Shown here piece after piece: positions 1 through 64,000 of a DNA stretch of 64,000 bases (positions are counted from its first letter, which is position 1; every line of letters starts with the position of its first letter). The translations under genes were made by a program, and so were the position numbers. Under the pieces are notes generated by a model, which was not told the DNA's origin, did no database searches, and was given only the letters and a program-made list of their open reading frames with translations. Where the stretch lies: IMG/VR virus record IMGVR_UViG_3300017917_003143, positions 279,633 through 343,632 of that record, one strand, 5' to 3'.

Positions 1-1
1 G

Positions 2-250
2 TATTTTCCAAGGATCTCGTATGGCAGGAATACAACTCTTGATGACATTGACCACAGCTGAACCATTGAACAATGCATCTGCTGTTCGGTATGTGATTTC
101 ATCCATGGCAGTCATTGGGTAGACTGGTAATTCTCTGTTGGGCGGCATGTCCAACACTCCGTCGGGATAGAAATTGCCATCACTGGGCAATTTGATGTAA
201 ATGGCCGGTTGACGGAAGAATCGGCGTAGTGGGTTGGCATTATCTGGCAT
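2..250 (-). CDS. Baseplate hub subunit, T4 gp26-like (N-terminal part; truncated by window edge)
   Basis: Manual translation from ATG at 250: MPDNANPLRRFFRQPAIYIKLPSDGNFYPDG...ELPVYPMTAMDEITYRTADALFNG. SD AAGGA on minus strand at 256-260. Not in the ORF track. Confidence 0.7.
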   Translation of the reverse strand, partial: MPDNANPLRRFFRQPAIYIKLPSDGNFYPDGVLDMPPNRELPVYPMTAMDEITYRTADALFNGSAVVNVIKSCIPAIRDPWKI

Positions 251-302
251 GTTTTTCCTTACCATAAATATTTGGATACAACCTTACTTATCGGCGTAGA
301 TT

Positions 303-2699
303 ATGGCAGATTTAGAAAATTCCAGCGAACTGTTGCGACAATCCTTAGATGAATTGCGCAAAACCGGCATGCTCACTGCCAGCACGTTGGACAAGCTAAA
401 TGCAGCCGCTAAAAAAAGCACCAAAGATGTCAAGGATCTTGGAGAAACTACCAAAGAAACTGCCGGTGACGTTGACGACTTTGGAAAGACACTGACCAAA
501 GTCACTCGTGCGCTGATTGATTCTACAGGTGCTATAAGAGAAAACAGAGAAGATTTCCGCAGTCTCAACCCGGCTATCAGAGCATCAGGTATAGCAGTAG
601 GTGCGGCTGGTCGCAAGTTTGGAGATGCGATCAGTGGTGTTGGTGATGCCATCTCTGGCCTTAGTTTATTTTTGGGCCCCAAAGGCAAACTGATTGGTAT
701 CCTGGGCGGTGGCTTATTGTCCGGCCTAGGCAAAGCAGTAGGAGCCAGTTCGGATGCGGCCGCACAATTGGCCGTGCAGTTTGGAGAATTTGCCACAGGT
801 GAATTACAAAATGTAGTCAATGCATATCGTCAAGTGGGAGCAGTGGGCGCGATATCTGCCGGTGGAATGACACAGCTCTATGATCAAGCCATTGCTGCCG
901 GACTGAGCATTGGACAGTTCAGCAAAATCATAGCTGAAAACAGCGAGACACTGGCCAAAGCAACTGGTAGCACTGCCGAAGGTGCCAAGGTGTTGGCACA
1001 AATCGCCAATGTCGGTGACGCCACACAAAAACAATTTTTAGCTCTAGGCATATCAGTTGAACAGACTAGAGAGTTCCAAGCCAAATTCCTAGAACAAAAT
1101 CGAGTCACTGGTCGTATCGCCATCGGCGATACCAAAGCACTGACAGAAGCCAGCAAAGCATACATTTTCCAACTGGATGAGTTGGCCCGAATCACAGGAT
1201 TGAGTAGAGAACAAGCTCAAAAATTATACGACGAACAAAATAGAAACATAAGATTCCGTGCCAGTGTGCGCATGGCCGAACGAGAATTTGGACCAGCCGC
1301 GGCACAAGCCATGAGAGATTCTGTGGCTGTGATCAGTACTGTGAACAAGCAGTTTGGTCAAGGTTTCGCTGACCTTATGGGTCCTGGTGGCGCCTCAACA
1401 GAAGCCGCTAAGAACCTGCAGATAGCTACAGGTAATGCTGCCAAAGGCATCGCTGACATGGTGCGCACCGGACAGATCACTGCGGATCAAGGTGCGGCTA
1501 TGATCCGTCAAGCCATTAGAAACAAGATGGAAGGCCTGGGCGGAGACACATATTTGGGTCTGGTAGGCGGTGTTGAAGGGCCAATGAAGGATCTGCTGTT
1601 GGGCATGGATGACATAGCCATAGCCAACAATCTCAACGTTGAAGAGATGAAAAAGGCTCGTCAAGGTAGCATAGATGCCAGAAAAGCTGAAGATAAAAAT
1701 ACTCAACAGGTCATTGATGCACAGTTAGCACTGCAAAAAATGGCAGTGGAACTTGACAAGATAGTCAGAGATAAAATATTACCTCATGCAGCCACGGCTG
1801 TTAAAACATTCACAGAAACATTGTTGTCGTCGGTCGACTACATCAATGAAAAATTAGGTATTAAACCTGCTGGAGGTGGTGGTGCAGGCGGAGGTGGTGG
1901 AGGTGGCGGCCCAGCAGGTCGCGGAACCGGAACAACACAAGCACCTGCCACAGGTATAGGCGGTGCTGGTGCACCAACACCTGAAGCCGCCGGAACGTTG
2001 GGCGCAATTAGAACACTGATTGGAAAAGCAGAAAGCGGAGGCAACTATAACATATTGGTTGGCGGTAAAAAGGCCGATTTAACAAATATGACGTTGGCAG
2101 AAGTTTACGACTTGCAGAAAAAAATGATGCAACGTGGCAGTGGATTTGAAAGCACTGCGGTGGGCAAGTATCAAATGCTGTATGGCACACTAAGGAGTAC
2201 AGCAAACAAACTTGGACTCGATCCAGCCACTACCAAGTTTGACCAAGCTACCCAAGATAGATTAGCAGACGAACTGATCGTCAGCAATGCCGGTTATAAC
2301 AAATATTCATCAGGTGCTATCAGCAAAGAACGATTCCTTTACAATCTTTCTGCTATCTGGGCAGGCTTACCAAAAGATGCCAGCGGTGTCAGCTATCACA
2401 AAGGAGTGGGTTCTAACAAAGCCACTGTGGGCTGGGAAGAAGCCATGGGCAGTTTTGCCTATGGTGGCATCAGCTCAGGACCAAAGTCGGGTTACATGAG
2501 CATGTTGCACGGCACCGAAGCAGTGATTCCACTGCCAGGCGGTCGCAGTATTCCTGTGGAAATGAACGGGGTTACAGACAAGATTGGCGAACAAGTCACT
2601 ATGATGAGTGCCCAGTTAGATCGATTAGATGAAATGGTTAGTTTGATGAAAACCAACAACGACGTCAACACAAAGATACTTCGCGCCCAGCAAAGTTAG
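303..2699 (+). CDS. Tape-measure-like protein with C-terminal lambda-lysozyme-like muramidase domain
   Basis: 798 aa. Ala/Gly/Gln-rich helical N-terminal ~520 aa, poly-Gly linker, then AESGGNYN...AVGKYQ...FDQATQD...WAGLP lysozyme-like motifs, ending in FAYGG..GP.SGY...LHGTEAVIPL. Confidence 0.7.
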   Translation: MADLENSSELLRQSLDELRKTGMLTASTLDKLNAAAKKSTKDVKDLGETTKETAGDVDDFGKTLTKVTRALIDSTGAIRENREDFRSLNPAIRASGIAVGAAGRKFGDAISGVGDAISGLSLFLGPKGKLIGILGGGLLSGLGKAVGASSDAAAQLAVQFGEFATGELQNVVNAYRQVGAVGAISAGGMTQLYDQAIAAGLSIGQFSKIIAENSETLAKATGSTAEGAKVLAQIANVGDATQKQFLALGISVEQTREFQAKFLEQNRVTGRIAIGDTKALTEASKAYIFQLDELARITGLSREQAQKLYDEQNRNIRFRASVRMAEREFGPAAAQAMRDSVAVISTVNKQFGQGFADLMGPGGASTEAAKNLQIATGNAAKGIADMVRTGQITADQGAAMIRQAIRNKMEGLGGDTYLGLVGGVEGPMKDLLLGMDDIAIANNLNVEEMKKARQGSIDARKAEDKNTQQVIDAQLALQKMAVELDKIVRDKILPHAATAVKTFTETLLSSVDYINEKLGIKPAGGGGAGGGGGGGGPAGRGTGTTQAPATGIGGAGAPTPEAAGTLGAIRTLIGKAESGGNYNILVGGKKADLTNMTLAEVYDLQKKMMQRGSGFESTAVGKYQMLYGTLRSTANKLGLDPATTKFDQATQDRLADELIVSNAGYNKYSSGAISKERFLYNLSAIWAGLPKDASGVSYHKGVGSNKATVGWEEAMGSFAYGGISSGPKSGYMSMLHGTEAVIPLPGGRSIPVEMNGVTDKIGEQVTMMSAQLDRLDEMVSLMKTNNDVNTKILRAQQS

Positions 2700-2708
2700 C
2701 GGTAAATA
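2699..2708 (+). promoter_or_regulatory. Late promoter motif (representative copy; many others listed in findings)
   Basis: GCGGTAAATA; TAAATA core as in T4 TATAAATA; 7 nt before portal ATG. Confidence 0.7.
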
Positions 2709-2715
2709 ATACACT

Positions 2716-4497
2716 ATGTCATGGAAAAAATATTTCAAAGTGGCCAACGTTTCGGGCCAGATGAGCCCTATTTCGGGCAACATACCCCGAGGGCCAAACT
2801 ACGGCACAGGATACGGAACAGACGGTCAAGCACAGACTGAATTCTCCTTCCGCAACTACGCCAGCCGACTGCCTGAAGTATATACAGGGCATCCCAATCG
2901 TTTGGAACGCTACAACCAATACGAAAACATGGACGGCGATTCAGAAATCAATGCCTGCCTTGACATTTTGGCCGAATTCAGCACACAGACCTGTGAATCA
3001 AACGGTACACCATTTGAGATAGATTTCAAAGAAAAACCCACAGATCACGAAGTAGACATCATCAAAAAACAGCTACAGCAGTGGGTCAAACTAAACAAAT
3101 TAGATCAACGTGTGTTTAAAATTTTCCGCAACACCATCAAGTATGGTGATCAGGTATTTGTGCGTGATCCAGAGACATTTGAGATGTACTGGGTGGACAT
3201 GACCAAAGTGGCCCGAGTGATCGTCAATGAGTCTGAAGGCAAACGTCCTGAGCAGTATGTTATCCGTGACATCAATCCCAATTTCCAGAGTCTGAGCATC
3301 GCTGCCAAGACTACAAATGATTACAACACACAACCACCATCGGGCGGTTATTCAGCACCCTACAATTACACAGCACCCAACGCACCTAACTCGTCGGGGC
3401 AGAGCCGTTTCCAGAAGTCTGTGAACGAAACCTGTATCGATGCCAAGCACGTGGTGCATCTCAGTCTGAGTGAAGGTCTTGATTACTACTGGCCATTTGG
3501 ACAATCTATCCTGGAGATGATTTTCAAAGTTTTCAAACAGAAAGAACTGCTTGAAGATGCTATCCTGATCTATCGTGTGCAACGTGCTCCAGAGCGCAGA
3601 GTATTCAAGATTGACGTGGGCAACATGCCTAGCCACTTGGCTATGCAGTTTGTTGAGCGTGTAAAAAACGAAATACATCAACGCCGTATTCCTAACCAAA
3701 CAGGTGGTAGCGCCAATATCATGGATGCTACATATAACCCACTGTCGATCAACGAAGACTACTTCTTTCCACAGACAGCTGACGGACGTGGATCATCAGT
3801 TGAAACCCTGCCCGGTGGTGAAAACTTAGGTCAGATTGATGACTTGAAATATTTCAACAACAAGATGTGCCGTGGTCTGCGTGTGCCCAGCAGTTACTTG
3901 CCCACAGGGCCAGATGATTCAGATCGTCCTATGAATGACGGTCGTGTTGGCACAGCACTCATACAAGAATACCGCTTTAATCAGTACTGTGAGCGTTTAC
4001 AGCGCCAGATTTGCCAGAAACTGGATGATGAATTCAAGATGTTCCTGCGCTGGAGAGGCTTTAACATTGACGCTGGTTTGTTTAATATTGAGTTTGCACC
4101 GCCACAAAATTTTGCCAGTTATCGTCAAGCAGAACTGGATACCACACGTATGACAGCGTTCCAGGGCTTGGAACAGTTGCCGTATATGAGCAAGCGTTTC
4201 TTGATGAAACGTTATCTTGGACTCAGCGAAGAAGAGATCAACGACAACGAACAGCTTTGGAAAGAAGAACGCGATCAACCCGACTTACAAACACAAAGCG
4301 GCCAGGATTTGCGTTCAGTTGGTATTAGCCCTGCAGACATTGAAGCAGATATTGGCGCTGGCGAAGAAATTGCTGCCGCTGGTGGGTCACCCGAAGGTGG
4401 TATCATGCCACCAGGTGGTGCCGCTCCTGTAGAGCCTGGCAGTGCCGCAGCCGGTGCTGGTCCTGCAGGTGGTGCCGCTCCTGTTCCAACAATCTAA
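2716..4497 (+). CDS. gp20: Portal protein (T4 gp20-like)
   Basis: LLEDAILIYRVQRAPERRVFKIDVGNMP, EDYFFP, TLPGGENLGQIDDLKYF motifs; first gene of the head module. Confidence 0.95.
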   Translation: MSWKKYFKVANVSGQMSPISGNIPRGPNYGTGYGTDGQAQTEFSFRNYASRLPEVYTGHPNRLERYNQYENMDGDSEINACLDILAEFSTQTCESNGTPFEIDFKEKPTDHEVDIIKKQLQQWVKLNKLDQRVFKIFRNTIKYGDQVFVRDPETFEMYWVDMTKVARVIVNESEGKRPEQYVIRDINPNFQSLSIAAKTTNDYNTQPPSGGYSAPYNYTAPNAPNSSGQSRFQKSVNETCIDAKHVVHLSLSEGLDYYWPFGQSILEMIFKVFKQKELLEDAILIYRVQRAPERRVFKIDVGNMPSHLAMQFVERVKNEIHQRRIPNQTGGSANIMDATYNPLSINEDYFFPQTADGRGSSVETLPGGENLGQIDDLKYFNNKMCRGLRVPSSYLPTGPDDSDRPMNDGRVGTALIQEYRFNQYCERLQRQICQKLDDEFKMFLRWRGFNIDAGLFNIEFAPPQNFASYRQAELDTTRMTAFQGLEQLPYMSKRFLMKRYLGLSEEEINDNEQLWKEERDQPDLQTQSGQDLRSVGISPADIEADIGAGEEIAAAGGSPEGGIMPPGGAAPVEPGSAAAGAGPAGGAAPVPTI

Positions 4498-4508
4498 TAA
4501 ATAATATT

Positions 4509-4727
4509 ATGTTGCTACTTGAGTTTTTCCATAAAGATCCTGCAGGTTATCAAGACGTTGAAGATGATAACTCACAGCCTCAGCTTGGCCAACTGCGCAA
4601 GACAAAACTCACACTACGCCAGATCAACAAACTGCGTAGAATGAATGATGTGCGTACCTTTGAGTACAAAGAAAAACTCAAAGATGTGCGCAAGCAATAT
4701 CAACCACCTGCCGCACCAGCACTGTAA
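4509..4727 (+). CDS. Small hypothetical protein in head module
   Basis: 72 aa ORF with basic C-terminus; TAAATA 5 nt before its ATG. Confidence 0.7.
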   Translation: MLLLEFFHKDPAGYQDVEDDNSQPQLGQLRKTKLTLRQINKLRRMNDVRTFEYKEKLKDVRKQYQPPAAPAL

Positions 4728-4742
4728 AGCAGGTCTTATCTC

Positions 4743-4770
4743 GGTAGAATGTTCATTTTCTACCACTTTT
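4743..4770 (+). terminator. Possible weak terminator hairpin
   Basis: GGTAGAA (4743-4749) / TTCTACC (4758-4764) followed by ACTTTT. Confidence 0.35.
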
Positions 4771-4840
4771 ACCCCATAAACCGCATAGATTTTGACGTGT
4801 GTCGTAAATATCACACAGAGCCATAACTTGGAGGAACCTC

Positions 4841-5680
4841 ATGAACAAATTTGAACAGCTCATTGAATACGTTATCAACGACGAAGAGCAAAAAGCTCGC
4901 GATCTTTTCCACGAGATCGTAGTTGAAAAAAGCCGCGGCATCTATGAAGAATTGATGGCCGAGGAAGAAATTGAAGAAGCCAAAGACGAAGAAGAACTCG
5001 ACGAAGCCAAAGACGAAGAATCTGATGAAGAAGAACTCGATGAAGCCAAGGACGAGGAAGAACTCGACGAAAGCATGATGGGTGAGATGGGCGGCGATCA
5101 AGCCGACGATCTTATTGACGACATTGAAACCGAAGAACAAGGTCTTTCAATGGAAGGCGAAGACGAAATGGCCGACGAAGAAGGCGGCGAAGATCTTGAA
5201 GATCGCGTAGTTGATCTTGAAGACAAACTTGACGAACTCATGGCAGAATTTGAAGCTCTTATGGGCGACGAAGGCCAAGAGGGCGAAGACGAAATGGACA
5301 TTGAAGTTGGTAGCGACGACGTCGAAACCGACGGCATGGGCGCTGGTGAAGAAGAAGAAATGGATTCTGAATTTGAAACCATGGAAGGTACTGAACTTGA
5401 AGAAGCTATCAATTTGAAAGCCGCTCCTGCTCCAGTTAAGTCTGAAGAAGGTAATATCAACAAGAAATCTACTGTTGCAGCCAACAGTGGTGCAAAGGGC
5501 ATGGATGGTAAGCCTGTAATGAGCGCAGACACACCTGAAAAAGGTCGTCCTGCTCCTACAGCCAAAGACTTGATTAGCGATGTGCAAAATGCTCCAGCAA
5601 AGAGCACAGTTAAACAAGGTCCTGCTACCAAGCCACATTTAGCACAGGCTACTGGTGTAAACACCAAGAGCCCTTACTAA
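4841..5680 (+). CDS. Acidic prohead core protein (gp67/gp68-like position)
   Basis: 279 aa, extremely Glu/Asp-rich with EEELDEAKD repeats; between portal and protease; GGAGG SD at 4830-4834. Confidence 0.7.
   Translation: MNKFEQLIEYVINDEEQKARDLFHEIVVEKSRGIYEELMAEEEIEEAKDEEELDEAKDEESDEEELDEAKDEEELDESMMGEMGGDQADDLIDDIETEEQGLSMEGEDEMADEEGGEDLEDRVVDLEDKLDELMAEFEALMGDEGQEGEDEMDIEVGSDDVETDGMGAGEEEEMDSEFETMEGTELEEAINLKAAPAPVKSEEGNINKKSTVAANSGAKGMDGKPVMSADTPEKGRPAPTAKDLISDVQNAPAKSTVKQGPATKPHLAQATGVNTKSPY
4963..5075 (+). repeat. Coding tandem repeat EEELDEAKD
   Basis: Near-identical gaagaactcga(c/t)gaagccaa(a/g)gacga units. Confidence 0.8.
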
Positions 5681-5697
5681 TAGGTTAGTTCAAGGTT

Positions 5698-6321
5698 ATG
5701 GCTCGTTACCTAAGAGAACACCTTACTTTTGACGCCGCTCGTATTGTACTCGAGGGCGCCGAAGGTAAGGACCTTTATATGAAAGGTATTTGTATCCAGG
5801 GTGGAGTCAAAAACGCCAACGAGCGTGTGTATCCGGTGAGTGAAATTGAAAAAGCTGTTCGTCAAATCAACGAACAGATCCAAGGTGGATACAGTGTTCT
5901 CGGTGAAGTTGATCACCCAGATGACCTTAAGATTAACTTAGATCGTTGCAGTCATATCATGACAGAAATGTGGATGGATGGCCCCAACGGATTTGGTAAG
6001 CTCAAGATTCTCCCAACACCAATGGGTAATTTGGTACGCACCATGCTTGAAAGTGGTGTGAAATTAGGAGTTTCAAGCCGCGGTAGCGGAAACGTTAACG
6101 AGGCCAATGGACATGTCAGTGATTTTGAAATTGTCACTGTCGATGTTGTTGCCCAACCCAGTGCGCCCAACGCATATCCAACAGCCGTATATGAAGGCTT
6201 GATGAACATGAAATATGGTCATCGAGTGTTAGAAATGGCCAAAGATGCTGGAGAGGACAGCAAGGTACAGAGATATTTGAGAGACGAGGTAACTCGCTTG
6301 ATCAAAGATCTCAAGATTTAG
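5698..6321 (+). CDS. gp21: Prohead protease (T4 gp21-like)
   Basis: NANERVYP, LGEVDHP, GKLKILPTPMG, LGVSSRGSG, DVVAQPSAP motifs. Confidence 0.95.
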   Translation: MARYLREHLTFDAARIVLEGAEGKDLYMKGICIQGGVKNANERVYPVSEIEKAVRQINEQIQGGYSVLGEVDHPDDLKINLDRCSHIMTEMWMDGPNGFGKLKILPTPMGNLVRTMLESGVKLGVSSRGSGNVNEANGHVSDFEIVTVDVVAQPSAPNAYPTAVYEGLMNMKYGHRVLEMAKDAGEDSKVQRYLRDEVTRLIKDLKI

Positions 6322-6330
6322 GAGAAACGC

Positions 6331-7419
6331 ATGCTAGATGCCATCAAACCGTTACTAGATAGCGACCTAATCAACGAGGAAACTCGTACAGCGATCTCAG
6401 AACAATGGGAACAAAAGCTGAACGAAGCTCGTGAGGTGGTACGTGCAGAACTCAGAGAAGAGTTTGCACAACGCTATGAGCATGACAAACAAGTGATGGT
6501 GGAAGCCCTAGATCGCATGGTAACAGAAGGTCTCGCCGCAGAGATCCAAGCTGTGCAAGCTGAAAAGCAAGCATTGGCCGAAGATCGCGTCAAGTTCAAT
6601 GTCAAGATGAAGGAATCAGCTACAAAGTTTAACGACTTTATGGTTTCTAAACTTGCAGAAGAAATTGGTGAACTGCGTAAAGATCGCAAAATTCACACAG
6701 AATCAATCCAGAAATTGGAAAGTTTTGTCGTGAAAGCTCTTGCTCAAGAAATCCGTGAATTCGCACAAGACAAGAAGGATGCGGTGGAAACCAAAGTCCG
6801 TTTAGTCCGTGAAGCTCGCAAACAGCTTGAGACATTGAAAGCACGTTTCGTAAAAGAAAGTGCTGACAAGATGAGCAAATCTGTAGCCAAGCATCTCAAG
6901 GCTGAACTTAGTCAACTCCACGAAGACATCAAAGTTGCTCGCGAGAACAATTTTGGTCGTCGTATCTTTGAAGCATACGCCGCTGAATTCGGTGCTACTC
7001 ACCTCAGTGAGAACGCAGAAATCCGTAAGCTCAACAGCGTTATTGCTGCCAAAGATCAGAAGTTGGCTGAAGCCATCAAGATCACCGAGAAGGCTAAAAC
7101 CCTCGTTGAATCAAAAGAACGCGAGATTCGCATAATCCGTGAATCCAATGAGCGAGCAAAGCTCATGGACGAACTGCTTGGACCTCTTAACGAGGAAAAG
7201 GCCGGTGTTATGAAGAATCTGCTAGAAAACGTTCAAACATCCCGTTTAAAGAACGCTTTCGAAAAATATTTGCCAGCTGTGCTCGCAGATAACAAACCAG
7301 CAAAAGCTAAGTCAGTGATTGCTGAGAGTGTTACTGAAGTCACTGGTGATAAATCTGCAAAGGTTGTAGCGGAAGATCGCAGTAATGTGATCGACCTTAA
7401 ACGCCTGGCAGGGCTTTAA
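6331..7419 (+). CDS. gp22: Prohead scaffold protein (T4 gp22-like)
   Basis: 362 aa coiled-coil, E/K-rich, between protease and capsid genes. Confidence 0.85.
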   Translation: MLDAIKPLLDSDLINEETRTAISEQWEQKLNEAREVVRAELREEFAQRYEHDKQVMVEALDRMVTEGLAAEIQAVQAEKQALAEDRVKFNVKMKESATKFNDFMVSKLAEEIGELRKDRKIHTESIQKLESFVVKALAQEIREFAQDKKDAVETKVRLVREARKQLETLKARFVKESADKMSKSVAKHLKAELSQLHEDIKVARENNFGRRIFEAYAAEFGATHLSENAEIRKLNSVIAAKDQKLAEAIKITEKAKTLVESKEREIRIIRESNERAKLMDELLGPLNEEKAGVMKNLLENVQTSRLKNAFEKYLPAVLADNKPAKAKSVIAESVTEVTGDKSAKVVAEDRSNVIDLKRLAGL

Positions 7420-7444
7420 TCTTAGGAAGGAAGAAGGAGACATT

Positions 7445-8647
7445 ATGTCACAAGAACTACTAGAAAGCCGTTGGGATGAGACCAAAGAAGCCCTACTCGA
7501 AGGCCTACAAGGTGCTCGTCGCTCAACCATGGGTGTTGTTTTAGAAAACACTCGCAAATACTTGAAAGAGAATGCTTCTGCAGGCTCAACAGTTTCAGGT
7601 AATATTGCAACATTAAACCGTGTGATCCTACCAGTGATTCGACGTGTTATGCCAACCGTTATCGCTAACGAGTTGGTTGGCGTTCAGCCAATGACAGGTC
7701 CAGTTGGACAGATCCACACATTACGTGTTCGTTATGCTCAGAGCTTGACAGACAACTCAGCCGCACAAACATCAGTTACAGCTGGTGAAGAAGCGTTGAG
7801 CCCATTCAAGATCGCTCAGGCATATTCGCGTCAAGTATCCGGTGTTGCTGGTGATACAGCTACCGAGTACACAGGTGCTAACACAGCAACTCTTGAAGGC
7901 AATGGTGGTCGTCAGATCTCTGTTCAAATCTTGAAGCAAGCTGTTGAAGCTAAGACACGTAAGCTACAAGCTCGTTGGACATTCGAAGCCGCGCAAGATG
8001 CACAAGCTATGCACGGTATCGATATCGAAGCTGAAATCATGGCAGCTCTTGCACAAGAAATTACTGCTGAAATTGACCAGGAGATTCTCCTGTCACTCCG
8101 CACTCTTGCAAGCACAGAGTTTACATACAACCAAGCTACCGTTTCAGGTACAGCTACATTCGTTGGTGACGAACACGCCGCATTGGCAGTTTTGATCAAC
8201 CGTGTTGCTAACTTGATCGCTCAGCGCACACGTCGTGGCGCTGGTAACTGGGCTGTTGTATCCCCAGCTTCATTGACTGTTCTACAGTCTGCAACAACTT
8301 CTGCTTTTGCACGTACAACAGAAGGCACATTCGAAGCACCTACAAACACCAAGTTTGTTGGTACATTGAACGGTGCTATGCGTGTGTTCTGCGACTCTTA
8401 TGCCGCAGACTCAACACCAGTTCTCGTTGGTTACAAAGGCGCAAGCGAAACTGATGCAGCCGCATTCTACTGCCCATACATCCCATTGATGTCAAGCGGT
8501 GTTGTGCTGGATCCAAGCACATTCGAGCCAGTCGTATCGTTCATGACACGTTACGGCTACATCGAACTCACAAACACAGCATCTTCATTCGGTAACGCCG
8601 GTGACTATGTTGGTGAGATTGCTGTTTCTAACTTGTCATTCTCTTAA
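7445..8647 (+). CDS. gp23: Major capsid protein (T4 gp23-like)
   Basis: LVGVQPMTGPVGQIHTLR, KTRKLQARWTFEAAQD, EITAEIDQEI, FYCPYIPL, FMTRYG motifs; strong SD and downstream terminator. Confidence 0.97.
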   Translation: MSQELLESRWDETKEALLEGLQGARRSTMGVVLENTRKYLKENASAGSTVSGNIATLNRVILPVIRRVMPTVIANELVGVQPMTGPVGQIHTLRVRYAQSLTDNSAAQTSVTAGEEALSPFKIAQAYSRQVSGVAGDTATEYTGANTATLEGNGGRQISVQILKQAVEAKTRKLQARWTFEAAQDAQAMHGIDIEAEIMAALAQEITAEIDQEILLSLRTLASTEFTYNQATVSGTATFVGDEHAALAVLINRVANLIAQRTRRGAGNWAVVSPASLTVLQSATTSAFARTTEGTFEAPTNTKFVGTLNGAMRVFCDSYAADSTPVLVGYKGASETDAAAFYCPYIPLMSSGVVLDPSTFEPVVSFMTRYGYIELTNTASSFGNAGDYVGEIAVSNLSFS

Positions 8648-8671
8648 TCCGACACTGGATCAAGAAAACTC

Positions 8672-8699
8672 AAAAACCCGCTTCGGCGGGTTTTTGTTT
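8672..8699 (+). terminator. Rho-independent terminator after capsid gene
   Basis: AAAAACCCGC-TTCG-GCGGGTTTTT hairpin with cUUCGg loop and U tract. Confidence 0.92.
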
Positions 8700-8716
8700 G
8701 GCCGCTAAATATTATC

Positions 8717-8857
8717 ATGATTGCACGTATTAACTTTGGATTAGGAATGCCGGCGGCTCGTCCACAAGCACCCATAGGCAATCCTATCGGGCATACAGTT
8801 CCACAAACACTGCCTCGCCCAGCAGTACATAACTTGATAGTAAAAACAAATGGCTAA
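8717..8857 (+). CDS. 46-aa small ORF (missed by track)
   Basis: MIARINFGLGMPAARPQAPIGNPIGHTVPQTLPRPAVHNLIVKTNG; TAAATA 5 nt upstream; stop overlaps next ATG. Confidence 0.5.
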   Translation: MIARINFGLGMPAARPQAPIGNPIGHTVPQTLPRPAVHNLIVKTNG

Positions 8858-9215
8858 TCCACCTCCACCATATGCAGACATCACTGGCATCAGCCGTACA
8901 GTGATGAAAGACAACGCACAAGAATCATTGGCCAACTACGATGGCAATGCCAGACCCGCAGAGTTCACAGTTGATCAAACCACAAGTAATGTTTACATTG
9001 GTAATGCCACAGGTAATTTGACACAAGTTTGGTCACCCACCGTGGCGATATTTCCTGTGTACACAACTTCTGCGGCTGCTAATCTTGTAGGATCTATAGG
9101 ACAAGCGATCTGTATCAGCGACAGTGCCCAAGGCAGTGACCCCGACGGAATGCTGGCATTTTGGGACACAACACACAATCGCTGGAGTTACGTACACAAC
9201 AATCAAGCAGTATAA
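8850..9215 (+). CDS. Hypothetical virion protein
   Basis: 121 aa; C-terminal module resembles the C-terminus of fibre 21568-25248. Confidence 0.65.
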   Translation: MANPPPPYADITGISRTVMKDNAQESLANYDGNARPAEFTVDQTTSNVYIGNATGNLTQVWSPTVAIFPVYTTSAAANLVGSIGQAICISDSAQGSDPDGMLAFWDTTHNRWSYVHNNQAV

Positions 9216-9223
9216 GTATTGCC

Positions 9224-10288
9224 ATGCAAGACTTGCATTGGCGATATAATTTCAATACAACAAAATTTGACTTTATTGAAAACAATCCACACCAGCATTA
9301 TGAACCACTGCTGAAGCACGTCTACGTGCCCACCTTGGTCATTGATATCAATTTGGTATCTGCCCAGTCATTGGACAAGTACATCAAAAAAGTTTTAGAT
9401 CTTGCTATAGAGCATCGTATTTCTTACCAGCAGATAATATTTGATGGCACACAAGATCCGGTCAATGATTACGCTACCAAAGTCAAAGTTCTTGATCTGT
9501 TTGCCCAGACAGCAGGAATAAAATGCTATTTCGCATTGAGCCAGTTTGATCTACAGACACACCCTTGTCTGGTAGAAATAAACTATCCAAGCTGGTTGTT
9601 TGTGTTCAAAAAACAATCACTGCCTGATTGGAACACAGCCCAGCGCACACACAAATTCAGCTGTCTCAATCGCAATCCTACATTCCATAGATTGATTTTT
9701 TACACCATGATCAAGCAACAAGGTCTGCTGGATGATTTTGTGTATAGTTTCTACAATCGCTGTCCCTATCAAGGACACTTGATAAATCCTATGAAGTATC
9801 GTGGGATTGAAAATTTGGTTGACAGCGACCTTGCACGACAATGCATAGAAAGTTTACAAGACTTTCCGATCAGCTGGGACAACGAAGTGTTAGGTGTCAA
9901 CGATCATTCCATCATGCACCCAGCCTACTCAGATACCTGGTGTAACATAGTGACCGAGACTTCGGCAATCACCAGCTTTACCAGCGAAAAAATTTGGAAA
10001 CCCATGGCCGCTGGACAACTGTTTTTTGTAGTAGGCGCACCCGGAACCTGTGCCTGGTTGAAAAAATTAGGATTCCATACCTTTGATGATGACTACGATT
10101 TCAAAATCAATCTCTCCAGCAGATTAAACATGGTAGTAGAGCGCATCAAAGAACACAGAGATGATGTTCCTGGATGGTGGAATCAGAACAAGTTCCATAT
10201 TGAACACAATTTCCATTGGTTGCGCAGTGGTAATGTAGAGAAAACCCTGCTTGACCCCATAGTAAATCAACTTAACCATAAATACTAG
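9224..10288 (+). CDS. Putative glycosyltransferase-like protein (GT10/GT-B-like C-terminal motif)
   Basis: Likely start ATG 9224 (TAAGTA 5 nt upstream). FSCLNR, NIVTET...FTSEKIWKP...LKKLGFHTF motif; paralog at 56157. Confidence 0.5.
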   Translation: MQDLHWRYNFNTTKFDFIENNPHQHYEPLLKHVYVPTLVIDINLVSAQSLDKYIKKVLDLAIEHRISYQQIIFDGTQDPVNDYATKVKVLDLFAQTAGIKCYFALSQFDLQTHPCLVEINYPSWLFVFKKQSLPDWNTAQRTHKFSCLNRNPTFHRLIFYTMIKQQGLLDDFVYSFYNRCPYQGHLINPMKYRGIENLVDSDLARQCIESLQDFPISWDNEVLGVNDHSIMHPAYSDTWCNIVTETSAITSFTSEKIWKPMAAGQLFFVVGAPGTCAWLKKLGFHTFDDDYDFKINLSSRLNMVVERIKEHRDDVPGWWNQNKFHIEHNFHWLRSGNVEKTLLDPIVNQLNHKY

Positions 10289-10368
10289 TCAACGTAATAA
10301 TGCGTTTTATGCGGATACCACCGCGTAGTGGCTAGAACCCACATCGGACTTCTATAAGGAGAAAACAA

Positions 10369-11217
10369 ATGGGACGTTCTCTCAAAATCCAAAAATACGG
10401 TGCCGCTCAAGGTATCACATATCCAAACAACACTTCTGCTAACACACCAGCAGCCGCTGTGCCAGTTGATCAAGGTTATCCTCAGTTCAGTCAGTTGACT
10501 GATCCTGTGTATTATTCTTCGCTGACAGCATCTAACTTCTATGGTGTCGTTGGTGGTAATAGAACAACTGCAACAACTACAACATTCCCTGTTGTTAAAT
10601 GCGCGGTCAACATTGCTCTTCCAGATGGTTCAGGCCAAGGGGTTGAAGACGGCGTTATTTTACGCCAAAAAGGTGCTCACAAATATCTTGTCATGAGCAG
10701 TGGTCAAGACGTACAAGACGAAGACATGGTTGTTGGAGCTTCTTACTACATCAAAACTTTGGATACAACTAACTGGCAACAAATGGGTGCTCCAGTGGGC
10801 GCACAAGTTGGCACAATCTTTACCTGCACAGCACTGTGCGCCAATCCACAAAACGGTGTTGGTTATTTGGTAGGCCAATGTGTTCTAACCAGTGACTTGA
10901 CTCCAGGACCTGGCTTGATGGCTATCAGCTATGCAGTTGGTGGTGACTCAACCGAAGTCGCTGTTTCCAAGTTGACCAACAAGTTCTTACAAAACTGGGA
11001 TAACTTCCAGAATGCTGCCGGTACTTCATTAGACAGCTATGCTGGCACAGGTAACAACGTAGGTGAAGTCAATTACTCAGGTGAGACCACTTATCTGGCC
11101 AACTTCTTCACTGACGATGCAGGCGCACAAGCAACCAAGTCTGGTGCTGATGCCGCAACATTCAGCAACGGTACAGGCGATATTGAATTGGCACAAGTCG
11201 AGAAGTTTACTTCTTAA
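10369..11217 (+). CDS. Probable abundant virion structural protein
   Basis: 282 aa, T/G/N-rich; strong AAGGAG SD, own late motif at 10279, terminator downstream. Confidence 0.65.
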   Translation: MGRSLKIQKYGAAQGITYPNNTSANTPAAAVPVDQGYPQFSQLTDPVYYSSLTASNFYGVVGGNRTTATTTTFPVVKCAVNIALPDGSGQGVEDGVILRQKGAHKYLVMSSGQDVQDEDMVVGASYYIKTLDTTNWQQMGAPVGAQVGTIFTCTALCANPQNGVGYLVGQCVLTSDLTPGPGLMAISYAVGGDSTEVAVSKLTNKFLQNWDNFQNAAGTSLDSYAGTGNNVGEVNYSGETTYLANFFTDDAGAQATKSGADAATFSNGTGDIELAQVEKFTS

Positions 11218-11231
11218 TTTGAGTTAGTTCC

Positions 11232-11266
11232 AAAATCCTCACAGCTATATACTGTGAGGATTTTTT
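11232..11266 (+). terminator. Terminator hairpin
   Basis: AAAATCCTCACAG-CTATATA-CTGTGAGGATTTT, 13-bp stem plus T tract. Confidence 0.85.
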
Positions 11267-11854
11267 ATGACTACAGCATTTGTATTAGGCAACGGCCGCA
11301 GCCGACAAACAGTTGATCTTGAACAGCTCAAACAGCGTGGGCCAGTCTATGCTTGCAACGCTATCTACAGAGAGTTCACGCCCACTGTGCTTGTGGCCAC
11401 CGATCGGCCCATAGCAGAAGCCATACAAAATTCAGGCTACAGTTTGCAAAACAGATTCCACACACGTCAGCCACTGCCCAATCTAGGTGCCCTGCCGTTG
11501 GATTCAAGATATCGAGGATTTAGTTCTGGGCCCAATGCTGTGGCCCTGGCCTGCAAAGATGGATTCCAGCGTATTTTTATGTTGGGATTTGATCTTGGAA
11601 CTACAAACGGACAGTTCAACAATCTTTACGCTGACACAGAATTTTACAAAAAAAGTTCAGCGCCGCCTACATTCAGCGGAAACTGGGTGAAACAGATAGT
11701 GCAACTGGCCAACGAGTACTCGACCAGAGAATTTATACGGGTAATGGGCCCTGAATCAGCCATGATACCCAGTTTTAACAACATTAAAAATCTACGTGAG
11801 ATGGCAATTCTGGAATTCAAAGACCTGCTAAATACATCAAAAGGCTTGCTATGA
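11267..11854 (+). CDS. CstII/Maf(DUF115)-like Rossmann-fold transferase
   Basis: AFVLGNGRSR...VYACNAIY...VLVATD...SSGPNAVALA...GFQRIFMLGFD, echoing the GNGPS / CN / SG..A..LG...I.L.G.D pattern of GT42/Maf proteins. Confidence 0.55.
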   Translation: MTTAFVLGNGRSRQTVDLEQLKQRGPVYACNAIYREFTPTVLVATDRPIAEAIQNSGYSLQNRFHTRQPLPNLGALPLDSRYRGFSSGPNAVALACKDGFQRIFMLGFDLGTTNGQFNNLYADTEFYKKSSAPPTFSGNWVKQIVQLANEYSTREFIRVMGPESAMIPSFNNIKNLREMAILEFKDLLNTSKGLL

Positions 11855-12477
11855 CCACTTACAAACGCATCGACGGTGATTTTTACATCCAAACTGTCTA
11901 CCCTCCTGAGCAGAAGGTTTATATCGACACGGACACGACTGTGTCTGGTAACTTGGTCGTCCAGGGTAATTTGACCTACATCAATGTTTCTGAGCTCAAC
12001 GTTACAGATCCGTTTATTTTGGTCAACGCTTCCAATACAGGAACATATCAATCAAACTCCGGTCTGCTCACACACAAAACCAGTTCTGACTATGCTGGTA
12101 TCAGATACAACGACAATTCAGGCGCTTGGGAAATCAGCACCAGCACTGGATCTAGCGGAACAACAGGTATATGGCAGCCTTTGATTGCAGGTGGTATCAC
12201 AGCCGCAGGCGCCAACACAGAAATACAGTACAATGATGGTGGCATTCTTGGTGCCAATGCCGCATTTACTTTTGATTATGCAAACGGCCAGATGTCGTTA
12301 GACGGTACCCTGGCCTTGGTATACAACGGTGCGACTCCATCGGCTATTGCTAACACAGCCACAGTGACATCAGATGTTCCAGGCAGTGGCGGGACAGGCA
12401 TATATTTCAACAACAACAGCAATCAAGATGAGTTGATCAGCAAGTCAAAAGCCATCGTGTTTAGCATAATATTCTAA
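11851..12477 (+). CDS. Small fibre-associated protein
   Basis: Carries the GNL..QGNLTYIN...V.DP module shared with the large fibres. Confidence 0.7.
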   Translation: MTTYKRIDGDFYIQTVYPPEQKVYIDTDTTVSGNLVVQGNLTYINVSELNVTDPFILVNASNTGTYQSNSGLLTHKTSSDYAGIRYNDNSGAWEISTSTGSSGTTGIWQPLIAGGITAAGANTEIQYNDGGILGANAAFTFDYANGQMSLDGTLALVYNGATPSAIANTATVTSDVPGSGGTGIYFNNNSNQDELISKSKAIVFSIIF

Positions 12478-12487
12478 GGAAAATAAA

Positions 12488-12802
12488 ATGACGATTCAAG
12501 TAGGAAACGTAACCACATCAGCCGCATCAGTCTACACCAGCGTTGGTAACACAGCTATCACTTTTTTGAGTTTGTGTAACTATACTGCAGGCAACGTGGC
12601 AGCCAATGTTTATGTAGTGCCCAATGGTGATACTGCAGGCAATGACAATGTGATCATCAACAATATTACCATAACTGTAGGCGATACATATCAGCTCTAT
12701 GCTGGTGCAGAAAAACTTTTGTTGGAAAACGGTGACTCAGTTCAAGTTGACGCCAATGCTAACAATGCAATCACTACAGTCACAAGTTACACTTCAATCT
12801 AA
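12488..12802 (+). CDS. Hypothetical virion protein (beta-rich, 104 aa)
   Basis: SD AAGGA; T/N/V-rich; translationally coupled to next gene. Confidence 0.7.
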   Translation: MTIQVGNVTTSAASVYTSVGNTAITFLSLCNYTAGNVAANVYVVPNGDTAGNDNVIINNITITVGDTYQLYAGAEKLLLENGDSVQVDANANNAITTVTSYTSI

Positions 12803-13224
12803 TGGGATACTTTGTCAAAAATCGCAGGCTACAGAGTGGCAGCTCAAGCATCGTAGTTCCGTCAGGTGATTCTGCTGATCGACCCGAAGCTCCGGTTTTT
12901 GGCAGTTTTCGTTACAACACAGACATAGGTACTTTGGAATTTTTCAACGGAACTGTGTTCAAGCAAGTTGGCCTGGGTGGCGAGCTCAATGTTGATGTTT
13001 ATTCAGCCACTGGCGACGGTTCCACTGTTACTTTTACTATTGGCAATACCACAGCGATCAGTGCAGATGATCAAGTCATCGTGTTTGTAGGTTCTATCTA
13101 TCAAGCACCTACTGCCAATTACACCATCACAGGTGCTGGGTACGATATCACATTTGGGTCTGCTCCTCCTGACGGTGAACCCATCAATATCATACGAAAT
13201 CTGGTAGCTCCCTCCACGCCCTAA
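12802..13224 (+). CDS. Stand-alone fibre module protein
   Basis: VP.G..A.RP...G..R.N...LE..G and GDG.T..FT...Q.P...Y...ITF..AP match internal modules of the 13252 and 17925 fibres. Confidence 0.7.
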   Translation: MGYFVKNRRLQSGSSSIVVPSGDSADRPEAPVFGSFRYNTDIGTLEFFNGTVFKQVGLGGELNVDVYSATGDGSTVTFTIGNTTAISADDQVIVFVGSIYQAPTANYTITGAGYDITFGSAPPDGEPINIIRNLVAPSTP

Positions 13225-13251
13225 ACCCATAAATACTAAAAAGGGTGATCA

Positions 13252-16200
13252 ATGGCGATTCAACGAGTTTCCGGCAACATTCTGCAGGACAACCTGCAAC
13301 GTGGTGCCAATCTAAGTATCCAGGGTAATTTAGCCTATTTTGACGTGGTTGATAACCGTGTGGGTATCAACACGAGCACACCCCTGCAAGATCTTTCGAT
13401 TGCTGGCAATCTTGGTGTTGGCAACTACATTGTTGTTGACGCTGAAGTTATTTCCAGTGCTGGCAATATTGTGTTGTTGCCCACAGGCAACGTCAGCGTA
13501 TCTAATGTTTACATACAAGATGTACTGGATCCTATCCAAGCACAAGATGCCGCTACAAAAAATTATGTTGACACATCATTAAGTTCATTCCTGACCTTTG
13601 AAGATGATGGTGCCAACACTACATCTATATCAGCTGGTGACACAGTATTCTTCAATGGCACAGCCAACGAAGTTTCAGTAGTGGTCAGCAGTCTGGCAGT
13701 GACTTTTGGTCTGCCTGATGATGTGATCGTTGGAAACTCATTGTCTGTCACTGGAAACTTTGATGCGGCCAATATCTACACCGGTGGTAACATTATCGCC
13801 ATAGGTAATATTGAAGGTGGTAATATTATTTCTGAAGGCGCCGTGATTGGCAACATACAGATCACAGGCAACATCACCGTCAACAATATTACCGTTTTAG
13901 GCAATACCACATCAAACAACGCCAGCATTGGAAACATACTCACAGTTGGTGGCAACATCACAGGTGGTAACTTGATATCCAACGCAGGTATCTATGGCAC
14001 CACAGCCAATGTCACAGGCAACGTATCAGTTGGTAACTTAACTATAACCAGCACCGCTGCCAACCGAGTGCTGTACACTGATGCTAATAAAAATATTACA
14101 ACCACTGCCAACTTCACCTTTGATGGTTCTCAGTTGGTACTCACAGGTACAGCCAATGTCAGTTCCAATGTGTTTGTTGGCAATCTCTATAGTGCGGCCT
14201 TGATCAATGCTGTAGGCAACATCACTGGATCCAATGTTATAGCCAACGGCAATGTCAATGGAAATTATGTCAACGTTACTAAGGATATCTATGCAGGCGG
14301 TAACGCTATCATTGATGGCAACTTGACAATCAATGGCGATCTGATTTATGAAAACGTCACTACACTAGCAGTTGAAGATCCAATCATCTCTTTGGGTCGT
14401 GGTGCTAACAACACTCCGTTGGTCAGCAATGATGGCAAGGACCGTGGTGAACAACTTTGGTATTATTCTGGCGCAGAAAAATCTGCGTTCATAGGGTATG
14501 ACAACTCGGCTGGCAACCTCATAGCCGCGGTAGATGTAACCATCGCCAACGAGATCGTTACAGTCAATCAGTATGGAACTTGGCAAGTTGGTAATATCTA
14601 TGCCCAAACTGCACTGATCACAGGCAATGTAAGTTTTGGAAATATTTCAACTCCAGGCCAGATATCAGCCACGGGCAACATCACCGGCGGTAATTTGATA
14701 TCCAACGCCATGGTATCAGCCGCTACCACAGTCAACGCCACGGGCAACGTCACGGGTGGTAACCTTGTTTCAAATGCGGCTATTTCTGCCGCGACTACTA
14801 TTTCTGCCACTGGTAATATCACTGGTGGCAACTTAATAAGCAACGCTAATATATCAGCATCGTCTGCTATCTTTGCCACAGGTAACATCACAGGTGGTAA
14901 TCTTGTAAGCAACGCTAATATTTCTGCCGCCAATGCTGTATTTGCTACAGGTAACATCACTGGTGGCAATTTGATATCCAACGCAGGTATCTTTGGAACC
15001 ACTGCTACCATAACTGGTAACATCATAGCTGGCAATGTTTCTACTCTGGGAGTAATCAACGTCACCGGCAATATCACCGGCGGTAACCTGATATCCAATG
15101 CCAACATATCGGCAACCAATGCTGTATTTGCTACCGGTAACGTCACTGCTGGTAATCTTGTAAGTAATGCTTCCATCTCGGCTGCTACAACAATCACAGC
15201 CGTGGGTAATATCACCGGCGGTAATCTTGTAAGCAACGCCAATATATCAGCCACTACCGCTGTATTTGCCACAGGTAACATCACTGGTGGTAATCTTGTT
15301 TCAAATGCCAATATATCAGCGGCATCGTTTATCTTTGCTACCGCTAATATAGTTGGTGGCAACCTAATATCCAATGCAAGAATAGTCGGAAATACTCTTG
15401 ACATTTATGGTGATGCACTGGTAGCTGGTAACTTGACTGTACAAGGAAACTTGACATACATCAACATTGATGATTTGAGAGTTGAGGATCCAATCATCCA
15501 GTTGGGTGGTGGTGCCAATGGTAATGCTTTGGTCACCAACGATGGTAAAGATCGTGGTACCCTACTGACCTATTACACCACAGGTCCTGGTAATGCGTTT
15601 GTTGGATGGGACAACAGTTCTGGTAACATGATTATTGCCAGCAACGTGAGCATAGCCAATGAAATTGTCACAGTCAATGCATATGGAACTTTCCAAGCTG
15701 GTAACATTTATGCTGAGAGTGCTGTCATAACAGGTAACACCAGCTTTGGTAATATTTCAACTCCAGGCCAGATATCAGCCACTGGTAACATCACTGGTGG
15801 TAACTTAATATCTAATGCCAACATATCAGCGGCATCTTTTGTATTTGCTACGGCCAACATTGTTGGTGGAAATCTCGTTTCCAATGCTAATATTTCTGCT
15901 ACCAATGCTGTGTTTGCCACAGGTAACATCACTGGTGGCAATTTGGTTTCAAATGCTTCCATTAGTGCGGCCACAACTATATCAGCCACAGGTAACATCA
16001 CTGGTGGTAATCTTGTATCCAATGCCGCAATATCTGCGGCCACTACAATCAATGCTACAGGTAACATCACAGGTGGTAATCTTGTAAGCAATGCCTCAAT
16101 CAGTGCGGCTACAACTATATCAGCTACTGGTAACATCACCGGTGGCAACATTGTGTCCAATGCTTTGGTAAGTGGAGCCAATGTACAGATTTCTACTCTG

Positions 16201-17856
16201 ACTCCTAATCGAGTGGTGTATGTTGGCACCGATGACTACTTGGTTGACTCAGCTAACTTTACCTTTAACGGTTCTAACGCCAACTTGCAAGGACAGTTGA
16301 TCGTTGATAACTTTACCATAGATGGTACAGCAATAACATCCAATGCTAACATATCAATAGCATCCAGTGTCAACGGCAACATAGCAATCACACCTAACGG
16401 TAGTGGCAATGTTGTGATAGACAACATTTCTATCTCTGACAACACTATCTATTCTACTGCTGGTAATATTGTTCTTGATCCTACTGCTAACATTGTGTTG
16501 CCAGATGAGTTGGCTAACTCTGTGCTGTATCTAACAGCTGGCAAAGAAATACAAACTGCCGCCAACTTTACATTTGATGGTGCTAATCTTGTGTTGTTGG
16601 GCCGGGCCAACATTGATAATGTCACTATAGATGGTACGACCATCAGTAGCAATGCCAATCTATCAATCACAGCCAGCTCGGGCAATTTGTTATTGACTCC
16701 TGGCACCACGGGTGTCACACAGATAAGCTCTACCACAGCACTCACAGTTCCTGTGGGTAACACAGCGCAGAGACCTGCGACACCCGATCAAGGTGCTGTA
16801 CGTTTCAACAGTTCCACTTTGGTATTAGAAGTTTGGGATGGTACGCAGTGGGATGTAGTTGGACAAGATCTGGCCATCATCACCAGCCAAACAATCAACG
16901 GCGACGGAACCACTGTAGCATTTACACTCAACGAAGATACTACATCGGGAGGTATCTTGGTCAGCATCAACGGTGTGAGCCAGATTCCAGATGTTTCGTA
17001 CGGAGTAGTTGGAAACATCATTACCTTCACAGAAGCACCGCAAGTTTCAGACGCTGTTGAAGTACGATTCCTGACACAGATACAAACAGTGACAGAAATT
17101 ACCAACACCGTAGGTAACTCTATCGTTGCTGTGGCAGCCAATGTTTCTCAAGTCAACATCACTGGAAACTTGTTGCCCACGGCCAACGTGATCTATAGTT
17201 TAGGCAACACTAGTTTAAGATGGAAAGATTTATATCTTGCAGGTAATTCTATCTATCTTGGTAATGTCATAATAACTAATGCCACAGGAAATACCGTAAG
17301 TTTCTTTGCGGCAGATGGAGTGACTCCAGCAACTATTTCCAGTGGCGGCGGGTTGAATATCGGCACAGGAAATCTCAGTGTTGGCAATATCTTCAACAAC
17401 AACGCCAACGGTGTAGGTAACATTGGTAGCTCAACTACCTATTTCAATACAGTATTTGCCAAAGCAACGTCAGCGCAATACGCTGACTTGGCCGAATACT
17501 TTGAGTCAGATCAAGAGTATGACACAGGAACAGTGATGATATTTGGCGGGTCTAAAGAAGTGACTAGATCTGTAGAGTACGCTGATCAGCGACTGGCTGG
17601 AATAGTGTCAACAGATCCTGCGTTTGTAATGAATGCAACACAGCCCAATTCTCTACCCATTGCTATGGCAGGACGTGTACCTTGCTGGGTCATTGGTCCT
17701 GTGAGCAAAGGTGACGTTCTGACTACTAGCGGCGTGCCAGGGCATGCTGTCAAGCTGTTCAATGATCACTGGAAACCCGGCGTTATTGTAGGTAAATCGC
17801 TGGAATCATGTCCTGAAGGCCACCATAAAATCATGGTTGTAGTAGGGGCCTGGTAA
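13252..17856 (+). CDS. Long repetitive fibre protein with C-terminal chaperone-like domain
   Basis: 1534 aa, 23-aa ATGNITGGNL repeats; ends YADLAEYF...GIVSTDPAFVMN...IAMAGRVP...KGD. Confidence 0.85.
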   Translation: MAIQRVSGNILQDNLQRGANLSIQGNLAYFDVVDNRVGINTSTPLQDLSIAGNLGVGNYIVVDAEVISSAGNIVLLPTGNVSVSNVYIQDVLDPIQAQDAATKNYVDTSLSSFLTFEDDGANTTSISAGDTVFFNGTANEVSVVVSSLAVTFGLPDDVIVGNSLSVTGNFDAANIYTGGNIIAIGNIEGGNIISEGAVIGNIQITGNITVNNITVLGNTTSNNASIGNILTVGGNITGGNLISNAGIYGTTANVTGNVSVGNLTITSTAANRVLYTDANKNITTTANFTFDGSQLVLTGTANVSSNVFVGNLYSAALINAVGNITGSNVIANGNVNGNYVNVTKDIYAGGNAIIDGNLTINGDLIYENVTTLAVEDPIISLGRGANNTPLVSNDGKDRGEQLWYYSGAEKSAFIGYDNSAGNLIAAVDVTIANEIVTVNQYGTWQVGNIYAQTALITGNVSFGNISTPGQISATGNITGGNLISNAMVSAATTVNATGNVTGGNLVSNAAISAATTISATGNITGGNLISNANISASSAIFATGNITGGNLVSNANISAANAVFATGNITGGNLISNAGIFGTTATITGNIIAGNVSTLGVINVTGNITGGNLISNANISATNAVFATGNVTAGNLVSNASISAATTITAVGNITGGNLVSNANISATTAVFATGNITGGNLVSNANISAASFIFATANIVGGNLISNARIVGNTLDIYGDALVAGNLTVQGNLTYINIDDLRVEDPIIQLGGGANGNALVTNDGKDRGTLLTYYTTGPGNAFVGWDNSSGNMIIASNVSIANEIVTVNAYGTFQAGNIYAESAVITGNTSFGNISTPGQISATGNITGGNLISNANISAASFVFATANIVGGNLVSNANISATNAVFATGNITGGNLVSNASISAATTISATGNITGGNLVSNAAISAATTINATGNITGGNLVSNASISAATTISATGNITGGNIVSNALVSGANVQISTLTPNRVVYVGTDDYLVDSANFTFNGSNANLQGQLIVDNFTIDGTAITSNANISIASSVNGNIAITPNGSGNVVIDNISISDNTIYSTAGNIVLDPTANIVLPDELANSVLYLTAGKEIQTAANFTFDGANLVLLGRANIDNVTIDGTTISSNANLSITASSGNLLLTPGTTGVTQISSTTALTVPVGNTAQRPATPDQGAVRFNSSTLVLEVWDGTQWDVVGQDLAIITSQTINGDGTTVAFTLNEDTTSGGILVSINGVSQIPDVSYGVVGNIITFTEAPQVSDAVEVRFLTQIQTVTEITNTVGNSIVAVAANVSQVNITGNLLPTANVIYSLGNTSLRWKDLYLAGNSIYLGNVIITNATGNTVSFFAADGVTPATISSGGGLNIGTGNLSVGNIFNNNANGVGNIGSSTTYFNTVFAKATSAQYADLAEYFESDQEYDTGTVMIFGGSKEVTRSVEYADQRLAGIVSTDPAFVMNATQPNSLPIAMAGRVPCWVIGPVSKGDVLTTSGVPGHAVKLFNDHWKPGVIVGKSLESCPEGHHKIMVVVGAW
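14668..15370 (+). repeat. 69-nt (23-aa) coding tandem repeat block 1
   Basis: ATGNITGGNL(I/V)SNA.(I/V)SA..... units; consecutive starts at 14668 and 14737 give the 69-nt period. Confidence 0.9.
15778..16170 (+). repeat. 69-nt coding tandem repeat block 2
   Basis: Same unit; preceded by a 32-nt exact duplicate (14641-14672 = 15751-15782). Confidence 0.9.
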
Positions 17857-17924
17857 AAAACTGCACACGAAACCATTTTTTAAACTGCCGCTAAATATAA
17901 TCATAGAGCGGAGCGACATGATTT

Positions 17925-20900
17925 ATGCCAATTACACGGATTAAAAATAACCAAGTTACTGATGCGTCAGCCGGTAACATTTACCTGGGTATCAATGCCG
18001 CAGTTAAACTGCAGGACTACTCAATCACAGCTGGTAAGATTGCCAACAGCTTGGTCTACGGATCAGACCTTACAGTTACAGGTAACTTAACAGTCAATGG
18101 TCAAACAACTACTATCGATACGGTCAGTGTTGTCATTGAAGATCCTATACTGTATTTGGCCGCAAATCAAACAGGCTCTCCAAGTTTAGACATTGGTTAC
18201 ATTGGTGAGCGTGGTACCAGCCAAAATATTGCTTTTGTTTGGGACGAATCCGCAGGTGAGTTTGTCACAGTTTATACCAACGACACCACGACCAACAGCA
18301 CTGTAACCATTGCCAGCTACGCCAACTTCCATACCAACGATGCCAACATTGGTGGTAACATCGTAATCAACGGCACATCGAGTTTTGTTGGAAACATAAC
18401 AGGCAACTTGGCAGTAACAGGTAACTTCCGTGCTGGTAATATCGCTACCGCAGGACAAATTTCTGCCACTGGTAATATTTCTGGTGGTAATTTAATTTCC
18501 AACGCCGCTATATCTGCGGCAACAACTTTAAGTGTAACTGGCAACGCCAACGTTGGCAATCTTGGCACAAACATCATTATAGCTACAGGTAATATCACCA
18601 GCTCTGCAAATGTACAAGCTGGTAACTTGATCGCCAATGGTGCTGTGATTGGCAACGTAACAGTCACAGGCAACTTGAGTCTGGGTAATCTCAGCGTTAC
18701 TGGAGTAATCAATACCACAGGCAACATCACTGGTGGAAACTTGGTTTCCAATGCCATGGTATCAGCCGCTACCACAGTCAATGCTACTGGTAATATCACT
18801 GGTGGTAACTTAGTATCTAATGCTTCTATCTCAGCTGCCACTACAGTCAACGCCACTGGCAACATCACTGGCGGTAATTTAATATCCAATGCCGCTGTTG
18901 TGGCTTCAGGATTGATTTCGTCGGGTACAACTATCAGTGCTACTGGTAACATTACCGGCGGTAATATTATTTCTAACTCTTTGATACAAGGTGGAAATCT
19001 AAGTATCACAGGAGAGGCGCTGATTGCTGGAAACTTGACAGTCCAAGGCAACTTGACATACATCAACATTGATGATTTGCGTGTTGAAGATCCAATCATC
19101 CAGTTGGGCGGCGGTGCCAACGGTAATGCTCTAACAACCAACGACGGTAAAGACCGCGGTGTGTTGATGACCTACTACACATCGGCGCAAGGCAATGCGT
19201 TCATGGGTTGGGATAACTCAACTGGTAACATGATCATTGCTCCAAACGTATCGTTGTCTGGTGAAATAGTCACGGTCAACGGTTGGGGTAACTTCCAATC
19301 AGGTAACGTTTTTGCCACAGGCAATATCACTGCCACAGGCAACATAGCTGGTAACTTTGTAGCACCTGGATCTAACACCCAGGTCATGTACAACAATAAC
19401 GGTCTCATTGCTGGTGATTCGGGCATGACCTATAACGCAACCACAGATGCACTTACTGTGGTTGGAAACATCACTGGTGGTAACTTAGGTACCGCAGGTC
19501 AAGTCACTGCCACAGGTAATATCACTGGCGGTAATATTATCACAGCTGGTAACGTCAACGGTAACGGTGCTTACTTCACCGGTAACATTACCACACTGGG
19601 TAACATCAATGCCACAGCCAACGTTATAGCTACAAACTCTGGTGTGTTTTACGGTAACTCAGTCACAGGTAATGCCGCACTGTTTGCAGGTGTACCTGGA
19701 TTTACCACCTTGGGTTCAAACGTTGTTGTACAGTTTGCTGGTAACGTCAACAACTACAGCCAGATCAACTTTGAGAATACTAACTCAGGCAACCGTGCAT
19801 CTACAGATTACATCCTAACCAATGATCAAGGTACAGACAGCACATACTTTGCTGACTGGGGTATTGCATCAAGCAATCATGACGATCCTACTTTCTTTGG
19901 TGATTCAGGAACTAAAAACGATGCTTACTTGTATGTAGTTGGTAACTCATCCACTGGTTCAGGCAGCCAAAACGTTGGTAACTTGATCTTAGGTTCAACC
20001 AATGGCAACGTTAAGACTTTCGTAGGCAACACAGCACAAGCCAATGTAATAACTACAGCGGCCACAACTGGTTTCTACATTGAAAAAGGCAACTTATACA
20101 CTGCTAATATCACTACCACAGGTAGCCGCATCACAGTCAACAACGGTACAGCTGATATTGACTTTGCTGTCAATGGTACATCAGCTAATATATTCTACAT
20201 TGATGCAGGCACTGGCACAGCCAGCTTTGGTACTTCAACACAGACTACCAATGCTATAGTAGCATTTAACGCTACAAACTCTATCCTGGCTCCTGTTGGT
20301 AATACAGCACAGCGTCCTGGTACAGGTGTTGCTGGTATGGTACGTTTTAACACCACAACATCTAGCTTGGAGTTCTATGATGGCACACAGTGGGTATCCA
20401 CAGGTACTATCTTTACAGTGGTCCAAAGCCAAACATTCAATGGCGATGGTACAACTGTAAACTTTACAATCAACTCTGGCTACACCACAGTCAGCTGTTT
20501 GGTTTCTATCAACGGTATTTTGCAAGTTCCAGTGACAGCCTATGCTGTGTCGGGTACAACACTGACATTTACAGAAGCTCCTGCTGTGGGCGACTTGATC
20601 GAAGTGCGTGAGATTGTTACAACTGTTGCAGTTAAAGGTATCACCAACGCCAACGGTAGTGCTGTAGTTGAAGTATCTGATACTACCAACTATATCCAAA
20701 CCACTGGTAACATCATACCTTCAGGCAACGTATTGTACAACCTAGGATCTGCTACAAACAGATTCAAAGACATATACCTAGCTGGTAACTCTATCACACT
20801 CGGTAACATTGTTCTCAAGAATACATCAGGCAATACTCTGTCATTCTTTGGGCCAGACGGTACCACTCCTGGTACACTGAGTTCTAACAACGTTGACACC

Positions 20901-21488
20901 ACAAGTATTGCTAACGGAACATCAAACGTACAAACATTGACATCGGGTGCTGTTACAATCAGTGCAGGTGGTAATGCTAACGTAGTTGTAGTGGCCAATG
21001 GTTCAGCCACACTCAAAGGCGACCTACTCAATGGTCAAGCCAACGGTGTGGGCAACATTGGTAACTCAACAACATACTTTAATACAGCGTTTATCAAAGC
21101 AACATCTGCACAATACGCTGACTTGGCAGAAAACTATGAGGCAGATGCCACATATGAGCCAGGCACTGTACTTTGCTTTGGTGGAGACAAGGAAGTTATG
21201 ATCTGTAATCAAGCAGATTGTACCAGTGTAGCAGGTGTAGTATCTACTAATCCTAGTTATCTAATGAACTCAGGACAAACTGGCGCACATGTGGCCGCTG
21301 TAGCATTGCAAGGTCGTGTACCAACCAAAGTCACAGGACGCATACGCAAAGGTGATTTGATGGTCAGTGCAGGCGATGGCCGCGCACGAGCCAACAACGA
21401 AGCCCGTGCAGGTACTATCATTGGTAAAGCCCTGGCAGACTTCGATGGTCAAGACGGAGTGATTGAGGTCGTTGTAGGACGAGTTTAA
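17925..21488 (+). CDS. Long repetitive fibre protein with C-terminal chaperone-like domain
   Basis: 1187 aa; same repeats and modules as 13252; ends YADLAENY...GVVSTNPSYLMN...VALQGRVP. Confidence 0.85.
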   Translation: MPITRIKNNQVTDASAGNIYLGINAAVKLQDYSITAGKIANSLVYGSDLTVTGNLTVNGQTTTIDTVSVVIEDPILYLAANQTGSPSLDIGYIGERGTSQNIAFVWDESAGEFVTVYTNDTTTNSTVTIASYANFHTNDANIGGNIVINGTSSFVGNITGNLAVTGNFRAGNIATAGQISATGNISGGNLISNAAISAATTLSVTGNANVGNLGTNIIIATGNITSSANVQAGNLIANGAVIGNVTVTGNLSLGNLSVTGVINTTGNITGGNLVSNAMVSAATTVNATGNITGGNLVSNASISAATTVNATGNITGGNLISNAAVVASGLISSGTTISATGNITGGNIISNSLIQGGNLSITGEALIAGNLTVQGNLTYINIDDLRVEDPIIQLGGGANGNALTTNDGKDRGVLMTYYTSAQGNAFMGWDNSTGNMIIAPNVSLSGEIVTVNGWGNFQSGNVFATGNITATGNIAGNFVAPGSNTQVMYNNNGLIAGDSGMTYNATTDALTVVGNITGGNLGTAGQVTATGNITGGNIITAGNVNGNGAYFTGNITTLGNINATANVIATNSGVFYGNSVTGNAALFAGVPGFTTLGSNVVVQFAGNVNNYSQINFENTNSGNRASTDYILTNDQGTDSTYFADWGIASSNHDDPTFFGDSGTKNDAYLYVVGNSSTGSGSQNVGNLILGSTNGNVKTFVGNTAQANVITTAATTGFYIEKGNLYTANITTTGSRITVNNGTADIDFAVNGTSANIFYIDAGTGTASFGTSTQTTNAIVAFNATNSILAPVGNTAQRPGTGVAGMVRFNTTTSSLEFYDGTQWVSTGTIFTVVQSQTFNGDGTTVNFTINSGYTTVSCLVSINGILQVPVTAYAVSGTTLTFTEAPAVGDLIEVREIVTTVAVKGITNANGSAVVEVSDTTNYIQTTGNIIPSGNVLYNLGSATNRFKDIYLAGNSITLGNIVLKNTSGNTLSFFGPDGTTPGTLSSNNVDTTSIANGTSNVQTLTSGAVTISAGGNANVVVVANGSATLKGDLLNGQANGVGNIGNSTTYFNTAFIKATSAQYADLAENYEADATYEPGTVLCFGGDKEVMICNQADCTSVAGVVSTNPSYLMNSGQTGAHVAAVALQGRVPTKVTGRIRKGDLMVSAGDGRARANNEARAGTIIGKALADFDGQDGVIEVVVGRV

Positions 21489-21506
21489 TCGGTGCTTCTG
21501 TACCAC

Positions 21507-21537
21507 AAAATAGGGCTACTCGTGGCCCTATTTTTTT
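21507..21537 (+). terminator. Rho-independent terminator
   Basis: AAAATAGGGC-TACTCGTG-GCCCTATTTTTTT. Confidence 0.88.
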
Positions 21538-21567
21538 CCATAAATATTGGGTAGACTAAGGTAAAAA

Positions 21568-24500
21568 ATGGGATTAACTAGACCTCGTGCCGCGCAGATA
21601 TATGACATCGACTATAAACAGGCGGTGCGTGTCATAACCACTACTAATATCACGCTGTCGGGTGGTGCGCCTACAGTGGTCGATGGTGTGACATTAAGTT
21701 TAAACGATCGTATTCTTGTCACAGGACAATCAACAGCTAGTCAAAACGGTATCTATCGCGTTAGCGTGGTTGGCACTGGTGCCAATGGTACTTGGGTAAG
21801 AACCACTGATACCAACGAAACTGGAGAGCTGTTGTCGGGTACCATTGTCATGGTCACCGAAGGTTCTACCTATGCTGACACATCTTGGAAACTTACAACC
21901 AATGATCCAATAACTATTGGAACCACAGCACTGACATTTGAGATTAACACTGGCAACGCATTTGGTGTTATCTCTGCCAATGGAACATCTGTTGTAGCAA
22001 ACTCTGCCACAGGTACAGTTACCTTTAGCACAGCCAATAACTTAATCATAACAGGTAATGCTACTTCAGACACAGTGACCTTTGAAGTCAGCCAAAGTCC
22101 TAACTTTACTGGTACAGTAAACATCAGCGGTGTTGTGGGTAGTAACCTTATACCCAGCGCCAACATCACATACAATCTTGGTAACACAACCAACCGTTGG
22201 AAAGACATTTGGCTATCTAACAGCACTATCTATCTTGGTAACGCCCAGATATCTGCCAACGCTACATCACTGATATTGACCAATCCACAAGGTGCGCAAA
22301 CGGTGCTGTCTGGAACCACTCCGGATATATCAGCATCAACTGTTACAGCCACAGGTAATATCACAGGTGGTAATCTTACAACCTCAGGAAGACTATCAGT
22401 TACAGGCAATGCCAATGTAGGTAACTTAGGCACCACCAATGCTGTATTGGCAGGTACGTTGACTGGAGTTACAACTATTTCTGCTTCGGGCAATGCCAAT
22501 GTAGGAAACATAGGTGCTACCAATGCTGTATTGGCAGGAACATTAACAGGTGTTACAACCATATCAGCATCAGGCAATGCCAACGTGGGTAACTTAGGTG
22601 CTACCAATGCTAACCTAAGCGCAATCACTGTGTCGGGCAATGCCAATGTGGGTAACATTGGTGCAACCAATGCCAACGTCACTGCTATCACAGCTACTGG
22701 CAATGCCAACGTGGGTAACTTGGGCTTTGGTACAGGACAGATCACAGGTACTGGTAACATCACTGGCGGTAACTTAAACATTACTGGTAACATAGTTGAT
22801 ACCGGTGCATTATTTTTAATCACTGGATCCAGCGGCAATGTTACTTTAGCCCCTAATGGATCTAATGTAGTTGTAGCAACAACTACTGGTGCCAACATCA
22901 CAGGCACACTCAATGCCACTGGCAATGCCAACGTTGGTAATCTTGGTGCTACCAATGCGGTACTAGCTGGATCGCTGACAGGCGTAACAACAATATCTGC
23001 TTCAGGCAATGCCAACGTAGGTAACTTAGGTGCTACCAACGCTAACTTAACAGCTATCACAGCCACTGGCAACGCCAACGTGGGCAATCTTGGCACAGCT
23101 GGATTGATCGTTGCCACAGGTAACGTCACAGGTGGCAATCTTGTAACAGCAGGTCAAGTAACAGCGTCTGGTAATATCACAGGCAACTACTTGTTGGCCA
23201 ATATTACCTTTGCCAGCGGCTACAATACTACCAAATTATTCAACGGAACCTCAGAAGCCAACATTGGTACATCGGGCGGCAATGCCAACATTACCATTGG
23301 CGGAGTTTCCAATGTCGCTGTGTTTAGTACAGCAGGTGCCAATATCACAGGCACATTGGGTGTCACGGGCAATATCACAGGCGGCAACCTATCAGGTACA
23401 TTGGTCACTGGTACATTAACCACAGCCGCTCAACCCAACATTACATCTGTTGGTACACTGACTAGTGTGTCGGTAACAGGCAACGTGTCAGGTGGCAATC
23501 TGGTCACAACAGGTACAGTGTCAACAGGTACACTGACTACAACAGGAAACGCCACTGTCGCTGGCAACCTTACGGTCAGCGGTAATGTTATATCGGTCAA
23601 CGTCACAAATTTAAACGTAGTCGACCCAATCATTGGAGTTGGCCGAGGAGCCAATGACTCACCACTCACTACCAATGATGGTAAAGATCGAGGTGAACAA
23701 CTTTGGTATTATACCACTTCTGAACAGTCGGCATTTATTGGTTATAAAAACTCTACTGGCAAACTCATAGCCGCAACCAATGTTTCTATTTCCAACGAAG
23801 TAGTCACTGTAAACAGCTATGGTAACCTGGTTGTTGGTGGACTTGAATCCACAACTATATCTTCAAGTGGTAATGCCAACGTCGGTAACTTAGGCACAGC
23901 AGGACAAATTACTGCCACTGGCAATATCACTGGCGGTAACTTAACAACAGCTGGCAACATCACAGGCAACTACTTGTTGGCCAATATTACTTTTGCCAGT
24001 GGATACAATACAACTAGACTATTTAATGGTACGTCAGAAGCCAACATTGGTACATCAGGTGGTAACTTATCTGTAACTATTGGCGGAACAAGCAACGTCA
24101 TGGTTGTTTCTTCGTCTGGTGCCGCTATCACAGGAACGCTAACATCAAGCGGTAACGCCAACGTTGGTAACTTAGGTACTGTAGGGTTGATTGTTGCCAC
24201 AGGTAATGTTACAGGCGGTAATATTGTAACAACAGGTTTGGTCAGCACTGCTACATTGTCTGCCACTGGTAATGCTAATGTAGGCAACTTGGGTGCCACC
24301 AATGCCAACTTAACAGCTATTACTGCCACTGGTAATGCCAATGTGGGCAACTTGGGTACCGCTGGACAAGTCACTGCTACAGGCAATGTCACAGGTGGTA
24401 ACTTGATTACCACAGGCTTGGTATCTATTGGAACTACCCTAAGTGTCACAGGCAATGCCAACGTTGGTAACCTAGGATTTGGCACAGGTCAAATCACAGG

Positions 24501-25248
24501 TACTGGTAACATCACTGGTGGTAACTTAAATCTTACAGGTGGTATATTTGACAGCACTGGTGCGCTGAACTTAACAACCACTACAGCTTCTAATATTGCT
24601 CTAGCAGTGAACAGTAGTAATATCATTGTTGCCACTGCCACTGGTGCCAACGTTACAGGTACACTCAATGCCACAGGTAATGCCAATGTGGGTAACTTAG
24701 GCACATCAGGATTGATTGTTGCTACAGGAAACATTACATCATCTGGCAATGTATCTGGCGGAAACATTTTAGGCAATGGTTATAACCTGACAGGAATCAA
24801 TACGTTTAGTACCATCGCGGTCACAGGTGCTAATACGATCACTGCTGATTCTATTGCGGACACATTGACTTTGGTAGCTGGTGCAGGTATTACCATTGTA
24901 ACCAACGATAGCACAGATACCATCACTATTGCCGCATCTACTTCGGGCAGTGAAATCTTTGTCGATGGTGCCGATTTTGGCACAGTGACAGAAGCAGTGA
25001 CGCTGAGTCAAGACTTAGGATTGATAACCCAGGCTGTTGATGCACAGAGCGACCTTGGCGAGATTGTTACATCGGGTGTTTTCTACCCAACTCAGTTGGT
25101 GCTACCAAGCTACACAGTCGCAACACTGCCCAGTGCTACGATTCCAGCACAGTTTATCTACGTTAGCAACGCTACAGGCGGTGCTATCACAGCTTTTAGT
25201 GACGGAACTAACTGGCGCCGCACCAGCGATAGAAGCATCATTAACTAA
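21568..25248 (+). CDS. Long repetitive fibre protein
   Basis: 1226 aa; N-terminal VRVITTTNITLSG...DGV.L..NDRILV.GQ....QNGIY docking-type motif; 17/21/28-aa GNANVGNLG repeats. Confidence 0.85.
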   Translation: MGLTRPRAAQIYDIDYKQAVRVITTTNITLSGGAPTVVDGVTLSLNDRILVTGQSTASQNGIYRVSVVGTGANGTWVRTTDTNETGELLSGTIVMVTEGSTYADTSWKLTTNDPITIGTTALTFEINTGNAFGVISANGTSVVANSATGTVTFSTANNLIITGNATSDTVTFEVSQSPNFTGTVNISGVVGSNLIPSANITYNLGNTTNRWKDIWLSNSTIYLGNAQISANATSLILTNPQGAQTVLSGTTPDISASTVTATGNITGGNLTTSGRLSVTGNANVGNLGTTNAVLAGTLTGVTTISASGNANVGNIGATNAVLAGTLTGVTTISASGNANVGNLGATNANLSAITVSGNANVGNIGATNANVTAITATGNANVGNLGFGTGQITGTGNITGGNLNITGNIVDTGALFLITGSSGNVTLAPNGSNVVVATTTGANITGTLNATGNANVGNLGATNAVLAGSLTGVTTISASGNANVGNLGATNANLTAITATGNANVGNLGTAGLIVATGNVTGGNLVTAGQVTASGNITGNYLLANITFASGYNTTKLFNGTSEANIGTSGGNANITIGGVSNVAVFSTAGANITGTLGVTGNITGGNLSGTLVTGTLTTAAQPNITSVGTLTSVSVTGNVSGGNLVTTGTVSTGTLTTTGNATVAGNLTVSGNVISVNVTNLNVVDPIIGVGRGANDSPLTTNDGKDRGEQLWYYTTSEQSAFIGYKNSTGKLIAATNVSISNEVVTVNSYGNLVVGGLESTTISSSGNANVGNLGTAGQITATGNITGGNLTTAGNITGNYLLANITFASGYNTTRLFNGTSEANIGTSGGNLSVTIGGTSNVMVVSSSGAAITGTLTSSGNANVGNLGTVGLIVATGNVTGGNIVTTGLVSTATLSATGNANVGNLGATNANLTAITATGNANVGNLGTAGQVTATGNVTGGNLITTGLVSIGTTLSVTGNANVGNLGFGTGQITGTGNITGGNLNLTGGIFDSTGALNLTTTTASNIALAVNSSNIIVATATGANVTGTLNATGNANVGNLGTSGLIVATGNITSSGNVSGGNILGNGYNLTGINTFSTIAVTGANTITADSIADTLTLVAGAGITIVTNDSTDTITIAASTSGSEIFVDGADFGTVTEAVTLSQDLGLITQAVDAQSDLGEIVTSGVFYPTQLVLPSYTVATLPSATIPAQFIYVSNATGGAITAFSDGTNWRRTSDRSIIN
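22400..24770 (+). repeat. Coding repeats GNANVGNLG / GNITGGNL, plus an internal block duplication (23170-23280 vs 23953-24063)
   Basis: Direct inspection of protein and DNA. Confidence 0.85.
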
Positions 25249-25271
25249 TAAATATGATACAGGAATAACAC

Positions 25272-26489
25272 ATGTCAACCCAGATACAATACCGCAGAGG
25301 ATCCAGCTCACAAACAGCCAGCTTTACAGGTGCGTTGGGCGAAATTACCGTTGATACCACTAATAAAGTAGTGGTAGTTCATGACGGAGCCACACTGGGT
25401 GGATTTAGCGGAGTTGGTACTACTGCTACTCAAACGCTGACAAACAAAACACTACAAAGTGCTGTTTTAACAGGCACACTCACAGCCAACGGTGGTACAG
25501 GATCTAGTGGACAATTTTTATCTAGTACAGGCACAGGCGTAGCCTGGGCTACAGTTGACGCTACCAGCATAGCCAACGGTACTTCTGCAATAACTGTCAT
25601 TGCGTCAGGCGGTAATATTCGTGCTAACGTAGGCGGCGCAACCAATACTACATTTACTGCTACTGAAGCCAACGTCAGTGCCAACCTTACTTGTACCGCC
25701 CAGACTGGTCTTGGAACAGCACCTACCACAGCCGCTGTGACCATTGGTGGTAATGAAACAGCTACCAGTTGGACTACCAATGGTATTGGTTTAAGAATCA
25801 ATGCGGCAACTTACACGGATTCAGGCACACCGGCTGCCGGCACAGCCGCATCAAATCATATACATGCTATTGCTCAAGGTACTTTGGCTGCTACCAACGG
25901 CACTGTTACTACTACCAACGCCGCAACATTATACATCGCTGGTGCACCAGTAGCCGGTAGTAATATGACTATTACTAATCCGTATGCCATGCAGATTGCC
26001 GCAGGTAACTTTATAACAGCTGGTAACATTTTAGCGGCATCTAACAATACCAGCAACATCGGTACATCATCTACCAAGTTTGGTAACATTTTTGGTGTCA
26101 CAGTCAATGCCACTTACGCTGACTTGGCCGAACATTACACCACTGATGCTGAATATGAACCAGGTACTGTATTGATATTTGGTGGAGACAAAGAAGTTAC
26201 ACAAAGCACAACGAGCCACGATCCAGCAGTGGCAGGAGTAGTTTCAACCAATCCAGCTTATGTCATGAACATTGATCTGCAAGGTGGTGTAGCAGTAGCA
26301 TTGACCGGACGAGTTCCATGCCGTGTGGTAGGAAAGATAAAGAAAGGTGATTTGTTGGTTACCAGCGCCATTCCTGGTACTGCAACCAAGATGGATACCT
26401 TTGTTCCAGGTAGTGTCATTGGCAAAGCATTGGAAAACTATGACAGTGAAACGCCAGGTAAAATTGAAGTGGTGGTGGGAAGATTATGA
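25272..26489 (+). CDS. Short fibre/receptor-binding protein (Mtd-N-like N-terminus, chaperone-like C-terminus)
   Basis: QIQYRRG...FTGALGEITVDT...VVHDG.T.GG N-terminus; YADLAEHY...GVVSTNPAYVMN...VALTGRVP C-terminus. Confidence 0.8.
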   Translation: MSTQIQYRRGSSSQTASFTGALGEITVDTTNKVVVVHDGATLGGFSGVGTTATQTLTNKTLQSAVLTGTLTANGGTGSSGQFLSSTGTGVAWATVDATSIANGTSAITVIASGGNIRANVGGATNTTFTATEANVSANLTCTAQTGLGTAPTTAAVTIGGNETATSWTTNGIGLRINAATYTDSGTPAAGTAASNHIHAIAQGTLAATNGTVTTTNAATLYIAGAPVAGSNMTITNPYAMQIAAGNFITAGNILAASNNTSNIGTSSTKFGNIFGVTVNATYADLAEHYTTDAEYEPGTVLIFGGDKEVTQSTTSHDPAVAGVVSTNPAYVMNIDLQGGVAVALTGRVPCRVVGKIKKGDLLVTSAIPGTATKMDTFVPGSVIGKALENYDSETPGKIEVVVGRL

Positions 26490-27160
26490 TCAATAAAGAA
26501 CGTTACAGAGCAGACTACAGCGGTGAATTTGTGATTACAAAGATCATCTATAGAGATGGACAAAAAATCACAGAAAAAGAATACATTGAAAATCCCATCA
26601 TCAACCAACATATTTCGGGCAGAGCTGTTGTGATTGGAAACGGGCATAGTCTACGCAATGATGTAGTGACTGCCATAGCCAATCACGGTGGCGGATTGTT
26701 AGGACAGAAAAAACTACAAACCTATGGATGCGAAGGTCTTTGGAAGAAGATGCATTTGGATTTCTGTGTTGAATACGACATTCCAACTCTCAATGAAATA
26801 GTGAGTTCAGGATATGCAGAACGCTCAGTAGTCTATACGCTTACCACAAACTGTTTAAAAATGCCTGGAGAGTTCTATCTTATTCCTTACTGTGTTAGAT
26901 TGGCGCCACCAGCGGCAGCCGCGTATCTTGCCGCATTTGACGGACACCAAGAAATTTTCTTGTTAGGCGTAGATGGAACTACGACCGAACACCACATCGA
27001 TCACAAGCATATAATTGACATCAAACAAGTGCTTGCGGCCTATCCAAACACCAAGTTTTATTTTGTTACAGATGGTGCTGATCCACACAACGAGTGGAGA
27101 GCATTTAGAAATGCAGAAGTTATGGACTATAGACAGTTTATACTTCACTGTGATGTCTGA
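26486..27160 (+). CDS. CstII/Maf-like transferase, paralog of 11267
   Basis: AVVIGNGHSLR...TYGC...AAAYLAAFDGHQEIFLLGVDG; ATGA-coupled to the last fibre gene. Confidence 0.55.
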   Translation: MINKERYRADYSGEFVITKIIYRDGQKITEKEYIENPIINQHISGRAVVIGNGHSLRNDVVTAIANHGGGLLGQKKLQTYGCEGLWKKMHLDFCVEYDIPTLNEIVSSGYAERSVVYTLTTNCLKMPGEFYLIPYCVRLAPPAAAAYLAAFDGHQEIFLLGVDGTTTEHHIDHKHIIDIKQVLAAYPNTKFYFVTDGADPHNEWRAFRNAEVMDYRQFILHCDV

Positions 27161-27585
27161 TACTGTTGTTGAACAGTCGACATCTTTTGTTTGACTTCTT
27201 CAAAGTTTACAGTAGACCATAAGCCAGGATGCAGTGGTCTTGGCCATGTGTTGGAATCAATCCATGCCCAGCCTTGATGTTCATCATTGAGTGTAGGAGT
27301 AAACTCTCCAGCTACACTACAAAAGAACGTATGATAAGAAAAATTTCCGTCAGGGCTGGTAAATTTTTCAATTGGTACCAACTTGATTTCGTTGGGCCAA
27401 AATCCTAATTCTTCAACACACTCTCTTTTGATCGTTTCTAACAATGTTTCATTGGATCTAGCCTTGCCGCCAGGAAGGCCCCAGGTACCGGGATTTCTGT
27501 CGTCATTGCGTAGTAGATAGAGATATCTATCAGTGGATATGCTATAAAACCAAACTCCGACTGCGTTCAAAGGACCAAACTCCAT
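27145..27585 (-). CDS. NUDIX hydrolase
   Basis: WGLPGGKARSNETLLETIKRECVEELG Nudix box. Confidence 0.9.
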   Translation of the reverse strand: MEFGPLNAVGVWFYSISTDRYLYLLRNDDRNPGTWGLPGGKARSNETLLETIKRECVEELGFWPNEIKLVPIEKFTSPDGNFSYHTFFCSVAGEFTPTLNDEHQGWAWIDSNTWPRPLHPGLWSTVNFEEVKQKMSTVQQQYQTSQ

Positions 27586-28955
27586 TCACCTTCGGGATAA
27601 AGACCTTCGTAACTCTTGAGCCACATGTTATCGGCCCAACGATACTGTATTTCGGTGGTCATGTTTGTGACATATTGTACAGCACTAAGGTTTGTGGCCA
27701 AGAACGATATGTTCCATTTCTCTCCATCGTATTCGATGATGTCATTGGTATTAGCGTGTAATATCTCTCCATTGACTCCAGTCCATGCCGCCGCACCACT
27801 GTTGTAATCTGGTGCTCCTGTGTCTCCTACGAGTAGATATCTTTGACCAGCAACTGCTGCCGGCAATCCTGCACCCGGTCCGTTGCGCTGAGGGTCTACT
27901 ATGGCATTCACTGGCTTTAGTGTGTCTTGTGGTAAGGTATCTTCGTCTACAGTGAACAATAAAAATCTATCATCTGTGGGATGATAGGCCACTGTACCTA
28001 CTATTATAGTATCATCAAAGGGATTGTCAAGTCTGACCTGACTGATACCGGGCTGTAAATCGCCAAACAGATTGACCACCGAGTGCCACATTAGATTGCT
28101 AGGAGGACTGGTATCGGGATTGATCGTACCTTCTCCAGGTACCACCGCAGATGGTTCAAGCACTTGCAATTGATTTCCAATCAGCAAGACCTGATAGTTG
28201 TATGGTGTAAATTTTTGCCTTGTGCCCAATAACAAATTGTTATCAATAATGGCCTCACGAAAATCTCCTTTGGCATCGTACATAGAAGCGATAATTTTTT
28301 GTACCACGCCCAGCTTTTTGACTTTGGCTGGAGGAGAAATCCAGATGGGCAATGTAAATCGTAGGCTGGAAATATCAATGGGATCTTCTGTGCCTACAGG
28401 AATAGTACGCTCAGTCCAAGTGGTAGATTCTAATTCACACACTGAAAGACTAGTCCAGTCGAGGAAGTTATCTGTTGACTGTATTTCTAATGCAGGATTG
28501 AACAGCGTTAAGATCTGTTCCAGTATCTGGAATTTTTGATTGGTGTTTGATGTCCATATATCTAGTTTGATCTTGAGATTGAACGGTACGGGCATCAATC
28601 GTTCTATCGTGAAAGCATTGCCTTGTGTGGTTTCGTAGCTTTGTGTGTCGGTATCCCAATAACGCTGACGCACATTGGTTTTTTCAACAAAGTAAGGTTC
28701 TTGCACACGATCTCGAGCATACTCAAGGTCAGTGATATAAAAAGTCATCAGCGGTGTCGACGGTAAAGTGCTGGCAGAGTTGTTCTGTAGCACTGTCTGT
28801 GCTTGTCGGCTGGCATCACCATAACGGATAGGAACTCTTATAAGTCCCTTGACGCCTTCGTCATTGCGACCGTATTCACATTGGAAGTTAGAAAATATCC
28901 TGGTAAACTGTAACAGAAAACGTCGTATCTGCTCGTCGTAAAAAAATTGTTGCAT
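27567..28955 (-). CDS. gp15: Tail completion / sheath stabiliser (T4 gp15-like) with C-terminal extension
   Basis: FFYDEQIRRF, VPIRYG, PVPFNLKIKLDIWT...FQILEQILTLFNP, FTLPIWISPP motifs. Confidence 0.85.
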   Translation of the reverse strand: MQQFFYDEQIRRFLLQFTRIFSNFQCEYGRNDEGVKGLIRVPIRYGDASRQAQTVLQNNSASTLPSTPLMTFYITDLEYARDRVQEPYFVEKTNVRQRYWDTDTQSYETTQGNAFTIERLMPVPFNLKIKLDIWTSNTNQKFQILEQILTLFNPALEIQSTDNFLDWTSLSVCELESTTWTERTIPVGTEDPIDISSLRFTLPIWISPPAKVKKLGVVQKIIASMYDAKGDFREAIIDNNLLLGTRQKFTPYNYQVLLIGNQLQVLEPSAVVPGEGTINPDTSPPSNLMWHSVVNLFGDLQPGISQVRLDNPFDDTIIVGTVAYHPTDDRFLLFTVDEDTLPQDTLKPVNAIVDPQRNGPGAGLPAAVAGQRYLLVGDTGAPDYNSGAAAWTGVNGEILHANTNDIIEYDGEKWNISFLATNLSAVQYVTNMTTEIQYRWADNMWLKSYEGLYPEGEWSLVL

Positions 28956-30283
28956 TAGTTATCTGCCTGAGGTTTAAGGATGTTACTGAGACCTTGACGC
29001 TGTGGAATAGGTCCTCGATCTGCTGTCTGTGTAGTAGCTGTGTTGTTGACGAAACTGCTACGCAAGGTCTTGTTGTCTGGTCCAGGTGTGAGATTGGTCC
29101 GTACAGCATCTTCAATCTTGAGCCAGGCCTTGCCATTGAACCGGAATAGACGGTTTGGAAAATAGTCTAATCGCAAAGCATAATCTCCATCGCGTGGATT
29201 TGGCGGAAACGATATACCAGGTGTCACTGGTAATCCGTTAGGTGCTATACCATCGCCTGTAAGATATCCAGAAGTATATCCATCTCCTCTAGGCGACACA
29301 TTGGCTTGATCTACATCAATGTTGGTATTGTCCACTGTGACCAAAGTATAGTCTGCAGTTGGTATAGAATTAGGATCTGCTGGTGTACCGTCGATATTGG
29401 TAGGTACGATGTAAAATTTAACAGTATCGTAACCACTTAGTGGCACCTCAAACTCAGCCTGCGCCAATATAGCATCGTTGAGTTCATAATCTTTCTTGCG
29501 TGTACCAATGGATTCCTGTATGGTTTCTGGGGTGTAAACTTCCCATTTGGTAGTATCTGTGATTGGCGTATCAACAGGAACATTTTCTTTGGCTTTGTAA
29601 TAAGTGTTACCATCCAGCACGATACTTCCACGTGGATAGTAATTACCTGGATCCCAGATGTTGTCCTGTGCAAATGGTTTGTTGAGTATGTCATTGTACT
29701 CTTGCGCACCAACCAAAGGTGTGGCCTTGACTCGCCACAAGTGTGGTAGCCAAGTTTGACTGAAACCTTCGCTGGCAAAAGCCGCGTCTTGGATCACATA
29801 GTATCTTGGGAGGGCTTTAGGCAACGCAGAGTTCAGTGGATTGTAATCTCGCAAGTTTGGAAATTCCAGCACATCACCGGCCATGAGCTTGCGACCCAAG
29901 GTATCAATCATGTCGTTGTAGTGGAACGTGATAAACAAGGTGTCGTTGTTTAGGAATAAACCAAACTGTGTAAGGTCAAAATCAATGTCTTGCTGATTGT
30001 ACACACCGCGCATGACATAGACGTTGGGACTGTAAGCACGATCTCTGTTTTCTATCAACAGCAGATCTTCAACAAACAGTGGATTTTCATAACTATACGC
30101 TGGCTGGGTGGCATCTTGTGTTCCGCCAGTCTGTGAGCTTGAGTCGTCACCGTGAGGCTTTGGACCCAGATATTTGTGGACATAGATGTCCAGCCCGCCT
30201 ACTGTGTACATTTCGGCTATGGTACGATCTAAAAACTTATAGTCGTTTTGGCGATTGGGGCGGTATAGTGATAATCTTGGCAT
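28955..30283 (-). CDS. gp14: Neck protein / head closure (T4 gp14-like), extended
   Basis: LTQFGLFL.ND.LFITFH, GRKLMAGDVLEFP, FSQTW.PHLW motifs; coupled to gp15. Confidence 0.75.
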   Translation of the reverse strand: MPRLSLYRPNRQNDYKFLDRTIAEMYTVGGLDIYVHKYLGPKPHGDDSSSQTGGTQDATQPAYSYENPLFVEDLLLIENRDRAYSPNVYVMRGVYNQQDIDFDLTQFGLFLNNDTLFITFHYNDMIDTLGRKLMAGDVLEFPNLRDYNPLNSALPKALPRYYVIQDAAFASEGFSQTWLPHLWRVKATPLVGAQEYNDILNKPFAQDNIWDPGNYYPRGSIVLDGNTYYKAKENVPVDTPITDTTKWEVYTPETIQESIGTRKKDYELNDAILAQAEFEVPLSGYDTVKFYIVPTNIDGTPADPNSIPTADYTLVTVDNTNIDVDQANVSPRGDGYTSGYLTGDGIAPNGLPVTPGISFPPNPRDGDYALRLDYFPNRLFRFNGKAWLKIEDAVRTNLTPGPDNKTLRSSFVNNTATTQTADRGPIPQRQGLSNILKPQADN

Positions 30284-30317
30284 AATTTTTGAGCTCTAAA
30301 ACTATTTATTGCTAATC

Positions 30318-30346
30318 TTGACAACAAACTTGTAAGCAACTATAAT
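30318..30346 (+). promoter_or_regulatory. Sigma70 early promoter
   Basis: TTGACA (30318-30323), 17-nt spacer, TATAAT (30341-30346); ATG 6 nt later. Confidence 0.9.
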
Positions 30347-30352
30347 AAAATC

Positions 30353-30613
30353 ATGAACATGGATCAGAGCTTGGCTCACAGCATTGATGAACTAAGAAAA
30401 CAGATAAGCCAAATCAATGCCAAACAGCGGGCAGATCTGCAGAAAATGTTAAACCACTGTCAACATCTTTGGGCAGAAATGAGCAAAGAGCATGTGCGTT
30501 GTCGCAGGGTTTGGCGTCTGACTCCAAAGTATTTGGATTTGGAACAAGAGCTAAAAGACACCCTTAACACAGCGCAACAGCACGTGATTTTGGCTACACT
30601 CATGGGTGGTTGA
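30353..30613 (+). CDS. Early hypothetical protein (86 aa)
   Basis: ORF directly behind a consensus sigma70 promoter. Confidence 0.7.
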   Translation: MNMDQSLAHSIDELRKQISQINAKQRADLQKMLNHCQHLWAEMSKEHVRCRRVWRLTPKYLDLEQELKDTLNTAQQHVILATLMGG

Positions 30614-30638
30614 CCAGAAATCCAAAAAGTAATATAAT
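30610..30638 (+). promoter_or_regulatory. Sigma70 early promoter
   Basis: TTGACC (30610-30615), 17-nt spacer, TATAAT (30633-30638). Confidence 0.85.
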
Positions 30639-30663
30639 TACACATTAGATCATAGGAGCCTGT

Positions 30664-31809
30664 ATGAAAACTGCTACCAAATTTGTCGCTGTCAAACCAC
30701 TGAACCCTCGCAGTCCAGACACCAAATACACTGGACTTGAACCACAGTGGAAAACCCAACCCACTGAAAATCGTGTCAGTGCGCTGAGCGGTGCTTTTTC
30801 TTGGTACAATTATCACTATGGCAAAAAAGAAGCCAAGGACATGATCGTCCAGTGGCTCGAACATCATGGTCGCAGTAAAGATGCCAAAAAGTTCCGAGGC
30901 GTGCCGGACAGCCAAGTCCGGCTGACTCCTGCTTGGTTAGCTCGCATGAGCTTGGTAGGGCTGGATCTGTCAGAACACGAAATGATCCATCTCGACGACC
31001 AGATCAACAAGATGCTGGCTGTCAAACAAGAAGCCAAAGTTGAAAAAACCACAGAAGAAGTCGCTGTGGCAAAAGTCACCATCCAGGACCGACTGCGTGA
31101 GAAAGTCCAGGAATGCGCCGGAGAGCTCGAAGGCTTGTTTGATGATTTTGTCGCCGATGGCGCTAAGATGTCGGCGAGCTGGAAACCCATCGCTACTATC
31201 CGTGGCATGAACGTTGCTCCGCAAATGGTTGGCAGTATCGCTGAAGTATGGCGTGCCAAGCTGGCTGAGTTTGAAGAAGTGCTGGAAGGAAAAGATGCAC
31301 AGTTGGTCGAAGGCTATTCAAACTTCAGTAAAATCCAGATTAAAAACTTGGTAAAATTTGCTGAACAAGTGATCAACGATTGCGGTGCTTATGTCCAGAT
31401 CAAGAAAGTGGAACGCAAGCCACGTGCCAAGAAGGCTGTGAGCCCAGAAAAACAATCAAGCAAATTCAAGTTCCTCAAGGAATTTCCTGAGCTTAAACTG
31501 GTCAGCGAAACACCGGCAAAACTCGTGGGTGCCAGCGAAGCATGGTTGTATGATACCAAGAAACGCAAGCTGATCCACGTCGTGGCAGATCAACACTTGG
31601 GTACATTCAGCGTCAAAGGCTCGAGCATCGTGGGCTTTGACACAGGCGGTAGCAATCAAAAAACCCTGCGCAAGCCCGCAGAACAGCTCAAAGGCTTGCT
31701 GTCCGGTGGAAAACCGGCGGCCCGCAAGTATTTCAAGGATATCAAATCCACAGAAGTCAAGTTCAATGGGCGTGGCAATGAGAACTTGATCATCCTCAAA
31801 GCCTACTAA
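30664..31809 (+). CDS. Early hypothetical protein, Lys-rich C-terminus
   Basis: 381 aa; AGGAG SD; function not recognised. Confidence 0.75.
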   Translation: MKTATKFVAVKPLNPRSPDTKYTGLEPQWKTQPTENRVSALSGAFSWYNYHYGKKEAKDMIVQWLEHHGRSKDAKKFRGVPDSQVRLTPAWLARMSLVGLDLSEHEMIHLDDQINKMLAVKQEAKVEKTTEEVAVAKVTIQDRLREKVQECAGELEGLFDDFVADGAKMSASWKPIATIRGMNVAPQMVGSIAEVWRAKLAEFEEVLEGKDAQLVEGYSNFSKIQIKNLVKFAEQVINDCGAYVQIKKVERKPRAKKAVSPEKQSSKFKFLKEFPELKLVSETPAKLVGASEAWLYDTKKRKLIHVVADQHLGTFSVKGSSIVGFDTGGSNQKTLRKPAEQLKGLLSGGKPAARKYFKDIKSTEVKFNGRGNENLIILKAY

Positions 31810-31833
31810 ATACTGGGGCATAGGAGTGCCCCA
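31807..31833 (+). promoter_or_regulatory. Late motif plus hairpin over gp13 ribosome-binding site
   Basis: TAAATA 31807-31812; stem TGGGGCA (31814-31820) / TGCCCCA (31827-31833) with loop TAGGAG. Confidence 0.65.
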
Positions 31834-32603
31834 TGGCTGAAGCTAACGCATCAACATTAGAAATTTTAAAACAAAACCTCATCGAGTATGTTCGCTTGAC
31901 CTTGGGCGATCAGATCGTTGATCTCGAGCTGGACCCAGCACATTACGAAGCCGCATATCAGCGCACCATTGGCGTGTATCGCCAACGTGCCGAAAATGCC
32001 TATGAGGAAAGTTATATTTTCTTAGAAATGGTGCAAGACGTCAACGTTTATACTCTACCTCAAGAAGTACAGAGTGTGCGTCAACTGTTCCGTAGAACCA
32101 TTGGCAACATGCAAGGACCTTACTCTACCAGTTTTGATCCTTTCTCTAGTGCCACGCTAAACACTTATCTGTTAAACTACAGCAGTGCTGGTGGTCTGGC
32201 AACATATGATTTTTATACCCAGTATGTTGAACTTGCGGCTCGCATGTTTGGTGGATTCGTTAACTACACTTGGAATCCTGTGACCAAGCAACTACAGATA
32301 ATGCGCGATCCCAAAGGTTCAGGCGAAACTATCCTGGTTTGGTGCTACAACTTGAAACCAGAAATTACCTTGCTGAGTGATTTCCAAATTCAGCAATGGG
32401 TGCGAGATTACATGGTAGCCGCTTGTAAAATGATCATAGGTGAAGCACGTGAAAAATTTGCCCAGATCGCCGGACCACAAGGCGGAACCAGCCTAAACGG
32501 TGCTGCCTTGAAGCAAGAAGCACAAGCCCAGATGGACATGAAGATTGAAGAACTCAAACTTTATGTAGACGGTAGCCAGCCACTTACCTTTGTTATTGGC
32601 TAA
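31833..32603 (+). CDS. gp13: Neck protein / head-tail adaptor (T4 gp13-like)
   Basis: YVRLTLG..IVDLELD, QWVRDY.VA.CKMIIGEAREKF...AGPQGG.SLNG motifs. Confidence 0.85.
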   Translation: MAEANASTLEILKQNLIEYVRLTLGDQIVDLELDPAHYEAAYQRTIGVYRQRAENAYEESYIFLEMVQDVNVYTLPQEVQSVRQLFRRTIGNMQGPYSTSFDPFSSATLNTYLLNYSSAGGLATYDFYTQYVELAARMFGGFVNYTWNPVTKQLQIMRDPKGSGETILVWCYNLKPEITLLSDFQIQQWVRDYMVAACKMIIGEAREKFAQIAGPQGGTSLNGAALKQEAQAQMDMKIEELKLYVDGSQPLTFVIG

Positions 32604-32631
32604 ACTTTCTCTTTTAATATAAAGAATATCA

Positions 32632-32640
32632 TGCTATAAT
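32632..32640 (+). promoter_or_regulatory. Extended -10 sigma70 promoter
   Basis: TGcTATAAT, 6 nt before ATG 32647; no convincing -35. Confidence 0.55.
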
Positions 32641-32646
32641 GTCCTT

Positions 32647-33174
32647 ATGGACATCATGATTGACATCGAAACCTGCGGTACAGGACCCGAAGCCTGTATC
32701 TTGACCATTGCCGCCCAGTGTTTCGATCCCTTGCGGCGCACTGAGCTCGAGCAAGAGCGTCAATACTATGCCCGTGTAGATCCCGGCAGTCAACCCGACC
32801 GACGTGTTGAACAAATGACCATAGACTGGTGGGCCACCCAACCCAAAGAAGCACAAGAAGAAGCCTTTGGGGAAGAAGGTCGTGTACCACTCAAACAAGC
32901 ATTAGAAGAACTGGGTCGGATGATCTGGCAGAGCAAACGCTTTTGGGCCAACGGTCCGACCTTTGATGCCAACATTTTAGAGCATGCTTACAAGAGCTAC
33001 AACATGCCCTTGCCTTGGCAATTTTACAATGTGCGCGATGCCCGCACCGTCTACAGTCTTTGTCCAGGACTAAACAAATACCCTGCCAGCCATCATGCGC
33101 TGGAAGACTGCCGCAGGCAGATTTACCTGCTGTGGGATACTCTTGAATTTTTAAAAATAAAGGAACTTGTATGA
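32647..33174 (+). CDS. DEDDh 3'-5' exonuclease (DexA/RNase AS-like)
   Basis: MIDIET, WANGPTFD..IL, RDART, HHALED motifs. Confidence 0.85.
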   Translation: MDIMIDIETCGTGPEACILTIAAQCFDPLRRTELEQERQYYARVDPGSQPDRRVEQMTIDWWATQPKEAQEEAFGEEGRVPLKQALEELGRMIWQSKRFWANGPTFDANILEHAYKSYNMPLPWQFYNVRDARTVYSLCPGLNKYPASHHALEDCRRQIYLLWDTLEFLKIKELV

Positions 33175-33830
33175 TCATTGGAGTTTGTGGATTCATTGGA
33201 TCTGGTAAAGATACCATCGCTGATTACCTTGTGAATATACACGAATTTCGTAGAGAAAGTTTTGCAGGCACCCTCAAAGATGCTTGCGCGGCTGTGTTTG
33301 GCTGGGATCGTACCATGCTGGAAGGGCGTACCAAGCAAAGCCGAGAGTGGCGTGATCAGATCGACGAGTGGTGGAGCAAGCGTTTGGGCCTAGCAGTGAC
33401 GCCTCGTTGGATACTACAGCAGTGGGGCACAGAAGTGTGCCGCAGAGGCTTCCATGATGACATTTGGATTGCCAGCTTGGAAAACAAACTACGGACATCA
33501 AAAGACAGCGTAGTGATCAGCGACTGTAGATTCCCTAATGAGATCAAAGCCATTAGAAATCAAGGGGGCATTGTAATACGAGTGGTGCGAGGACCTGAGC
33601 CTGCGTGGTATGATGATGCTGTGTCTATGAATGCTGGACCCACAAACATGCGTTGGTCAATAGCTAAGATGCATATGGAAAAGCTCAATATCCATGCCAG
33701 CGAAACTGCTTGGGTGGGCACTGAGTTTGATGCGGTAATTGACAACAATGGAACTATGGATCAGCTATATCAGCAGATCAACGATCTTCTTCAAGATCTC
33801 CGCGCTTCCAAGGCAAGTCCGCTCGAGTGA
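33171..33830 (+). CDS. Deoxynucleoside monophosphate kinase (T4 gp1-like)
   Basis: GVCGFIGSGKDT P-loop, PR.ILQ.WGTEVCR, VVISDCRFPNE, H.SE. Confidence 0.92.
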   Translation: MIIGVCGFIGSGKDTIADYLVNIHEFRRESFAGTLKDACAAVFGWDRTMLEGRTKQSREWRDQIDEWWSKRLGLAVTPRWILQQWGTEVCRRGFHDDIWIASLENKLRTSKDSVVISDCRFPNEIKAIRNQGGIVIRVVRGPEPAWYDDAVSMNAGPTNMRWSIAKMHMEKLNIHASETAWVGTEFDAVIDNNGTMDQLYQQINDLLQDLRASKASPLE

Positions 33831-34125
33831 TTTCGATACTGCAATTTAAACAAATACTCTTGAGATTGCGTAGTTCTGAATTGTTAAGATTGCCATCGAC
33901 ATGATACACTAAAATTTGTGCGGTGCTTTTAGCTCTAAACCCACATCGATCACAAGTCATTTTCTTTTTATAACCAGCACTCTGCCAACGCGGTGTCGCT
34001 GGTTTTTGTTTGCGGCCTTTGCGTATGCAGGCATCACACCTACTGCGATAGTAAATTTTATCATCTCGATAGCAGTTGATTGCCGACGGATTGCGGTTAC
34101 AGGCTTTGCATATGGGTCTTGACAT
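33778..34125 (-). CDS. Zn-ribbon / HNH-like endonuclease
   Basis: CKAC..., CDRCGF...YHVDGNLNN...NL..ICLNC; minus-strand TAAATA 5 nt before ATG. Confidence 0.7.
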   Translation of the reverse strand: MSRPICKACNRNPSAINCYRDDKIYYRSRCDACIRKGRKQKPATPRWQSAGYKKKMTCDRCGFRAKSTAQILVYHVDGNLNNSELRNLKSICLNCSIEITRADLPWKRGDLEEDR

Positions 34126-34227
34126 GCACTTATTTAAGACAAAACCTTACGTAAGGGCAAGGATAGACGGCGGTTTTGGTGCCTGCCGCTAAATATGAAT
34201 AGCACTTTTTATTAAAGGAACAGACAC

Positions 34228-37200
34228 ATGGCACTAGTTTCCCCAGGCGTAGAAGTTACAATCATTGACGAAAGTAACTACTTACCAGCCCCAACTAATT
34301 CAGTACCGTTTATCTTGATCGCGACAGCGCAGAACAAGATCAGCGGTAGCGGTGTAGGCGTAGCAGCCGGCACTACAGCGGCCAACGCTAACAGAGTTTA
34401 TTTAATCTCTTCACAGAGAGATTTGGTCAATACGTTTGGTAACCCATTCTTCTACAAGACCACAGCAGGTACACCAATCAATGGTTACGAGCTCAACGAA
34501 TATGGCTTGCTTGCCGCTTACTCAGTCTTGGGTATCAGCAATCGCGCTTACATTCAACGTGCCGACATTGACTTGAGTGAACTCACAGCTACTTTAACCC
34601 GTCCTACAGGCGAACCAAACAATGGTACTTACTGGTTAGATACTAGTTCTACTGCCTGGGGTATTTTTGAGTGGAGTTATACCACTTCAGCGTTCACACT
34701 CAAGACACCTATCGTCATCACTGACGAAAACGACCTTGATGGTGGGTTCCCGAAAGATTCTATCGGTAACATTGGTGACTATTGCGTCAATGCCTTGAAC
34801 ATCAACAACTATGGATATTTCAAGTCTCCAGGTTTGACAGTGACAGACTCTGGCGGTTCAGTTGAAATCGTTCCAGCCAATACTTGGGTATTGATTGGTA
34901 GCGACGACTGGAAAAATTCATGGCCTACAGTGATTGCCAACAACGCCAGCCCAGCATTGACCATTGGTCAATCAATCTTGCTCAATGGCAACATAGTCAC
35001 AGCCACAGGAACCACAGTCACACAATTTGCGATAGATATCAATGATGCAGGTATTCCTGGTGTGTATGCCAATGTAGTTGGTAACAAACTACAGATCTAT
35101 GTTGACGGTAACGGTACCAATGATTTGTCTACTGACGACGGCAACGGTATCCTTAGCATTGAAAACAACAGCGGTACTTTGTTGACTGCTCTAGGTATTA
35201 CAGCTACAGTTTACTATGCTCCTACCTTACAACAGAGTCCAAACTACACTGTTCCACAGTGGAGATCGACTAGTGCCGAACCACATCCAACTGGTTCTGT
35301 ATGGAATAAGATCAATAACGTAAACCAAGGTGCAGATCTTGTTGTTAAAAAGTACGACAGCACAGTAGGATTGTTTGTACAACAAAATTGCCCACTTTAT
35401 GCCAACGATCAAAGCGCAAACAAGGCTTTAGATCCAGCTGGTGGTGGTAGAAACATCACTGTTGGTACTACCTACGCTCAATACAATGTTGAAGTTCTTG
35501 ATGCACTAACTGGTGCCGCGACTTTCACAATGAAACTGTTTGAACGTGCAGCCACAGGCAACACTATCATCACAGGTAACACTACAACTCCTGTGTTTGT
35601 AAACGGTAATACTTTTGAAATATCTTGGAGCACTAAAAACAGCGATGTTTTAAGTGGACCAGTCACAGCTACCTTGGCTGGAACTGATGCCACAGCATTT
35701 GTCACAGCATTCTTGGCAGCAATTCCAAGTGGTGCACCTGTCACAGCTGGCGTAACATCAGACGGTGCAGTACAGATACAGCACACACAAGGCGGTGATG
35801 TGATTCTCAAAGATATCACAGGAACTCCAGTGGATGATGCCGGTATCACTACTTCGGTTGCAGGAGTACGTGCTGGCAAAGACAATGATTTGATCCTCAG
35901 CAACTGGGTCACATTGTTCCCAGATTATTTCCCACAAGGTGTAGCCCCTGATCAAGATCCAACTGATGGACGTCTATGGTACTACTCAGCCACAGATCAA
36001 GTTGACATCATGATCCAGAACAACGGTCAATGGGTTGGCTATCAGACAGTGAACTCAGATGTTCGTGGATTTGATCTAATGGCCACAGACCCTAATGGTC
36101 CAATTATTTCTGTGACTGCCCCAACTATAAACAGTGAGGGTAATCCTTTGGTTTATGGCGACCTGTGGATTGATACTTCTGATCTTGAAGCATATCCCAT
36201 CATCAAACGCTATCAATCAGTTGACGGACAAGACCAATGGGTATTGATTGACAACACCGATCAAACCACTGAAAATGGTGTGTTGTTTGCTGATTTCCGT
36301 TGGGCACCCAATGGATCAACAAATCCAATCACAGATCCAATTCCAACAATCAAGAGCTTGCTAAATTCAAGTTACCTTGATCCAGATGCTCCAACTTCTA
36401 CCTTGTATCCTGAAGGCATGTTAGGTTTCAACCTACGCCGTTCCGGATTCAATGTCAAGAGCTTCCAAGTTGATTACTTCAACACACGTGATTTCCCTGA
36501 CATGGATCCAATGGTTGTAACACAGACCAATGCTTGGGTCACAGCCAGCGGATTGCAAGACAACGGTGCTCCATACATGGGCCGTAAAGCAGTGCGCAAT
36601 CTTGTTGTACAGGCAATGAAGGCAAGTATTGATGGTAATCAAGATCTGCGCGAAGAACAACGCCAGTTCAACTTGATTGCTACACCTAACTATCCTGAGT
36701 TGATTCCTAACATGATAGCACTCAACAACGAGCGTAGCCAAACAGCATTCGTGGTTGGTGACACACCAATGCGCTTGCCTGACACAGCTGACGCGATCAC
36801 TGCTTGGGCAACCAATGCCAATGGTGTTGGACTCGATAGCGAAGATGGTTTGGTTACATCCGATCCGTACTTGGGCACATTCTACCCAAGCTGTGAAACC
36901 ACAGACTTGACAGGTTCCACAGTGGTACAACCACCGAGCCACATGATGTTGCGTACTATCCTGCGCAGTGACGAAGTGAGCTTCCCTTGGTTGGCACCAG
37001 CTGGTACACGTCGTGGTATCGTTGACAACGCATTTGCGTTGGGTTATGTAAATGCACAGACAGGACAGTTTGTTTCAACAGCTATCCGTCAAAGCATACG
37101 TGACACCTTGTATGAAAACAAGATCAATCCGATCACATTCATTCCAGGTGCTGGCATTACTAACTACGGTAACAAGACTGAAGCCGCTACACCAAGCGCA

Positions 37201-37545
37201 CTTGATCGTATCAACGTAGCACGATTGGTTTGCTTCATCCGTGCAAGACTTGAAAGCATTGGTAAGAGCTTTGTGTTTGAACCCAATGATCAGATCACAC
37301 GTGATGAGATCAGCAACGCTATCAGTAACTTGATGAACGACTTGGTTGCCAAGCGTGGTATCTATGATTACTTGGTTGTGTGTGATGATACTAACAATAC
37401 ACCGTCACGTATCGATCGCAACGAGCTTTGGGTCGATATTGCTATCGAGCCGGTTAAAGCAGTTGAATTCATCTACATACCAGTTCGAATCAAGAACACA
37501 GGTGAGATATCTTCCGGGCAGGTTGCGACATCAACTACCGTCTAA
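34228..37545 (+). CDS. gp18: Tail sheath protein (T4 gp18-like), enlarged
   Basis: MALVSPGVEVTIIDES N-terminus; FNLIATP.YPE, PWLAPAG..RG, LYENKINPI, ALDRINVARL, LWVDIAIEPVKAVEFIYIP C-terminus. Confidence 0.95.
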   Translation: MALVSPGVEVTIIDESNYLPAPTNSVPFILIATAQNKISGSGVGVAAGTTAANANRVYLISSQRDLVNTFGNPFFYKTTAGTPINGYELNEYGLLAAYSVLGISNRAYIQRADIDLSELTATLTRPTGEPNNGTYWLDTSSTAWGIFEWSYTTSAFTLKTPIVITDENDLDGGFPKDSIGNIGDYCVNALNINNYGYFKSPGLTVTDSGGSVEIVPANTWVLIGSDDWKNSWPTVIANNASPALTIGQSILLNGNIVTATGTTVTQFAIDINDAGIPGVYANVVGNKLQIYVDGNGTNDLSTDDGNGILSIENNSGTLLTALGITATVYYAPTLQQSPNYTVPQWRSTSAEPHPTGSVWNKINNVNQGADLVVKKYDSTVGLFVQQNCPLYANDQSANKALDPAGGGRNITVGTTYAQYNVEVLDALTGAATFTMKLFERAATGNTIITGNTTTPVFVNGNTFEISWSTKNSDVLSGPVTATLAGTDATAFVTAFLAAIPSGAPVTAGVTSDGAVQIQHTQGGDVILKDITGTPVDDAGITTSVAGVRAGKDNDLILSNWVTLFPDYFPQGVAPDQDPTDGRLWYYSATDQVDIMIQNNGQWVGYQTVNSDVRGFDLMATDPNGPIISVTAPTINSEGNPLVYGDLWIDTSDLEAYPIIKRYQSVDGQDQWVLIDNTDQTTENGVLFADFRWAPNGSTNPITDPIPTIKSLLNSSYLDPDAPTSTLYPEGMLGFNLRRSGFNVKSFQVDYFNTRDFPDMDPMVVTQTNAWVTASGLQDNGAPYMGRKAVRNLVVQAMKASIDGNQDLREEQRQFNLIATPNYPELIPNMIALNNERSQTAFVVGDTPMRLPDTADAITAWATNANGVGLDSEDGLVTSDPYLGTFYPSCETTDLTGSTVVQPPSHMMLRTILRSDEVSFPWLAPAGTRRGIVDNAFALGYVNAQTGQFVSTAIRQSIRDTLYENKINPITFIPGAGITNYGNKTEAATPSALDRINVARLVCFIRARLESIGKSFVFEPNDQITRDEISNAISNLMNDLVAKRGIYDYLVVCDDTNNTPSRIDRNELWVDIAIEPVKAVEFIYIPVRIKNTGEISSGQVATSTTV

Positions 37546-37562
37546 AGGTATCGCTAATGCAG

Positions 37563-37591
37563 AAAAATGGGGCTTAGGCCCCATTTTTTTT
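37563..37591 (+). terminator. Rho-independent terminator after sheath gene
   Basis: AAAAATGGGGC-TTAG-GCCCCATTTTTTTT. Confidence 0.9.
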
Positions 37592-37632
37592 GGTCTCATC
37601 TCAGATAAATAATTGCATAATAGGAGAATGAT

Positions 37633-38274
37633 ATGGCAGTCTCATCGTTAAACAAAATGACAGTGCCTTTGGCAAGTGATCAATCAAGTCCAACACAAGG
37701 CTTGCTCATGCCCAAGCTCAAGTATCGCTTCCGTGCGGTATTTGAAAATTTAGGTGTTAGTACACCAAGAACTGAATTGACCAAACAGGTTATGGATTTT
37801 ACACGTCCTTCGGTCAGTTTTGAAGAAATGGTCGTTGACATCTATAACAGTAAATTATATCTGGCTGGTAAACACAGCTGGGAAGCAATCGCAGTCAATT
37901 TGCGTGATGATGCAGGCGGTCAAGTTACCAAACTTATTGGCGAACAGCTACAGAAACAGCTAGACTTTGTTGAACAAGCGTCAGCGGCTGCTGGTATTGA
38001 CTACAAGTTTACAACACGTCTTGAGATCCTTGACGGAGGCAATGGTGCGGCAACTCCTGTAGTCCTTGAAACTTGGAAATTGTATGGTTGTTACTTGACA
38101 TCAGTCAACTACAACGATCTCAACTACGGTGAAAGTGCTCCAGTTACAATCACAATGAACATCCGATTTGACAACGCTGTTCAGACTCCAGAAGAAACTA
38201 GTGGAATTGGTATACAGGTTGGTAGTCAGTTTTCTAGATCTATCGATAGAGCAACTGGTCCAATAACAGGATAA
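37633..38274 (+). CDS. gp19: Tail tube protein (T4 gp19-like)
   Basis: PKLKYRFR, RPSVSF, LAGKHSW, ETWKLYGCYL..VNY.DLNY, I..NIRFDNA. Confidence 0.9.
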   Translation: MAVSSLNKMTVPLASDQSSPTQGLLMPKLKYRFRAVFENLGVSTPRTELTKQVMDFTRPSVSFEEMVVDIYNSKLYLAGKHSWEAIAVNLRDDAGGQVTKLIGEQLQKQLDFVEQASAAAGIDYKFTTRLEILDGGNGAATPVVLETWKLYGCYLTSVNYNDLNYGESAPVTITMNIRFDNAVQTPEETSGIGIQVGSQFSRSIDRATGPITG

Positions 38275-38279
38275 TAGTT

Positions 38280-39482
38280 ATGGCCTTTGGAGAGGACTTC
38301 CTCAAGGGGTTCTTTGGAAGTGACTATCTAAAGGACTACACACATGCCAGCAAAACTTTCCGCGCAGGTGGTTATGAGCTGGCTCCTCGTTATAAGTTTC
38401 TTTTTCACGTTTACTTCAATCTCAACACTGTTGAAATTCCAAAATTAAAAGAAGTATTTGCTCGAGCCGATCAGGACAACCTTGGTCTCTTGGTCAAAAC
38501 AGCACAGCTTCCTAATTATAACATTGAAGTTGATACTATGAATCAGTACAATCGTAAGAGACTGATTCAGAAAAAAATTGAATACAATCCATGCCAGATA
38601 TCGTTCCACGATGATGGATCAGATCTGGCAAGGAATCTTTGGTACAACTACTTTGCTTACTACTACAAAGACCCTACCCAACAATACTGGGGAGTACCTG
38701 TCACACAAGGCAGTCTTGGACAGAGTGGCAATGGTGGTGATCCAAAAATGAGTTACAATGGTAGAGATATCTACTCTACAGATCGCACAGTCAACGACTG
38801 GGGTTATATTGGCGAAAGCTACAGTGACGGCGCAGTGGGCGTGAGCGGAAAACCACCATTCTTTAGAGATATTACGATTTATGGTTTTGATCAAAATAAT
38901 TTCTGTGCTTATGTTCTAGTAAATCCAATGATCACCGAATGGCGCCATGATACATATGATTACAGCCAAGGTGGCGGATTGATGGAACATCAAATGACTT
39001 TGAGATACGAAACAGTAAAATATTATCAAGGCAAACTTGATGCCAACCGACCTACTGCCAACGCCAAAGGTTTTGCAGATCCTGCACGGTACGATACACA
39101 ACCCAGTCCGTTGCTTCGTGGTACAAAAGCCACTGTGCTTGGACCAGGTGGCTTGGTAGATACTGTAGGAGGTATAGTGAACGACTTACAAAGCGGATCA
39201 GTGTTGGGTATCATTGGTGCTGTACAAAAAGCAGGATCAGCATACCAAACATTCAAAGGAAAGAATTTGCAGAGTATTGTTCGTAACGAAGCCAATGCCG
39301 TGGTTAAAGATGTGATACGTGGACAACTACCAGGAGCAGTGAGACAAGTGGCCAATGCCGCTGATGGGTTCTTCTTCCCCAAGGTACCTACGCAGACTAA
39401 TCCAACTACCACTGCACCAGCCACACCAAGATCAGCCACACCGACCTTGCAAGGCCCGGCCACCCAGGACGTTCCAAGATGA
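38280..39482 (+). CDS. Tube-like baseplate-tube junction protein (gp54/gp48-like)
   Basis: VKTAQLP.Y......NQYNRKR..Q.KIEY.P..ISFHDD tube-type motifs; follows gp19. Confidence 0.6.
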   Translation: MAFGEDFLKGFFGSDYLKDYTHASKTFRAGGYELAPRYKFLFHVYFNLNTVEIPKLKEVFARADQDNLGLLVKTAQLPNYNIEVDTMNQYNRKRLIQKKIEYNPCQISFHDDGSDLARNLWYNYFAYYYKDPTQQYWGVPVTQGSLGQSGNGGDPKMSYNGRDIYSTDRTVNDWGYIGESYSDGAVGVSGKPPFFRDITIYGFDQNNFCAYVLVNPMITEWRHDTYDYSQGGGLMEHQMTLRYETVKYYQGKLDANRPTANAKGFADPARYDTQPSPLLRGTKATVLGPGGLVDTVGGIVNDLQSGSVLGIIGAVQKAGSAYQTFKGKNLQSIVRNEANAVVKDVIRGQLPGAVRQVANAADGFFFPKVPTQTNPTTTAPATPRSATPTLQGPATQDVPR

Positions 39483-39838
39483 GCACAGTCAATTACGTTG
39501 ATCCAAAATTGGATCCCACAGTCAGGGTATTTGATCAGTTTTATGATTTTGCTGTAGAAGTTCCAGCTGATCAATACGACGTGGTCTACAGTTATTTTAA
39601 AAAAGTTTTTTCAGACAATCTTGCCGCTAAAAATTTCACAGTCACTTTGTTCCAAGTGGCTGACTATCAAAAAAGACCAGTGTTAGAAGTGCTGGCAGAA
39701 ATACAAGGTCAGAGCCAACTACAGCTGACATCAACATTGTGTTACTATCTCAACAATCAACGCAGTAATTCTACCTTGTTGGGAGTCAATGCTTTGGTAC
39801 AACCCAACTACTATGCCGCACGTAATGTATTACCATGA
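39479..39838 (+). CDS. Hypothetical protein (119 aa)
   Basis: ATGA-coupled on both sides. Confidence 0.7.
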   Translation: MSTVNYVDPKLDPTVRVFDQFYDFAVEVPADQYDVVYSYFKKVFSDNLAAKNFTVTLFQVADYQKRPVLEVLAEIQGQSQLQLTSTLCYYLNNQRSNSTLLGVNALVQPNYYAARNVLP

Positions 39839-40269
39839 GCAGGAACTATGCACAGGGATTCTTTGAAGTAGCGAATCCAAAAAAATATCTTGGCAAGGGC
39901 AAGCCCAAATACCGATCAGGTTGGGAACATGCCTTCATGCGTTTTTGCGACAACAATGATGCCATAGTGGGCTGGGCCAGCGAAAGCATTTCTATACCCT
40001 ATCGTAATCCACTGACAGGCAAGATGACCAACTACATTCCGGATTTCTTGATACAGTATCGCACTCGTACCAACGAAGTAAAAACCGAACTGATTGAAAT
40101 CAAACCCAAAAAGCAAAGCATTTTAGAAAGCAAGATGAGCGTGAGAGATCGTGCCATTGTTGCTGTAAACTATGCCAAATGGGACGCCGCAACCAAATGG
40201 TGTCGCCGGCAAGGGCTAACATTCCGTGTGATTACCGAAGACGATATCTTCCGCAACGGCAAGAAATAA
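39835..40269 (+). CDS. Head completion nuclease (T4 gp4-like, PD-(D/E)xK)
   Basis: YRSGWE..FM.FCD, WASE...IPY, Y.PDF, LIEIKP, VN.AKW.AA..WC. Confidence 0.85.
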   Translation: MSRNYAQGFFEVANPKKYLGKGKPKYRSGWEHAFMRFCDNNDAIVGWASESISIPYRNPLTGKMTNYIPDFLIQYRTRTNEVKTELIEIKPKKQSILESKMSVRDRAIVAVNYAKWDAATKWCRRQGLTFRVITEDDIFRNGKK

Positions 40270-40285
40270 TGCGGTAAATACCCGC

Positions 40286-40783
40286 ATGACTAAGAAATTA
40301 GAAGAACTGTTTGATCTACCTCGCAAAGAGGACGCCCAGGGCACAGACGATCCTGAGGATTCACACCCAGGCAACGATGTTGAAACCAATCTTCCAGTAT
40401 TGCCCGAAGCCTTGGCAGCACTGGACAAGATAGAGTCTGCTCTGCCAGCTGTGCGTGGCCTAGAAGCATCTGATCAGGAAATGGATGATCTCGCCAAAAA
40501 AGCCACTGAAAGTTTTGACAACCTCATGGACTTGGGCATGCAAGTAGACAGCCGTTATGCCAGCGAAATCTTTGCAGTGGCAGGTGCCATGTTAGGGCAT
40601 GCGATCACAGCCAAAACAGCCAAACTAAACAAAAAGCTCAAAATGATCGATCTACAGCTCAAAAAAGCCAAGCTCGATCAAGACAACGACGAACCCTCTG
40701 TGTCCACCGGTACCGGTGTGCTGTTGGATCGCAATGAAATACTGGAACGCTTGAGCAAGCGCGAACAACCAAAGAAGCCTTGA
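40286..40783 (+). CDS. Putative terminase small subunit (gp16-like)
   Basis: 165 aa helical protein ending KL..LQ...DRNEILERL; weak resemblance only. Confidence 0.45.
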   Translation: MTKKLEELFDLPRKEDAQGTDDPEDSHPGNDVETNLPVLPEALAALDKIESALPAVRGLEASDQEMDDLAKKATESFDNLMDLGMQVDSRYASEIFAVAGAMLGHAITAKTAKLNKKLKMIDLQLKKAKLDQDNDEPSVSTGTGVLLDRNEILERLSKREQPKKP

Positions 40784-40811
40784 TAGGCTAAATATGATAT
40801 AGGGGATTGAT

Positions 40812-41414
40812 ATGAAAACTTTTGCAGAATACTTAACAGAATCCAAGCACACATACGATTATCGTATTAAAATAGCAGGGGATATTCCTCCTGATTTTAT
40901 GAGCGGGTTCAAAGAAAAGCTCAAGCAATTTGACGTGGTGTCAATGAGCGCACCTAAGAAAACACCGGTGCAAAAACAGTTGTCTGATTTTCCTCAGTAC
41001 AACAATGAAAGCATGACTTTCATGGATGTTACTTTTAACTATCCAGCAACACCGCCACAGATCACACAGATCGCTCAGTTATTGGGCCTTGATCCTAACC
41101 GTATCATCATGCAAGATTCTAAGTATGCTGACAGTATTGATCAAGAACGTGCCAAACAAGATGCAGAGAGCAAAAACTTGCTGACTGACACAGATTATCC
41201 AGCTCCTGACAAAGAACAAAAAGCACTATCCAAAGACTACGCAGTCGGCCCCTACGATCATGCTGTGGTCAAGAATGCTTACAAGAGTGATTTCACCGTG
41301 GCAGGAGGCAAGACTCCGCCTGCAGTGAGTTCCAATGATTTCCCAATGGGACAAAAGAGTCCAGTTGGAACAACTAAAAATAAATTGCCAGCTGTACACA
41401 GCAACGCCAGATAA
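40812..41414 (+). CDS. Putative internal head protein
   Basis: Starts MKTFAEYLTE, like the T4 capsid-targeting sequence MKTYQEFIAE. Confidence 0.55.
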   Translation: MKTFAEYLTESKHTYDYRIKIAGDIPPDFMSGFKEKLKQFDVVSMSAPKKTPVQKQLSDFPQYNNESMTFMDVTFNYPATPPQITQIAQLLGLDPNRIIMQDSKYADSIDQERAKQDAESKNLLTDTDYPAPDKEQKALSKDYAVGPYDHAVVKNAYKSDFTVAGGKTPPAVSSNDFPMGQKSPVGTTKNKLPAVHSNAR

Positions 41415-41425
41415 GGAAAAAACAA

Positions 41426-43066
41426 ATGAATAACATGTATGACATACTCGGTAAAATGAATTTGCTGGAAGGCAAAGGTAGCAAACCTGACTTCCTTGAT
41501 CTGGACAAAGATGGCAACAAAAAAGAACCAATGAAGTCAGCGGCCAAGGAAGTTGATGAAGCATCATATTCTGCCAAAGCCGCTCGTGCTGGCAAAGACA
41601 TTGGCAAGCCAGGCAAAGCATTTGCACAGATAGCTGCCAAAGCTGGCAAGGCCTATGGTAGCAAAGAGCGTGGCGAGAAAGTTGCTGGTGCTGTGTTGGC
41701 CAAACTCCGTGCCAAAGAAGATGTGGCACAAGAAGGCAACAAGTTCACAGGCAATCTAGCCAAGGCTCGTGCCGCAGGCAAAAAAGTAGCAGACCTTGAT
41801 GGTGACGGAGACATGGAGCCAGTGCGCGAAGGTAATCTTGAAGAACTTGACATGAAGTTGCTCAAAGGACTACAAGGTGCAATGAGCAAGAATCAAAAGG
41901 ATCCAGAGAGCGAGCGCAACATCCACAAGAAATATGGATACCGCAGTGATCGTGACGAGACATCAGACGACGACTATGATGAGCACGGCAATCTCAAAGA
42001 CAAGAAAAAAGCCAAGCACAAAGATGATGGTCCTAAGAAAAAAGGACGCCCCAAAGGTTCAGGCCGTAAACTTGGAGCCAAAGGTCCTACAGGCAAGAGC
42101 AAATTGCTCCGTATGAAAGAAGACGAAACACAGTTGGTAGACAAAGGCGAATACGATCGCGAAGGCGACATGGCCAAAGAGCAGTTGCACACTATCGAAG
42201 CCGCTGCCAAAGAATTACACAGTATCCTTGGCGATGATCAGAACTTGCCAGAATGGGTGCAATCAAAGATTACCAAGGCCATGGACTACATTGACACAGC
42301 ACGTGACTATATGTTGAGCCAAAGGCACGATCAAGAAGAAATGCCTGTGGCTGAAAAGGCTGTGAGCAAAGCACAACAACGTTTCATGGGCATGGCACAT
42401 GCCATGCAAAAGGGCGAAAAGATTCCTGGCGCCAGCAAGGAATTAAAGCAAGTAGCCAAGACCATGAAGAAGGGTGACGTAGAAGATTTTGCTAAAACCA
42501 AACACTCAGGTCTTCCTGAAAAGAAAAAGAAGGAAGAAGAAGTCGAAGAAACCACAGTGGCTGGTAGCGTAGCACCTGCACCTGCTGGCGGAAAAGGAAA
42601 AAAAGGTATGGTATTTGGCAAGGGAGTATATGAAAACAAGATCGCTGAGAGCTTTGACAAGAAATTAGGCGAAGTGCTCAACGAAGGCATGAGCATCAAT
42701 ATGAGCATGGGCGAAGACGGACAGAAAAGCCTTACAGTCAACGCCACAGATGACGATGCTGTAAAACTTGCGCAGATTCTCAAATTGGCTGGCATGGGTT
42801 CAAGCCATGGTTACCAAGACGCATGCCCTGCATGTGGACAGCAAGATTGTGGTTGTGAACAGATGGACGAAGCACAAGATGATTTGGCCAATTCTCCTGA
42901 TGAAGAAACAGAAACAACAGAATACATGACCAAAACGATCGCCGGCGGCTTGAACAAGAACAAGGTAACAGGAATGACTACAATACCTGTGGTGCCTACC
43001 CAGCAAGTCACTGAAGCTGAGATTGAAAAAGATCTCATGAATCTTTACAAACAGTTTAAAGCATAA
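41426..43066 (+). CDS. K/E-rich putative internal head (poly)protein
   Basis: 546 aa low-complexity modules separated by hydrophobic-X-E sites. Confidence 0.5.
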   Translation: MNNMYDILGKMNLLEGKGSKPDFLDLDKDGNKKEPMKSAAKEVDEASYSAKAARAGKDIGKPGKAFAQIAAKAGKAYGSKERGEKVAGAVLAKLRAKEDVAQEGNKFTGNLAKARAAGKKVADLDGDGDMEPVREGNLEELDMKLLKGLQGAMSKNQKDPESERNIHKKYGYRSDRDETSDDDYDEHGNLKDKKKAKHKDDGPKKKGRPKGSGRKLGAKGPTGKSKLLRMKEDETQLVDKGEYDREGDMAKEQLHTIEAAAKELHSILGDDQNLPEWVQSKITKAMDYIDTARDYMLSQRHDQEEMPVAEKAVSKAQQRFMGMAHAMQKGEKIPGASKELKQVAKTMKKGDVEDFAKTKHSGLPEKKKKEEEVEETTVAGSVAPAPAGGKGKKGMVFGKGVYENKIAESFDKKLGEVLNEGMSINMSMGEDGQKSLTVNATDDDAVKLAQILKLAGMGSSHGYQDACPACGQQDCGCEQMDEAQDDLANSPDEETETTEYMTKTIAGGLNKNKVTGMTTIPVVPTQQVTEAEIEKDLMNLYKQFKA

Positions 43067-43740
43067 TGAAAACACTGCGCGAATACATCACTGAATCAGA
43101 ACAATGGATGGATAACCCAGCCGTTGGTGATGACTTTGCGATCAACATCAAAGAAGATTGTTTGATTGAAAGCCATATCATCGCAGTAGAAGAAGATAGA
43201 CTCTGCATCGAAGCTGATGAAAAATTGATGGCCATATTAGAAAGTTATGGATATCAATTAGAAGACAAGTGTTCTGTCTGCGGGCACGAAGCCTGCACCT
43301 GCGAAGATCTTGATGAAATGATGAGCGTGGACGATGTGTTGGTCAGTGAAGATCCCACAGAAGAAGAGCCAATGACTCCTGGTCGTGATGATCCAGATGG
43401 TACTACAGCCGATGATCCAATCGGCGAAGATTCTGGCGAAGAAGATGGCATGCCATTGGATATCGACGAAGCTGAATATCAAGGTCGCAAAGTGCCCTTG
43501 GGTAAGCCCATGCGTGGTGATGTCAAGAAGTTCAAAGTTTATGTGCGTGATCCCAGCACTGGCAATGTAAAAAAAGTCAACTTTGGCCACGGTGGTACAT
43601 CGGCTAAACGTCTTGGTCAGAAGACCATGAAGATCAAAAAATCAAATCCTGCACGTCGTAGATCATTCCGTGCTCGCCACAACTGCGACAATCCAGGACC
43701 AAGAACCAAAGCAAGATATTGGTCTTGCCGTGCGTGGTAA
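43066..43740 (+). CDS. Putative internal head protein with basic C-terminal domain
   Basis: Starts MKTLREYITE; acidic middle; basic KKFKVYV...VKKVNFG...RARHNCD...KARYWSC end. Confidence 0.55.
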   Translation: MKTLREYITESEQWMDNPAVGDDFAINIKEDCLIESHIIAVEEDRLCIEADEKLMAILESYGYQLEDKCSVCGHEACTCEDLDEMMSVDDVLVSEDPTEEEPMTPGRDDPDGTTADDPIGEDSGEEDGMPLDIDEAEYQGRKVPLGKPMRGDVKKFKVYVRDPSTGNVKKVNFGHGGTSAKRLGQKTMKIKKSNPARRRSFRARHNCDNPGPRTKARYWSCRAW

Positions 43741-43755
43741 ACAAGGAAAATAAAA

Positions 43756-44034
43756 ATGGCCGCAAACGTATACACATCATTGGCTAATGCCACAGTCTAT
43801 ACAGATAAACTACAGATAATTACTACTTCAAACGCTGTAACATACCAGGTTTATGCTACAGCACTGGGCTCTGCTCCAGCAGTTGGTAATATTTACAGCG
43901 AACCTATTAACATTCCAGCCCATACCGTGTTTGAAGTATATGCCGGTGCCGGTAACAAAGTTACTGTGGCTGGTTCTAATTGGACAGCACTTGAATTAGG
44001 GACAGCGAGTTCAGCACAAGAAAGCGTGTTCTAA
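43756..44034 (+). CDS. Hypothetical protein (92 aa)
   Basis: SD AAGGA; beta-rich composition. Confidence 0.7.
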   Translation: MAANVYTSLANATVYTDKLQIITTSNAVTYQVYATALGSAPAVGNIYSEPINIPAHTVFEVYAGAGNKVTVAGSNWTALELGTASSAQESVF

Positions 44035-44035
44035 A

Positions 44036-44449
44036 ATGAGAGCACGAGAGTTTGTCACAGAAGACGCTGGATTCAACGGGTTTGATCACGACGAGTCTAC
44101 CGGTCGTCGACGTCCTACTAAAAAACACCAAAAAGGTCATCCTGACAATTGGTACGTAGCTACCAGTCCGGGTGCCATGCGTATTGACAACCTTGACAAG
44201 TATTATGATCTATATCGTATGAGTATGATCATGGCTGGCGGCCCCACAGATGACGTAGCTGATGAAGAATCTTACATAGCCAACAGTCCTGTGTTGAGTG
44301 GGTATACTGATGAGGATGATGAAAAAATTAAGTACGCTGCCAAACGCATGGGCGGAGTGATCAGAGATATTGCACCACCTGGCAGCCGCGAACCTCAAGA
44401 TACACAGAAACAGAGTCCAATCAAAGCATTCAAAGGTTACCCAAAATGA
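44036..44449 (+). CDS. Putative internal head protein, paralog 1
   Basis: MRAREFVTE...SPIKAFKGYPK. Confidence 0.6.
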   Translation: MRAREFVTEDAGFNGFDHDESTGRRRPTKKHQKGHPDNWYVATSPGAMRIDNLDKYYDLYRMSMIMAGGPTDDVADEESYIANSPVLSGYTDEDDEKIKYAAKRMGGVIRDIAPPGSREPQDTQKQSPIKAFKGYPK

Positions 44450-44832
44450 GAGCACGTGAGTTTATCACCGAACAAGAAAATCTTGCACCTGAGCAAGCCG
44501 CTCCCATGCGACAAACTTATGTGATTCCTGGACTCAGCGCCGCGGATCCTTACAAAAATTATAGATTTGGTGTGGCCATAGCACGAGCCAGATCTGATCA
44601 AACACCCGATGACATCAACCCACACCGACCCGAGTGGTCAAAAGAAACACCATTTGGTGAGCATGGTGTGGTAGTGGGCATGAATGCAGGAATCAAACCT
44701 GTGATTGATGCCGCACTGAAGATGACAGGTACCCCAGGTGGCAAACGAATAGTATCAACTCCAGCCAGCGACGAGCCAGAGTTCGTGGAAAAAATCAGTC
44801 CAATCAAACCCTTTAAAGGATATCCACGGTAA
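44446..44832 (+). CDS. Putative internal head protein, paralog 2
   Basis: MRAREFITE...SPIKPFKGYPR. Confidence 0.6.
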   Translation: MRAREFITEQENLAPEQAAPMRQTYVIPGLSAADPYKNYRFGVAIARARSDQTPDDINPHRPEWSKETPFGEHGVVVGMNAGIKPVIDAALKMTGTPGGKRIVSTPASDEPEFVEKISPIKPFKGYPR

Positions 44833-46439
44833 TGGCCACGCCAAATCCCTCAGAAGTAGCACCATGGTATCTGCGTAACATAACGCAGGCCCTGGAACTG
44901 GACGAAGCCACAGGCAATGTATTTGTCCGTACCAATGCGGCCATACTTGGCAATGTATCAGTGGGTAATGTATCTATTGGCGCATTAGGCAACATTGACC
45001 TAACAGGTAACACCATGCCGGTGTCTGTTATAGGCGATGTCACAGTTCTACAAGGCACCAATCCTTGGGTAGTCACTGGCAACACAAATGTAGCTATCAC
45101 ATCGGGCAATGTAGGCATCACAGGCAATGTCAACGTCACACAAGGTACAACACCTTGGACAGTGTCCGGCAATGTGGGGATCTCAGGCACAGCCAATGTT
45201 GTGTTGGCCGAAGATGCCAATGTAGTCATCTCAGGATTCAGCGGTGCTGTGTCAGATGCGTTTGGCCGACTGCGTGTGAGCGAACCTTACACCCTGTTTG
45301 ACACACAGGCTCGTTATTTTGATCATCAACAGTTTGCCAGCAACGTCACAGGCACTGGCAACGTTGTTTACGTACAAAATCAAAGCTCGTATCAACTCAA
45401 TGTGGGTTCAGCATCAGGCGACAGCGTACTAAGAGAAACCTTAAAAGCATTTCCTTATCAACCAGGCAAGAGTCAACTTACATTAAACACATTCTGTTTT
45501 AACACACCCAAGACCAATCTGCGCCAGCGTGTGGGATTGTTTGATGCTGACAACGGTGTGTTCTTTGAAAACGATGGAGAATACAACTACTTTGTGATCA
45601 GATCAGGCTCCACAGGAGTAGAAGAGCGTGTGCGTCAAGACGCCTGGAACGGCAATCAACTGCTTGGAGTAGTCAACACCAATAATCCCTCAGGTATAAA
45701 TCTATATCCTGATCGTACCCAGATCATGTTTGCTGACGTAGAGTGGTTGGGTGTGGGTTCGGTGCGTGTAGGATTTGTGATCAACGGTGCTTATGTCATC
45801 TGTCACACATTTAATCATGCTAACCAACCAGGCAATACAAAAGTCTACATGACCACGGCTACCTTGCCCATACGCTATGAGATAACCAACACTGGTGCTA
45901 CTACTGGTGCCAGCATGATGACACAGATATGTAGCTCGGTGATTTCTGAAGGGGGATTCCAGTTAGCAGGATCAGGTAATCCTCGTGCGGCCTCGCATGT
46001 TATAGGTACTCCGGTTCGATTGCCCAACGATCAGAGTTTTAAACCAGTGCTGTCAATCAGATTAAAGAGCACCAACTTAGATGCCGTGGTCATTCCTATC
46101 AACTATTCTTTGGTTCCTGTTGCACAGAGTTTATTCCAATACCGAATCTATAAAAAAGCTGTCACATCAGGCGGCTCATGGGTCAGTTCAGCCGCAGACA
46201 GTTCAGTGGAATACAATCTTGCACCTACCGCATTGGTATCTGGAGATATAGCGGAACAAACTTTTCTAAACTCCAGTAACCAAAGTAGTCAAGCACCTAC
46301 ACAGACATCATTTACATTCGTATATCAATTGGAGCGAGAGCCATTTACAGGCGTAGCATATGAATATGTGATCATGGCTGCCACCACAGGTACTAATCAA
46401 GACGTTTACGCCAGCATTGAATGGCAGGAGATTACATAA
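44832..46439 (+). CDS. Probable virion structural protein
   Basis: 535 aa; GNV repeats at N-terminus, DAFGRLRVSEPYTLFD motif, beta-sandwich-like composition. Confidence 0.6.
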   Translation: MATPNPSEVAPWYLRNITQALELDEATGNVFVRTNAAILGNVSVGNVSIGALGNIDLTGNTMPVSVIGDVTVLQGTNPWVVTGNTNVAITSGNVGITGNVNVTQGTTPWTVSGNVGISGTANVVLAEDANVVISGFSGAVSDAFGRLRVSEPYTLFDTQARYFDHQQFASNVTGTGNVVYVQNQSSYQLNVGSASGDSVLRETLKAFPYQPGKSQLTLNTFCFNTPKTNLRQRVGLFDADNGVFFENDGEYNYFVIRSGSTGVEERVRQDAWNGNQLLGVVNTNNPSGINLYPDRTQIMFADVEWLGVGSVRVGFVINGAYVICHTFNHANQPGNTKVYMTTATLPIRYEITNTGATTGASMMTQICSSVISEGGFQLAGSGNPRAASHVIGTPVRLPNDQSFKPVLSIRLKSTNLDAVVIPINYSLVPVAQSLFQYRIYKKAVTSGGSWVSSAADSSVEYNLAPTALVSGDIAEQTFLNSSNQSSQAPTQTSFTFVYQLEREPFTGVAYEYVIMAATTGTNQDVYASIEWQEIT

Positions 46440-47143
46440 TGAAAAAACTATTAGCCATTCTACTATTTGTACCCGTGGCAGTATGGGCACAAATCAATCA
46501 ACAATGTCCACAGTTTACCAGTCACGGCACACCTGCTTATCAAGCACAGCCAGGTGATCAAGAACTGTGTAAAACAAACTATGCTGTCATCCATCGTTGT
46601 TCAGTCAAAGCACCTGTGGCAGTGTTTGAACATTTGACAGTGGCCGCAATGACAGGTCCTGCCAAACGTAAAGACAACTTCCGACCAGATCCTGCTGTAC
46701 ATCCAGAATGTCAAGCTACCTTGGCCGACTATGCCACAGTGGGCCGCACACACGATCGCGGACACATGGCTCCGGCGGCTAACAACACACAAAATGATCA
46801 GATCATGAGCGAAAGCTTCTTCTTATCAAACATGGTAGCACAAGTGGCCAACAACAATCGTGGTATCTGGAAACAGTTGGAAACTTGGGAACGTGACTGG
46901 GCCATGAAAGGCGGAGACTTCTACATCATCTCCGGTGGTATCTTTGATCAAGGTCATCCAGTGACAGGCAATGGATTGGGCATACCCACACGCCTTTACA
47001 AAGTCATACACGAAAAAGCATCAGGACAGACCATGGCATATCTCATGCCCAATGCTCCACTACCTGTTGCAGATTTACCTAAGTATCAAGTTCCACTGGA
47101 AGCAGTAGAACAAGCCACAGGCTTCCGTTTTCCTTTTAGATGA
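46439..47143 (+). CDS. Non-specific DNA/RNA endonuclease (NucA/Serratia family) with signal peptide
   Basis: Start ATG 46439 (TAATG coupling); MKKLLAILLFVPVAVWA signal; DRGHMAP, ESFFLSNM.AQ...NRGIWKQLE. Confidence 0.9.
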   Translation: MKKLLAILLFVPVAVWAQINQQCPQFTSHGTPAYQAQPGDQELCKTNYAVIHRCSVKAPVAVFEHLTVAAMTGPAKRKDNFRPDPAVHPECQATLADYATVGRTHDRGHMAPAANNTQNDQIMSESFFLSNMVAQVANNNRGIWKQLETWERDWAMKGGDFYIISGGIFDQGHPVTGNGLGIPTRLYKVIHEKASGQTMAYLMPNAPLPVADLPKYQVPLEAVEQATGFRFPFR

Positions 47144-47343
47144 CCGCAGAAGAACTACAGAGACTCGCTGGTATAGGAGTTTATCGACCATATAACCTGC
47201 CTCCAACGGCAGGTTCTAACATCAGCATCACTGGCAATGAAAAAGGCGAGCTGATGAAAAAACACAACATCCAGCCAGGCACACCTGAGTGGTTCCAGTT
47301 ATGGTTCAGTAAGCCTTACTTGACTGGTGAGCATCCTCTTTGA
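47140..47343 (+). CDS. Small hypothetical protein (67 aa)
   Basis: ATGA-coupled; ELQRLAGI motif. Confidence 0.65.
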   Translation: MTAEELQRLAGIGVYRPYNLPPTAGSNISITGNEKGELMKKHNIQPGTPEWFQLWFSKPYLTGEHPL

Positions 47344-47851
47344 GACCCAAGTAAAGATTCCAGCTGGGGTGCCGTACACCGCGATAGGTGCTTTTCACAG
47401 AGTTGACCAAGGCCCAGTAGTTAGGCTTTACAGGAGCTTTGTTTGGCCTCCAGATCTTGTTGCCTTTTTCTGAGTTACACTCTTTACAGGCAGTGACACA
47501 GTTTTCCCACGTAGTGGTTCCGCCTTGTGCTCGAGGTAGCACATGATCGATGGTGAGTTCACGGCCGTTGAATGTTTCGTCGCAGTATTGGCAAGTGAAT
47601 AGATCTCGTAGATAAAGATTCTGCCTGCTGAATCGCATGCCGCCATTTTTGCCAAAACCTCGCTTGGTCACGGCCACAGCAGGGACTCGCATCTCCAGCT
47701 TGGCGCTTCGTACGACCCAATCATCATACCATTCTAACACTTGGATTTTGTCCAAGAAGAATAGTTTAACCGCTGTTTGCCAATCAATTGTGCTGAGTGG
47801 CAAGTAATTGACCGGTTGGTAGTCCGGTGCTAATATAAGGGTATCACTCAT
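47306..47851 (-). CDS. HNH endonuclease (McrA-like)
   Basis: RDLFTCQYC...LTIDHVLPRAQGG...WENCVTACKECNSEKG. Confidence 0.92.
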   Translation of the reverse strand: MSDTLILAPDYQPVNYLPLSTIDWQTAVKLFFLDKIQVLEWYDDWVVRSAKLEMRVPAVAVTKRGFGKNGGMRFSRQNLYLRDLFTCQYCDETFNGRELTIDHVLPRAQGGTTTWENCVTACKECNSEKGNKIWRPNKAPVKPNYWALVNSVKSTYRGVRHPSWNLYLGLKEDAHQSSKAY

Positions 47852-47889
47852 AAGAATATTTATATGCTAACATTTTGGTAAGTAATACT

Positions 47890-49455
47890 ATGTCAAAGAG
47901 TTTAGAAGGTGTATTAGTCAAGGCTCCTCATCGGCGCCAACCCTACACTGAACAACAAATCGAAGAATTCGTGAAATGTGCAGACCCTATCACAGGTCCT
48001 CATTATTTCATGTCAAACTTCTTTTTCATCCAACATCCTTTGCATGGCAAGATGTTGTACCAGCCCTATGAATTCCAAGACAGGCTGATAGAAACATATC
48101 ACAATTATAGATTCTCTATCAGCATGATGCCACGACAAACGGGCAAATCGACCTCGGCTGCTGGCTATCTTTTATGGTACGCTATGTTTGTACCAGACTC
48201 GACAATTTTGGTCGCGGCGCACAAGTATTTAGGCGCACAAGAAATTATGCAACGTGTACGATATGCTTATGAAGCCTGTCCAGATCATATCCGTGCTGGT
48301 GTGACATCGTACAATAAAGGATCTATAGAATTTGATAACGGTAGTCGTATTGTAGCACAAACTACTACTGAAAATACCGGTCGTGGTATGTCTATCACAC
48401 TCCTGTACTGTGACGAGTTTGCATTTGTAAGACCTACCATAGCCAAAGAGTTTTGGACTTCTATCACTCCTACATTGTCAACTGGTGGTAAGGCGATCAT
48501 TACATCAACACCAAACTCAGACGAAGATCAGTTTGCCTTGATCTGGAAGCTGGCCAACAAGCTGGAGGATGACTATGGCAACCCAACAGAGATAGGCCAA
48601 AACGGATTCCGTGCGTTCCGTGCGTTTTGGAGAGAGCACCCAGATCGTGACGAAAATTGGGCAAAACAACAAAGAGCAATACTGGGTGAAGAACGATTCC
48701 GTCGAGAGATGGACTGCGAATTCATCATCGATGATGAAACATTGATAGCACCTACCAAACTAGTTGATCTGACATCAAGAGACCCATTGTATAAAACAGG
48801 ACAGGTGCGCTGGTTCCAGAACCCACAACCTGATCGATTCTATGTAGTAGCGTTAGACCCCAGTCTGGGCACCGGCGGCGACCCTGCTGCCATACAAGTG
48901 TTTGATGCCAACACCACCGAGCAAATAGCCGAATGGAGGCACAACAGGACCACGATACCTGAACAGGTACGTATCCTGGCAGATATCTGCAAACACATCA
49001 ACGAAAAGATCAAAGATTCAAAGAGTATCTACTACAGCATAGAAAACAACACCATTGGCGAAGCCGCACTGATATCTATAGCAGAGTACGGCGAAGAAAA
49101 CATACAGGGCTATTTCCTCAGCGAATCAGGTGGCACCAGCGGGCGTAGATATCGTAAAGGATTTAACACTACTAACAAGCCCAAGCTGGCAGCTTGTGCC
49201 AAGATGAAAAATCTGATAGAAACAGGGCGCATGAAAATACACTCAGCCAGCTTAGTCACTGAGCTTAAAAACTTTATCGCATCGGGCGCTGGATATGCCG
49301 CAAAAGCTGGAGAAACTGATGATTTAGTGATGGCTACTATACTTGCAGTGCGCATGATGCAACTGTTGCAGAGCTATCACACTGAACTGGACACGCAATT
49401 ACGAGATCACAGCGACACGGTCATAGAACCCATGCCATTCATAGCAGCCTTCTAA
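47890..49455 (+). CDS. gp17: Terminase large subunit (T4 gp17-like)
   Basis: PRQTGKS Walker A, LLYCDEFAF Walker B, ITSTPN, ALDPSLG, DDLVMA nuclease motifs; likely start ATG 47890. Confidence 0.96.
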   Translation: MSKSLEGVLVKAPHRRQPYTEQQIEEFVKCADPITGPHYFMSNFFFIQHPLHGKMLYQPYEFQDRLIETYHNYRFSISMMPRQTGKSTSAAGYLLWYAMFVPDSTILVAAHKYLGAQEIMQRVRYAYEACPDHIRAGVTSYNKGSIEFDNGSRIVAQTTTENTGRGMSITLLYCDEFAFVRPTIAKEFWTSITPTLSTGGKAIITSTPNSDEDQFALIWKLANKLEDDYGNPTEIGQNGFRAFRAFWREHPDRDENWAKQQRAILGEERFRREMDCEFIIDDETLIAPTKLVDLTSRDPLYKTGQVRWFQNPQPDRFYVVALDPSLGTGGDPAAIQVFDANTTEQIAEWRHNRTTIPEQVRILADICKHINEKIKDSKSIYYSIENNTIGEAALISIAEYGEENIQGYFLSESGGTSGRRYRKGFNTTNKPKLAACAKMKNLIETGRMKIHSASLVTELKNFIASGAGYAAKAGETDDLVMATILAVRMMQLLQSYHTELDTQLRDHSDTVIEPMPFIAAF

Positions 49456-49468
49456 TAAATACATTACT

Positions 49469-50863
49469 ATGAGTCAATCAAACACTGCTTCCCAACAATT
49501 ATATGATCTATTAGTTTCGCGCGATTTTGAGCCCGAAGCACTGGACGCCGCTGGCAAACCCGCTGCCGACCCGGGCGAAGCAGATATCATCAGTTTTGAT
49601 TACAAGACACAGGAAAAAGATTACGGTACTGTGGTGCTGGTAATTGACGAAGAAAACAATCTTGATGTGTACTACGGCGACAACATGGGTCGCGCCATGG
49701 AAGGCGAAGACAAGGGAGACTGGTATGATTTCCTTTATCTCTTGCGTATGTTTGCCAAGCGCAATTTATTGACATTCAGCCTTAAAAATCTATCTCGACT
49801 CAAGTACAGCATGAGAACCATGGCCGCTGTCAAAGAGAGCTTGTTTGAAGGATACTACGGTAACCGCCGAGTCAGCTACAGCGATCAGCCCAACAAAGCA
49901 CGTTTGGTAATCAAACATAATCGCAATCTGGGTGAAGGTGATGCACGTTTCCGTCATATCGAAAGTTTGTTTGTAGAAAACGACAAGGGCGAACGATTCC
50001 GTGTACCATCGAAAAGTTTAATCGAAGGACGCATACTTGCTCGCCATGTAGCCGAAGGTGGCAATCCATACGATGCATTTGGTCAACACATATCTGAAAT
50101 GGTCAAAGATTTAAAAACATTGGCCAACTTCGTCAGAGTAGCCCGCCACAAAGATTACACAGGCGAAGCAAGCCACATGGTAGAAAGCGCCATCAAGCAT
50201 TACACAGAACTCAAAGCCAAAGCCAAGCGCATGATCAGTCGTCGTGGGTATCACGAAGCATTGGACAGTTTTGATCCGTCAGTAATCACACCAGTTGACG
50301 AAGCAGTTGAAACCATTAGAGAACTATTTGTACAGCAAACACTAGATCCTCGTGTAGAGCAGGCTTTGCCTGTGCTGGCCAGATTGCAAGAACAAGAAAC
50401 CATCATGAAAGAAGTAAATGATTTTGAGTCCTGGACCAATCAGATGATGGAAGGAACCTGGGCACTGGCAGATACACCTGAACTAGTAAAAAAACTACAG
50501 GATCTGATGAGCAAGGAACTCATAGTGGGTCCTGATGCTACCAATGCCACAGAACAATTATATGATCTCGTGGGAGACGATCAACTGTTTGACATACTTG
50601 ACGATATAGCTCAAGTCAATCCAGACGCCAATGCCTGGGATGATCCAAGAGTACAACAGAGACTGGCTCAATTAGGAGTGGCCATGCCCAGTGTAAATGC
50701 CCAAGCCGACTCTGATAAAGATCTTGATACCACTGATCTCAAAGAAGGATCGTGCAACATGACTCGTGAAGGTGTAGAATGTCCTGTACACGGAATGAAC
50801 GAATGTGGTATGTACGAATCTCGTGATTTAGAAAGAATCAAGACTCTCGCTGTAGTAAAATGA
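49469..50863 (+). CDS. Hypothetical late protein (464 aa)
   Basis: TAAATA 7 nt upstream; ends CPVHG...ERIKTLAVVK. Confidence 0.7.
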   Translation: MSQSNTASQQLYDLLVSRDFEPEALDAAGKPAADPGEADIISFDYKTQEKDYGTVVLVIDEENNLDVYYGDNMGRAMEGEDKGDWYDFLYLLRMFAKRNLLTFSLKNLSRLKYSMRTMAAVKESLFEGYYGNRRVSYSDQPNKARLVIKHNRNLGEGDARFRHIESLFVENDKGERFRVPSKSLIEGRILARHVAEGGNPYDAFGQHISEMVKDLKTLANFVRVARHKDYTGEASHMVESAIKHYTELKAKAKRMISRRGYHEALDSFDPSVITPVDEAVETIRELFVQQTLDPRVEQALPVLARLQEQETIMKEVNDFESWTNQMMEGTWALADTPELVKKLQDLMSKELIVGPDATNATEQLYDLVGDDQLFDILDDIAQVNPDANAWDDPRVQQRLAQLGVAMPSVNAQADSDKDLDTTDLKEGSCNMTREGVECPVHGMNECGMYESRDLERIKTLAVVK

Positions 50864-51435
50864 ATTGCTATCGCGTAAATTCTCAACTTTGGTTAGCAGA
50901 CGATTTTTTCACCAACGAGCGGTTCAAAGAGATTAAAAATCTTTATCGCAACAATCGTGTGCCATTTACCATGCAATACGACAATCGGTTGTTGACCCCT
51001 TGGGACTCTACACCTGAGCTACAAGAAATAGTACAGCAAGAAACGCAACGTATTTCAGAAATAGTCAAACAACCACTGTCTCCGCAAGTGGCTTACATTA
51101 GCATCGATCTTGCTGGAAGTTCTATCATGATGCATCGACTGCATCCGGATATCTACGTACAGGCACAGATAGTGCTCGGCGAAACATCAGATGCGATGAT
51201 GGATTTTGCTTTTTGTAACAATCAAGAAATCAATAGATCTTCTGAGCTGGACTATCAACCTATACGTAAGATCAGCAGGCACGATGTGGACTTGGCACAC
51301 TATCATCCCAATTCAGCATCGATCTATTTTAACGATCCAAGGGGGTTTGTGGGCATGCTTGGTCAAGTACCAAGAAACACAGTGAGAGAAGTCCTGGTAC
51401 TCAGTTACACACGTTATACTGAAACACAACACTAG
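50860..51435 (+). CDS. Degenerate 2OG-Fe(II) oxygenase-like protein
   Basis: Aligns by eye with 51401-51964, but has HRL in place of HxD. Confidence 0.4.
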   Translation: MNCYRVNSQLWLADDFFTNERFKEIKNLYRNNRVPFTMQYDNRLLTPWDSTPELQEIVQQETQRISEIVKQPLSPQVAYISIDLAGSSIMMHRLHPDIYVQAQIVLGETSDAMMDFAFCNNQEINRSSELDYQPIRKISRHDVDLAHYHPNSASIYFNDPRGFVGMLGQVPRNTVREVLVLSYTRYTETQH

Positions 51436-51964
51436 ACCGAGTTCCTAATCCTCTCATTACCTGATGTACTTTTGAATCAATATTGAGATTGATATAACCG
51501 TGGTTGGGTCGTATAGCGATCTCATGAGGGGGTTCCACATGCATGAATTCGACCCCGTGGCAGGGCTCATTGGAATCAGAATGCACATCTACATAAACTT
51601 GATATGTGACAACGATATCGGTAGCATCTGAGTGTGGCTGGCAACCAAAGTTAGGCAGATCCAACCAATATTTCACGACCATGAGATTTAGATCCTGTCC
51701 AGTGATCTCATTGAGTTTGGGTATGATATCCAATCCAATCTGCTGTAATCTTTCATAGTCGGCGCCAGGCTTTAACCATAGACGATGATGCGGCCTGGTG
51801 ACTTCGAATTCGTTGCCCTCATTGACTGTGATGTCCTGTAACCATTGTAAAGTCTCAGCCGAAAAGCACTGATCTACTTCCCAGCAGTTGGGAGCCACTG
51901 ATTCGATCAAACAAGTTTCGTCATAAATCTTGACTTGCTGTGCAGATGTGTTATACTGTGTCAT
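51401..51964 (-). CDS. 2OG-Fe(II) oxygenase-like protein
   Basis: WLD.PNF..QPHSD...YQVY...G.EF...N.GY.N.N...H; likely start ATG 51964. Confidence 0.65.
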   Translation of the reverse strand: MTQYNTSAQQVKIYDETCLIESVAPNCWEVDQCFSAETLQWLQDITVNEGNEFEVTRPHHRLWLKPGADYERLQQIGLDIIPKLNEITGQDLNLMVVKYWLDLPNFGCQPHSDATDIVVTYQVYVDVHSDSNEPCHGVEFMHVEPPHEIAIRPNHGYINLNIDSKVHQVMRGLGTRSSVVFQYNVCN

Positions 51965-52019
51965 ATGCTGATATTTAAGTACCAAATCGCATCTTCAGAA
52001 GAAAAATCACCTTTTGACG

Positions 52020-52047
52020 TTGACAGTATAAATATCTATGCTACACT
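52020..52047 (+). promoter_or_regulatory. Nested sigma70 and late promoters for gp32
   Basis: TTGACA (52020-52025), 16 nt, TGcTACACT; TATAAATA (52027-52034) inside the spacer. Confidence 0.65.
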
Positions 52048-52110
52048 CAGTAGGGTGTATGCAAGGCATATATAGGCAATTTAAAATTTCTTGAAAGGAC
52101 AATTTCTATT

Positions 52111-53100
52111 ATGGCATCTTTAGCAGAAATCCGCGCTCGACTACAAGCCGCAGAGTCGAACAAAGGCGGTAATCAACAATCAGGCGGCGACAACGCAATT
52201 TATCCCCACTGGAACATCGACGAAGGACAGAGTGCAACACTCCGTTTCCTACCTGACGGTGACTCAAAGAACACTTTCTTCTGGGTTGAACGTGCGATGA
52301 TCAAACTGCCATTCAATGGCATCAAAGGGGAAATGGAATCCAAACAGGTCCAAGTGCAAGTTCCTTGTGTGGAAATGTGGGGTGAGGCATGTCCTATCCT
52401 TGCAGAAGTTCGCACATGGTTCAAAGACAAAGCTCTTGAAGACATGGGCCGTAAGTATTGGAAAAAGCGTAGTTACATCATGCAAGGTTTCGTTCGTGAG
52501 AACCCACTTGCAGATGACAAGACACCGGAGAATCCGATCCGCCGATTCATCATCGGTCCTCAGATTTTCCAAACAATCAAGTCAGCACTCATGGATCCAG
52601 AATTGGAAGAGTTGCCAACTGACTTGATGCGTGGTCTGGACTTCCGTATCACCAAGACAAGCAAAGGTGGATACGCAGACTACTCAACTTCTAAATGGGC
52701 TCGTAAGGAAAGCGCATTGACTGAAGCAGAACAAGCCGCTCTTGAGGCACATGGTTTGTTCACGCTCTCCGACTTCCTTCCTAAGAAACCATCAGAGGCC
52801 GAACTCAAAGTCATGAAAGAAATGTTTGAAGCTTCGGTTGATGGCAAACCTTATGATCCCGACCGTTGGGGTGCGTACTTCCGCCCTGCTGGTGTAGCGG
52901 CTCCGCAAGGTTCTTCCGCAGGCTCTGAAACTGTAGCAGAACAAGCCGCACCAGTAGCAAAGGCCGCGCCTGCTTCTTCTACCAGCTCGTTTGATGAAGA
53001 GGATGATGCACCGGCTGCCACAGCACCGGTAGAAGCCAAGCCAACTCAGAAGGCTGAGGATATCTTGGCAATGATCCGCGCTCGTCAGAACAAACAGTAA
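52111..53100 (+). CDS. gp32: Single-stranded DNA-binding protein (T4 gp32-like)
   Basis: A.LRFLP, CPIL, YWKKRSY, D...G.DFRI.K...GGYADYS.SKW; acidic tail. Confidence 0.92.
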   Translation: MASLAEIRARLQAAESNKGGNQQSGGDNAIYPHWNIDEGQSATLRFLPDGDSKNTFFWVERAMIKLPFNGIKGEMESKQVQVQVPCVEMWGEACPILAEVRTWFKDKALEDMGRKYWKKRSYIMQGFVRENPLADDKTPENPIRRFIIGPQIFQTIKSALMDPELEELPTDLMRGLDFRITKTSKGGYADYSTSKWARKESALTEAEQAALEAHGLFTLSDFLPKKPSEAELKVMKEMFEASVDGKPYDPDRWGAYFRPAGVAAPQGSSAGSETVAEQAAPVAKAAPASSTSSFDEEDDAPAATAPVEAKPTQKAEDILAMIRARQNKQ

Positions 53101-53115
53101 TATATACGAGCACTC

Positions 53116-53148
53116 AGCACAAGGGTATCTTGCCCTTGTGCTTCTTCT
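53116..53148 (+). terminator. Hairpin / terminator between gp32 and uvsX
   Basis: AGCACAAGGG-TATCTTG-CCCTTGTGCT then TCTTCT. Confidence 0.65.
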
Positions 53149-53165
53149 CAAACAATAGGTGAAAT

Positions 53166-54224
53166 ATGGGTAAACCCTTTGACGTATCTAAATTCCGGAA
53201 GGAAATTACAAAATCTATCGACGGCTTGTCGATTGGATTCAACGATCCTACAGATTGGATCTCCACAGGCAACTTTGCGCTTAACTACCTTATCTCGGGC
53301 GACTTCAACAAAGGCGTACCGTTGGGCAAAGTCACTGTGTTTGCTGGCGAATCAGGTGCTGGCAAATCGTATATCTGTTCAGGCAATATCATCAAGAACG
53401 CACAAGAACAAGGTATCTTTGTTGTACTGATCGACTCAGAGAACGCACTAGACGAAGCTTGGTTACATGCGTTGGGCGTAAGCACCGATGAATCAAAATT
53501 GCTTAAACTCAGCATGGCCATGATCGACGATGTGGCCAAAACCATTTCGACATTCATGGGCGATTACAAGGCCTTGCCCGATGGTGAGCGTCCTAAAGTA
53601 TTGTTTGTGATTGACTCACTGGGTATGTTGCTCACCCCTACTGATATCAATCAGTTTGACAGTGGTGATTTAAAAGGTGACTTGGGTCGTAAGCCTAAAG
53701 CACTCACCGCCTTGGTTCGTAACTGTGTCAACATGTTTGGTAGTTATAATGTAGGTTTGGTGTGTACTAATCACACATACGCAAGCCAAGATATGTTTGA
53801 CCCAGATGACAAGATCTCAGGTGGACAAGGCTTCATCTACGCAAGTTCTATCGTTGTTGCTATGAAGAAACTCAAGCTCAAAGAGGACGAGGATGGCAAC
53901 AAGATCAGTGACGTTATGGGTATTCGTTCGGCCTGTAAGGTCATGAAAACACGTTATGCCAAACCCTTCGAAGGTGTACAGGTCAAGATTCCTTATGAGA
54001 CAGGTATGAATCCTTATTCAGGACTCACTGACTTGGCTGAAAAGAAAGGCTTGCTTAAGAAAGATGGTAACAGACTTATGTTTGTGACCAGCGAAGGCGA
54101 GATTATCAAATACTTCCGCAAAGGATGGGAATCCAATGAAGATGGATGCCTTGACAAGGTCATGGTCGATTTTAAAAATCAGAAGACCGAGGTAAGTACA
54201 GCTGAATCAGAACAGGAGGAATAA
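53166..54224 (+). CDS. uvsX: RecA-like recombinase UvsX
   Basis: GESGAGKS Walker A, IDSENA, VIDSLG, NHTY, SGG.GFIYASS. Confidence 0.95.
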   Translation: MGKPFDVSKFRKEITKSIDGLSIGFNDPTDWISTGNFALNYLISGDFNKGVPLGKVTVFAGESGAGKSYICSGNIIKNAQEQGIFVVLIDSENALDEAWLHALGVSTDESKLLKLSMAMIDDVAKTISTFMGDYKALPDGERPKVLFVIDSLGMLLTPTDINQFDSGDLKGDLGRKPKALTALVRNCVNMFGSYNVGLVCTNHTYASQDMFDPDDKISGGQGFIYASSIVVAMKKLKLKEDEDGNKISDVMGIRSACKVMKTRYAKPFEGVQVKIPYETGMNPYSGLTDLAEKKGLLKKDGNRLMFVTSEGEIIKYFRKGWESNEDGCLDKVMVDFKNQKTEVSTAESEQEE

Positions 54225-54227
54225 CTG

Positions 54228-54467
54228 ATGTCAGTGGAATTAGCAAGTGAACTTTGGTCAGAAATCAAACGATATGTCAACTCTGTAGACCGTAACGAAG
54301 CCGCAGAAACCGTAGTTAGTATTCTCATCGACAACGACATTGATGCAGAAGATATCAAATCAGCTTTCAAAGGTGATGGTGATATCAAACGTGCATTGGC
54401 AGAATATCTCAAGGAAGAAGAAGAACTTGAGGAAGAAGAAGAGGATGACTACGAGGATGACTATTGA
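54228..54467 (+). CDS. Small acidic hypothetical protein
   Basis: 79 aa with poly-E/D tail; SD AGGAGG. Confidence 0.7.
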   Translation: MSVELASELWSEIKRYVNSVDRNEAAETVVSILIDNDIDAEDIKSAFKGDGDIKRALAEYLKEEEELEEEEEDDYEDDY

Positions 54468-55726
54468 TGAAAGACAAGAAGTATTTTCCTATTAAGACTG
54501 CCACAGCATGTCAACTTAAATGGAGCTGGAGTACAATTTTATTGTGGCAAGGCATAACAAGATCTTGCCACAGAACATCAGATTCAGAATTGACTGCAGA
54601 AAACTTCTTCGACTTTCATAATACCAAACTCAAACTGCAAGACAGACAGGCCATGCTCGATGGGCAATGGCCGGAAAAAAACTGTTCTTATTGTAAAAAT
54701 ATCGAAGCTCGTGGTGGTACAAGCGATCGTATACGCATGACAAGCATACCTGACCTTTACCCCAACGAGTTAGATGATGATCCTACAAAACTCATAGTCG
54801 ATCCTTCTATAGTTGAAGTATATTTCAACAATACTTGTAATCTTGGTTGCTTGTACTGTAATTTAGGATTTAGTTCGGTTAATGAAGACGAAAATCGGCG
54901 TTACGGTGATTTCCGTTACGGTGAAGTTCGACTGATCGCGAGGCCCAAAGGACAGTATAAAAATCTTGTTCCTTATTTTTGGAAATGGTTTGAAAAAGAT
55001 TTTCAGAAAGTCAAACGACTGCATATACTTGGCGGAGAACCGTTTTTACAAAAAGAGTTGTTTGTGCTGTTAGACAAGATCGAACAGTTACCCAATCCCA
55101 ACTGCGAACTAAATGTAGTCACAAACTTGATGTGCGACGAAAAAGTACTGGATGAGTTTATAGCCCGTTGCAAAAAACTATTAGTTGGTCGAGCACTCAA
55201 AAGAGTTGATATCACTTGTAGCATCGATTGCTGGGGCGCCGATCAAGAACATGTGCGTTGGGGGATCAAGATGGATCAATGGGAAAAAAACTTTCGCACC
55301 TTGCTACAATACAAATGGCTGAAAATCAATATCAACCAAACGATCACTGTGTTAACGATAAAAACCATGCCAGACCTCCTGAGAAAATTAAAGGAATGGC
55401 AAAAGATACATCCTGTTGGGCATTTCTTCAGCGAAGGTGAACCTCTAATCGAATGTTTAGAAATTGATGTCCTGGGCCATGATATTTTTAGCAAAGAGAT
55501 CAGTGAAATCTTAGATATCATGCCAGAAACCAATGACGAAGAAATCTTGACAAAAAAGTACATGGATAGTATACTGTCAAAACTCGTTGGAACTAAACCC
55601 GATCCGAGACGCATGAAAGATCTAAAGGCTTTCTTAGATGAAAAGGATCGTAGACGTGGCACTGACTGGAAACAAGTTTTCCCCTGGGTACAAGAAGAAT
55701 TTAAAAAATGTGGTATAGCCGAGTAG
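54467..55726 (+). CDS. Radical SAM protein
   Basis: CNLGCLYC (CxxxCxxC), GGEPF; N-terminal Cys cluster (SCH...CSYC). Confidence 0.88.
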   Translation: MKDKKYFPIKTATACQLKWSWSTILLWQGITRSCHRTSDSELTAENFFDFHNTKLKLQDRQAMLDGQWPEKNCSYCKNIEARGGTSDRIRMTSIPDLYPNELDDDPTKLIVDPSIVEVYFNNTCNLGCLYCNLGFSSVNEDENRRYGDFRYGEVRLIARPKGQYKNLVPYFWKWFEKDFQKVKRLHILGGEPFLQKELFVLLDKIEQLPNPNCELNVVTNLMCDEKVLDEFIARCKKLLVGRALKRVDITCSIDCWGADQEHVRWGIKMDQWEKNFRTLLQYKWLKININQTITVLTIKTMPDLLRKLKEWQKIHPVGHFFSEGEPLIECLEIDVLGHDIFSKEISEILDIMPETNDEEILTKKYMDSILSKLVGTKPDPRRMKDLKAFLDEKDRRRGTDWKQVFPWVQEEFKKCGIAE

Positions 55727-56160
55727 TAGCGAACTTAGGATCGATTCCTGACTTTATAGCACACTATGAACGTGAGCTAGATGAAGCACGTCGGGAATGC
55801 CGCATCGGTGGAATGGTCGAACACAACATCAAAGAACTTCCGGGCATCACCGAACATAGATTCAATCAACTGCAAGAGATAGAAGCAGTACTCAACTATC
55901 TCAACATACAACTACGAAAAATCCGCCGCCGCCACTTTCAGAAGTATCTCGAAGCATATCAACGTGCCTTGACATCAAGAGATGCTGAAAAGTATGTAGA
56001 TGGTGAAGATGAAGTCATAGACTTTGAAACTATCATCAACGAAGTAGCCTTGTTGCGTAACAAGTGGCTGGGTATCATGAAAGGTCTGGATACCAAGCAG
56101 TGGCAGATGGGGCATATCGTGCGACTGCGTACTGCAGGCATGGAAGATATACAGGTATGA
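55708..56160 (+). CDS. uvsY: Recombination mediator UvsY-like
   Basis: 150 aa helical; LR.IR..HF..YLE.Y...LTSRDAEKYVDGE...LLRNKWLGI.KG. Confidence 0.75.
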   Translation: MWYSRVVANLGSIPDFIAHYERELDEARRECRIGGMVEHNIKELPGITEHRFNQLQEIEAVLNYLNIQLRKIRRRHFQKYLEAYQRALTSRDAEKYVDGEDEVIDFETIINEVALLRNKWLGIMKGLDTKQWQMGHIVRLRTAGMEDIQV

Positions 56161-57179
56161 CCTCTCGTTTGCGTAGAGCAGACCCTTATGTATATTATGA
56201 TGTATGGAGAAACATTGGATCATATGCGTTGAGATCCGGAGAGTTCTCCTCCATACTTGAACAGGATTTTGAGACAGCTGGAATACCCAAAGATCAAGTC
56301 AAAGATTTTGTCTGGATATTTGATCACAAGCCCGAGGGCATCTCTGCAGAAGACATGCAAGGCTTTTATGAATATTTTAAAAGTCTTGGAGTTCCAGACA
56401 AAAACTTTCGTGTGGCATTTAGTTGCGTAGAAGACATTGACGCATTGCCATATCCAGCTGTGTGTTTACCGGATCGCTTGATCTACAATGGCAATTGGTA
56501 CATGCATCTCAAGCACTACAACATTGACTGGGAAAATTTGCCAATGACTCACAAGATAGTGTGTTTAATGCGCAGGCCCAGCGTAGGACGAGGCAATCTA
56601 GCCAAGCGATTATTGGCCAAGATTGGGCCAGACAATCTCATAATGACTTTTGGTACCAATGGCGAGCACTGTGACGAATCAGTCAAAAAGCTAATATGGC
56701 CACATTCATTTCCCATGATCGTGGACAGACCCATGGCCGACCAAGTGTTCCAGCATCGTATAGATCATGATTTTTTCTACAAGGCTCCTGTGAACTTGAT
56801 AGTAGAGAGTTCCAGCCAAATAGATCCAAACACTTGGCGCAGTATTTTTATCACAGAAAAGACATTCAAAGCCCTGGCTTGGTATCAGTTTCCAATGTGG
56901 TATGCAGTACCAGGTCTGGTTGATCAAGTCCGACAGATGGGCTTTGATGTGTTTGATGATATTTTCAACGGTCATGTGTATGACAAAGAATCTGATCCTT
57001 GGGTGCGTATGACCCAAGTTGTGCAGTTGGCCAAACAGATGTGTGATCAAGACTTGCCACGATTGAGAAAAGCACACTGGCACCGGCTACAAAAAAATGC
57101 AGAGCTGATTGAAAAGATACATAATGAAGCAATTACAAAACATACACAAGCATTACATAAACTAACCAATGACATCTAA
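56157..57179 (+). CDS. Putative glycosyltransferase-like protein, paralog of 9224
   Basis: Start ATG 56157; NLIVES...FITEKTFKA...QMGFDVFDD. Confidence 0.5.
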   Translation: MTSRLRRADPYVYYDVWRNIGSYALRSGEFSSILEQDFETAGIPKDQVKDFVWIFDHKPEGISAEDMQGFYEYFKSLGVPDKNFRVAFSCVEDIDALPYPAVCLPDRLIYNGNWYMHLKHYNIDWENLPMTHKIVCLMRRPSVGRGNLAKRLLAKIGPDNLIMTFGTNGEHCDESVKKLIWPHSFPMIVDRPMADQVFQHRIDHDFFYKAPVNLIVESSSQIDPNTWRSIFITEKTFKALAWYQFPMWYAVPGLVDQVRQMGFDVFDDIFNGHVYDKESDPWVRMTQVVQLAKQMCDQDLPRLRKAHWHRLQKNAELIEKIHNEAITKHTQALHKLTNDI

Positions 57180-57930
57180 ATTTGTTAATCCTCAAGCCAG
57201 TCATGAACACAGTCTGAGAACGCTCAACGACCTGTATGAGCATGACGATTTCATGGAAAGCGTAGGCCGTGTGGTAGATCTTGGTTGCGGATACGATGCT
57301 TTAGATCTGCAATGGTGGGCCACACGGACCACACGCGACGATGATCCTCTACCGTTGAATATACAGTGCGTTGGTATTGATCTGATTGATACGATCAGTA
57401 GAGAAGCAAGACAAAACAACGTAACATATCAGCGCGGAGATTTGGAAACAGTACAACAGCCCAAACGTGCTTATGACATAGTGTGGTGTCACGATACTTT
57501 CCAGTACATGATCAACCCGCTACAATGTTTGGTCAATTGGCGTAACTTATGCACAGCCAACGGAATGTTAGTATTGATACTACCACAAACTACCAACATA
57601 GAATTCAATCGACAGGCATTCGATCAACCATCAGGATGCTACTATAATCATACCATGGTCAGTCTCATACACATGCTGGCCGTCACAGGATGGGATTGTC
57701 GTAGCGGATTTTTTAAAAAAGCACCCAACGATCCATGGCTACATGCCATAGTTTACAAGAGCGATCAAGAGCCCAGCGATCCACGTGGTACCTCATGGTA
57801 CAGTCTTGCCGAAAAGGGTCTACTACCGGCCAGCGCAGAAGAATCTATCAACAAATACGGTTACTTGCGACAGCACGATCTTGTGTTACCTTGGATTGAC
57901 AAGAGCCTGAGCTGGATGGGGCATCAGTAA
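57169..57930 (+). CDS. Class I SAM-dependent methyltransferase
   Basis: VVDLGCG, VGIDL, YDIVWCHD.FQY, G.LVL.LP. Confidence 0.85.
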   Translation: MTSKFVNPQASHEHSLRTLNDLYEHDDFMESVGRVVDLGCGYDALDLQWWATRTTRDDDPLPLNIQCVGIDLIDTISREARQNNVTYQRGDLETVQQPKRAYDIVWCHDTFQYMINPLQCLVNWRNLCTANGMLVLILPQTTNIEFNRQAFDQPSGCYYNHTMVSLIHMLAVTGWDCRSGFFKKAPNDPWLHAIVYKSDQEPSDPRGTSWYSLAEKGLLPASAEESINKYGYLRQHDLVLPWIDKSLSWMGHQ

Positions 57931-57954
57931 TCCAAGACCGTAATATGTGCCTAT

Positions 57955-57962
57955 TATAAATA
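57955..57962 (+). promoter_or_regulatory. T4-type late promoter TATAAATA
   Basis: Exact T4 gp55 consensus, 5 nt before ATG 57968. Confidence 0.75.
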
Positions 57963-57967
57963 TGCAC

Positions 57968-58732
57968 ATGAACAAAATCGTATTGGTTACCGGGGGATTT
58001 GACCCTGTACATTCTGGACACATCGCGTATTTCAAAGCCGCACGAGCTCTCGGCGACACTCTAATCGTTGGATTAAATTCTGACGAATGGCTCGAGCGTA
58101 AAAAAGGACGTGCATTCATGCCATGGAATGAGCGTCTTTGCGTGATCAATAATCTATCCATGGTCGATGAAGTCTACACGTTTGATGATGAAGACGGATC
58201 AGCCCGACATTTTATACAACAGGTGCGGGCACACTATCCCATGGCTGAGCTGATATTTGCCAATGGTGGCGATCGCACAGACAAAAACATTCCTGAAATG
58301 GATGTTGTTGACCCCAATCTAAAATTTGTGTTTGGTGTGGGCGGATTCAACAAGGCCAACTCCAGTAGCTGGATACTGGAAGAATGGCGAGCACCAAAGA
58401 CAGAAAGACCTTGGGGGTATTATCGTGTGCTACATGAACCTAACAAAAATGTAAAACTAAAAGAGCTCACGGTCGAACCTGGCAAAACTCTCAGCATGCA
58501 ACGCCATGCTGATCGAGGAGAGCTTTGGTTTGTCAGCGAAGGCGAAGCTACGCTGTACACGATCAACCGAAAATCTGACGCAGAGCTACACGGTCGATAC
58601 ACACGCAATCAAATGATCGTAATCAATCGTCAAGAGTGGCATCAGCTGGCCAACGAAGGCACAGAACCTCTCAAAGTCATCGAAATACAATACGGTGATC
58701 GATGTGAGGAAAATGACATAGAACGACAATGA
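57968..58732 (+). CDS. HIGH-motif nucleotidyltransferase (TagD/RfaE-like) fused to cupin (mannose-6-phosphate isomerase type II-like)
   Basis: GGFDPVHSGH, VGLNSD, FANGGDR; then RPWG.Y.V, LSMQRH..R.E.W, IEIQYG...E.DIER. Confidence 0.88.
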   Translation: MNKIVLVTGGFDPVHSGHIAYFKAARALGDTLIVGLNSDEWLERKKGRAFMPWNERLCVINNLSMVDEVYTFDDEDGSARHFIQQVRAHYPMAELIFANGGDRTDKNIPEMDVVDPNLKFVFGVGGFNKANSSSWILEEWRAPKTERPWGYYRVLHEPNKNVKLKELTVEPGKTLSMQRHADRGELWFVSEGEATLYTINRKSDAELHGRYTRNQMIVINRQEWHQLANEGTEPLKVIEIQYGDRCEENDIERQ

Positions 58733-59415
58733 ATGACATTATTCCTATCTTTGTAGGATATGATCCGCGAGAAGCTATAGCCTTTCACACTTGTGTGAAC
58801 TCAATCATACGTCATGCTACACAACCAGTGGCCATACATCCAGTAGCTCTCAATCTGTTTAAAGACTACAATGAGACACACACTGACGGTAGCAATCATT
58901 TTATCTACACGCGATTCCTTGTGCCGCACTTGATGGGTTGGAAAGGTTGGGCTATATTCATTGACGGTGACATGATCTTGAGAGATGATATCACCAAACT
59001 CTGGAATCTACGTGAGACAGACAAAGATGTCATGGTAATCAAACACGATTACAAAACCCGTATGCCTGTAAAATACTTAGGAGCAAAGAATGAAGACTAT
59101 CCTAGAAAAAATTGGAGTAGTGTTATTTTGTGGAATTGTAGTAGCTTTCCTAACAGGAAACTTACCCCTGAGTTCGTCCAACAATCCACGGGTAGTTTCC
59201 TCCACCGTTTCTCGTGGTTAAACGATGAACGAATCGGTGAGCTACCACCCGAGTGGAATTGGTTACCCGATGAATACGGTGTCAATCCTGATGCCAAGCT
59301 CTTGCACTATACTCTAGGTACGCCCTGCTTCCATGAATTTGCCGACACACCACAAAGTGAAGAATGGCATAGAGAACGCATACTAACAGAATACTGCCAA
59401 CAAAGGAACATATAA
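58729..59415 (+). CDS. GT-A glycosyltransferase (GT8-like)
   Basis: IFVGYDPRE, FIYTRFLVP, FIDGD (DxD), KNWSSV, LP.EWN, HYT.G.P. Confidence 0.8.
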   Translation: MNDIIPIFVGYDPREAIAFHTCVNSIIRHATQPVAIHPVALNLFKDYNETHTDGSNHFIYTRFLVPHLMGWKGWAIFIDGDMILRDDITKLWNLRETDKDVMVIKHDYKTRMPVKYLGAKNEDYPRKNWSSVILWNCSSFPNRKLTPEFVQQSTGSFLHRFSWLNDERIGELPPEWNWLPDEYGVNPDAKLLHYTLGTPCFHEFADTPQSEEWHRERILTEYCQQRNI

Positions 59416-59416
59416 A

Positions 59417-60070
59417 ATGATAGACCAACTGGAAATGAGAGAAGGCCTTTGGTGGCCAAAAAATGAAGTCAGGTGTTTCAATTGGACCAAGAAAGAATCG
59501 GACCTGCCTGAGCACTTGATGACACATGTTCCTGAAAAGAAAGTCATGGTACAAGCCGGGGGCAACATGGGTTGGTTCACCCAGATATATGCCAAACAGT
59601 TTGAACGGGTGTATGTGTTTGAACCCGATAACATAAATTTCCTTTGCCTGACTCTTAATAATCCCGAGCGCCATGTCATGAAATATCAGGCCTGCATTGG
59701 TAACGAGCGCAACCTGGTCAGTGTGACCTGGAGAGAGGATGATCGAGGTAAAAATCACATAGCCGGCGGACAAGATCTAGTAAAGATGGCCAAGAAGGGC
59801 AAGCAGGCAGACAACATACCCACCTTGATGATCGACGACTTAAATCTTGATGCATGTTCTTACATACACTTGGACATTGAAGGATTTGAATGGTTTGCTC
59901 TTAACGGTGCAGAACAAACAATCAAAAAATATCTGCCGATCATCGCTGTGGAAGAAGCTGGGCACGGCCTGAGATATGACAAACCTTTTCCTGAAGTTGA
60001 AAAATATCTTGCTCAGTTTGGATATAGAATCATAGACAGATATCGACACGAAGCAGTTTTTTCTGTATGA
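59417..60070 (+). CDS. FkbM-family methyltransferase
   Basis: QAGGNMG, VYVFEPD, IDDLNL, IHLDIEGFE..AL.GA..TI. Confidence 0.9.
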   Translation: MIDQLEMREGLWWPKNEVRCFNWTKKESDLPEHLMTHVPEKKVMVQAGGNMGWFTQIYAKQFERVYVFEPDNINFLCLTLNNPERHVMKYQACIGNERNLVSVTWREDDRGKNHIAGGQDLVKMAKKGKQADNIPTLMIDDLNLDACSYIHLDIEGFEWFALNGAEQTIKKYLPIIAVEEAGHGLRYDKPFPEVEKYLAQFGYRIIDRYRHEAVFSV

Positions 60071-60822
60071 AAGCATTTGTAATCTATTTGCCCACCCGGC
60101 CACACAGCGTTGAATCGTCTGCTGTGATGATAAAAAATCTCAAGAGATACGGAATCGACGCTGAACTGTTTGAAGGGACCACCGGTGACCAAGCCGTAGC
60201 CTTGGCTGAAAAATCTAAAAAAACTCTGTATCCATACAGCATCAAAAACCGAGTGCTTGACGAGCATGATGTTGAGCAGTTGATACGTCCAGAACTATAC
60301 GAAGAATTTAAAAAAAAGCATCGTTATGAAATAATCGAGCGCCAGTTAATCGACGAAACAGAACAAGCCAAGATGAGTCGTCCGGGAGTGATTGGGTGTT
60401 TCTATAGCCACTACAACTTATGGAAACGATGTGTAGATCTTGATGAACCCATCATGATTTTTGAAGATGACGTTAAATTCTATCGTGGTTACTATCCTGT
60501 AGAGTTTGATGGGGTCTTGATCTTGAGCCTGGGAAAAAGCTCGTTTATGTCAGACCCACAAAAGAGCTATCTCGAAAACCCAACAGGCCCTGTACAAGCT
60601 CGTAAATGGCAAAATTTTAGCATGCCTGGCGCCAGTGGTTATGCCATACAGCCCGATGCCGCGAGAGCACTGATTAAATTTTATCGACCTTATTGGTACC
60701 CGGCAGACAATGCTATAAATCAGTTTGTGGTTCCTATACACATCAGTACCTACATCATGGGCCGCAACACTTTGCCCGAGGAAGGAAACATCTCAATGAC
60801 CAAGGCCAAGGATTGGTTATGA
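60067..60822 (+). CDS. GT25-like glycosyltransferase
   Basis: KAFVIYL, IGCFYSH..LW..C, IFEDD, GASGY.I.P..A. Confidence 0.82.
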   Translation: MKAFVIYLPTRPHSVESSAVMIKNLKRYGIDAELFEGTTGDQAVALAEKSKKTLYPYSIKNRVLDEHDVEQLIRPELYEEFKKKHRYEIIERQLIDETEQAKMSRPGVIGCFYSHYNLWKRCVDLDEPIMIFEDDVKFYRGYYPVEFDGVLILSLGKSSFMSDPQKSYLENPTGPVQARKWQNFSMPGASGYAIQPDAARALIKFYRPYWYPADNAINQFVVPIHISTYIMGRNTLPEEGNISMTKAKDWL

Positions 60823-61727
60823 AGGTAGGAATATTTTACAACTCAATCAGCAATCCTGCCAAGTTTTCCAACAAAGTGATGTTAATGGACAACTTCAAAG
60901 CTGGTGTGCTGGCCAATGGCGATGAAGTAATAGAGTTTAAAGATAACAATTTGCCCAACCAGCCATTGGGTGCTGGATTCGTTCTTGGCTACACGCTGGA
61001 AGATAATTTTAGAAAAAAGATCATTGACTGTTTGCGCAATCAAAACACACCTGCTATCTTTGTTGACAGCAACATCCTGCACTATGCAAGAAAAGAACAC
61101 GAGTGGCACAGATACAGTTTAGGCAGTGTCTACCCAGATTCGGGAACTTATTTCTTTGGAGAACTGGACAGAACCAAGTGGCAAACTTACAGTGCCTGGC
61201 ACAGTGCTGAATTAAAGCCCTGGCGGACAGCAGGACAACACATACTGATACTCTGCCAGAGACCCAAGGGATTTAACATGTTCACAGATCAGGAAGCCTG
61301 GCTAGATGCGACCATTGCCAAGATTCGCAAACATAGCCAACGTCCTATAATGATCCGGATGCACCCTGGTGACGGAACCAGAGAAAAACAAATACACAAG
61401 ATCCAGAAAAAGTACGGAACCACGGTCACGATATCCACGCATGACAACATACGCGAAGCTCTGGTCAATTGTTGGTGTACTGTGGGATTAAACTCAACAC
61501 CAAATGTAGTCGCGGCCATCGAAGGTATACCGGGTTACATCGAAGATCCTCAGCACAGCTGGGCCAACGGAATCGCGTTTACTGACTTGTCTCAGATTGG
61601 GAACCCGCCCAGGCCAGATCGCACAGAGTGGATCCATAAGATTGCCAACATACACTGGAGCAATCAAGAAGTAAGATCGGGAAAACTCTGGTCAACAATC
61701 AAGACTTATATCGAGCAGTCTCGTTGA
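60819..61727 (+). CDS. KpsS/KpsC-like (capsule synthesis, GT-B) protein
   Basis: Start ATG 60819; ILILCQ, I.IR.HP, NST..V.A.I.GIP. Confidence 0.55.
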   Translation: MKVGIFYNSISNPAKFSNKVMLMDNFKAGVLANGDEVIEFKDNNLPNQPLGAGFVLGYTLEDNFRKKIIDCLRNQNTPAIFVDSNILHYARKEHEWHRYSLGSVYPDSGTYFFGELDRTKWQTYSAWHSAELKPWRTAGQHILILCQRPKGFNMFTDQEAWLDATIAKIRKHSQRPIMIRMHPGDGTREKQIHKIQKKYGTTVTISTHDNIREALVNCWCTVGLNSTPNVVAAIEGIPGYIEDPQHSWANGIAFTDLSQIGNPPRPDRTEWIHKIANIHWSNQEVRSGKLWSTIKTYIEQSR

Positions 61728-62490
61728 CGAATACTGCCAATTCTTTCCTGGTGCCTTTGGCAGTCCAAATATAACTGTCAGGGTGCATGTTCCAATCAAT
61801 GTAAGACATAGGTAGTTGCCCATGCTGATATCGAGGAACGATAGGATCTAATACATCTTGATCCAACCCCCAGTAAACATAATCGCGCTCAAACCAAGAT
61901 TTTAATTCTTGTGCGTAATCTGACAGGAATTGTTGGCATGCAGGAGTAGCATTGAGCCAAAGGCCTCCTGCAAGGTATCTGGCACGTTTACCAGTGATGT
62001 GATGTATATAAAAATCGTGTGATTCATTGAGAGCAGGCACGCTCTTCCGTACCACAGCATCTACATCGATGGCCAATACTTGAGTGCGCCGATATAGGTC
62101 AGACAAACGAATGAATCTGGCACAAGCATAGTATGTTTTTTGCAGGCGCTCAATCACGCTACGATCATTGCCTTTGCCCATGGCGTTTAAAGTCCGATCA
62201 TAACGACTTTTTTCTGGCTCTGTGATGGGTACTTGTGCCCAACGCTGTGCGGCTGGTCTAAATAGATCTTCTGTGACGTGTTCCCAGGACACTGAAACTT
62301 TTTTCTCCTGACAAAAATCAATTTGATCGTTGCGTGGATTGAACAAGTGCAAATGTATGCTCAATTTTGTGTTGTGCTGGATACTGTTTATGAACGCATG
62401 ACCGAATTCATCAAAGTATTGTGAGTCACAAGCAGAGTAGACAAATAAATCTTGATGATGGCAGGTTCCGTGTAGCTCGGGTAACTTCAT
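61699..62490 (-). CDS. Putative GT-A nucleotide-sugar transferase
   Basis: Start ATG 62490; YYACARF, AIDVD (DxD), WGLDQD.L. Confidence 0.55.
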   Translation of the reverse strand: MKLPELHGTCHHQDLFVYSACDSQYFDEFGHAFINSIQHNTKLSIHLHLFNPRNDQIDFCQEKKVSVSWEHVTEDLFRPAAQRWAQVPITEPEKSRYDRTLNAMGKGNDRSVIERLQKTYYACARFIRLSDLYRRTQVLAIDVDAVVRKSVPALNESHDFYIHHITGKRARYLAGGLWLNATPACQQFLSDYAQELKSWFERDYVYWGLDQDVLDPIVPRYQHGQLPMSYIDWNMHPDSYIWTAKGTRKELAVFVNETARYKS

Positions 62491-62491
62491 A

Positions 62492-62505
62492 GTTAAATAT
62501 TTAAC
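62492..62505. promoter_or_regulatory. Palindromic bidirectional late promoter
   Basis: GTTAAATATTTAAC, a perfect 14-bp palindrome with TAAATA on both strands, between divergent ATGs 62490 and 62509. Confidence 0.75.
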
Positions 62506-62508
62506 CTT

Positions 62509-63360
62509 ATGATCATCGCCTATTTTCCAAAACAATGTGCCCAAAACAGTGGTCCTGTCTTGGAAGCCATGCTGGCCAGTTTGAAAGCCGCTGGCCACAC
62601 CTGTGTTGAAAACAGTTATGATGCAGATGCGGCCATCATATGGTCGGTGTTGTGGTCGGGACGCATGGCTCGCAATCATGAAGTCTGGGTGCGATATAGA
62701 GATGCCAAGAAGCCAGTGATCGTAGTAGATGTGGGTGCTTTGTATCGCGGCGAAACCTGGAAGATAGCGGTAAACTCGATCACGGCCAATGGCTATTATG
62801 GACACACAGAAAACCTGGATTGGGATCGCCCTAAAAAGTTAGGCATCAGCTTGGCCATCAACCTCAGTCGTAATCCCAGGATCGTCATTGCGGCACAGCA
62901 TGCCCGCAGTCTACAGGTGGCAGGTTTGGTTAGCATAGAAGGTTGGATCTGGTCTCAGGTGGAAGAACTTAGAAAGGTCACAGACAGGCCCATAGTGGTC
63001 AGACCTCATCCTAGGAGCCCGCTTGATAGCTCCATCCATATCCATTTGCCCAAGGATGTAATAATAGAACAGCCGCAGAAAATAGCCAACACCTACGACA
63101 GCTATAACTTGGCCTTTGATTGCCATGCCATGGTCAACCATAATTCAGGTCCTGGCATACAGGCTGCCTTGGCTGGAACCAGACCCATTGTGGATTCTAG
63201 CAGTCTAGCACACCCAGTCAGCATCCGCATAGAGGACATCGAACAGCCTTACACAGTAGATCGCGATCAGTGGCTGGTAGAAATATGCCACACAGAATAC
63301 ACAGTAGATGAAATAAAACAAGGGCGATGGATAGACCGCCTACAGCCAGGACTCAGATGA
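62509..63360 (+). CDS. KpsS/KpsC-like protein, paralog of 60819
   Basis: IVIAAQ, IVVRPHP, NSGPGIQAALAG, DR.QWL..I... Confidence 0.55.
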   Translation: MIIAYFPKQCAQNSGPVLEAMLASLKAAGHTCVENSYDADAAIIWSVLWSGRMARNHEVWVRYRDAKKPVIVVDVGALYRGETWKIAVNSITANGYYGHTENLDWDRPKKLGISLAINLSRNPRIVIAAQHARSLQVAGLVSIEGWIWSQVEELRKVTDRPIVVRPHPRSPLDSSIHIHLPKDVIIEQPQKIANTYDSYNLAFDCHAMVNHNSGPGIQAALAGTRPIVDSSSLAHPVSIRIEDIEQPYTVDRDQWLVEICHTEYTVDEIKQGRWIDRLQPGLR

Positions 63361-64000
63361 CAGAAGAAACCAAAGAAGAAAAAAGGAAGCGCAAACTGGA
63401 AGCCATGGCCCAGCGCGATCAAAAAATAACTGCTGGCTTTGTTGACTGTGCTTGCCTTATACATGACACACTCTACGACTGGACTTATGTAGAGCGTCTG
63501 TACAACAGCTTGTGTAGGAATCTGACTCCGCAGGTACGTTTACATGTTTACACAGAAAAGAATCGCCCAGTTCCAGATCATATGATACATCATCCACTGC
63601 AAGAATGGCCTGGCATACGAGGTCCAAAAAGATCCTGGTGGTATAAAATACAGTTGTTTAATTCCCAATATCACAGCAATCCTATGATTTATTTTGATCT
63701 GGATACAGTGATCACAGGAAACATCGATTGGATCTGGCGCTTGCCTACCGCACAGTTTTGGGCAGTGCAAGACTTTAAGTATCTTTTCAAAAGCAGGAAT
63801 CCAGTGATCAATAGTTCCGTGATGTGGTTCAATCCTGCACAATGGAATCATGTCTATCAAGAATTTGACCCAGATGAAATAGTCAGAGCACGTGGAAAAT
63901 GGCACGGTGATCAAGATTTCATACAGGAAAAGATACCCATGGAGAAATGCCGTTATTTTCCCATAGATCAGGTGCGTAGCTGGCGCTGGGAACTCAAAGA
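63357..64000 (+). CDS. GT-A glycosyltransferase (truncated by window edge)
   Basis: Manual translation from ATG 63357: ...YVERLYNSL.RNL...WWYKIQLF...YFDLDTVITGNID...NSSVMWF...GDQDFI. Not in the ORF track. Confidence 0.75.
   Translation, partial: MTEETKEEKRKRKLEAMAQRDQKITAGFVDCACLIHDTLYDWTYVERLYNSLCRNLTPQVRLHVYTEKNRPVPDHMIHHPLQEWPGIRGPKRSWWYKIQLFNSQYHSNPMIYFDLDTVITGNIDWIWRLPTAQFWAVQDFKYLFKSRNPVINSSVMWFNPAQWNHVYQEFDPDEIVRARGKWHGDQDFIQEKIPMEKCRYFPIDQVRSWRWELK

What the first reader, a model, noticed from the sequence alone, without database searches (positions are those of the whole stretch)
31807..31835. Hairpin over the gp13 RBS that may block translation from early read-through RNA
Seen: a 7-bp stem TGGGGCA/TGCCCCA holds the SD (AGGAG) in its loop and pairs the A of ATG. 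The late motif ends 2 nt before the 5' arm, and the upstream gene has a sigma70 promoter with no terminator between. Knowledge: T4 genes e, soc, 49 and I-TevI use RBS hairpins that form only on early transcripts. Inference: a late transcript starting inside the 5' arm cannot fold the full hairpin, so gp13 is translated only late.
Basis: partly seen in the sequence, partly recalled or inferred. Interest (0 to 1): 0.6.

Follow-up and report, generated by a model that had tools for sequence, protein, structure and literature searches.

The report
Late-promoter-relieved hairpin masking neck-gene RBS

Summary
Arms 31814-31820 and 31827-31833 pair perfectly, or 8 bp with a U·G pair. The loop is AGGA, the SD is AGGAG, and A of the ATG is paired. 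Folding energy is -14.1 kcal/mol, and pairing probability is about 1.0 in long RNAs.

One 7-bp stem alone is only marginally unusual. Relatives make it convincing: 27 of 37 distinct sequences from environmental relatives keep a hairpin at the same place with different stem sequences. Swapping arms between relatives destroys folding (0 of 2000 permutations as good as native).

TAAATA (31807-31812) is the core of a T4-type late promoter. It is enriched 16-32 nt upstream of structural genes, and the genome encodes a gp55-like sigma factor. With T4 spacing, the late start is G31818, inside the 5' arm. The cost of opening SD plus AUG then falls from 11.9 to 4.9 kcal/mol, much like T4 gene e run through the same script.

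The upstream 381-aa gene has a conserved sigma70-type promoter, no late motif and no convincing terminator before gp13. RaK2-like isolates mask the same gene differently, with the promoter inside the hairpin.

The start site, the read-through and the translational effect are all unmeasured. Verdict: a real element and a new member of a known kind.

The parts
30318..30346 (+). Sigma70-type promoter (TTGACA-17-TATAAT, 12 of 12) in front of the 86-aa ORF; the first promoter of the early-type unit that runs towards gp13
   Evidence: sequence
30353..30613 (+). 86-aa ORF of unknown function
   Evidence: weak homologues at the same place in some relatives
30610..30638 (+). Sigma70-type promoter (GGTTGACCAGAAA...TATAAT, 11 of 12) for the 381-aa gene. 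It is conserved 20-33 nt before the ATG in many relatives
   Evidence: TTGACCAG is the commonest -35 form in this genome
30664..31809 (+). 381-aa gene of unknown function (PHROG 11903), a homologue of PA5oct gp292. It has no late motif upstream. Its stop TAA lies inside the late motif
31806..31812 (+). Predicted T4-type late promoter core CTAAATA (TAAATA invariant in all 37 relatives)
   Evidence: gp55-like sigma; ATAAATA proposed as the late motif in related phages CBB and GAP32 (PMC5259590)
31818..31818 (+). Predicted late transcription start (sixth base after the motif), inside the 5' arm. This is inferred, not measured
   Evidence: T4 spacing -13..-6 (PMC1524935); folding of truncated RNAs
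31814..31833 (+). RNA hairpin: 5' arm 31814-31821, loop AGGA 31822-31825, 3' arm 31826-31833. Energy -14.1 kcal/mol; pairing probability about 1.0 in long RNA
   Evidence: conservation and arm-swap test
31822..31826 (+). Shine-Dalgarno AGGAG, with a 6-nt spacer to the ATG. AGGA is in the tetraloop and the last G is in the closing pair
31833..32603 (+). gp13-like neck protein / head-tail adaptor (256 aa)
   Evidence: PHROG 211, E 1e-28; annotated neck protein, and a virion protein by MS in PA5oct; collinear BLASTP matches to T4 gp13, E 7e-6 and 0.007
32632..32640 (+). Extended -10 promoter TGcTATAAT of the exonuclease gene, 6 nt before its ATG. Relatives keep TTGACA-17-TGnTATAAT here, so the downstream early-type genes do not depend on read-through across gp13
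32647..33830 (+). 3'-5' exonuclease (32647-33174) and dNMP kinase (33171-33830), early-type genes with no late motif

Best explanation
The window is the last 64 kb of a 343.6-kb uncultured jumbo myovirus, distantly related to the RaK2/PA5oct/Atu_ph07 group. Its gp13-like neck gene is a lone late gene sitting between two units driven by sigma70-type promoters.

Host-RNAP transcripts started at 30318-30346 or 30610-30638 cover the 86-aa and 381-aa genes. No convincing terminator was found downstream, so they should run into gp13. On such long RNAs the 8-bp hairpin 31814-31833 forms almost always. It locks the SD into a tetraloop and its closing pair, and it pairs the A of the AUG, so 30S subunits cannot load.

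Late in infection, RNAP carrying the phage's gp55-like sigma factor recognises TAAATA (31807-31812) and starts about six bases downstream, at G31818. That RNA lacks half of the 5' arm. The hairpin collapses and the 15-nt leader presents a free SD with a 6-nt spacer.

Shown here: the hairpin, its conservation by compensatory change, the motif and its genome-wide behaviour, the sigma factor gene, the promoter classes, and the energetics.

Inferred: the start site, the existence of read-through RNA, and the size of the translational effect.
For: Structure: stem probability is 0.98-1.0 for the six inner pairs, 0.91 for the closing U·G pair and 0.73-0.77 for the outermost pair, in 400-nt, 800-nt and promoter-to-gene RNAs. 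It falls to 0.65 with +1 at 31818 and 0.01 with +1 at 31819. The cost of opening SD plus AUG is 11.9 against 4.9 kcal/mol.

Positive control: T4 gene e in the same script gives a hairpin of -14.9 kcal/mol and opening costs of 15.5 and 14.7 (long) against 4.7 and 2.0 (late). That hairpin lowers lysozyme synthesis 100-fold (PMC3014915).

Conservation: 80 IMG/VR loci carry gp13 at 71-87% identity. Of 37 distinct leaders, 27 have a hairpin of -5 kcal/mol or better. Stems include UGGGAAC/GUUCCCA, GGGGAC/GUCCCC, AUAGGAAC/GUUCCUAU, UAAGGAAC/GUUCCUUA, CAAGAGCG/CGCUCUUG and CAAGGGU/ACCCUUG.

Arm-swap test: native mean energy is -7.25 against -3.9 for chimeras; 0 of 2000 permutations reach the native value.

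Geometry: the 5' arm always starts 1-3 nt and ends 6-9 nt after TAAATA. A T4-like start removes 4.0 of 6.8 pairs on average, and the mean opening cost falls from 11.6 to 3.8 kcal/mol.

Promoter: TAAATA heptamers are about 8-fold enriched upstream of genes and sit 16-32 nt before structural gene starts. A gp55-like sigma factor is encoded (E 2.9e-24 and 3.1e-65). Sigma70-type and TAAATA promoters are nearly exclusive: 24 and 36 genes, 1 with both. Spacing is from PMC1524935.

Context: TAAATA occurs on the + strand between 30000 and 34300 only at gp13 and at the sheath gene. The sigma70-type promoter before the 381-aa gene is conserved.

Parallel solution: in BF, XaC1, EJP2 and fEgEco12, and in IMG/VR loci among L092-L108 (12 distinct leaders), gp13 has a 10-15-bp hairpin. 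TAAATA lies in its 5' arm or loop and the SD in its 3' arm, again with compensatory change.

Natural controls: Atu_ph07 and Phosso have a divergent upstream gene and no hairpin.

Genome-wide: 7 of 36 TAAATA genes gain at least 7 kcal/mol of RBS accessibility on the late transcript, against 15 of 363 controls (Fisher p = 0.0017).
Against: There are no RNA data. The genome comes from a pond metagenome and no RNA run holds it. The start site, the read-through and the timing are therefore all predictions.

The gp55-like factor of this lineage could use a different spacing from T4.

With +1 at 31817 or 31818 a residual 4-5-bp stem still forms (probability 0.65-0.69), so release may be partial.

The bases just after TAAATA are GC-rich (CTGGGGC), unlike other late promoters here and unlike the T4 preference for AT (PMC2988020). 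The promoter may therefore be weak.

Ten of 37 relatives lack a good hairpin. Many of these have same-strand radical-SAM genes inserted between the 381-aa gene and gp13, where read-through should still occur. PA5oct has the same-strand homologue upstream and no hairpin.

Rho-dependent termination before gp13 cannot be excluded.

The covariance-model alignment gave only 60.6% paired cells because the stem register varies between relatives. That formal pair count is inconclusive.
Confidence: 0.68

Rival explanations
1. Translational coupling device. The hairpin would make gp13 translation on polycistronic RNA depend on ribosomes finishing the 381-aa gene. Its stop codon lies 5 nt before the stem, so terminating ribosomes would melt the stem and hand over to the gp13 RBS.
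For: The upstream stop TAA is embedded in TAAATA, 4-7 nt before the stem, in the window and in most relatives. Two relatives whose stop lies farther away have weak hairpins: L036 at -5.0 and L053 at -0.6. The hairpin is weaker where other genes are inserted after the 381-aa gene.
Against: With the stop in the A site, the ribosomal helicase sits about 11 nt from the first base of the P-site codon. That is position 31814, the first base of the stem (this position is from general knowledge, not tested here). At most the outermost pair would open, and that pair has a probability of only 0.73 anyway.

The hairpin travels with gp13 when a different gene lies upstream, as in L038, L049, L065 and L072.

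Coupling does not explain why the 5' arm always straddles the predicted late start. It also does not explain why RaK2-like phages put the promoter inside the hairpin.
Confidence: 0.1
2. 3'-end element of the upstream early message. The hairpin would act as a stabiliser against 3' exonucleases, a processing site, or a U-tract-less pause or termination signal for early transcripts. Masking of the RBS would be a side effect.
For: The hairpin sits directly after the stop codon of the upstream gene. In the RaK2-like clade the equivalent hairpin is followed by 5-8 T and looks like a true intrinsic terminator.
Against: In the window and its clade no T-run follows the stem on the + strand, so the intrinsic-terminator pattern is not met. 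The loop always holds the SD and the 3' arm is the SD-AUG spacer. The element is therefore positioned relative to the gp13 start and not to the upstream stop.
Confidence: 0.1
3. Operator for an RNA-binding translational repressor, as with T4 gp43/gp32/RegA or the MS2 coat protein hairpin. The hairpin would be bound by a phage protein to set the neck protein dose.
For: A small hairpin at the start site with a conserved purine-rich loop resembles such operators. The inner stem (GGAAC/GUUCC or GGGAC/GUCCC) is fairly conserved.
Against: Loop conservation is explained by the SD itself. Some clades have quite different stems and loop sizes of 3-9 nt. If the late start is T4-like, the hairpin is absent from the very RNA that makes gp13. 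No candidate binding protein was found or sought.
Confidence: 0.07
4. Chance palindrome, or a minus-strand terminator, with no role in gp13 expression.
For: The promoter/terminator scan lists the same repeat as a terminator-like site on the - strand. One 7-bp repeat is not rare: the window holds 49.
Against: The arms co-vary across relatives. The T-richness on the - strand is only the complement of TAAATA. No - strand gene converges on the site.
Confidence: 0.03

Closest known systems
T4 gene e (lysozyme) translation initiation region
   Same: An SD/AUG-occluding hairpin of similar strength forms on transcripts that come from upstream early promoters: -14.9 kcal/mol in T4 e, -14.1 here. A gp55-type late promoter is placed so that late RNA lacks the 5' strand. 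In T4 e the distal late promoter also starts inside the 5' arm. The predicted opening energies are alike.
   Different: In T4 e the SD and AUG lie in the 3' arm of a longer stem, and the two promoters lie in the 5' arm and the loop. Here the promoter lies just outside a minimal 8-bp stem, and the SD sits in a tetraloop. The regulated gene is a neck protein and not a lysis enzyme. Nothing here has been tested experimentally.
T4 soc, 49, I-TevI (and mobE, segB) RBS hairpins
   Same: They follow the same logic: long early or middle RNAs are translationally silent, and late-promoter RNAs are active (PMC3014915).
   Different: The genes and sequences are different, and the phage family is different (Straboviridae against an uncultured jumbo group). 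I did not refold those T4 sites.
gp13 leader hairpins of RaK2-like jumbo phages (Serratia BF, Xanthomonas XaC1, Escherichia EJP2 and fEgEco12)
   Same: The same gene is regulated, a (C)TAAATA motif is combined with an RBS-masking hairpin, and the gp13 - dNMP kinase - sheath order is shared.
   Different: Their stem is 10-15 bp. The promoter is inside the 5' arm or the loop, the SD is in the 3' arm, and a T-run follows, so the element also looks like an intrinsic terminator. I found no paper describing it.
Translational-coupling hairpins (e.g. MS2 coat-replicase)
   Same: A hairpin masks the downstream RBS directly after an upstream stop codon.
   Different: Here the stem begins at the edge of a terminating ribosome's reach, and a dedicated promoter bypasses it.

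Membership tests
T4-type RBS-occluding hairpin relieved by a late promoter (genes e, soc, 49, I-TevI) | A stable RNA helix sequesters the SD and/or the start codon on long transcripts | tested here: met
   -14.1 kcal/mol; pair probabilities of 0.91-1.0 for seven of the eight pairs and 0.73-0.77 for the outermost pair in long RNAs; 11.9 kcal/mol to open SD plus AUG
T4-type RBS-occluding hairpin relieved by a late promoter (genes e, soc, 49, I-TevI) | A gp55-type late promoter motif is placed so that the late RNA lacks the 5' strand | tested here: met
   TAAATA ends at 31812. With T4 spacing of -13..-6, +1 is 31818, inside arm 31814-31821. The same geometry holds in 27 of 27 hairpin-bearing relatives. 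A gp55-like gene is present.
T4-type RBS-occluding hairpin relieved by a late promoter (genes e, soc, 49, I-TevI) | The measured late 5' end lies inside or downstream of the 5' strand | not testable with these tools
   No RNA run holds this genome
T4-type RBS-occluding hairpin relieved by a late promoter (genes e, soc, 49, I-TevI) | Early or middle transcripts from upstream read into the gene | tested here: inconclusive
   Conserved sigma70-type promoters lie upstream, with no late motif and no convincing intrinsic terminator. The RNA itself has not been observed, and Rho termination is not excluded.
T4-type RBS-occluding hairpin relieved by a late promoter (genes e, soc, 49, I-TevI) | Translation is lower from long RNA than from late RNA | not testable with these tools
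   Only thermodynamic prediction is available: a difference of about 7 kcal/mol, comparable to T4 e in the same script
Rho-independent terminator | A GC-rich stem is followed directly by a U-tract on the transcribed strand | tested here: not met
   The + strand sequence after the stem is GGCTGAAGC. The scan lists no + strand site here.
T4-like late promoter | A TATAAATA-like -10 box without a -35 box, upstream of structural genes, with a gp55 homologue encoded | tested here: met
   Enrichment and positions; sigma factor. gp33 and gp45 homologues were not sought.
gp13 neck protein / head-tail adaptor Ad2 | Sequence homology to T4 gp13 and its family | tested here: met
   PHROG 211, E 1e-28. BLASTP to T4 gp13 gives collinear matches at E 7e-6 and 0.007. 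Pfam, NCBIfam and the PDB sequence search gave nothing.
Rfam RNA families | A match to any curated covariance model | tested here: not met
   No match at E up to 1 in 30200-34300

The most novel reading that the evidence does not exclude
The gp13 hairpin may be one instance of a general timing device in the whole RaK2/PA5oct-like jumbo phage supergroup. Late promoters would be built into or against RBS-masking (and sometimes terminating) hairpins, so that single late genes can sit inside early transcription units. The device would have been reinvented in at least two architectures for the same gene, and would be used at several other genes of this genome, such as genome position 95451 and window 13252.
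Probability: 0.3. Interest if true: 0.6.

Novelty: new member of a known kind. Interest (0 to 1): 0.5.

Why it matters
The finding extends a classic T4 post-transcriptional timing mechanism to a distant and largely uncultured group of jumbo phages. It does so with unusually clean comparative support: dozens of natural compensatory variants, and a second architecture for the same gene in cultured RaK2-like phages.

It also explains how a late structural gene can sit between early-type genes without a terminator. It gives genome annotators a recognisable signature: TAAATA, then 1-3 nt, then a stem with GGAG in the loop, then ATG.

Finally, it points to cultured phages (BF, XaC1, EJP2, fEgEco12) in which the mechanism can be tested directly.

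Tried and rejected
(1) Covariance-model route. Model R1 was built from the MAFFT alignment A1 and re-aligned as A2. Only 60.6% of cells paired, and the result barely exceeded the slid controls, because the stem register differs between relatives. I treat this count as inconclusive. I replaced it with an alignment-free arm-swap test.

(2) Idea that the exonuclease and dNMP kinase genes need early read-through across gp13. Rejected. The exonuclease gene has its own conserved TTGACA-17-TGnTATAAT promoter.

(3) Expression data. No RNA run holds the genome. The PA5oct paper gives no late motif, and its supplements are not held. PA5oct lacks the hairpin anyway.

(4) Function of the 381-aa upstream protein. 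Pfam, NCBIfam and the protein atlas gave nothing. Only PHROG 11903 (unknown function) and PA5oct gp292 matched.

(5) Nucleotide search of the phage collection with the locus found no match.

(6) Minus-strand terminator reading. Rejected as a by-product of the complement of TAAATA.

(7) Hairpin strength against gene insertions between the 381-aa gene and gp13. Medians are -9.7 (abutting) and -5.0 (inserted), Mann-Whitney p = 5e-5. This is not corrected for phylogeny, and one locus (L073) was mislabelled as abutting. The inserted genes are same-strand radical-SAM genes, so the trend does not cleanly support or refute the model.
Full report
WHAT THE WINDOW IS. The window is the last 64 kb of a single 343,632-bp contig. 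The contig was assembled from a pond metagenome, and one DNA run holds 98% of its words. The gene content is that of a jumbo myovirus: a gp15-like sheath stabiliser, a gp13-like neck protein, a 1105-aa sheath and tube proteins. The closest cultured relatives of the gp13-like protein are PA5oct, Atu_ph07, XaC1 and the RaK2-like phages, at only 37-43% identity. No nucleotide match exists in the phage collection.

THE OBSERVATION. The sequence reads TAA-ATA-C, then TGGGGCA, TAGGAG, TGCCCCA, then TG.
- The arms 31814-31820 and 31827-31833 are perfectly complementary.
- RNAfold adds a U·G pair, giving 8 bp with loop AGGA at -14.1 kcal/mol.
- The SD AGGAG (31822-31826) spans the loop and the closing pair. 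A31833 of the ATG is paired.
- As a lone sequence the hairpin is only moderately unusual. Six of 200 shuffles fold as well. The window holds 49 perfect 7-bp repeats against about 23 by chance, and 5 of 423 gene starts carry one.
- In long RNAs of 400 nt, 800 nt, or running from the early promoter, seven of the eight pairs have a probability of 0.91-1.0 and the outermost pair 0.73-0.77.

CONSERVATION. IMG/VR holds 379 relatives of this gp13. The best 80 (71-87% identity) were fetched. They give 37 distinct leader sequences.
- TAAATA is invariant in all 37.
- In 27 of them a hairpin of -5 kcal/mol or better lies between TAAATA and the ATG.
- The stems differ between lineages in a compensatory way. 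Examples are UGGGAAC/GUUCCCA, GGGGAC/GUCCCC, GGGGGAAC/GUUCCCCC, AAGGGAAC/GUUCCCUU, AUAGGAAC/GUUCCUAU, UAAGGAAC/GUUCCUUA, CUGGGGC/GCUCCAG, and the unrelated CAAGAGCG/CGCUCUUG and CAAGGGU/ACCCUUG.
- A covariance-model alignment did not capture this, because the stem register shifts between relatives. It gave 60.6% paired cells, which I count as inconclusive.
- An alignment-free test did capture it. I joined the 5' half of each leader to the 3' half of every other leader. Native leaders fold at a mean of -7.25 kcal/mol and chimeras at -3.9. None of 2000 random re-pairings reached the native mean.

THE LATE PROMOTER.
- TAAATA-containing heptamers are about 8-fold enriched upstream of genes.
- They sit 16-32 nt before the starts of the structural genes of the window: 303, 4841, 11851, 13252, 17925, 21568, 25272, 30283(-), 31833, 34228, 37633 and 40812.
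- The genome encodes a gp55-like late sigma factor at C1:272962-273801.
- In the related phages CBB and GAP32, ATAAATA was proposed as the late motif (PMC5259590).
- Sigma70-type promoters (24 genes, typically GGTTGACCAG...TATAAT) and TAAATA (36 genes) are almost mutually exclusive; only one gene has both.
- In T4 the box occupies -13 to -6 (PMC1524935; PMC2988020). The predicted start here is therefore G31818, the fifth base of the 5' arm.

THE GEOMETRY IS CONSERVED. In all 27 hairpin-bearing relatives the 5' arm starts 1-3 nt after TAAATA and ends 6-9 nt after it. A T4-like start removes on average 4.0 of 6.8 pairs. The mean cost of opening the RBS falls from 11.6 to 3.8 kcal/mol.

For the window itself the figures are as follows:
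- Opening SD plus AUG costs 11.9 kcal/mol on long RNA and 4.9 kcal/mol on late RNA.
- The residual stem has probability 0.65 with +1 at 31818.
- It has probability 0.01 with +1 at 31819.

As a positive control I ran T4 gene e through the same script. It gave a hairpin of -14.9 kcal/mol, and opening costs of 15.5 and 14.7 (long) against 4.7 and 2.0 (late). That T4 structure is documented to lower lysozyme synthesis 100-fold on early RNA (PMC3014915).

THE CONTEXT.
- The 86-aa and 381-aa genes upstream are preceded by sigma70-type promoters scoring 12 of 12 and 11 of 12.
- The promoter before the 381-aa gene is conserved in many relatives.
- On the + strand between 30000 and 34300, TAAATA occurs only at gp13 and at the sheath gene.
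- No convincing + strand terminator separates the promoters from gp13.
- I first thought the downstream exonuclease and dNMP kinase genes might need read-through across gp13. That is wrong. A conserved TTGACA-17-TGnTATAAT promoter lies 5-6 nt before the exonuclease ATG.
- gp13 is therefore a lone late gene between two sigma70-driven units, exposed to read-through from the left.

A SECOND ARCHITECTURE FOR THE SAME GENE. In Serratia phage BF, Xanthomonas phage XaC1 and Escherichia phages EJP2 and fEgEco12, and in IMG/VR loci among L092-L108 (12 distinct leaders), the gp13 start is preceded by a 10-15-bp hairpin. Its 5' arm or loop holds (C)TAAATA and its 3' arm holds the SD. A T-run follows, then the ATG. 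Compensatory change is seen again: CCCCUAAAUAU/AUGUUUAGGGG against CCCCUAUA/UAUAGGGG. Late transcripts would lack the 5' arm there too.

Atu_ph07 and Phosso have a divergently transcribed gene upstream and no such hairpin. PA5oct is an exception: it has the same-strand homologue of the 381-aa gene upstream and no hairpin.

WHAT DOES NOT FIT NEATLY.
- Ten of 37 leaders lack a good hairpin.
- Most of these come from loci where one or two same-strand radical-SAM genes are inserted between the 381-aa gene and gp13.
- Hairpin strength is lower in insertion loci: median -5.0 against -9.7. L012 and L016 have identical gp13 proteins but hairpins of -2.0 and -11.4.
- Read-through should persist in these loci, so the simple model does not predict the loss. 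In L012 the whole leader differs from that of L016, so the cassette seems to have brought its own leader.
- Other insertion loci (L038, L049, L065, L072) keep the hairpin.
- The statistic is not corrected for phylogeny, and L073 was mislabelled.
- The GC-rich bases after TAAATA depart from the AT-rich norm of the other late promoters, which suggests a trade-off between promoter strength and the stem.

RIVALS.
- Translational coupling. This is disfavoured because the stem begins at the edge of a terminating ribosome's reach. Coupling also does not explain the promoter geometry.
- A 3'-end or terminator role. The window's clade has no U-tract, and the element is positioned relative to the gp13 start.
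- A repressor operator. This cannot be excluded, but it is unnecessary.
- Chance. This is excluded by the co-variation of the arms.
- Rfam has no matching family, and I found no paper describing the element.

VERDICT. The kind of mechanism is known from T4 genes e, soc, 49 and I-TevI. This is a new, well-conserved member of that kind in a distant jumbo phage group. Start-site mapping and reporter tests in cultured relatives are the decisive next experiments.

Noticed in passing
window 32632-32656: The exonuclease gene has an extended -10 promoter (TGcTATAAT) ending 6 nt before its first ATG (32647), so the mRNA may be leaderless or nearly so. Relatives keep TTGACA-17-TGnTATAAT at this spot. 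A second in-frame ATG (32656, ATGATYG) is conserved in all relatives.
   Followed up: partly
genome C1:95390-95453 (outside the window): A 1481-aa gene has a 10-bp stem (AGCCTATTCC/GGAATAGGCT) with TAAATA in the loop and the SD in the 3' arm, the classic T4 gene e layout. The cost of opening the RBS is 15.0 kcal/mol on long RNA and 3.6 on late RNA.
   Followed up: partly
window 13200-13254; genome starts 178285, 264885(-), 272825(-), 126300: Further TAAATA-preceded genes have an RBS predicted to be 7-13 kcal/mol more accessible on the late transcript than on long RNA. This applies to 7 of 36 late-motif genes against 15 of 363 controls (Fisher p = 0.0017).
   Followed up: partly
window 11233-11269: A terminator-like hairpin (ATCCTCACAG/CTGTGAGGAT plus TTTTTT) lies directly before the ATG of the 195-aa gene at 11267. 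The SD (GAGGA) is in its 3' arm. This layout resembles the RaK2-like gp13 leaders but has no TAAATA in the loop.
   Followed up: no
L012, L038, L044, L049, L065, L066, L068, L069, L071, L073 (between the 381-aa homologue and gp13): In the loci checked (L038, L044, L049, L065, L071), one or two radical-SAM-domain genes are inserted on the same strand, starting 5-10 nt after the stop of the 381-aa gene. The insertion hot spot coincides with the TGG-TAA-ATA junction.
   Followed up: partly
window 33778-34125 (- strand) and 34145-34162: A 115-aa ORF lies on the opposite strand in the gap between the dNMP kinase and sheath genes. It has only a faint NCBIfam hit. A hairpin plus T-run lies just upstream of it on the - strand. 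A gap of about 400 nt at this place is conserved in relatives.
   Followed up: no
window 31806-31812 and the homologous sites in L001-L080: The stop codon of the upstream gene is usually embedded in the late promoter core (TGG-TAA-ATA or CAA-TAA-ATA), whatever the upstream gene is.
   Followed up: partly
window 34228-37545: The tail sheath protein is unusually long at 1105 aa (PHROG 10581, E 1.8e-220). Only its C-terminal 100 residues match the Pfam sheath domain.
   Followed up: no

What the first reader, a model, noticed from the sequence alone, without database searches (positions are those of the whole stretch)
40812..44832. Cluster of proteins with T4-like capsid-targeting N-termini
Seen: MKTFAEYLTE (40812), MKTLREYITE (43066), MRAREFVTE (44036) and MRAREFITE (44446). 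Knowledge: T4 internal proteins IPII/IPIII start MKTYQEFIAE, which directs packaging into the prohead and is removed by gp21 after Glu; IPs are injected, and IPI inhibits a restriction enzyme. Inference: these are uncharacterised packaged and possibly ejected proteins, so candidate anti-defence or DNA-organising factors.
Basis: partly seen in the sequence, partly recalled or inferred. Interest (0 to 1): 0.7.

Follow-up and report, generated by a model that had tools for sequence, protein, structure and literature searches.

The report
Capsid-targeting tags in a jumbo phage
Four neighbouring genes of an uncultivated 344-kb pond phage begin with a 9-10-residue peptide very like the tag that phage T4 uses to load proteins into its head. 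The same tag sits on many unrelated proteins in related phages, so it probably marks proteins that are packed into the virion, but nobody has yet looked in a virion.

Summary
The four ORFs start MKTFAEYLTE, MKTLREYITE, MRAREFVTE and MRAREFITE. A six-frame scan of the 343,632-bp genome finds seven such motifs, all at ORF starts, against about 0.005 expected.

The genome is a T4-related jumbo phage from a pond metagenome. It encodes a gp21-type prohead protease. Its capsid protein aligns YLKE|N with T4's known FLTE|A maturation site.

The tag is a separable module:
- It is selected as a peptide, because synonymous codons vary freely.
- In viral contigs it heads at least 30 unrelated protein families, including HAD phosphatase, GNAT, DnaJ, SLT and GH19 enzymes.
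- The same cargo domain occurs with either tag type, or with no tag.

One tagged protein (40812) has a PA5oct homologue recorded as a virion protein by mass spectrometry. Cyanomyoviruses carry similar tags at the same genome position.

Best reading (confidence about 0.65): these are T4-type capsid-targeting propeptides, cut after Glu, in two forms. One is a T4-like 10-mer and the other a new 9-mer, MRAxEF[IV]xE.

No data show packaging, cleavage or ejection. The suggested anti-defence or DNA-organising roles are untested, and for the widely conserved 40812 family an anti-defence role is unlikely.

It is a new variant of a known kind.

The parts
40812..41414 (+). 200-aa protein with a 10-residue K-type tag, MKTFAEYLTE|S. 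A ferredoxin-like domain follows (about residues 15-105) and the C-terminal half is disordered.
   Evidence: ORF. The family has 551 clusters at 50% identity, and nearly all full-length members keep ..Y[LI]xE[SA]. PA5oct gp202, annotated 'structural protein, ESI-MS/MS', is homologous from residue 1 (E 4e-12). In the AF2 model the tag is a low-confidence N-terminal helix.
40812..40841 (+). K-type tag (10 codons). The inferred cleavage is after Glu10.
   Evidence: It matches T4's MKTYQEFIAE at the four functional positions: 4 and 7 (targeting), 8 and 10 (processing).
41426..43066 (+). 546-aa charged protein (DUF3008) between the two K-type genes. It carries no tag but is part of the conserved block.
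   Evidence: It shows no sequence similarity to PA5oct gp203, which holds the same position.
43066..43740 (+). 224-aa protein made of a K-type tag MKTLREYITE|S, an acidic Cys-rich middle part, and a C-terminal phrog_7595 domain (residues 133-224).
   Evidence: The C-domain occurs without this N-terminal part in pelagiphage and roseophage podoviruses. In Kyanoviridae phage C48C1 it follows the N-terminus MKKFKQYIDE. The gene is present in relative G001 and absent in G002 and G003.
43756..44034 (+). 92-aa protein, untagged, conserved in all relatives between the tagged genes.
   Evidence: It has only a weak Ig-like hit below the Pfam cut-off.
44036..44449 (+). 137-aa protein with a 9-residue R-type tag, MRAREFVTE|D. 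It is a paralogue of 44446.
44446..44832 (+). 128-aa protein with the R-type tag MRAREFITE|Q. It belongs to a large unnamed family with a conserved C-terminal ..SxE..SPxKxFKGYPR.
   Evidence: 3,658 clusters at 90% identity, with no Pfam hit and no name. Alignment A1. The AF2 model has pLDDT 82.6 overall and 55 over the tag. No fold match was found.
44832..46439 (+). 535-aa virion structural protein (phrog_1645). Its start overlaps the end of 44446, so the two are translationally coupled.
   Evidence: phrog_1645, E 3e-105. It is about 46% identical to cyanomyovirus proteins, some annotated 'virion structural protein' and others hypothetical.
40286..40783 (+). 165-aa protein upstream of the cluster, possibly the small terminase subunit.
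   Evidence: phrog_16202, and a weak phrog_445 hit. Its position is conserved in PA5oct, Phosso and G001-G003.
5698..6321 (+). gp21-type prohead protease (Peptidase_S77), the inferred enzyme that removes the tags.
   Evidence: PF03420, 94 bits. phrog_207, E 6e-56.
7445..8647 (+). Major capsid protein. The inferred maturation cleavage is after Glu42 (..RKYLKE|NASAGS).
   Evidence: phrog_138. The site aligns with T4 gp23's FLTE|AEIGGD site.
4841..5680 (+). 279-aa very acidic protein of the prohead-core gene block. It starts MNKFEQLIE, compared with T4 gp22 MLKEQLIAE.
6331..7419 (+). 362-aa coiled-coil protein between the protease and the capsid gene. It holds the position of the T4 gp22 scaffold and is the inferred docking partner of the tags.
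   Evidence: phrog_10922. The scaffold role rests on position and composition only.

Best explanation
The four N-termini are capsid-targeting propeptides of the T4 type.

Inferred mechanism. Each protein is made late from the structural operon. Its first 9-10 residues dock it onto the scaffolding core of the assembling prohead. After the shell closes, the gp21-type protease (window 5698-6321) cuts after the terminal Glu ([FY][ILV]xE|). This is the same kind of site at which it trims the major capsid protein (YLKE|N). The mature protein stays inside the head with the DNA and may leave with it at infection.

There are two tag forms:
- A 10-mer, M-K-[TS]-[FL]-x-[EDQ]-Y-[LI]-[TA]-E. It is collinear with T4's MKTYQEFIAE.
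- A 9-mer, M-R-A-x-E-F-[IVL]-x-E. It is one residue shorter, lacks T4's position-4 aromatic, and has not been described.

Shown here: the motif, its restriction to N-termini, selection at the peptide level, its modularity, the protease gene, the matching capsid site, the operon context, and virion detection of one distant homologue.

Inferred only: docking to the core, cleavage, retention in the head, and ejection.

Likely roles. 40812 is a conserved head-assembly or internal structural protein. 44036 and 44446 are internal proteins, perhaps abundant ones, of unknown activity. 43066 is a variable accessory cargo.
For: 1. Seven motif hits in the genome, all at ORF starts, against about 0.005 expected. 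Apart from the 44036/44446 pair, the proteins are unrelated beyond the tag.
2. T4 IPII and IPIII start MKTYQEFIAE. In T4, residues 4 and 7 target, residues 8 and 10 direct processing, and gp21 cuts after L/I-X-E (PMC9026906). The K-type tags match all four positions.
3. An S77 protease is present in the window. It is also present in 5 of 5 tag-bearing IMG/VR records that are at least 54% complete.
4. The capsid protein's site YLKE|N aligns with T4's FLTE|A. Relatives have QLME|S and MLRE|S.
5. Back-translated tags find more than 120 and 118 places in IMG/VR, against about 1 expected by my own estimate. All are ORF starts. They fall into 17 and 19 BLAST families.
6. Synonymous sites vary as in the genome at large, except codon 2. 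Upstream DNA is not conserved.
7. Tagged cargo includes HAD phosphatase, DnaJ, DUF6267, GNAT, SLT and LysM+GH19 proteins.
8. The same HAD cargo carries a K-type tag in L172 and MRASEF in this genome. Homology (E 1e-43) begins after the tags.
9. The domain that follows the tag in the gene at 143162 starts at residue 3 of an untagged cyanophage protein.
10. PA5oct gp202, a homologue of 40812 from residue 1, is annotated as a virion protein by ESI-MS/MS.
11. The gene block is conserved inside the sheath-to-terminase operon in relatives G001-G003.
12. In AF2 models the tags are low-confidence N-terminal extensions outside the fold.
13. Cyanomyoviruses have MKSYNEFISE and MKSFKQFISE proteins at the equivalent position.
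Against: - There are no virion proteome, N-terminal sequencing or expression data for this phage or any phage carrying the R-type tag. No isolate holds the 44036/44446 family.
- The R-type tag lacks the aromatic at T4 position 4, which matters for targeting in T4.
- The PA5oct and Phosso homologues of 40812 (MKSFRDYYDAS, MKNFYEYLSSV) lack the P1 Glu, yet the PA5oct protein is in virions. In that family the N-terminus need not be cleaved and may be part of the mature protein.
- The closest isolates (PA5oct, GAP32, CBB, Vibrio phage 2.275.O) have the protease but essentially no multi-copy tag.
- Several genes of the second cluster carry only the half motif MRAxE[FL] with no [ILV]xE.
- T4 gp61.1, a 54-aa hypothetical protein, also starts MKTFKEFIKE. 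A CTS-like N-terminus therefore does not by itself prove packaging.
- The co-occurrence of tag and protease is not phylogenetically independent, because it comes from one lineage.
Confidence: 0.65

Rival explanations
1. The conserved N-terminal peptide is a recognition signal for something other than the prohead. Candidates are a phage chaperone or assembly factor, a regulated cytoplasmic protease, a degradation or stability signal, or a signal to another compartment. Its likeness to the T4 tag would then be convergent or inherited with a changed role.
For: - The tag sits on enzymes that could act in the cytoplasm, such as DnaJ, GNAT, HAD and DUF6267 proteins.
- A second cluster of tagged genes lies among non-structural genes.
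- Half-tags without a cleavage site exist.
- T4 gp61.1 has a CTS-like start but is only a hypothetical protein.
- The R-type tag lacks T4's position-4 aromatic.
Against: - The tag ends in the same [FY][LI]xE form as the capsid protein's maturation site.
- All tag-bearing records that are near complete encode the S77 protease.
- The window genes lie inside the structural operon, beside a virion structural gene.
- One homologue is recorded in virions.
- Packaged enzymes are normal in T4 (Alt), as the literature states.
- The peptide is hydrophilic, so it is not a secretion signal.
Confidence: 0.17
2. For the 40812 family specifically, the N-terminus is an integral, uncleaved part of a conserved structural protein of the head or neck. 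It only resembles a targeting tag.
For: - The family holds a fixed position across PA5oct, Atu_ph07, Phosso and G001-G003.
- The conserved sequence runs straight on from the tag into SKKxYxFKIKxAG.
- The PA5oct and Phosso versions lack the P1 Glu, yet the PA5oct protein is in virions.
Against: - In 150 diverse representatives the Y[LI]xE[SA] element, with its Glu, is almost universal.
- The same decapeptide heads 18 other unrelated families.
- The AF2 model places it outside the folded domain at low confidence.
Confidence: 0.2
3. The shared sequence is a DNA-level feature: a patch of homology for cassette shuffling, or a translation-initiation element. The peptide would be a by-product.
For: - Codon 2 is AGA in 78% of R-type tags, against 18% of Arg codons in the genome. 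This points to some nucleotide-level or initiation-level selection at that codon.
- Tagged genes often lie in tandem with overlapping stop and start codons.
- In T-even phages, conserved regulatory cassettes flanking genes are reported to mediate modular gene shuffling (paper titles and abstracts listed).
Against: - Codons 3-9 use synonymous codons at about genome frequencies while the amino acids stay fixed.
- The upstream DNA is not conserved.
- The motif is never found on the opposite strand or in the reversed-pattern control.
Confidence: 0.04
4. The N-termini are similar by chance or through recent paralogy.
For: 44036 and 44446 are paralogues.
Against: - Seven hits were found against about 0.005 expected.
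- The other proteins are unrelated beyond the tag.
- Hundreds of ORF-start occurrences on more than 30 families were found in IMG/VR.
Confidence: 0.01

Closest known systems
[quoted passage not shown]
   Same: - A 10-residue N-terminal peptide, M-K-T-aromatic-x-E-aromatic-[IL]-x-E.
- It is shared by otherwise unrelated proteins of one phage.
- It ends in an L/I-X-E site for a gp21-type protease that the same genome encodes.
- The genes are small and variable between relatives.
   Different: - The host phage is a roughly 344-kb jumbo phage, distant from T4. Its capsid protein is only 67% identical to that of the nearest isolate.
- Position 7 is Tyr rather than Phe.
- A second form, the 9-mer MRAxEF[IV]xE, lacks T4's position-4 aromatic.
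- The mature parts have no similarity to T4 IPs and are not strongly basic.
- Packaging and cleavage have not been shown.
T4 Alt, a packaged and ejected ADP-ribosyltransferase with propeptides removed by gp21
   Same: It is the precedent for an enzyme loaded into the head as a processed internal protein. Tagged relatives here include GNAT, HAD, DnaJ, SLT and GH19 proteins.
   Different: None of the four window proteins has a recognisable enzyme domain. The tagged enzymes are in related metagenomic contigs and in the second cluster of this genome.
Long N-terminal propeptides of the inner-body and ejection proteins of phiKZ, 201phi2-1 and SPN3US
   Same: They are proteins of jumbo-phage heads cut after Glu by a gp21-related protease, and their propeptides are thought to target the prohead.
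   Different: Those propeptides are 20 to over 100 residues long, with S/A/G-X-E sites and no shared decapeptide. The tags here are 9-10 residues with [ILV]-x-E, the T4 style.
Pseudomonas phage PA5oct gp202 (EST35_0202), a virion protein by ESI-MS/MS
   Same: It is homologous to 40812 from residue 1 (31% identity over 102 residues, E 4e-12). It has the same length and the same position after the gp4-like and small-terminase-like genes.
   Different: Its N-terminus is MKSFRDYYDAS, with no Glu at position 10. PA5oct has no multi-copy tag.

Membership tests
T4-type CTS-bearing internal head proteins | An N-terminal peptide of about 10 residues with hydrophobic or aromatic residues at positions 4 and 7 (targeting), and L/I at position 8 with Glu at position 10 (processing) | tested here: met
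   The K-type tags MKTFAEYLTE and MKTLREYITE have F/L4, Y7, L/I8 and E10. The R-type tags MRAREF[VI]TE keep the equivalents of F7, I/V8 and E10, but are one residue shorter and have no position-4 aromatic. For those two proteins the feature is only partly met.
T4-type CTS-bearing internal head proteins | The same genome encodes a gp21-type (Peptidase_S77) prohead protease | tested here: met
   PF03420, 94 bits, at window 5698-6321. phrog_207.
T4-type CTS-bearing internal head proteins | The tag ends in the protease's cleavage motif, the same motif used at the capsid protein's maturation site | tested here: met
   The capsid site YLKE|N aligns with T4 gp23 FLTE|A. The tags end YLTE|, YITE|, FVTE| and FITE|. 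This rests on alignment, not on cleavage data.
T4-type CTS-bearing internal head proteins | The tag is modular: shared by proteins otherwise unrelated, and separable from the cargo | tested here: met
T4-type CTS-bearing internal head proteins | The protein is physically present in proheads and virions | not testable with these tools
   The only indirect evidence is that the PA5oct homologue of 40812 is annotated ESI-MS/MS. No isolate carries the 44036/44446 family. The paper's supplements are not held.
T4-type CTS-bearing internal head proteins | The N-terminal propeptide is removed during head maturation | not testable with these tools
   This needs virion mass spectrometry or N-terminal sequencing. 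The structure-based docking attempt gave no verdict.
T4-type CTS-bearing internal head proteins | The protein is ejected into the host with the DNA | not testable with these tools
   No data.
T4 IPII/IPIII-like DNA-associated basic proteins | Small, strongly basic mature protein | tested here: not met
   The mature pI values are 7.8 (40812), 4.7 (43066), 5.9 (44036) and 8.2 (44446). Two tagged proteins of the second cluster are basic, with pI 10.5 and 10.7.
T4 IPI/IPII/IPIII by sequence homology | Similarity of the mature part to a T4 internal protein | tested here: not met
   hhalign aligns only the tag. T4's own IPs are also unrelated to each other beyond the CTS, so this feature does not define the functional class.

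The most novel reading that the evidence does not exclude
The 9-10-residue tag may be a general loading signal for the phage head, used across the T4 superfamily well beyond the T-even phages. That would include a large clade of uncultivated freshwater jumbo phages and cyanomyoviruses. If so, the packaged and possibly injected protein arsenal of an uncultivated phage could be read directly from its genome. That arsenal would include enzymes such as GNAT acetyltransferases, HAD phosphatases, J-domain proteins and cell-wall hydrolases, plus an unnamed family of about 3,700 sequence clusters. The undescribed 9-mer MRAxEF[IV]xE would be a second, lineage-specific form of the signal.
Probability: 0.5. 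Interest if true: 0.75.

Novelty: new variant of a known kind. Interest (0 to 1): 0.6.

Why it matters
Proteins packed in phage heads and injected with the DNA are the first phage proteins to act in the cell. They include known anti-restriction and host-takeover factors. They are normally found only by virion proteomics of cultured phages.

If this tag works as in T4, a simple sequence rule would flag such proteins in uncultivated jumbo phages and cyanophages. It would point to thousands of unstudied candidates, including enzymes, and would assign a likely location to a very large unnamed protein family.

It would also show that the T4 targeting and processing system is ancient and conserved across the T4 superfamily. 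A shorter natural tag could be tried for loading foreign proteins into phage heads.

Tried and rejected
- **Nearby isolates.** Megablast of the region against isolated phages found no match. tblastn of 44036 and 44446 against isolated phages found no match even at E 0.1-1. No cultured phage with proteome data carries that family.
- **Domain searches.** Pfam and PHROGs found nothing for 44036 or 44446. 40812 gave only a weak phrog_14802 hit.
- **Fold searches.** The 44446 model found no fold in the PDB and only one uncharacterised phage protein in BFVD. The 40812 model gave a generic ferredoxin-like match at Z about 7, which is background level.
- **Homology to T4 internal proteins.** Profile comparison of both families with T4 IPIII and IPII aligned only the tag.
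- **Protease-tag complex.** Complex prediction of the protease with residues 1-40 of 44446 gave no verdict and is not evidence either way.
- **Late promoter.** The T4 late-promoter box TATAAATA is not enriched in this genome and not found upstream of the cluster. Late expression rests on operon position only.
- **Looser motif.** A relaxed genome scan returned mostly internal, non-start matches and added no convincing members.
- **PA5oct peptide data.** The supplementary tables are not held.
- **Positional homologue.** 41426 and PA5oct gp203 show no sequence similarity.
- **Scaffold-end motif.** The scaffold-like protein's C-terminal ..LKRLAGL recurs in 41426, but the count is at chance level (2 found, about 3 expected).
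- **Second-cluster neighbours.** A Pfam scan was uninformative.
- **Sequencing runs.** Only DNA runs from a pond metagenome hold the region, so there is no RNA evidence.
- **Literature.** A search for the peptide strings found no paper describing them.

Full report
**What is there**

- 40812-41414 (200 aa, MKTFAEYLTE)
- 43066-43740 (224 aa, MKTLREYITE)
- 44036-44449 (137 aa, MRAREFVTE)
- 44446-44832 (128 aa, MRAREFITE)

All are on the + strand, tightly packed or overlapping their neighbours. Each starts at the first ATG, 2-38 codons after an in-frame stop.

The window is the last 64 kb of a 343,632-bp IMG/VR virus record. GC content is 45%, and CheckV rates the record 99% complete. The only sequencing run that holds the region is a pond metagenome, DNA only.

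**More than chance**

A six-frame scan of the whole genome for M[KR]x2-4E[FYW][ILVM]xE returns seven hits. All are on the coding strand at ORF starts. Four are in the window and three lie at 133,260, 137,907 and 143,162. From amino-acid composition, about 0.005 such N-termini are expected.

With the first 12 residues removed, only 44036 and 44446 are related (E 1.5e-8). The shared N-terminus is therefore not explained by paralogy.

The region 132-144 kb holds further genes that start with the half motif MRAxE[FL]. One is a HAD-phosphatase-like protein, MRASEFSNSKLVIFDIDDTL.

**What kind of phage**

The window carries a T4-type head module: portal, a small core protein, an acidic 279-aa protein, a Peptidase_S77 (gp21-type) protease, a coiled-coil scaffold-like protein and a gp23-type capsid protein.

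The closest isolates by capsid protein are only 67% identical: Vibrio phage 2.275.O, Sinorhizobium phage Phosso and Pseudomonas phage PA5oct. The RaK2/GAP32 group comes next at 64%. This is an uncultivated lineage of the T4-related jumbo phages.

The finding lies inside a co-directional operon with this gene order: tail sheath, tube, tube-like protein, 119-aa protein, gp4-like head completion protein, 165-aa small-terminase-like protein, 40812, 41426, 43066, 43756, 44036, 44446, phrog_1645 virion structural protein, secreted nuclease, an HNH gene on the other strand, then the large terminase.

The same block is present in three related IMG/VR genomes. The 43066 homologue and the phrog_1645 gene are present or absent depending on the genome.

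**Comparison with T4, checked rather than recalled**

In record NC_000866, IPII and IPIII start MKTYQEFIAE and IPI starts MKTFKEF...ITE|A. According to the review PMC9026906:
- The first ten residues of IPIII suffice for loading into the head.
- Residues 4 and 7 matter for targeting. Residues 8 and 10 matter for processing.
- gp21 cuts after L/I-X-E.

The two K-type tags of the window match all four positions (F/L4, Y7, L/I8, E10). The two R-type tags keep the E-F-[IV]-x-E half, but are one residue shorter and lack the position-4 aromatic.

T4 gp23 is cut at ...SFLTE|AEIGGD. The window's capsid protein aligns ...RKYLKE|NASAGS there. Relatives have QLME|S and MLRE|S. The tags therefore end in the same form as the capsid protein's inferred maturation site.

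**The tag is a separable, peptide-level module**

*Breadth.*
My own information-content estimate is about one chance match.
- All 128 matches are ORF starts. They fall into 17 BLAST families once the tag is removed. One family of 93 members contains 44036 and 44446.
- The MKTxxEY[IL]TE scan gave 118 matches, again all ORF starts, in 19 families. Of these, 88 belong to the 40812 family.
- In the 2.09 Mb of fetched loci, a relaxed pattern marks 389 ORFs with 127 tag variants. In 364 of them the tag starts at the first Met of the open frame.

*Peptide-level selection.* Codons 3-9 use synonymous codons at about genome frequencies. Only codon 2 is biased: AGA in 78% of tags against 18% of Arg codons in the genome. 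Upstream DNA is not conserved.

*Cargo.* Tagged proteins with recognisable domains include HAD phosphatase, DnaJ, DUF6267, two GNAT acetyltransferases, an SLT transglycosylase, a LysM+GH19 hydrolase and DUF6934.

*Two direct cases of modularity.*
- The HAD protein carries MKTFSEYLTE in contig L172 and MRASEF in this genome. The homology (36% identity, E 1e-43) begins after the tags.
- The motif WSEKYKRSINCANPKGFSQRAHCQGR follows the tag in the gene at 143,162. In cyanophage S-SRM01 gp206, which has no tag, it starts at residue 3.

*Structure models.* AF2 places both tags as low-confidence N-terminal extensions outside the fold.

**Link to virions**

40812 has homologues from residue 1, in the same gene order, in PA5oct, Atu_ph07 and Phosso. 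The PA5oct protein (EST35_0202) is annotated 'structural protein, ESI-MS/MS' and aligns at E 4e-12.

Among 150 diverse representatives of this family (551 clusters at E <= 0.001), 88 carry the strict tag. Most of the others still have ..Y[LI]xE[SA].

S77 protease genes are present in all five tag-bearing IMG/VR records that are at least 54% complete. They are present in two of five records that are 24-39% complete fragments. This co-occurrence comes from one lineage, so it is weak evidence.

**Beyond this lineage**

Cyanomyoviruses carry small proteins starting MKSYNEFISE (S-RIM8) and MKSFKQFISE (S-SRM01). These sit directly upstream of the phrog_1645 structural gene, between the small and large terminase genes. 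S-SRM01 has three more such starts.

A Kyanoviridae homologue of the 43066 C-terminal domain starts MKKFKQYIDE. All 135 records holding the cyanophage protein label it hypothetical.

The literature held here describes CTS-like sequences only in T-even phages, and speculates that T4-like phages use them more widely. No paper contains these peptide strings.

By contrast, PA5oct, GAP32, CBB and Vibrio phage 2.275.O have essentially no multi-copy tag.

**What the proteins are**

- *44036/44446 family.* It is very large (3,658 clusters at 90% identity), unnamed and without a Pfam hit. It has a conserved PYxxYRFGVA core, an invariant SxE and a C-terminal SPxKxFKGYPR. The model is confident (pLDDT 82.6) but matches no known fold.
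- *40812.* It has a generic ferredoxin-like domain and a disordered C-terminal half.
- *43066.* It joins the tag to an acidic, Cys-rich segment and a phrog_7595 domain. That domain occurs untagged in pelagiphage and roseophage podoviruses.
- *Charge.* Mature pI values are 4.7-8.2, so these are not IPII/IPIII-like basic proteins.

**Conclusion**

The most likely explanation (about 0.65) is that these are T4-type capsid-targeting propeptides removed by the gp21-type protease. They come in a T4-like 10-mer form and a new 9-mer form.

Docking to the core, cleavage, retention and ejection are inferred, not shown. The main caveats are:
- There are no proteomic data for any phage with the R-type tag.
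- The PA5oct and Phosso homologues of 40812 lack the P1 Glu.
- Half-tags exist without a cleavage site.
- T4 gp61.1 has a CTS-like start but no known place in the virion.

The fixed, widely conserved 40812 family looks like an assembly or structural component. 43066 is variable and is the best accessory, effector-like candidate of the four.

Noticed in passing
Outside the window: genome G000 132,298-143,757 (locus L294): A second cluster of genes starts MRAxE[FL]. Three have full tags: MRATEFVAE, MRAHEFIVE and MRAQEFVSE. Several have half tags: MRASEFSNS (a HAD phosphatase), MRAQELTGH, MRAWELGEV and MRAQDFIPT. They lie among accessory genes of unknown function.
   Followed up: partly
window 46421-47143 (+) and 47306-47851 (-): A DNA/RNA non-specific endonuclease (Endonuclease_NS, 132 bits) with a signal-peptide-like N-terminus lies inside the structural operon. 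A homologue occurs in G001 and G002. An HNH endonuclease gene sits on the opposite strand just upstream of the large terminase gene.
   Followed up: partly
T4 record NC_000866, 18966-19130 (-): T4 gp61.1, a 54-aa hypothetical protein next to the primase gene, starts MKTFKEFIKE. This fits the CTS pattern fully. I found no record of it as a virion protein.
   Followed up: no
L279:2539-2865 (S-RIM8) and L280:2560-2868 (S-SRM01): Cyanomyoviruses encode 102-108-aa proteins starting MKS[YF]xxFISE directly upstream of the phrog_1645 virion structural gene. The family is in 135 phage records, all labelled hypothetical. The genes between the small and large terminase genes resemble those in the window.
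   Followed up: partly
L004:5001-5756 (Atu_ph07, AUZ94910.1): The annotated start of the Atu_ph07 homologue of 40812 looks 29 codons too short. The upstream ATG gives MKTLQDYLTESKKCYTYHVKF, which matches the family N-terminus.
   Followed up: no
window 44036-44832 and many IMG/VR loci (for example L018, L094, L106, L119): Members of the 44446 family often lie in tandem. The upstream gene ends ..FKGYP[RK] and its stop overlaps the next ATG (ATGA). The family also has an invariant SxE about 20 residues from the C-terminus, which could be a second processing site.
   Followed up: no
Codon 2 of R-type tags (window 44039-44041 and 44449-44451, and IMG/VR loci): The Arg at position 2 is encoded by AGA in 78% of 117 distinct tags, against 18% of Arg codons genome-wide. 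All other tag codons follow genome usage. This may be a translation-initiation effect.
   Followed up: partly
window 6331-7419 (C-terminus) and 41426-43066 (residues 451-457): The scaffold-like protein ends ..DLKRLAGL. 41426 contains ..ILKLAGMG. PA5oct gp203 starts ..DILRLAGV, and the scaffold-position proteins of GAP32 and the Vibrio phage end ..KLSGM and ..KIAGI. Within this genome the pattern count is at chance level, so this is only a hint.
   Followed up: partly
window 4841-5680: A 279-aa extremely acidic protein between the portal and protease genes starts MNKFEQLIE. This resembles the start of T4 gp22 (MLKEQLIAE). It is probably a prohead-core protein with its own L-I-E site.
   Followed up: no

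What the first reader, a model, noticed from the sequence alone, without database searches (positions are those of the whole stretch)
46439..47143. Secreted non-specific nuclease in the late region
Seen: a classical Sec-type signal (MKKLLAILLFVPVAVWA/Q), an intact DRGH motif and two Cys near the N-terminus; the gene is translationally coupled to structural genes upstream of gp17. Knowledge: NucA/Serratia-type enzymes degrade DNA and RNA, and export protects cytoplasmic nucleic acid. Inference: possible roles are periplasmic superinfection exclusion, clearing extracellular DNA or biofilm at lysis, or nucleotide scavenging.
Basis: partly seen in the sequence, partly recalled or inferred. Interest (0 to 1): 0.6.

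Follow-up and report, generated by a model that had tools for sequence, protein, structure and literature searches.

The report
Secreted non-specific nuclease of a jumbo phage
The gene is real and encodes an exported DNA/RNA-cutting enzyme of a well-known family; similar genes are already annotated in other giant phages, so it is an ordinary find whose benefit to the phage is still untested.

Summary
Window 46439-47143 (+) is a 234-aa ORF. It matches Pfam Endonuclease_NS (132 bits against a cut-off of 23). With an alignment it folds confidently (pLDDT 95) into the EndoG/EXOG/Anabaena NucA fold (TM 0.77-0.79).

The catalytic core is invariant or nearly so in 144 distant relatives: DRGH 106-109, N131, N140, E148. 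The first 17 residues form a classical cleavable Sec signal. In all 58 full-length phage relatives its sequence drifts, but it stays hydrophobic and always has Ala at -1. There are four conserved Cys, not two. The mature enzyme is under strong purifying selection (dN/dS 0.03-0.15).

The genome is a 343.6-kb metagenomic jumbo phage from a pond sample. The gene ends a gap-free 13-kb run of tail and head genes. In dozens of related contigs it lies upstream of the large terminase, with a variable junction between them.

Homologues with signal peptides are already annotated in phages K64-1/RaK2, RP13, YerA41 and Phosso. I therefore rate it a new member of a known kind.

The biological role is unresolved. 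I favour storage in the periplasm and action at lysis. Superinfection breakdown remains possible. Nucleotide scavenging found no supporting genes.

The parts
46439..47143 (+). Nuclease gene, 234 aa precursor (P0001), Endonuclease_NS family
   Evidence: ORF and translation; Pfam PF01223 at 132 bits; AF2 pLDDT 95; Foldseek EndoG/EXOG/NucA TM 0.77-0.79
46439..46489 (+). Predicted Sec signal peptide, residues 1-17, with the cleavage site after VWA
   Evidence: Hydrophobicity profile; low pLDDT at the N-terminus; 58 relatives keep the n/h/c layout and Ala at -1 while the core sequence varies; pN 0.30 against 0.15 in the mature part
46490..47140 (+). Mature nuclease domain, residues 18-234, with Cys23/Cys44 and Cys54/Cys91
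   Evidence: Invariant Cys in the clade; Cys23 and Cys44 occur together in 112 of 144 distant relatives and are both absent in 22; dN/dS 0.03-0.15
46754..46765 (+). DRGH motif (D106 R107 G108 H109), holding the catalytic His
   Evidence: Read directly; aligned to the RGH of EXOG, whose H140A mutant structures are among the fold-search matches; H109 kept in 141 of 144 relatives
46426..46430 (+). AGGAG ribosome-binding site, 8 nt before the ATG, inside the end of the upstream gene
   Evidence: present only in relatives that share the same upstream gene
44832..46439 (+). Upstream 535-aa virion structural protein; its stop overlaps the nuclease start
   Evidence: phrog_1645 E=3e-105; cyanophage virion-protein homologues; variable or absent at this position in relatives
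47140..47343 (+). 67-aa ORF coupled to the nuclease by an ATGA overlap; function unknown
   Evidence: homologues directly after the nuclease in 5 related loci only; no family or phage hits
47306..47851 (-). HNH endonuclease gene inserted antisense between the nuclease and the terminase; probably a homing endonuclease
   Evidence: PF01844/PF14279; present only in the closest relatives L008-L012; other mobile endonucleases occupy the same junction elsewhere
47875..49455 (+). Large terminase (T4 gp17 type), the conserved downstream neighbour
   Evidence: Terminase_6N/6C; 53% identity to PA5oct-type phages; downstream of the nuclease in most related loci

Best explanation
The gene encodes a pre-protein whose 17-residue Sec signal peptide takes it across the inner membrane of a diderm host. 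Signal peptidase I cuts after VWA. Two disulfides then form in the periplasm (Cys23-Cys44 and Cys54-Cys91). The mature 217-residue enzyme is a Mg2+-dependent beta-beta-alpha-metal nuclease of the Serratia NucA/EndoG type that cuts DNA and RNA without sequence preference. His109 acts as general base, and Asn140 and Glu148 hold the metal. The gene is made together with tail and head genes. Export keeps the enzyme away from replicating and packaging phage DNA. It can therefore act only on nucleic acid that reaches the periplasm, or on the nucleic acid spilled when the cell lyses. I think the most likely benefit is digestion of host and unpackaged nucleic acid at lysis, so that virions are not trapped; packaged genomes are protected by the capsid. 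The family, fold, catalytic residues and signal-peptide features are shown computationally. Export, disulfides, activity, timing and benefit are inferred. The confidence given is for the molecular account. The lysis-time role alone I put at about 0.4.
For: Family and fold. Catalytic core invariant or nearly so in 144 distant relatives. The signal peptide keeps its character in 58 relatives, with Ala at -1 in all and a small or aliphatic residue at -3, while its amino-acid sequence changes about twice as fast as the mature part. Nearly all distant relatives also start with a signal-like N-terminus. Cys23 and Cys44 co-vary across the family, and Cys54 and Cys91 form a clade-specific pair. Strong purifying selection. 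The host is diderm, because the phage itself encodes Porin_4 and a CsgG lipoprotein. From 34228 to 47343 the genes are packed with overlaps or gaps of at most 87 nt and include tail sheath, tail tube and head-closure genes. No intrinsic terminator stands before the gene. The gene keeps its place upstream of the terminase across a lineage whose TerL is 70-91% identical. A second secreted degradative enzyme, a subtilase, is encoded elsewhere in the genome.
Against: No export or activity measurement exists. No signal-peptide predictor was available, so only heuristics and conservation were used. Timing is inferred from packing only: the T4 late-promoter word is not enriched, and the YerA41 homologue is a middle gene. 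In other jumbo phages the homologue sits among small early-looking genes or tRNAs. Nothing in the sequence singles out lysis-time clearing over the rival roles.
Confidence: 0.8

Rival explanations
1. Periplasmic breakdown of incoming DNA. The enzyme would destroy the DNA of superinfecting phages, or transforming DNA, that is exposed in the periplasm. It would be a phage-borne stand-in for the host endonuclease I that degrades excluded T-even DNA.
For: The predicted periplasmic location. T4-type phages are known to use periplasmic proteins against superinfection, such as Spackle and RI sensing periplasmic DNA (abstracts: PMC7650644, PMC8385771). The Campylobacter CJIE4 prophage nucA is a distant homologue, and the abstract of PMC3995785 lists resistance to DNA transformation among known C. 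jejuni prophage effects. That the nucleases are the cause I know from memory only.
Against: Placement at the end of a virion-gene run suggests late synthesis, which is poor timing for exclusion. No Imm- or Sp-like partner was identified. PADLOC has no match. Injected DNA is normally shielded from the periplasm.
Confidence: 0.2
2. Nutrient scavenging. The enzyme would digest environmental DNA and RNA to feed nucleotides or phosphate into replication of the 343-kb genome.
For: The phage also encodes a porin and a TctC-type periplasmic binding protein. It comes from a pond sample.
Against: The phage has no PstS, 5'-nucleotidase or alkaline phosphatase. Polymeric DNA does not cross the outer membrane. 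Placement with virion genes suggests synthesis after most DNA replication.
Confidence: 0.1
3. Virion-associated nuclease. The protein would travel with the particle and act at the next infection.
For: The gene lies among virion and packaging genes. The YerA41 homologue (210 aa, with a signal peptide) was detected by mass spectrometry in purified particles.
Against: A cleavable signal peptide and disulfides place it outside the cytoplasm, where heads and tails assemble. The YerA41 particle list also contains ligase, helicases, topoisomerases and polymerases, which suggests carry-over.
Confidence: 0.05
4. Partner of the phage's envelope module (CsgF, CsgG, curlin-repeat protein, FecR-domain protein, CHASE2 protein). 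The enzyme would trim extracellular DNA associated with a curli-like matrix.
For: In one related large-phage contig (L005) a 42-45% identical secreted nuclease lies inside that module in one tightly packed gene run. The same module exists in this genome at 42-50 kb.
Against: Here the two are about 280 kb apart. Four other relatives show no such linkage. A folded, disulfide-bonded 24-kDa protein would not pass the roughly 13-15 Angstrom CsgG channel (dimensions from PMC9004378).
Confidence: 0.05
5. The hydrophobic N-terminus is not a working signal, and the enzyme is a cytoplasmic degrader of host DNA.
For: None beyond the lack of experimental data on export.
Against: The n/h/c layout and the -3/-1 rule hold in 58 of 58 relatives. 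The Cys pairs co-vary. A non-specific nuclease in the cytoplasm would attack the phage's own DNA, and no inhibitor was found (though that search had no positive control).
Confidence: 0.03

Closest known systems
Serratia marcescens extracellular nuclease NucA (PDB 1SMN/1G8T), founding member of PF01223
   Same: Signal peptide, DRGH active site, beta-beta-alpha-metal fold, disulfide-bonded secreted enzyme. The His/Asn/Glu core is conserved (residue equivalences to Serratia H89, N119 and E127 are from my own knowledge of that enzyme).
   Different: Only a distant sequence match (E=8e-11). The cysteines are at other positions. It is a chromosomal bacterial gene, and the enzyme is released to the medium.
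Anabaena NucA with its inhibitor NuiA (PDB 1ZM8, 2O3B)
   Same: TM 0.78-0.79 over about 225 columns. It is a secreted, sugar-non-specific nuclease.
   Different: No NuiA-like gene was detected in the phage (that search had no positive control). 26-27% identity.
Mitochondrial EndoG and EXOG
   Same: Best sequence and structure matches (E about 1e-24; TM 0.74-0.77). The RGH...LSN...NN.G.W..E core aligns residue for residue.
   Different: They are eukaryotic, with a mitochondrial targeting sequence in place of a Sec signal. EXOG carries an extra C-terminal domain. About 30% identity.
Jumbo-phage homologues: Klebsiella phage K64-1/RaK2 'periplasmic DNA/RNA non-specific endonuclease', Ralstonia phage RP13 ORF241, Yersinia phage YerA41 gp018, Sinorhizobium phage Phosso
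   Same: Same family, similar length, and a signal-like N-terminus in RP13 and YerA41. All are from large lytic phages of diderm hosts.
   Different: 30-40% identity. They lie among small non-structural genes or tRNAs, not next to the terminase. The YerA41 gene is of the middle class. None has a tested role that I could find.
Prophage nucleases with a tested or proposed role: Campylobacter CJIE4 NucA and Streptococcus pyogenes Spd1
   Same: Phage-borne, exported, non-specific beta-beta-alpha-metal nucleases (PMC3258162 abstract).
   Different: They are carried by temperate elements and serve the lysogen: block of transformation, or escape from neutrophil DNA traps. Identity to CJIE4 NucA is 25%.
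E. coli endonuclease I (EndA), PF04231
   Same: A periplasmic non-specific DNase. It is the functional analogue for breakdown of excluded phage DNA (my own knowledge).
   Different: An unrelated family, and host-encoded.

Membership tests
Endonuclease_NS (PF01223; Serratia NucA/EndoG type) | Profile score above the curated cut-off | tested here: met
   132.1 bits against a cut-off of 23, covering profile positions 11-216 of 223
Endonuclease_NS (PF01223; Serratia NucA/EndoG type) | DRGH motif with the catalytic His | tested here: met
   D106-R107-G108-H109. In 144 relatives G108 is kept in 144 and H109 in 141.
Endonuclease_NS (PF01223; Serratia NucA/EndoG type) | Metal-binding Asn and the Glu of the N..G.W...E segment | tested here: met
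   N140, W144 and E148 are each kept in 143 of 144 relatives, and N131 in 144 of 144. They align with EXOG.
Endonuclease_NS (PF01223; Serratia NucA/EndoG type) | Beta-beta-alpha-metal fold on a central sheet | tested here: met
   Predicted model with pLDDT 95 and pTM 0.90. EndoG, EXOG, NucA and CPS-6 match at TM 0.74-0.79 with probability 1.00. This is a prediction, not a solved structure.
Endonuclease_NS (PF01223; Serratia NucA/EndoG type) | Mg2+-dependent cleavage of DNA and RNA | not testable with these tools
   Needs the purified protein
Sec-exported, signal peptidase I-cleaved protein | Positive n-region, 7-15-residue hydrophobic core, small residues at -3 and -1 | tested here: met
   MKK, a 13-residue core, then V-W-A|Q. 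All 58 relatives keep the layout with Ala at -1. No dedicated predictor was available.
Sec-exported, signal peptidase I-cleaved protein | Not a lipoprotein or Tat signal | tested here: met
   No Cys at +1 and no RR motif
Sec-exported, signal peptidase I-cleaved protein | Actual translocation and cleavage | not testable with these tools
   Needs fusion or fractionation experiments
Nuclease-inhibitor pair (NucA/NuiA type) | A cognate inhibitor gene in the genome | tested here: inconclusive
   No PF07924 match in the genome, but the control genomes did not ring either. The coupled 67-aa ORF has no known family and is absent from most relatives.
Late (virion-module) gene | Co-transcription with structural genes | tested here: inconclusive
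   A gap-free run from the tail sheath gene to this gene with no terminator before it. No late-promoter signal was found and no RNA data exist.

The most novel reading that the evidence does not exclude
The nuclease could be a fixed, lineage-wide part of a phage-encoded envelope tool-kit. It would work in the periplasm with other exported phage proteins (porin, CsgGF/curlin module, subtilase). It would act either as a phage-owned system that destroys competitors' DNA in the periplasm, or to dismantle a DNA-containing matrix. If so, giant phages would use a secreted nuclease as an extracellular or periplasmic weapon, which has not been shown experimentally for any lytic phage.
Probability: 0.12. 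Interest if true: 0.6.

Novelty: new member of a known kind. Interest (0 to 1): 0.3.

Why it matters
Exported non-specific nucleases recur in large phages of diderm bacteria. In this widespread freshwater lineage the gene is a conserved, strongly constrained neighbour of the terminase gene. Even so, I found no lytic phage in which anyone has tested what such an enzyme does for the phage. A cultured relative (RP13, YerA41, RaK2/K64-1) would make the question answerable. In practice, the protein is a compact, disulfide-stabilised, secretion-ready relative of the Serratia nuclease. The finding itself is an annotation, not a new mechanism.

Tried and rejected
- Folding without an alignment gave a useless model (pLDDT 45), so I repeated it with 64 sequences.
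- Megablast of the region against the phage collection found nothing.
- The broad alignment A2 was too diverse for the genome scan. The narrower A3 worked. It showed that the best cellular matches reach only 47% identity, so there is no recent host donor and no host clue.
- The T4 late-promoter word TATAAATA is not enriched: 3 found against 1.8 expected.
- The run search returned only DNA runs, from a pond metagenome. Read laying could therefore say nothing about expression and was not used.
- NuiA was not found, but that search had no positive control.
- There is no second Endonuclease_NS copy in the genome.
- PstS, 5'-nucleotidase and alkaline phosphatase are absent.
- T4-type small terminase PF11053 was not found, again without a positive control.
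- NCBIfam and PADLOC have no match for the nuclease.
- The 67-aa ORF and the p128 paralogue have no hits in cultured phages.
- The idea that the nuclease stands in for the small terminase, because it occupies the gp16 position, was rejected. Its signal peptide, disulfides and EndoG fold all argue against it.
- Linkage to the CsgG module was seen in one relative only and not in four others.
- Complex prediction was not used, because I do not claim that the 67-aa ORF binds the nuclease.

Full report
**What is there**

Window 46439-47143 on the + strand is an open frame of 234 codons.
- Its ATG shares a base with the TAA of the upstream 535-aa gene (TAATG).
- AGGAG sits 8 nt upstream, at 46426-46430.
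- An in-frame ATG 18 nt further upstream lies inside the preceding gene. No relative uses it: all 58 full-length relatives start at the MK(K) position.
- The gene's G+C (47%) is close to that of the genome (45%).

**Family and fold**

The protein matches Pfam Endonuclease_NS at 132 bits against a cut-off of 23. It also matches PHROG 14168 'nuclease'.

Against solved structures the best sequence matches are human EXOG and mouse EndoG (E about 1e-24). Anabaena NucA and the Serratia nuclease follow.

A single-sequence fold failed. With a 64-sequence alignment AlphaFold2 gave pLDDT 95 and pTM 0.90, and only the first ~20 residues had low confidence. Foldseek then returned EndoG, EXOG, NucA, Drosophila EndoG and CPS-6 at TM 0.74-0.79. 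In the viral library it returned phage and giant-virus 'DNA/RNA non-specific endonucleases'.

Conservation across 144 representatives at or below 50% identity:

| Residue | Kept in |
|---|---|
| G108 | 144 |
| N131 | 144 |
| H109 | 141 |
| Q135, N140, W144, E148 | 143 each |
| R77 | 140 |
| D106 | 136 |

By my knowledge of the Serratia enzyme these are the general base (His), the Mg2+ ligand (Asn) and the Glu of the active site. The enzyme therefore looks intact.

**Export signal**

Residues 1-17 have two lysines, a 13-residue hydrophobic core containing Pro12, and V-W-A before Gln18. There is no twin-arginine motif and no lipobox. No dedicated predictor was available, so I used evolution as the test.
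- In 58 full-length relatives from IMG/VR contigs the core sequence changes freely but stays hydrophobic.
- Position -1 is always Ala and position -3 is small or aliphatic.
- The mature N-terminus (QI..QCPQF) is almost fixed.
- Non-synonymous divergence is about twice as high in the signal peptide as in the mature part (median pN 0.30 against 0.15). This is the usual behaviour of signal peptides.
- Nearly all distant relatives also begin with a signal-like segment.

**Cysteines**

The protein has four Cys (23, 44, 54, 91), all invariant in the clade.

Across the wider family, Cys23 and Cys44 are both present in 112 of 144 sequences and both absent in 22. That pattern fits a disulfide. Cys54 and Cys91 form a clade-specific pair.

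A disulfide-bonded enzyme fits the periplasm. The host must be diderm, because the phage itself encodes a Porin_4 porin and a CsgG lipoprotein.

**Selection and distribution**

dN/dS of the mature part is 0.03-0.15 against relatives. Synonymous sites are near saturation even at 92% protein identity.

The 5.8-billion-protein search gave more than 1,700 hits. The top 120 are 80-92% identical and come from many metagenomes. Several lie on contigs of 272-343 kb.

Outside this clade the nearest relatives are 39-47% identical. Wherever I could see their context they lie on phage-like contigs, and Ralstonia phage RP13 is among them. The best matches in cellular genomes are at most 47% identical and taxonomically scattered. 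The gene is therefore a long-standing phage gene, not a recent capture from a host.

**Genome and neighbourhood**

The window is the last 64 kb of a 343,632-bp single-contig virus record, 99% complete by CheckV. Its DNA is held by a pond metagenome. Its large terminase is T4-type and 53% identical to that of Pseudomonas phage PA5oct.

From the tail sheath gene (34228) through tail tube, head closure and further genes to the nuclease and the 67-aa ORF, all genes are on the + strand. They overlap or are separated by at most 87 nt, and no terminator precedes the nuclease. Co-transcription with virion genes is therefore likely, but it is an inference:
- the T4 late-promoter word is not enriched;
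- no RNA run holds the region.

In 71 related loci the nuclease lies upstream of the terminase and the following 464-aa protein wherever those genes are visible. The upstream neighbour varies: the 535-aa structural protein is often diverged or absent. The nuclease-terminase junction is a hot spot. It holds nothing in many loci, the antisense HNH gene only in the closest relatives, and elsewhere a radical-SAM/SPASM protein or NUMOD3 and LAGLIDADG endonucleases.

**What is known**

Homologues are already annotated:
- in Klebsiella phages K64-1/RaK2 as 'periplasmic DNA/RNA non-specific endonuclease';
- in RP13, YerA41, Phosso, XaC1 and Flavobacterium phages;
- in Campylobacter CJIE4 prophages.

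In those phages the gene sits among small non-structural genes or tRNAs.

The YerA41 homologue has its own signal peptide. By RNA-seq it is a middle gene, and it was detected in purified particles (PMC7354516). That particle list also includes ligase, helicases and topoisomerases, so carry-over is likely.

My literature searches found no functional test of such an enzyme in a lytic phage. Prophage nucleases with known or proposed roles include Spd1 (PMC3258162). For Campylobacter prophages, resistance to DNA transformation is reported (PMC3995785).

**Mechanism and role**

I am confident (about 0.8-0.9) of the molecular account. The protein is exported by Sec, cleaved by signal peptidase I and folded oxidatively. 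It is a Mg2+-dependent non-specific nuclease kept away from cytoplasmic phage DNA.

| Role | My estimate | Main points |
|---|---|---|
| Storage in the periplasm and action when lysis mixes compartments, clearing host and unpackaged nucleic acid around capsid-protected progeny | about 0.4 | Fits the placement with virion genes and the presence of a second secreted hydrolase, a subtilase |
| Breakdown of superinfecting or transforming DNA in the periplasm | about 0.2 | Live rival; timing looks poor |
| Nutrient scavenging | about 0.1 | No PstS, 5'-nucleotidase or alkaline phosphatase |
| Virion association | about 0.05 | Conflicts with a cleavable signal peptide and disulfides |
| Link to the CsgG module | about 0.05 | Seen in one relative only |

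**Verdict**

The gene is a new member of a known kind, and I score its interest at 0.3.

Noticed in passing
Outside the window: genome G000:C1 42112-50500 (locus L079 9113-14451; L084): The phage carries an envelope module: CsgF, CsgG fused to an SH3 domain, a protein with a curlin repeat, a secreted FecR-domain protein, a 664-aa secreted protein and a CHASE2-domain ORF. Phage CsgGF pores are known from pelagimyophages and methylophage Melnitz, but those were reported to lack fibre subunits (PMC9004378). A curlin-repeat gene next to them may therefore be new. The same module occurs in contig L005 with a secreted nuclease inside it.
   Followed up: partly
Outside the window: genome G000:C1 33750-34547, 160101-162005, 193580-194479, 209433-210620, 212018-212914: Further predicted exported proteins: an SPFH/Band-7 lipoprotein, a 634-aa subtilase S8, a TctC-type periplasmic binding protein, a Porin_4 outer-membrane porin and a 298-aa protein with no family match. 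This is a sizeable phage-encoded envelope secretome.
   Followed up: partly
window 47306-47851 (-), and the equivalent junction in L008-L078: An HNH endonuclease gene lies antisense between the nuclease and the terminase, and only in the closest relatives. Other relatives carry a radical-SAM/SPASM protein of about 375 aa, NUMOD3 or LAGLIDADG endonucleases, or nothing at the same junction. The junction is a hot spot for mobile endonucleases next to the terminase gene.
   Followed up: partly
window 47140-47343 (+): A 67-aa ORF overlaps the nuclease stop (ATGA). Its 3' end is overlapped by the antisense HNH gene. Homologues (53-59% identity) follow the nuclease directly in five related loci only. 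There is no family or cultured-phage match. An inhibitor role is conceivable but untested.
   Followed up: partly
window 44036-44449 and 44446-44832 (+): Two adjacent paralogous small proteins (137 and 128 aa) share the N-terminal MRAREF.TE and a C-terminal SPIK.FKGYP(K/R). They are conserved upstream of the nuclease in most relatives, sometimes abutting it directly. They have no family or cultured-phage match.
   Followed up: no
window 44832-46439 (+): The 535-aa protein upstream of the nuclease is 44-46% identical over its C-terminal 395 residues to 'virion structural proteins' of T4-like cyanophages such as S-RIM8 and S-SRM01. It is highly variable or missing at this position in related phages, as would be expected of a host-recognition or decoration protein.
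   Followed up: no
window 47875-49455 and whole genome: No T4-type small terminase (PF11053) was detected anywhere in the genome, and the gp16 position upstream of the large terminase is taken by the nuclease. That search had no positive control, so the small terminase is simply unidentified.
   Followed up: partly
window 41426-43066 (+): A 546-aa ORF in the virion-gene run contains a DUF3008 segment (residues 312-367) that matches several PHROGs of unknown function.
   Followed up: no
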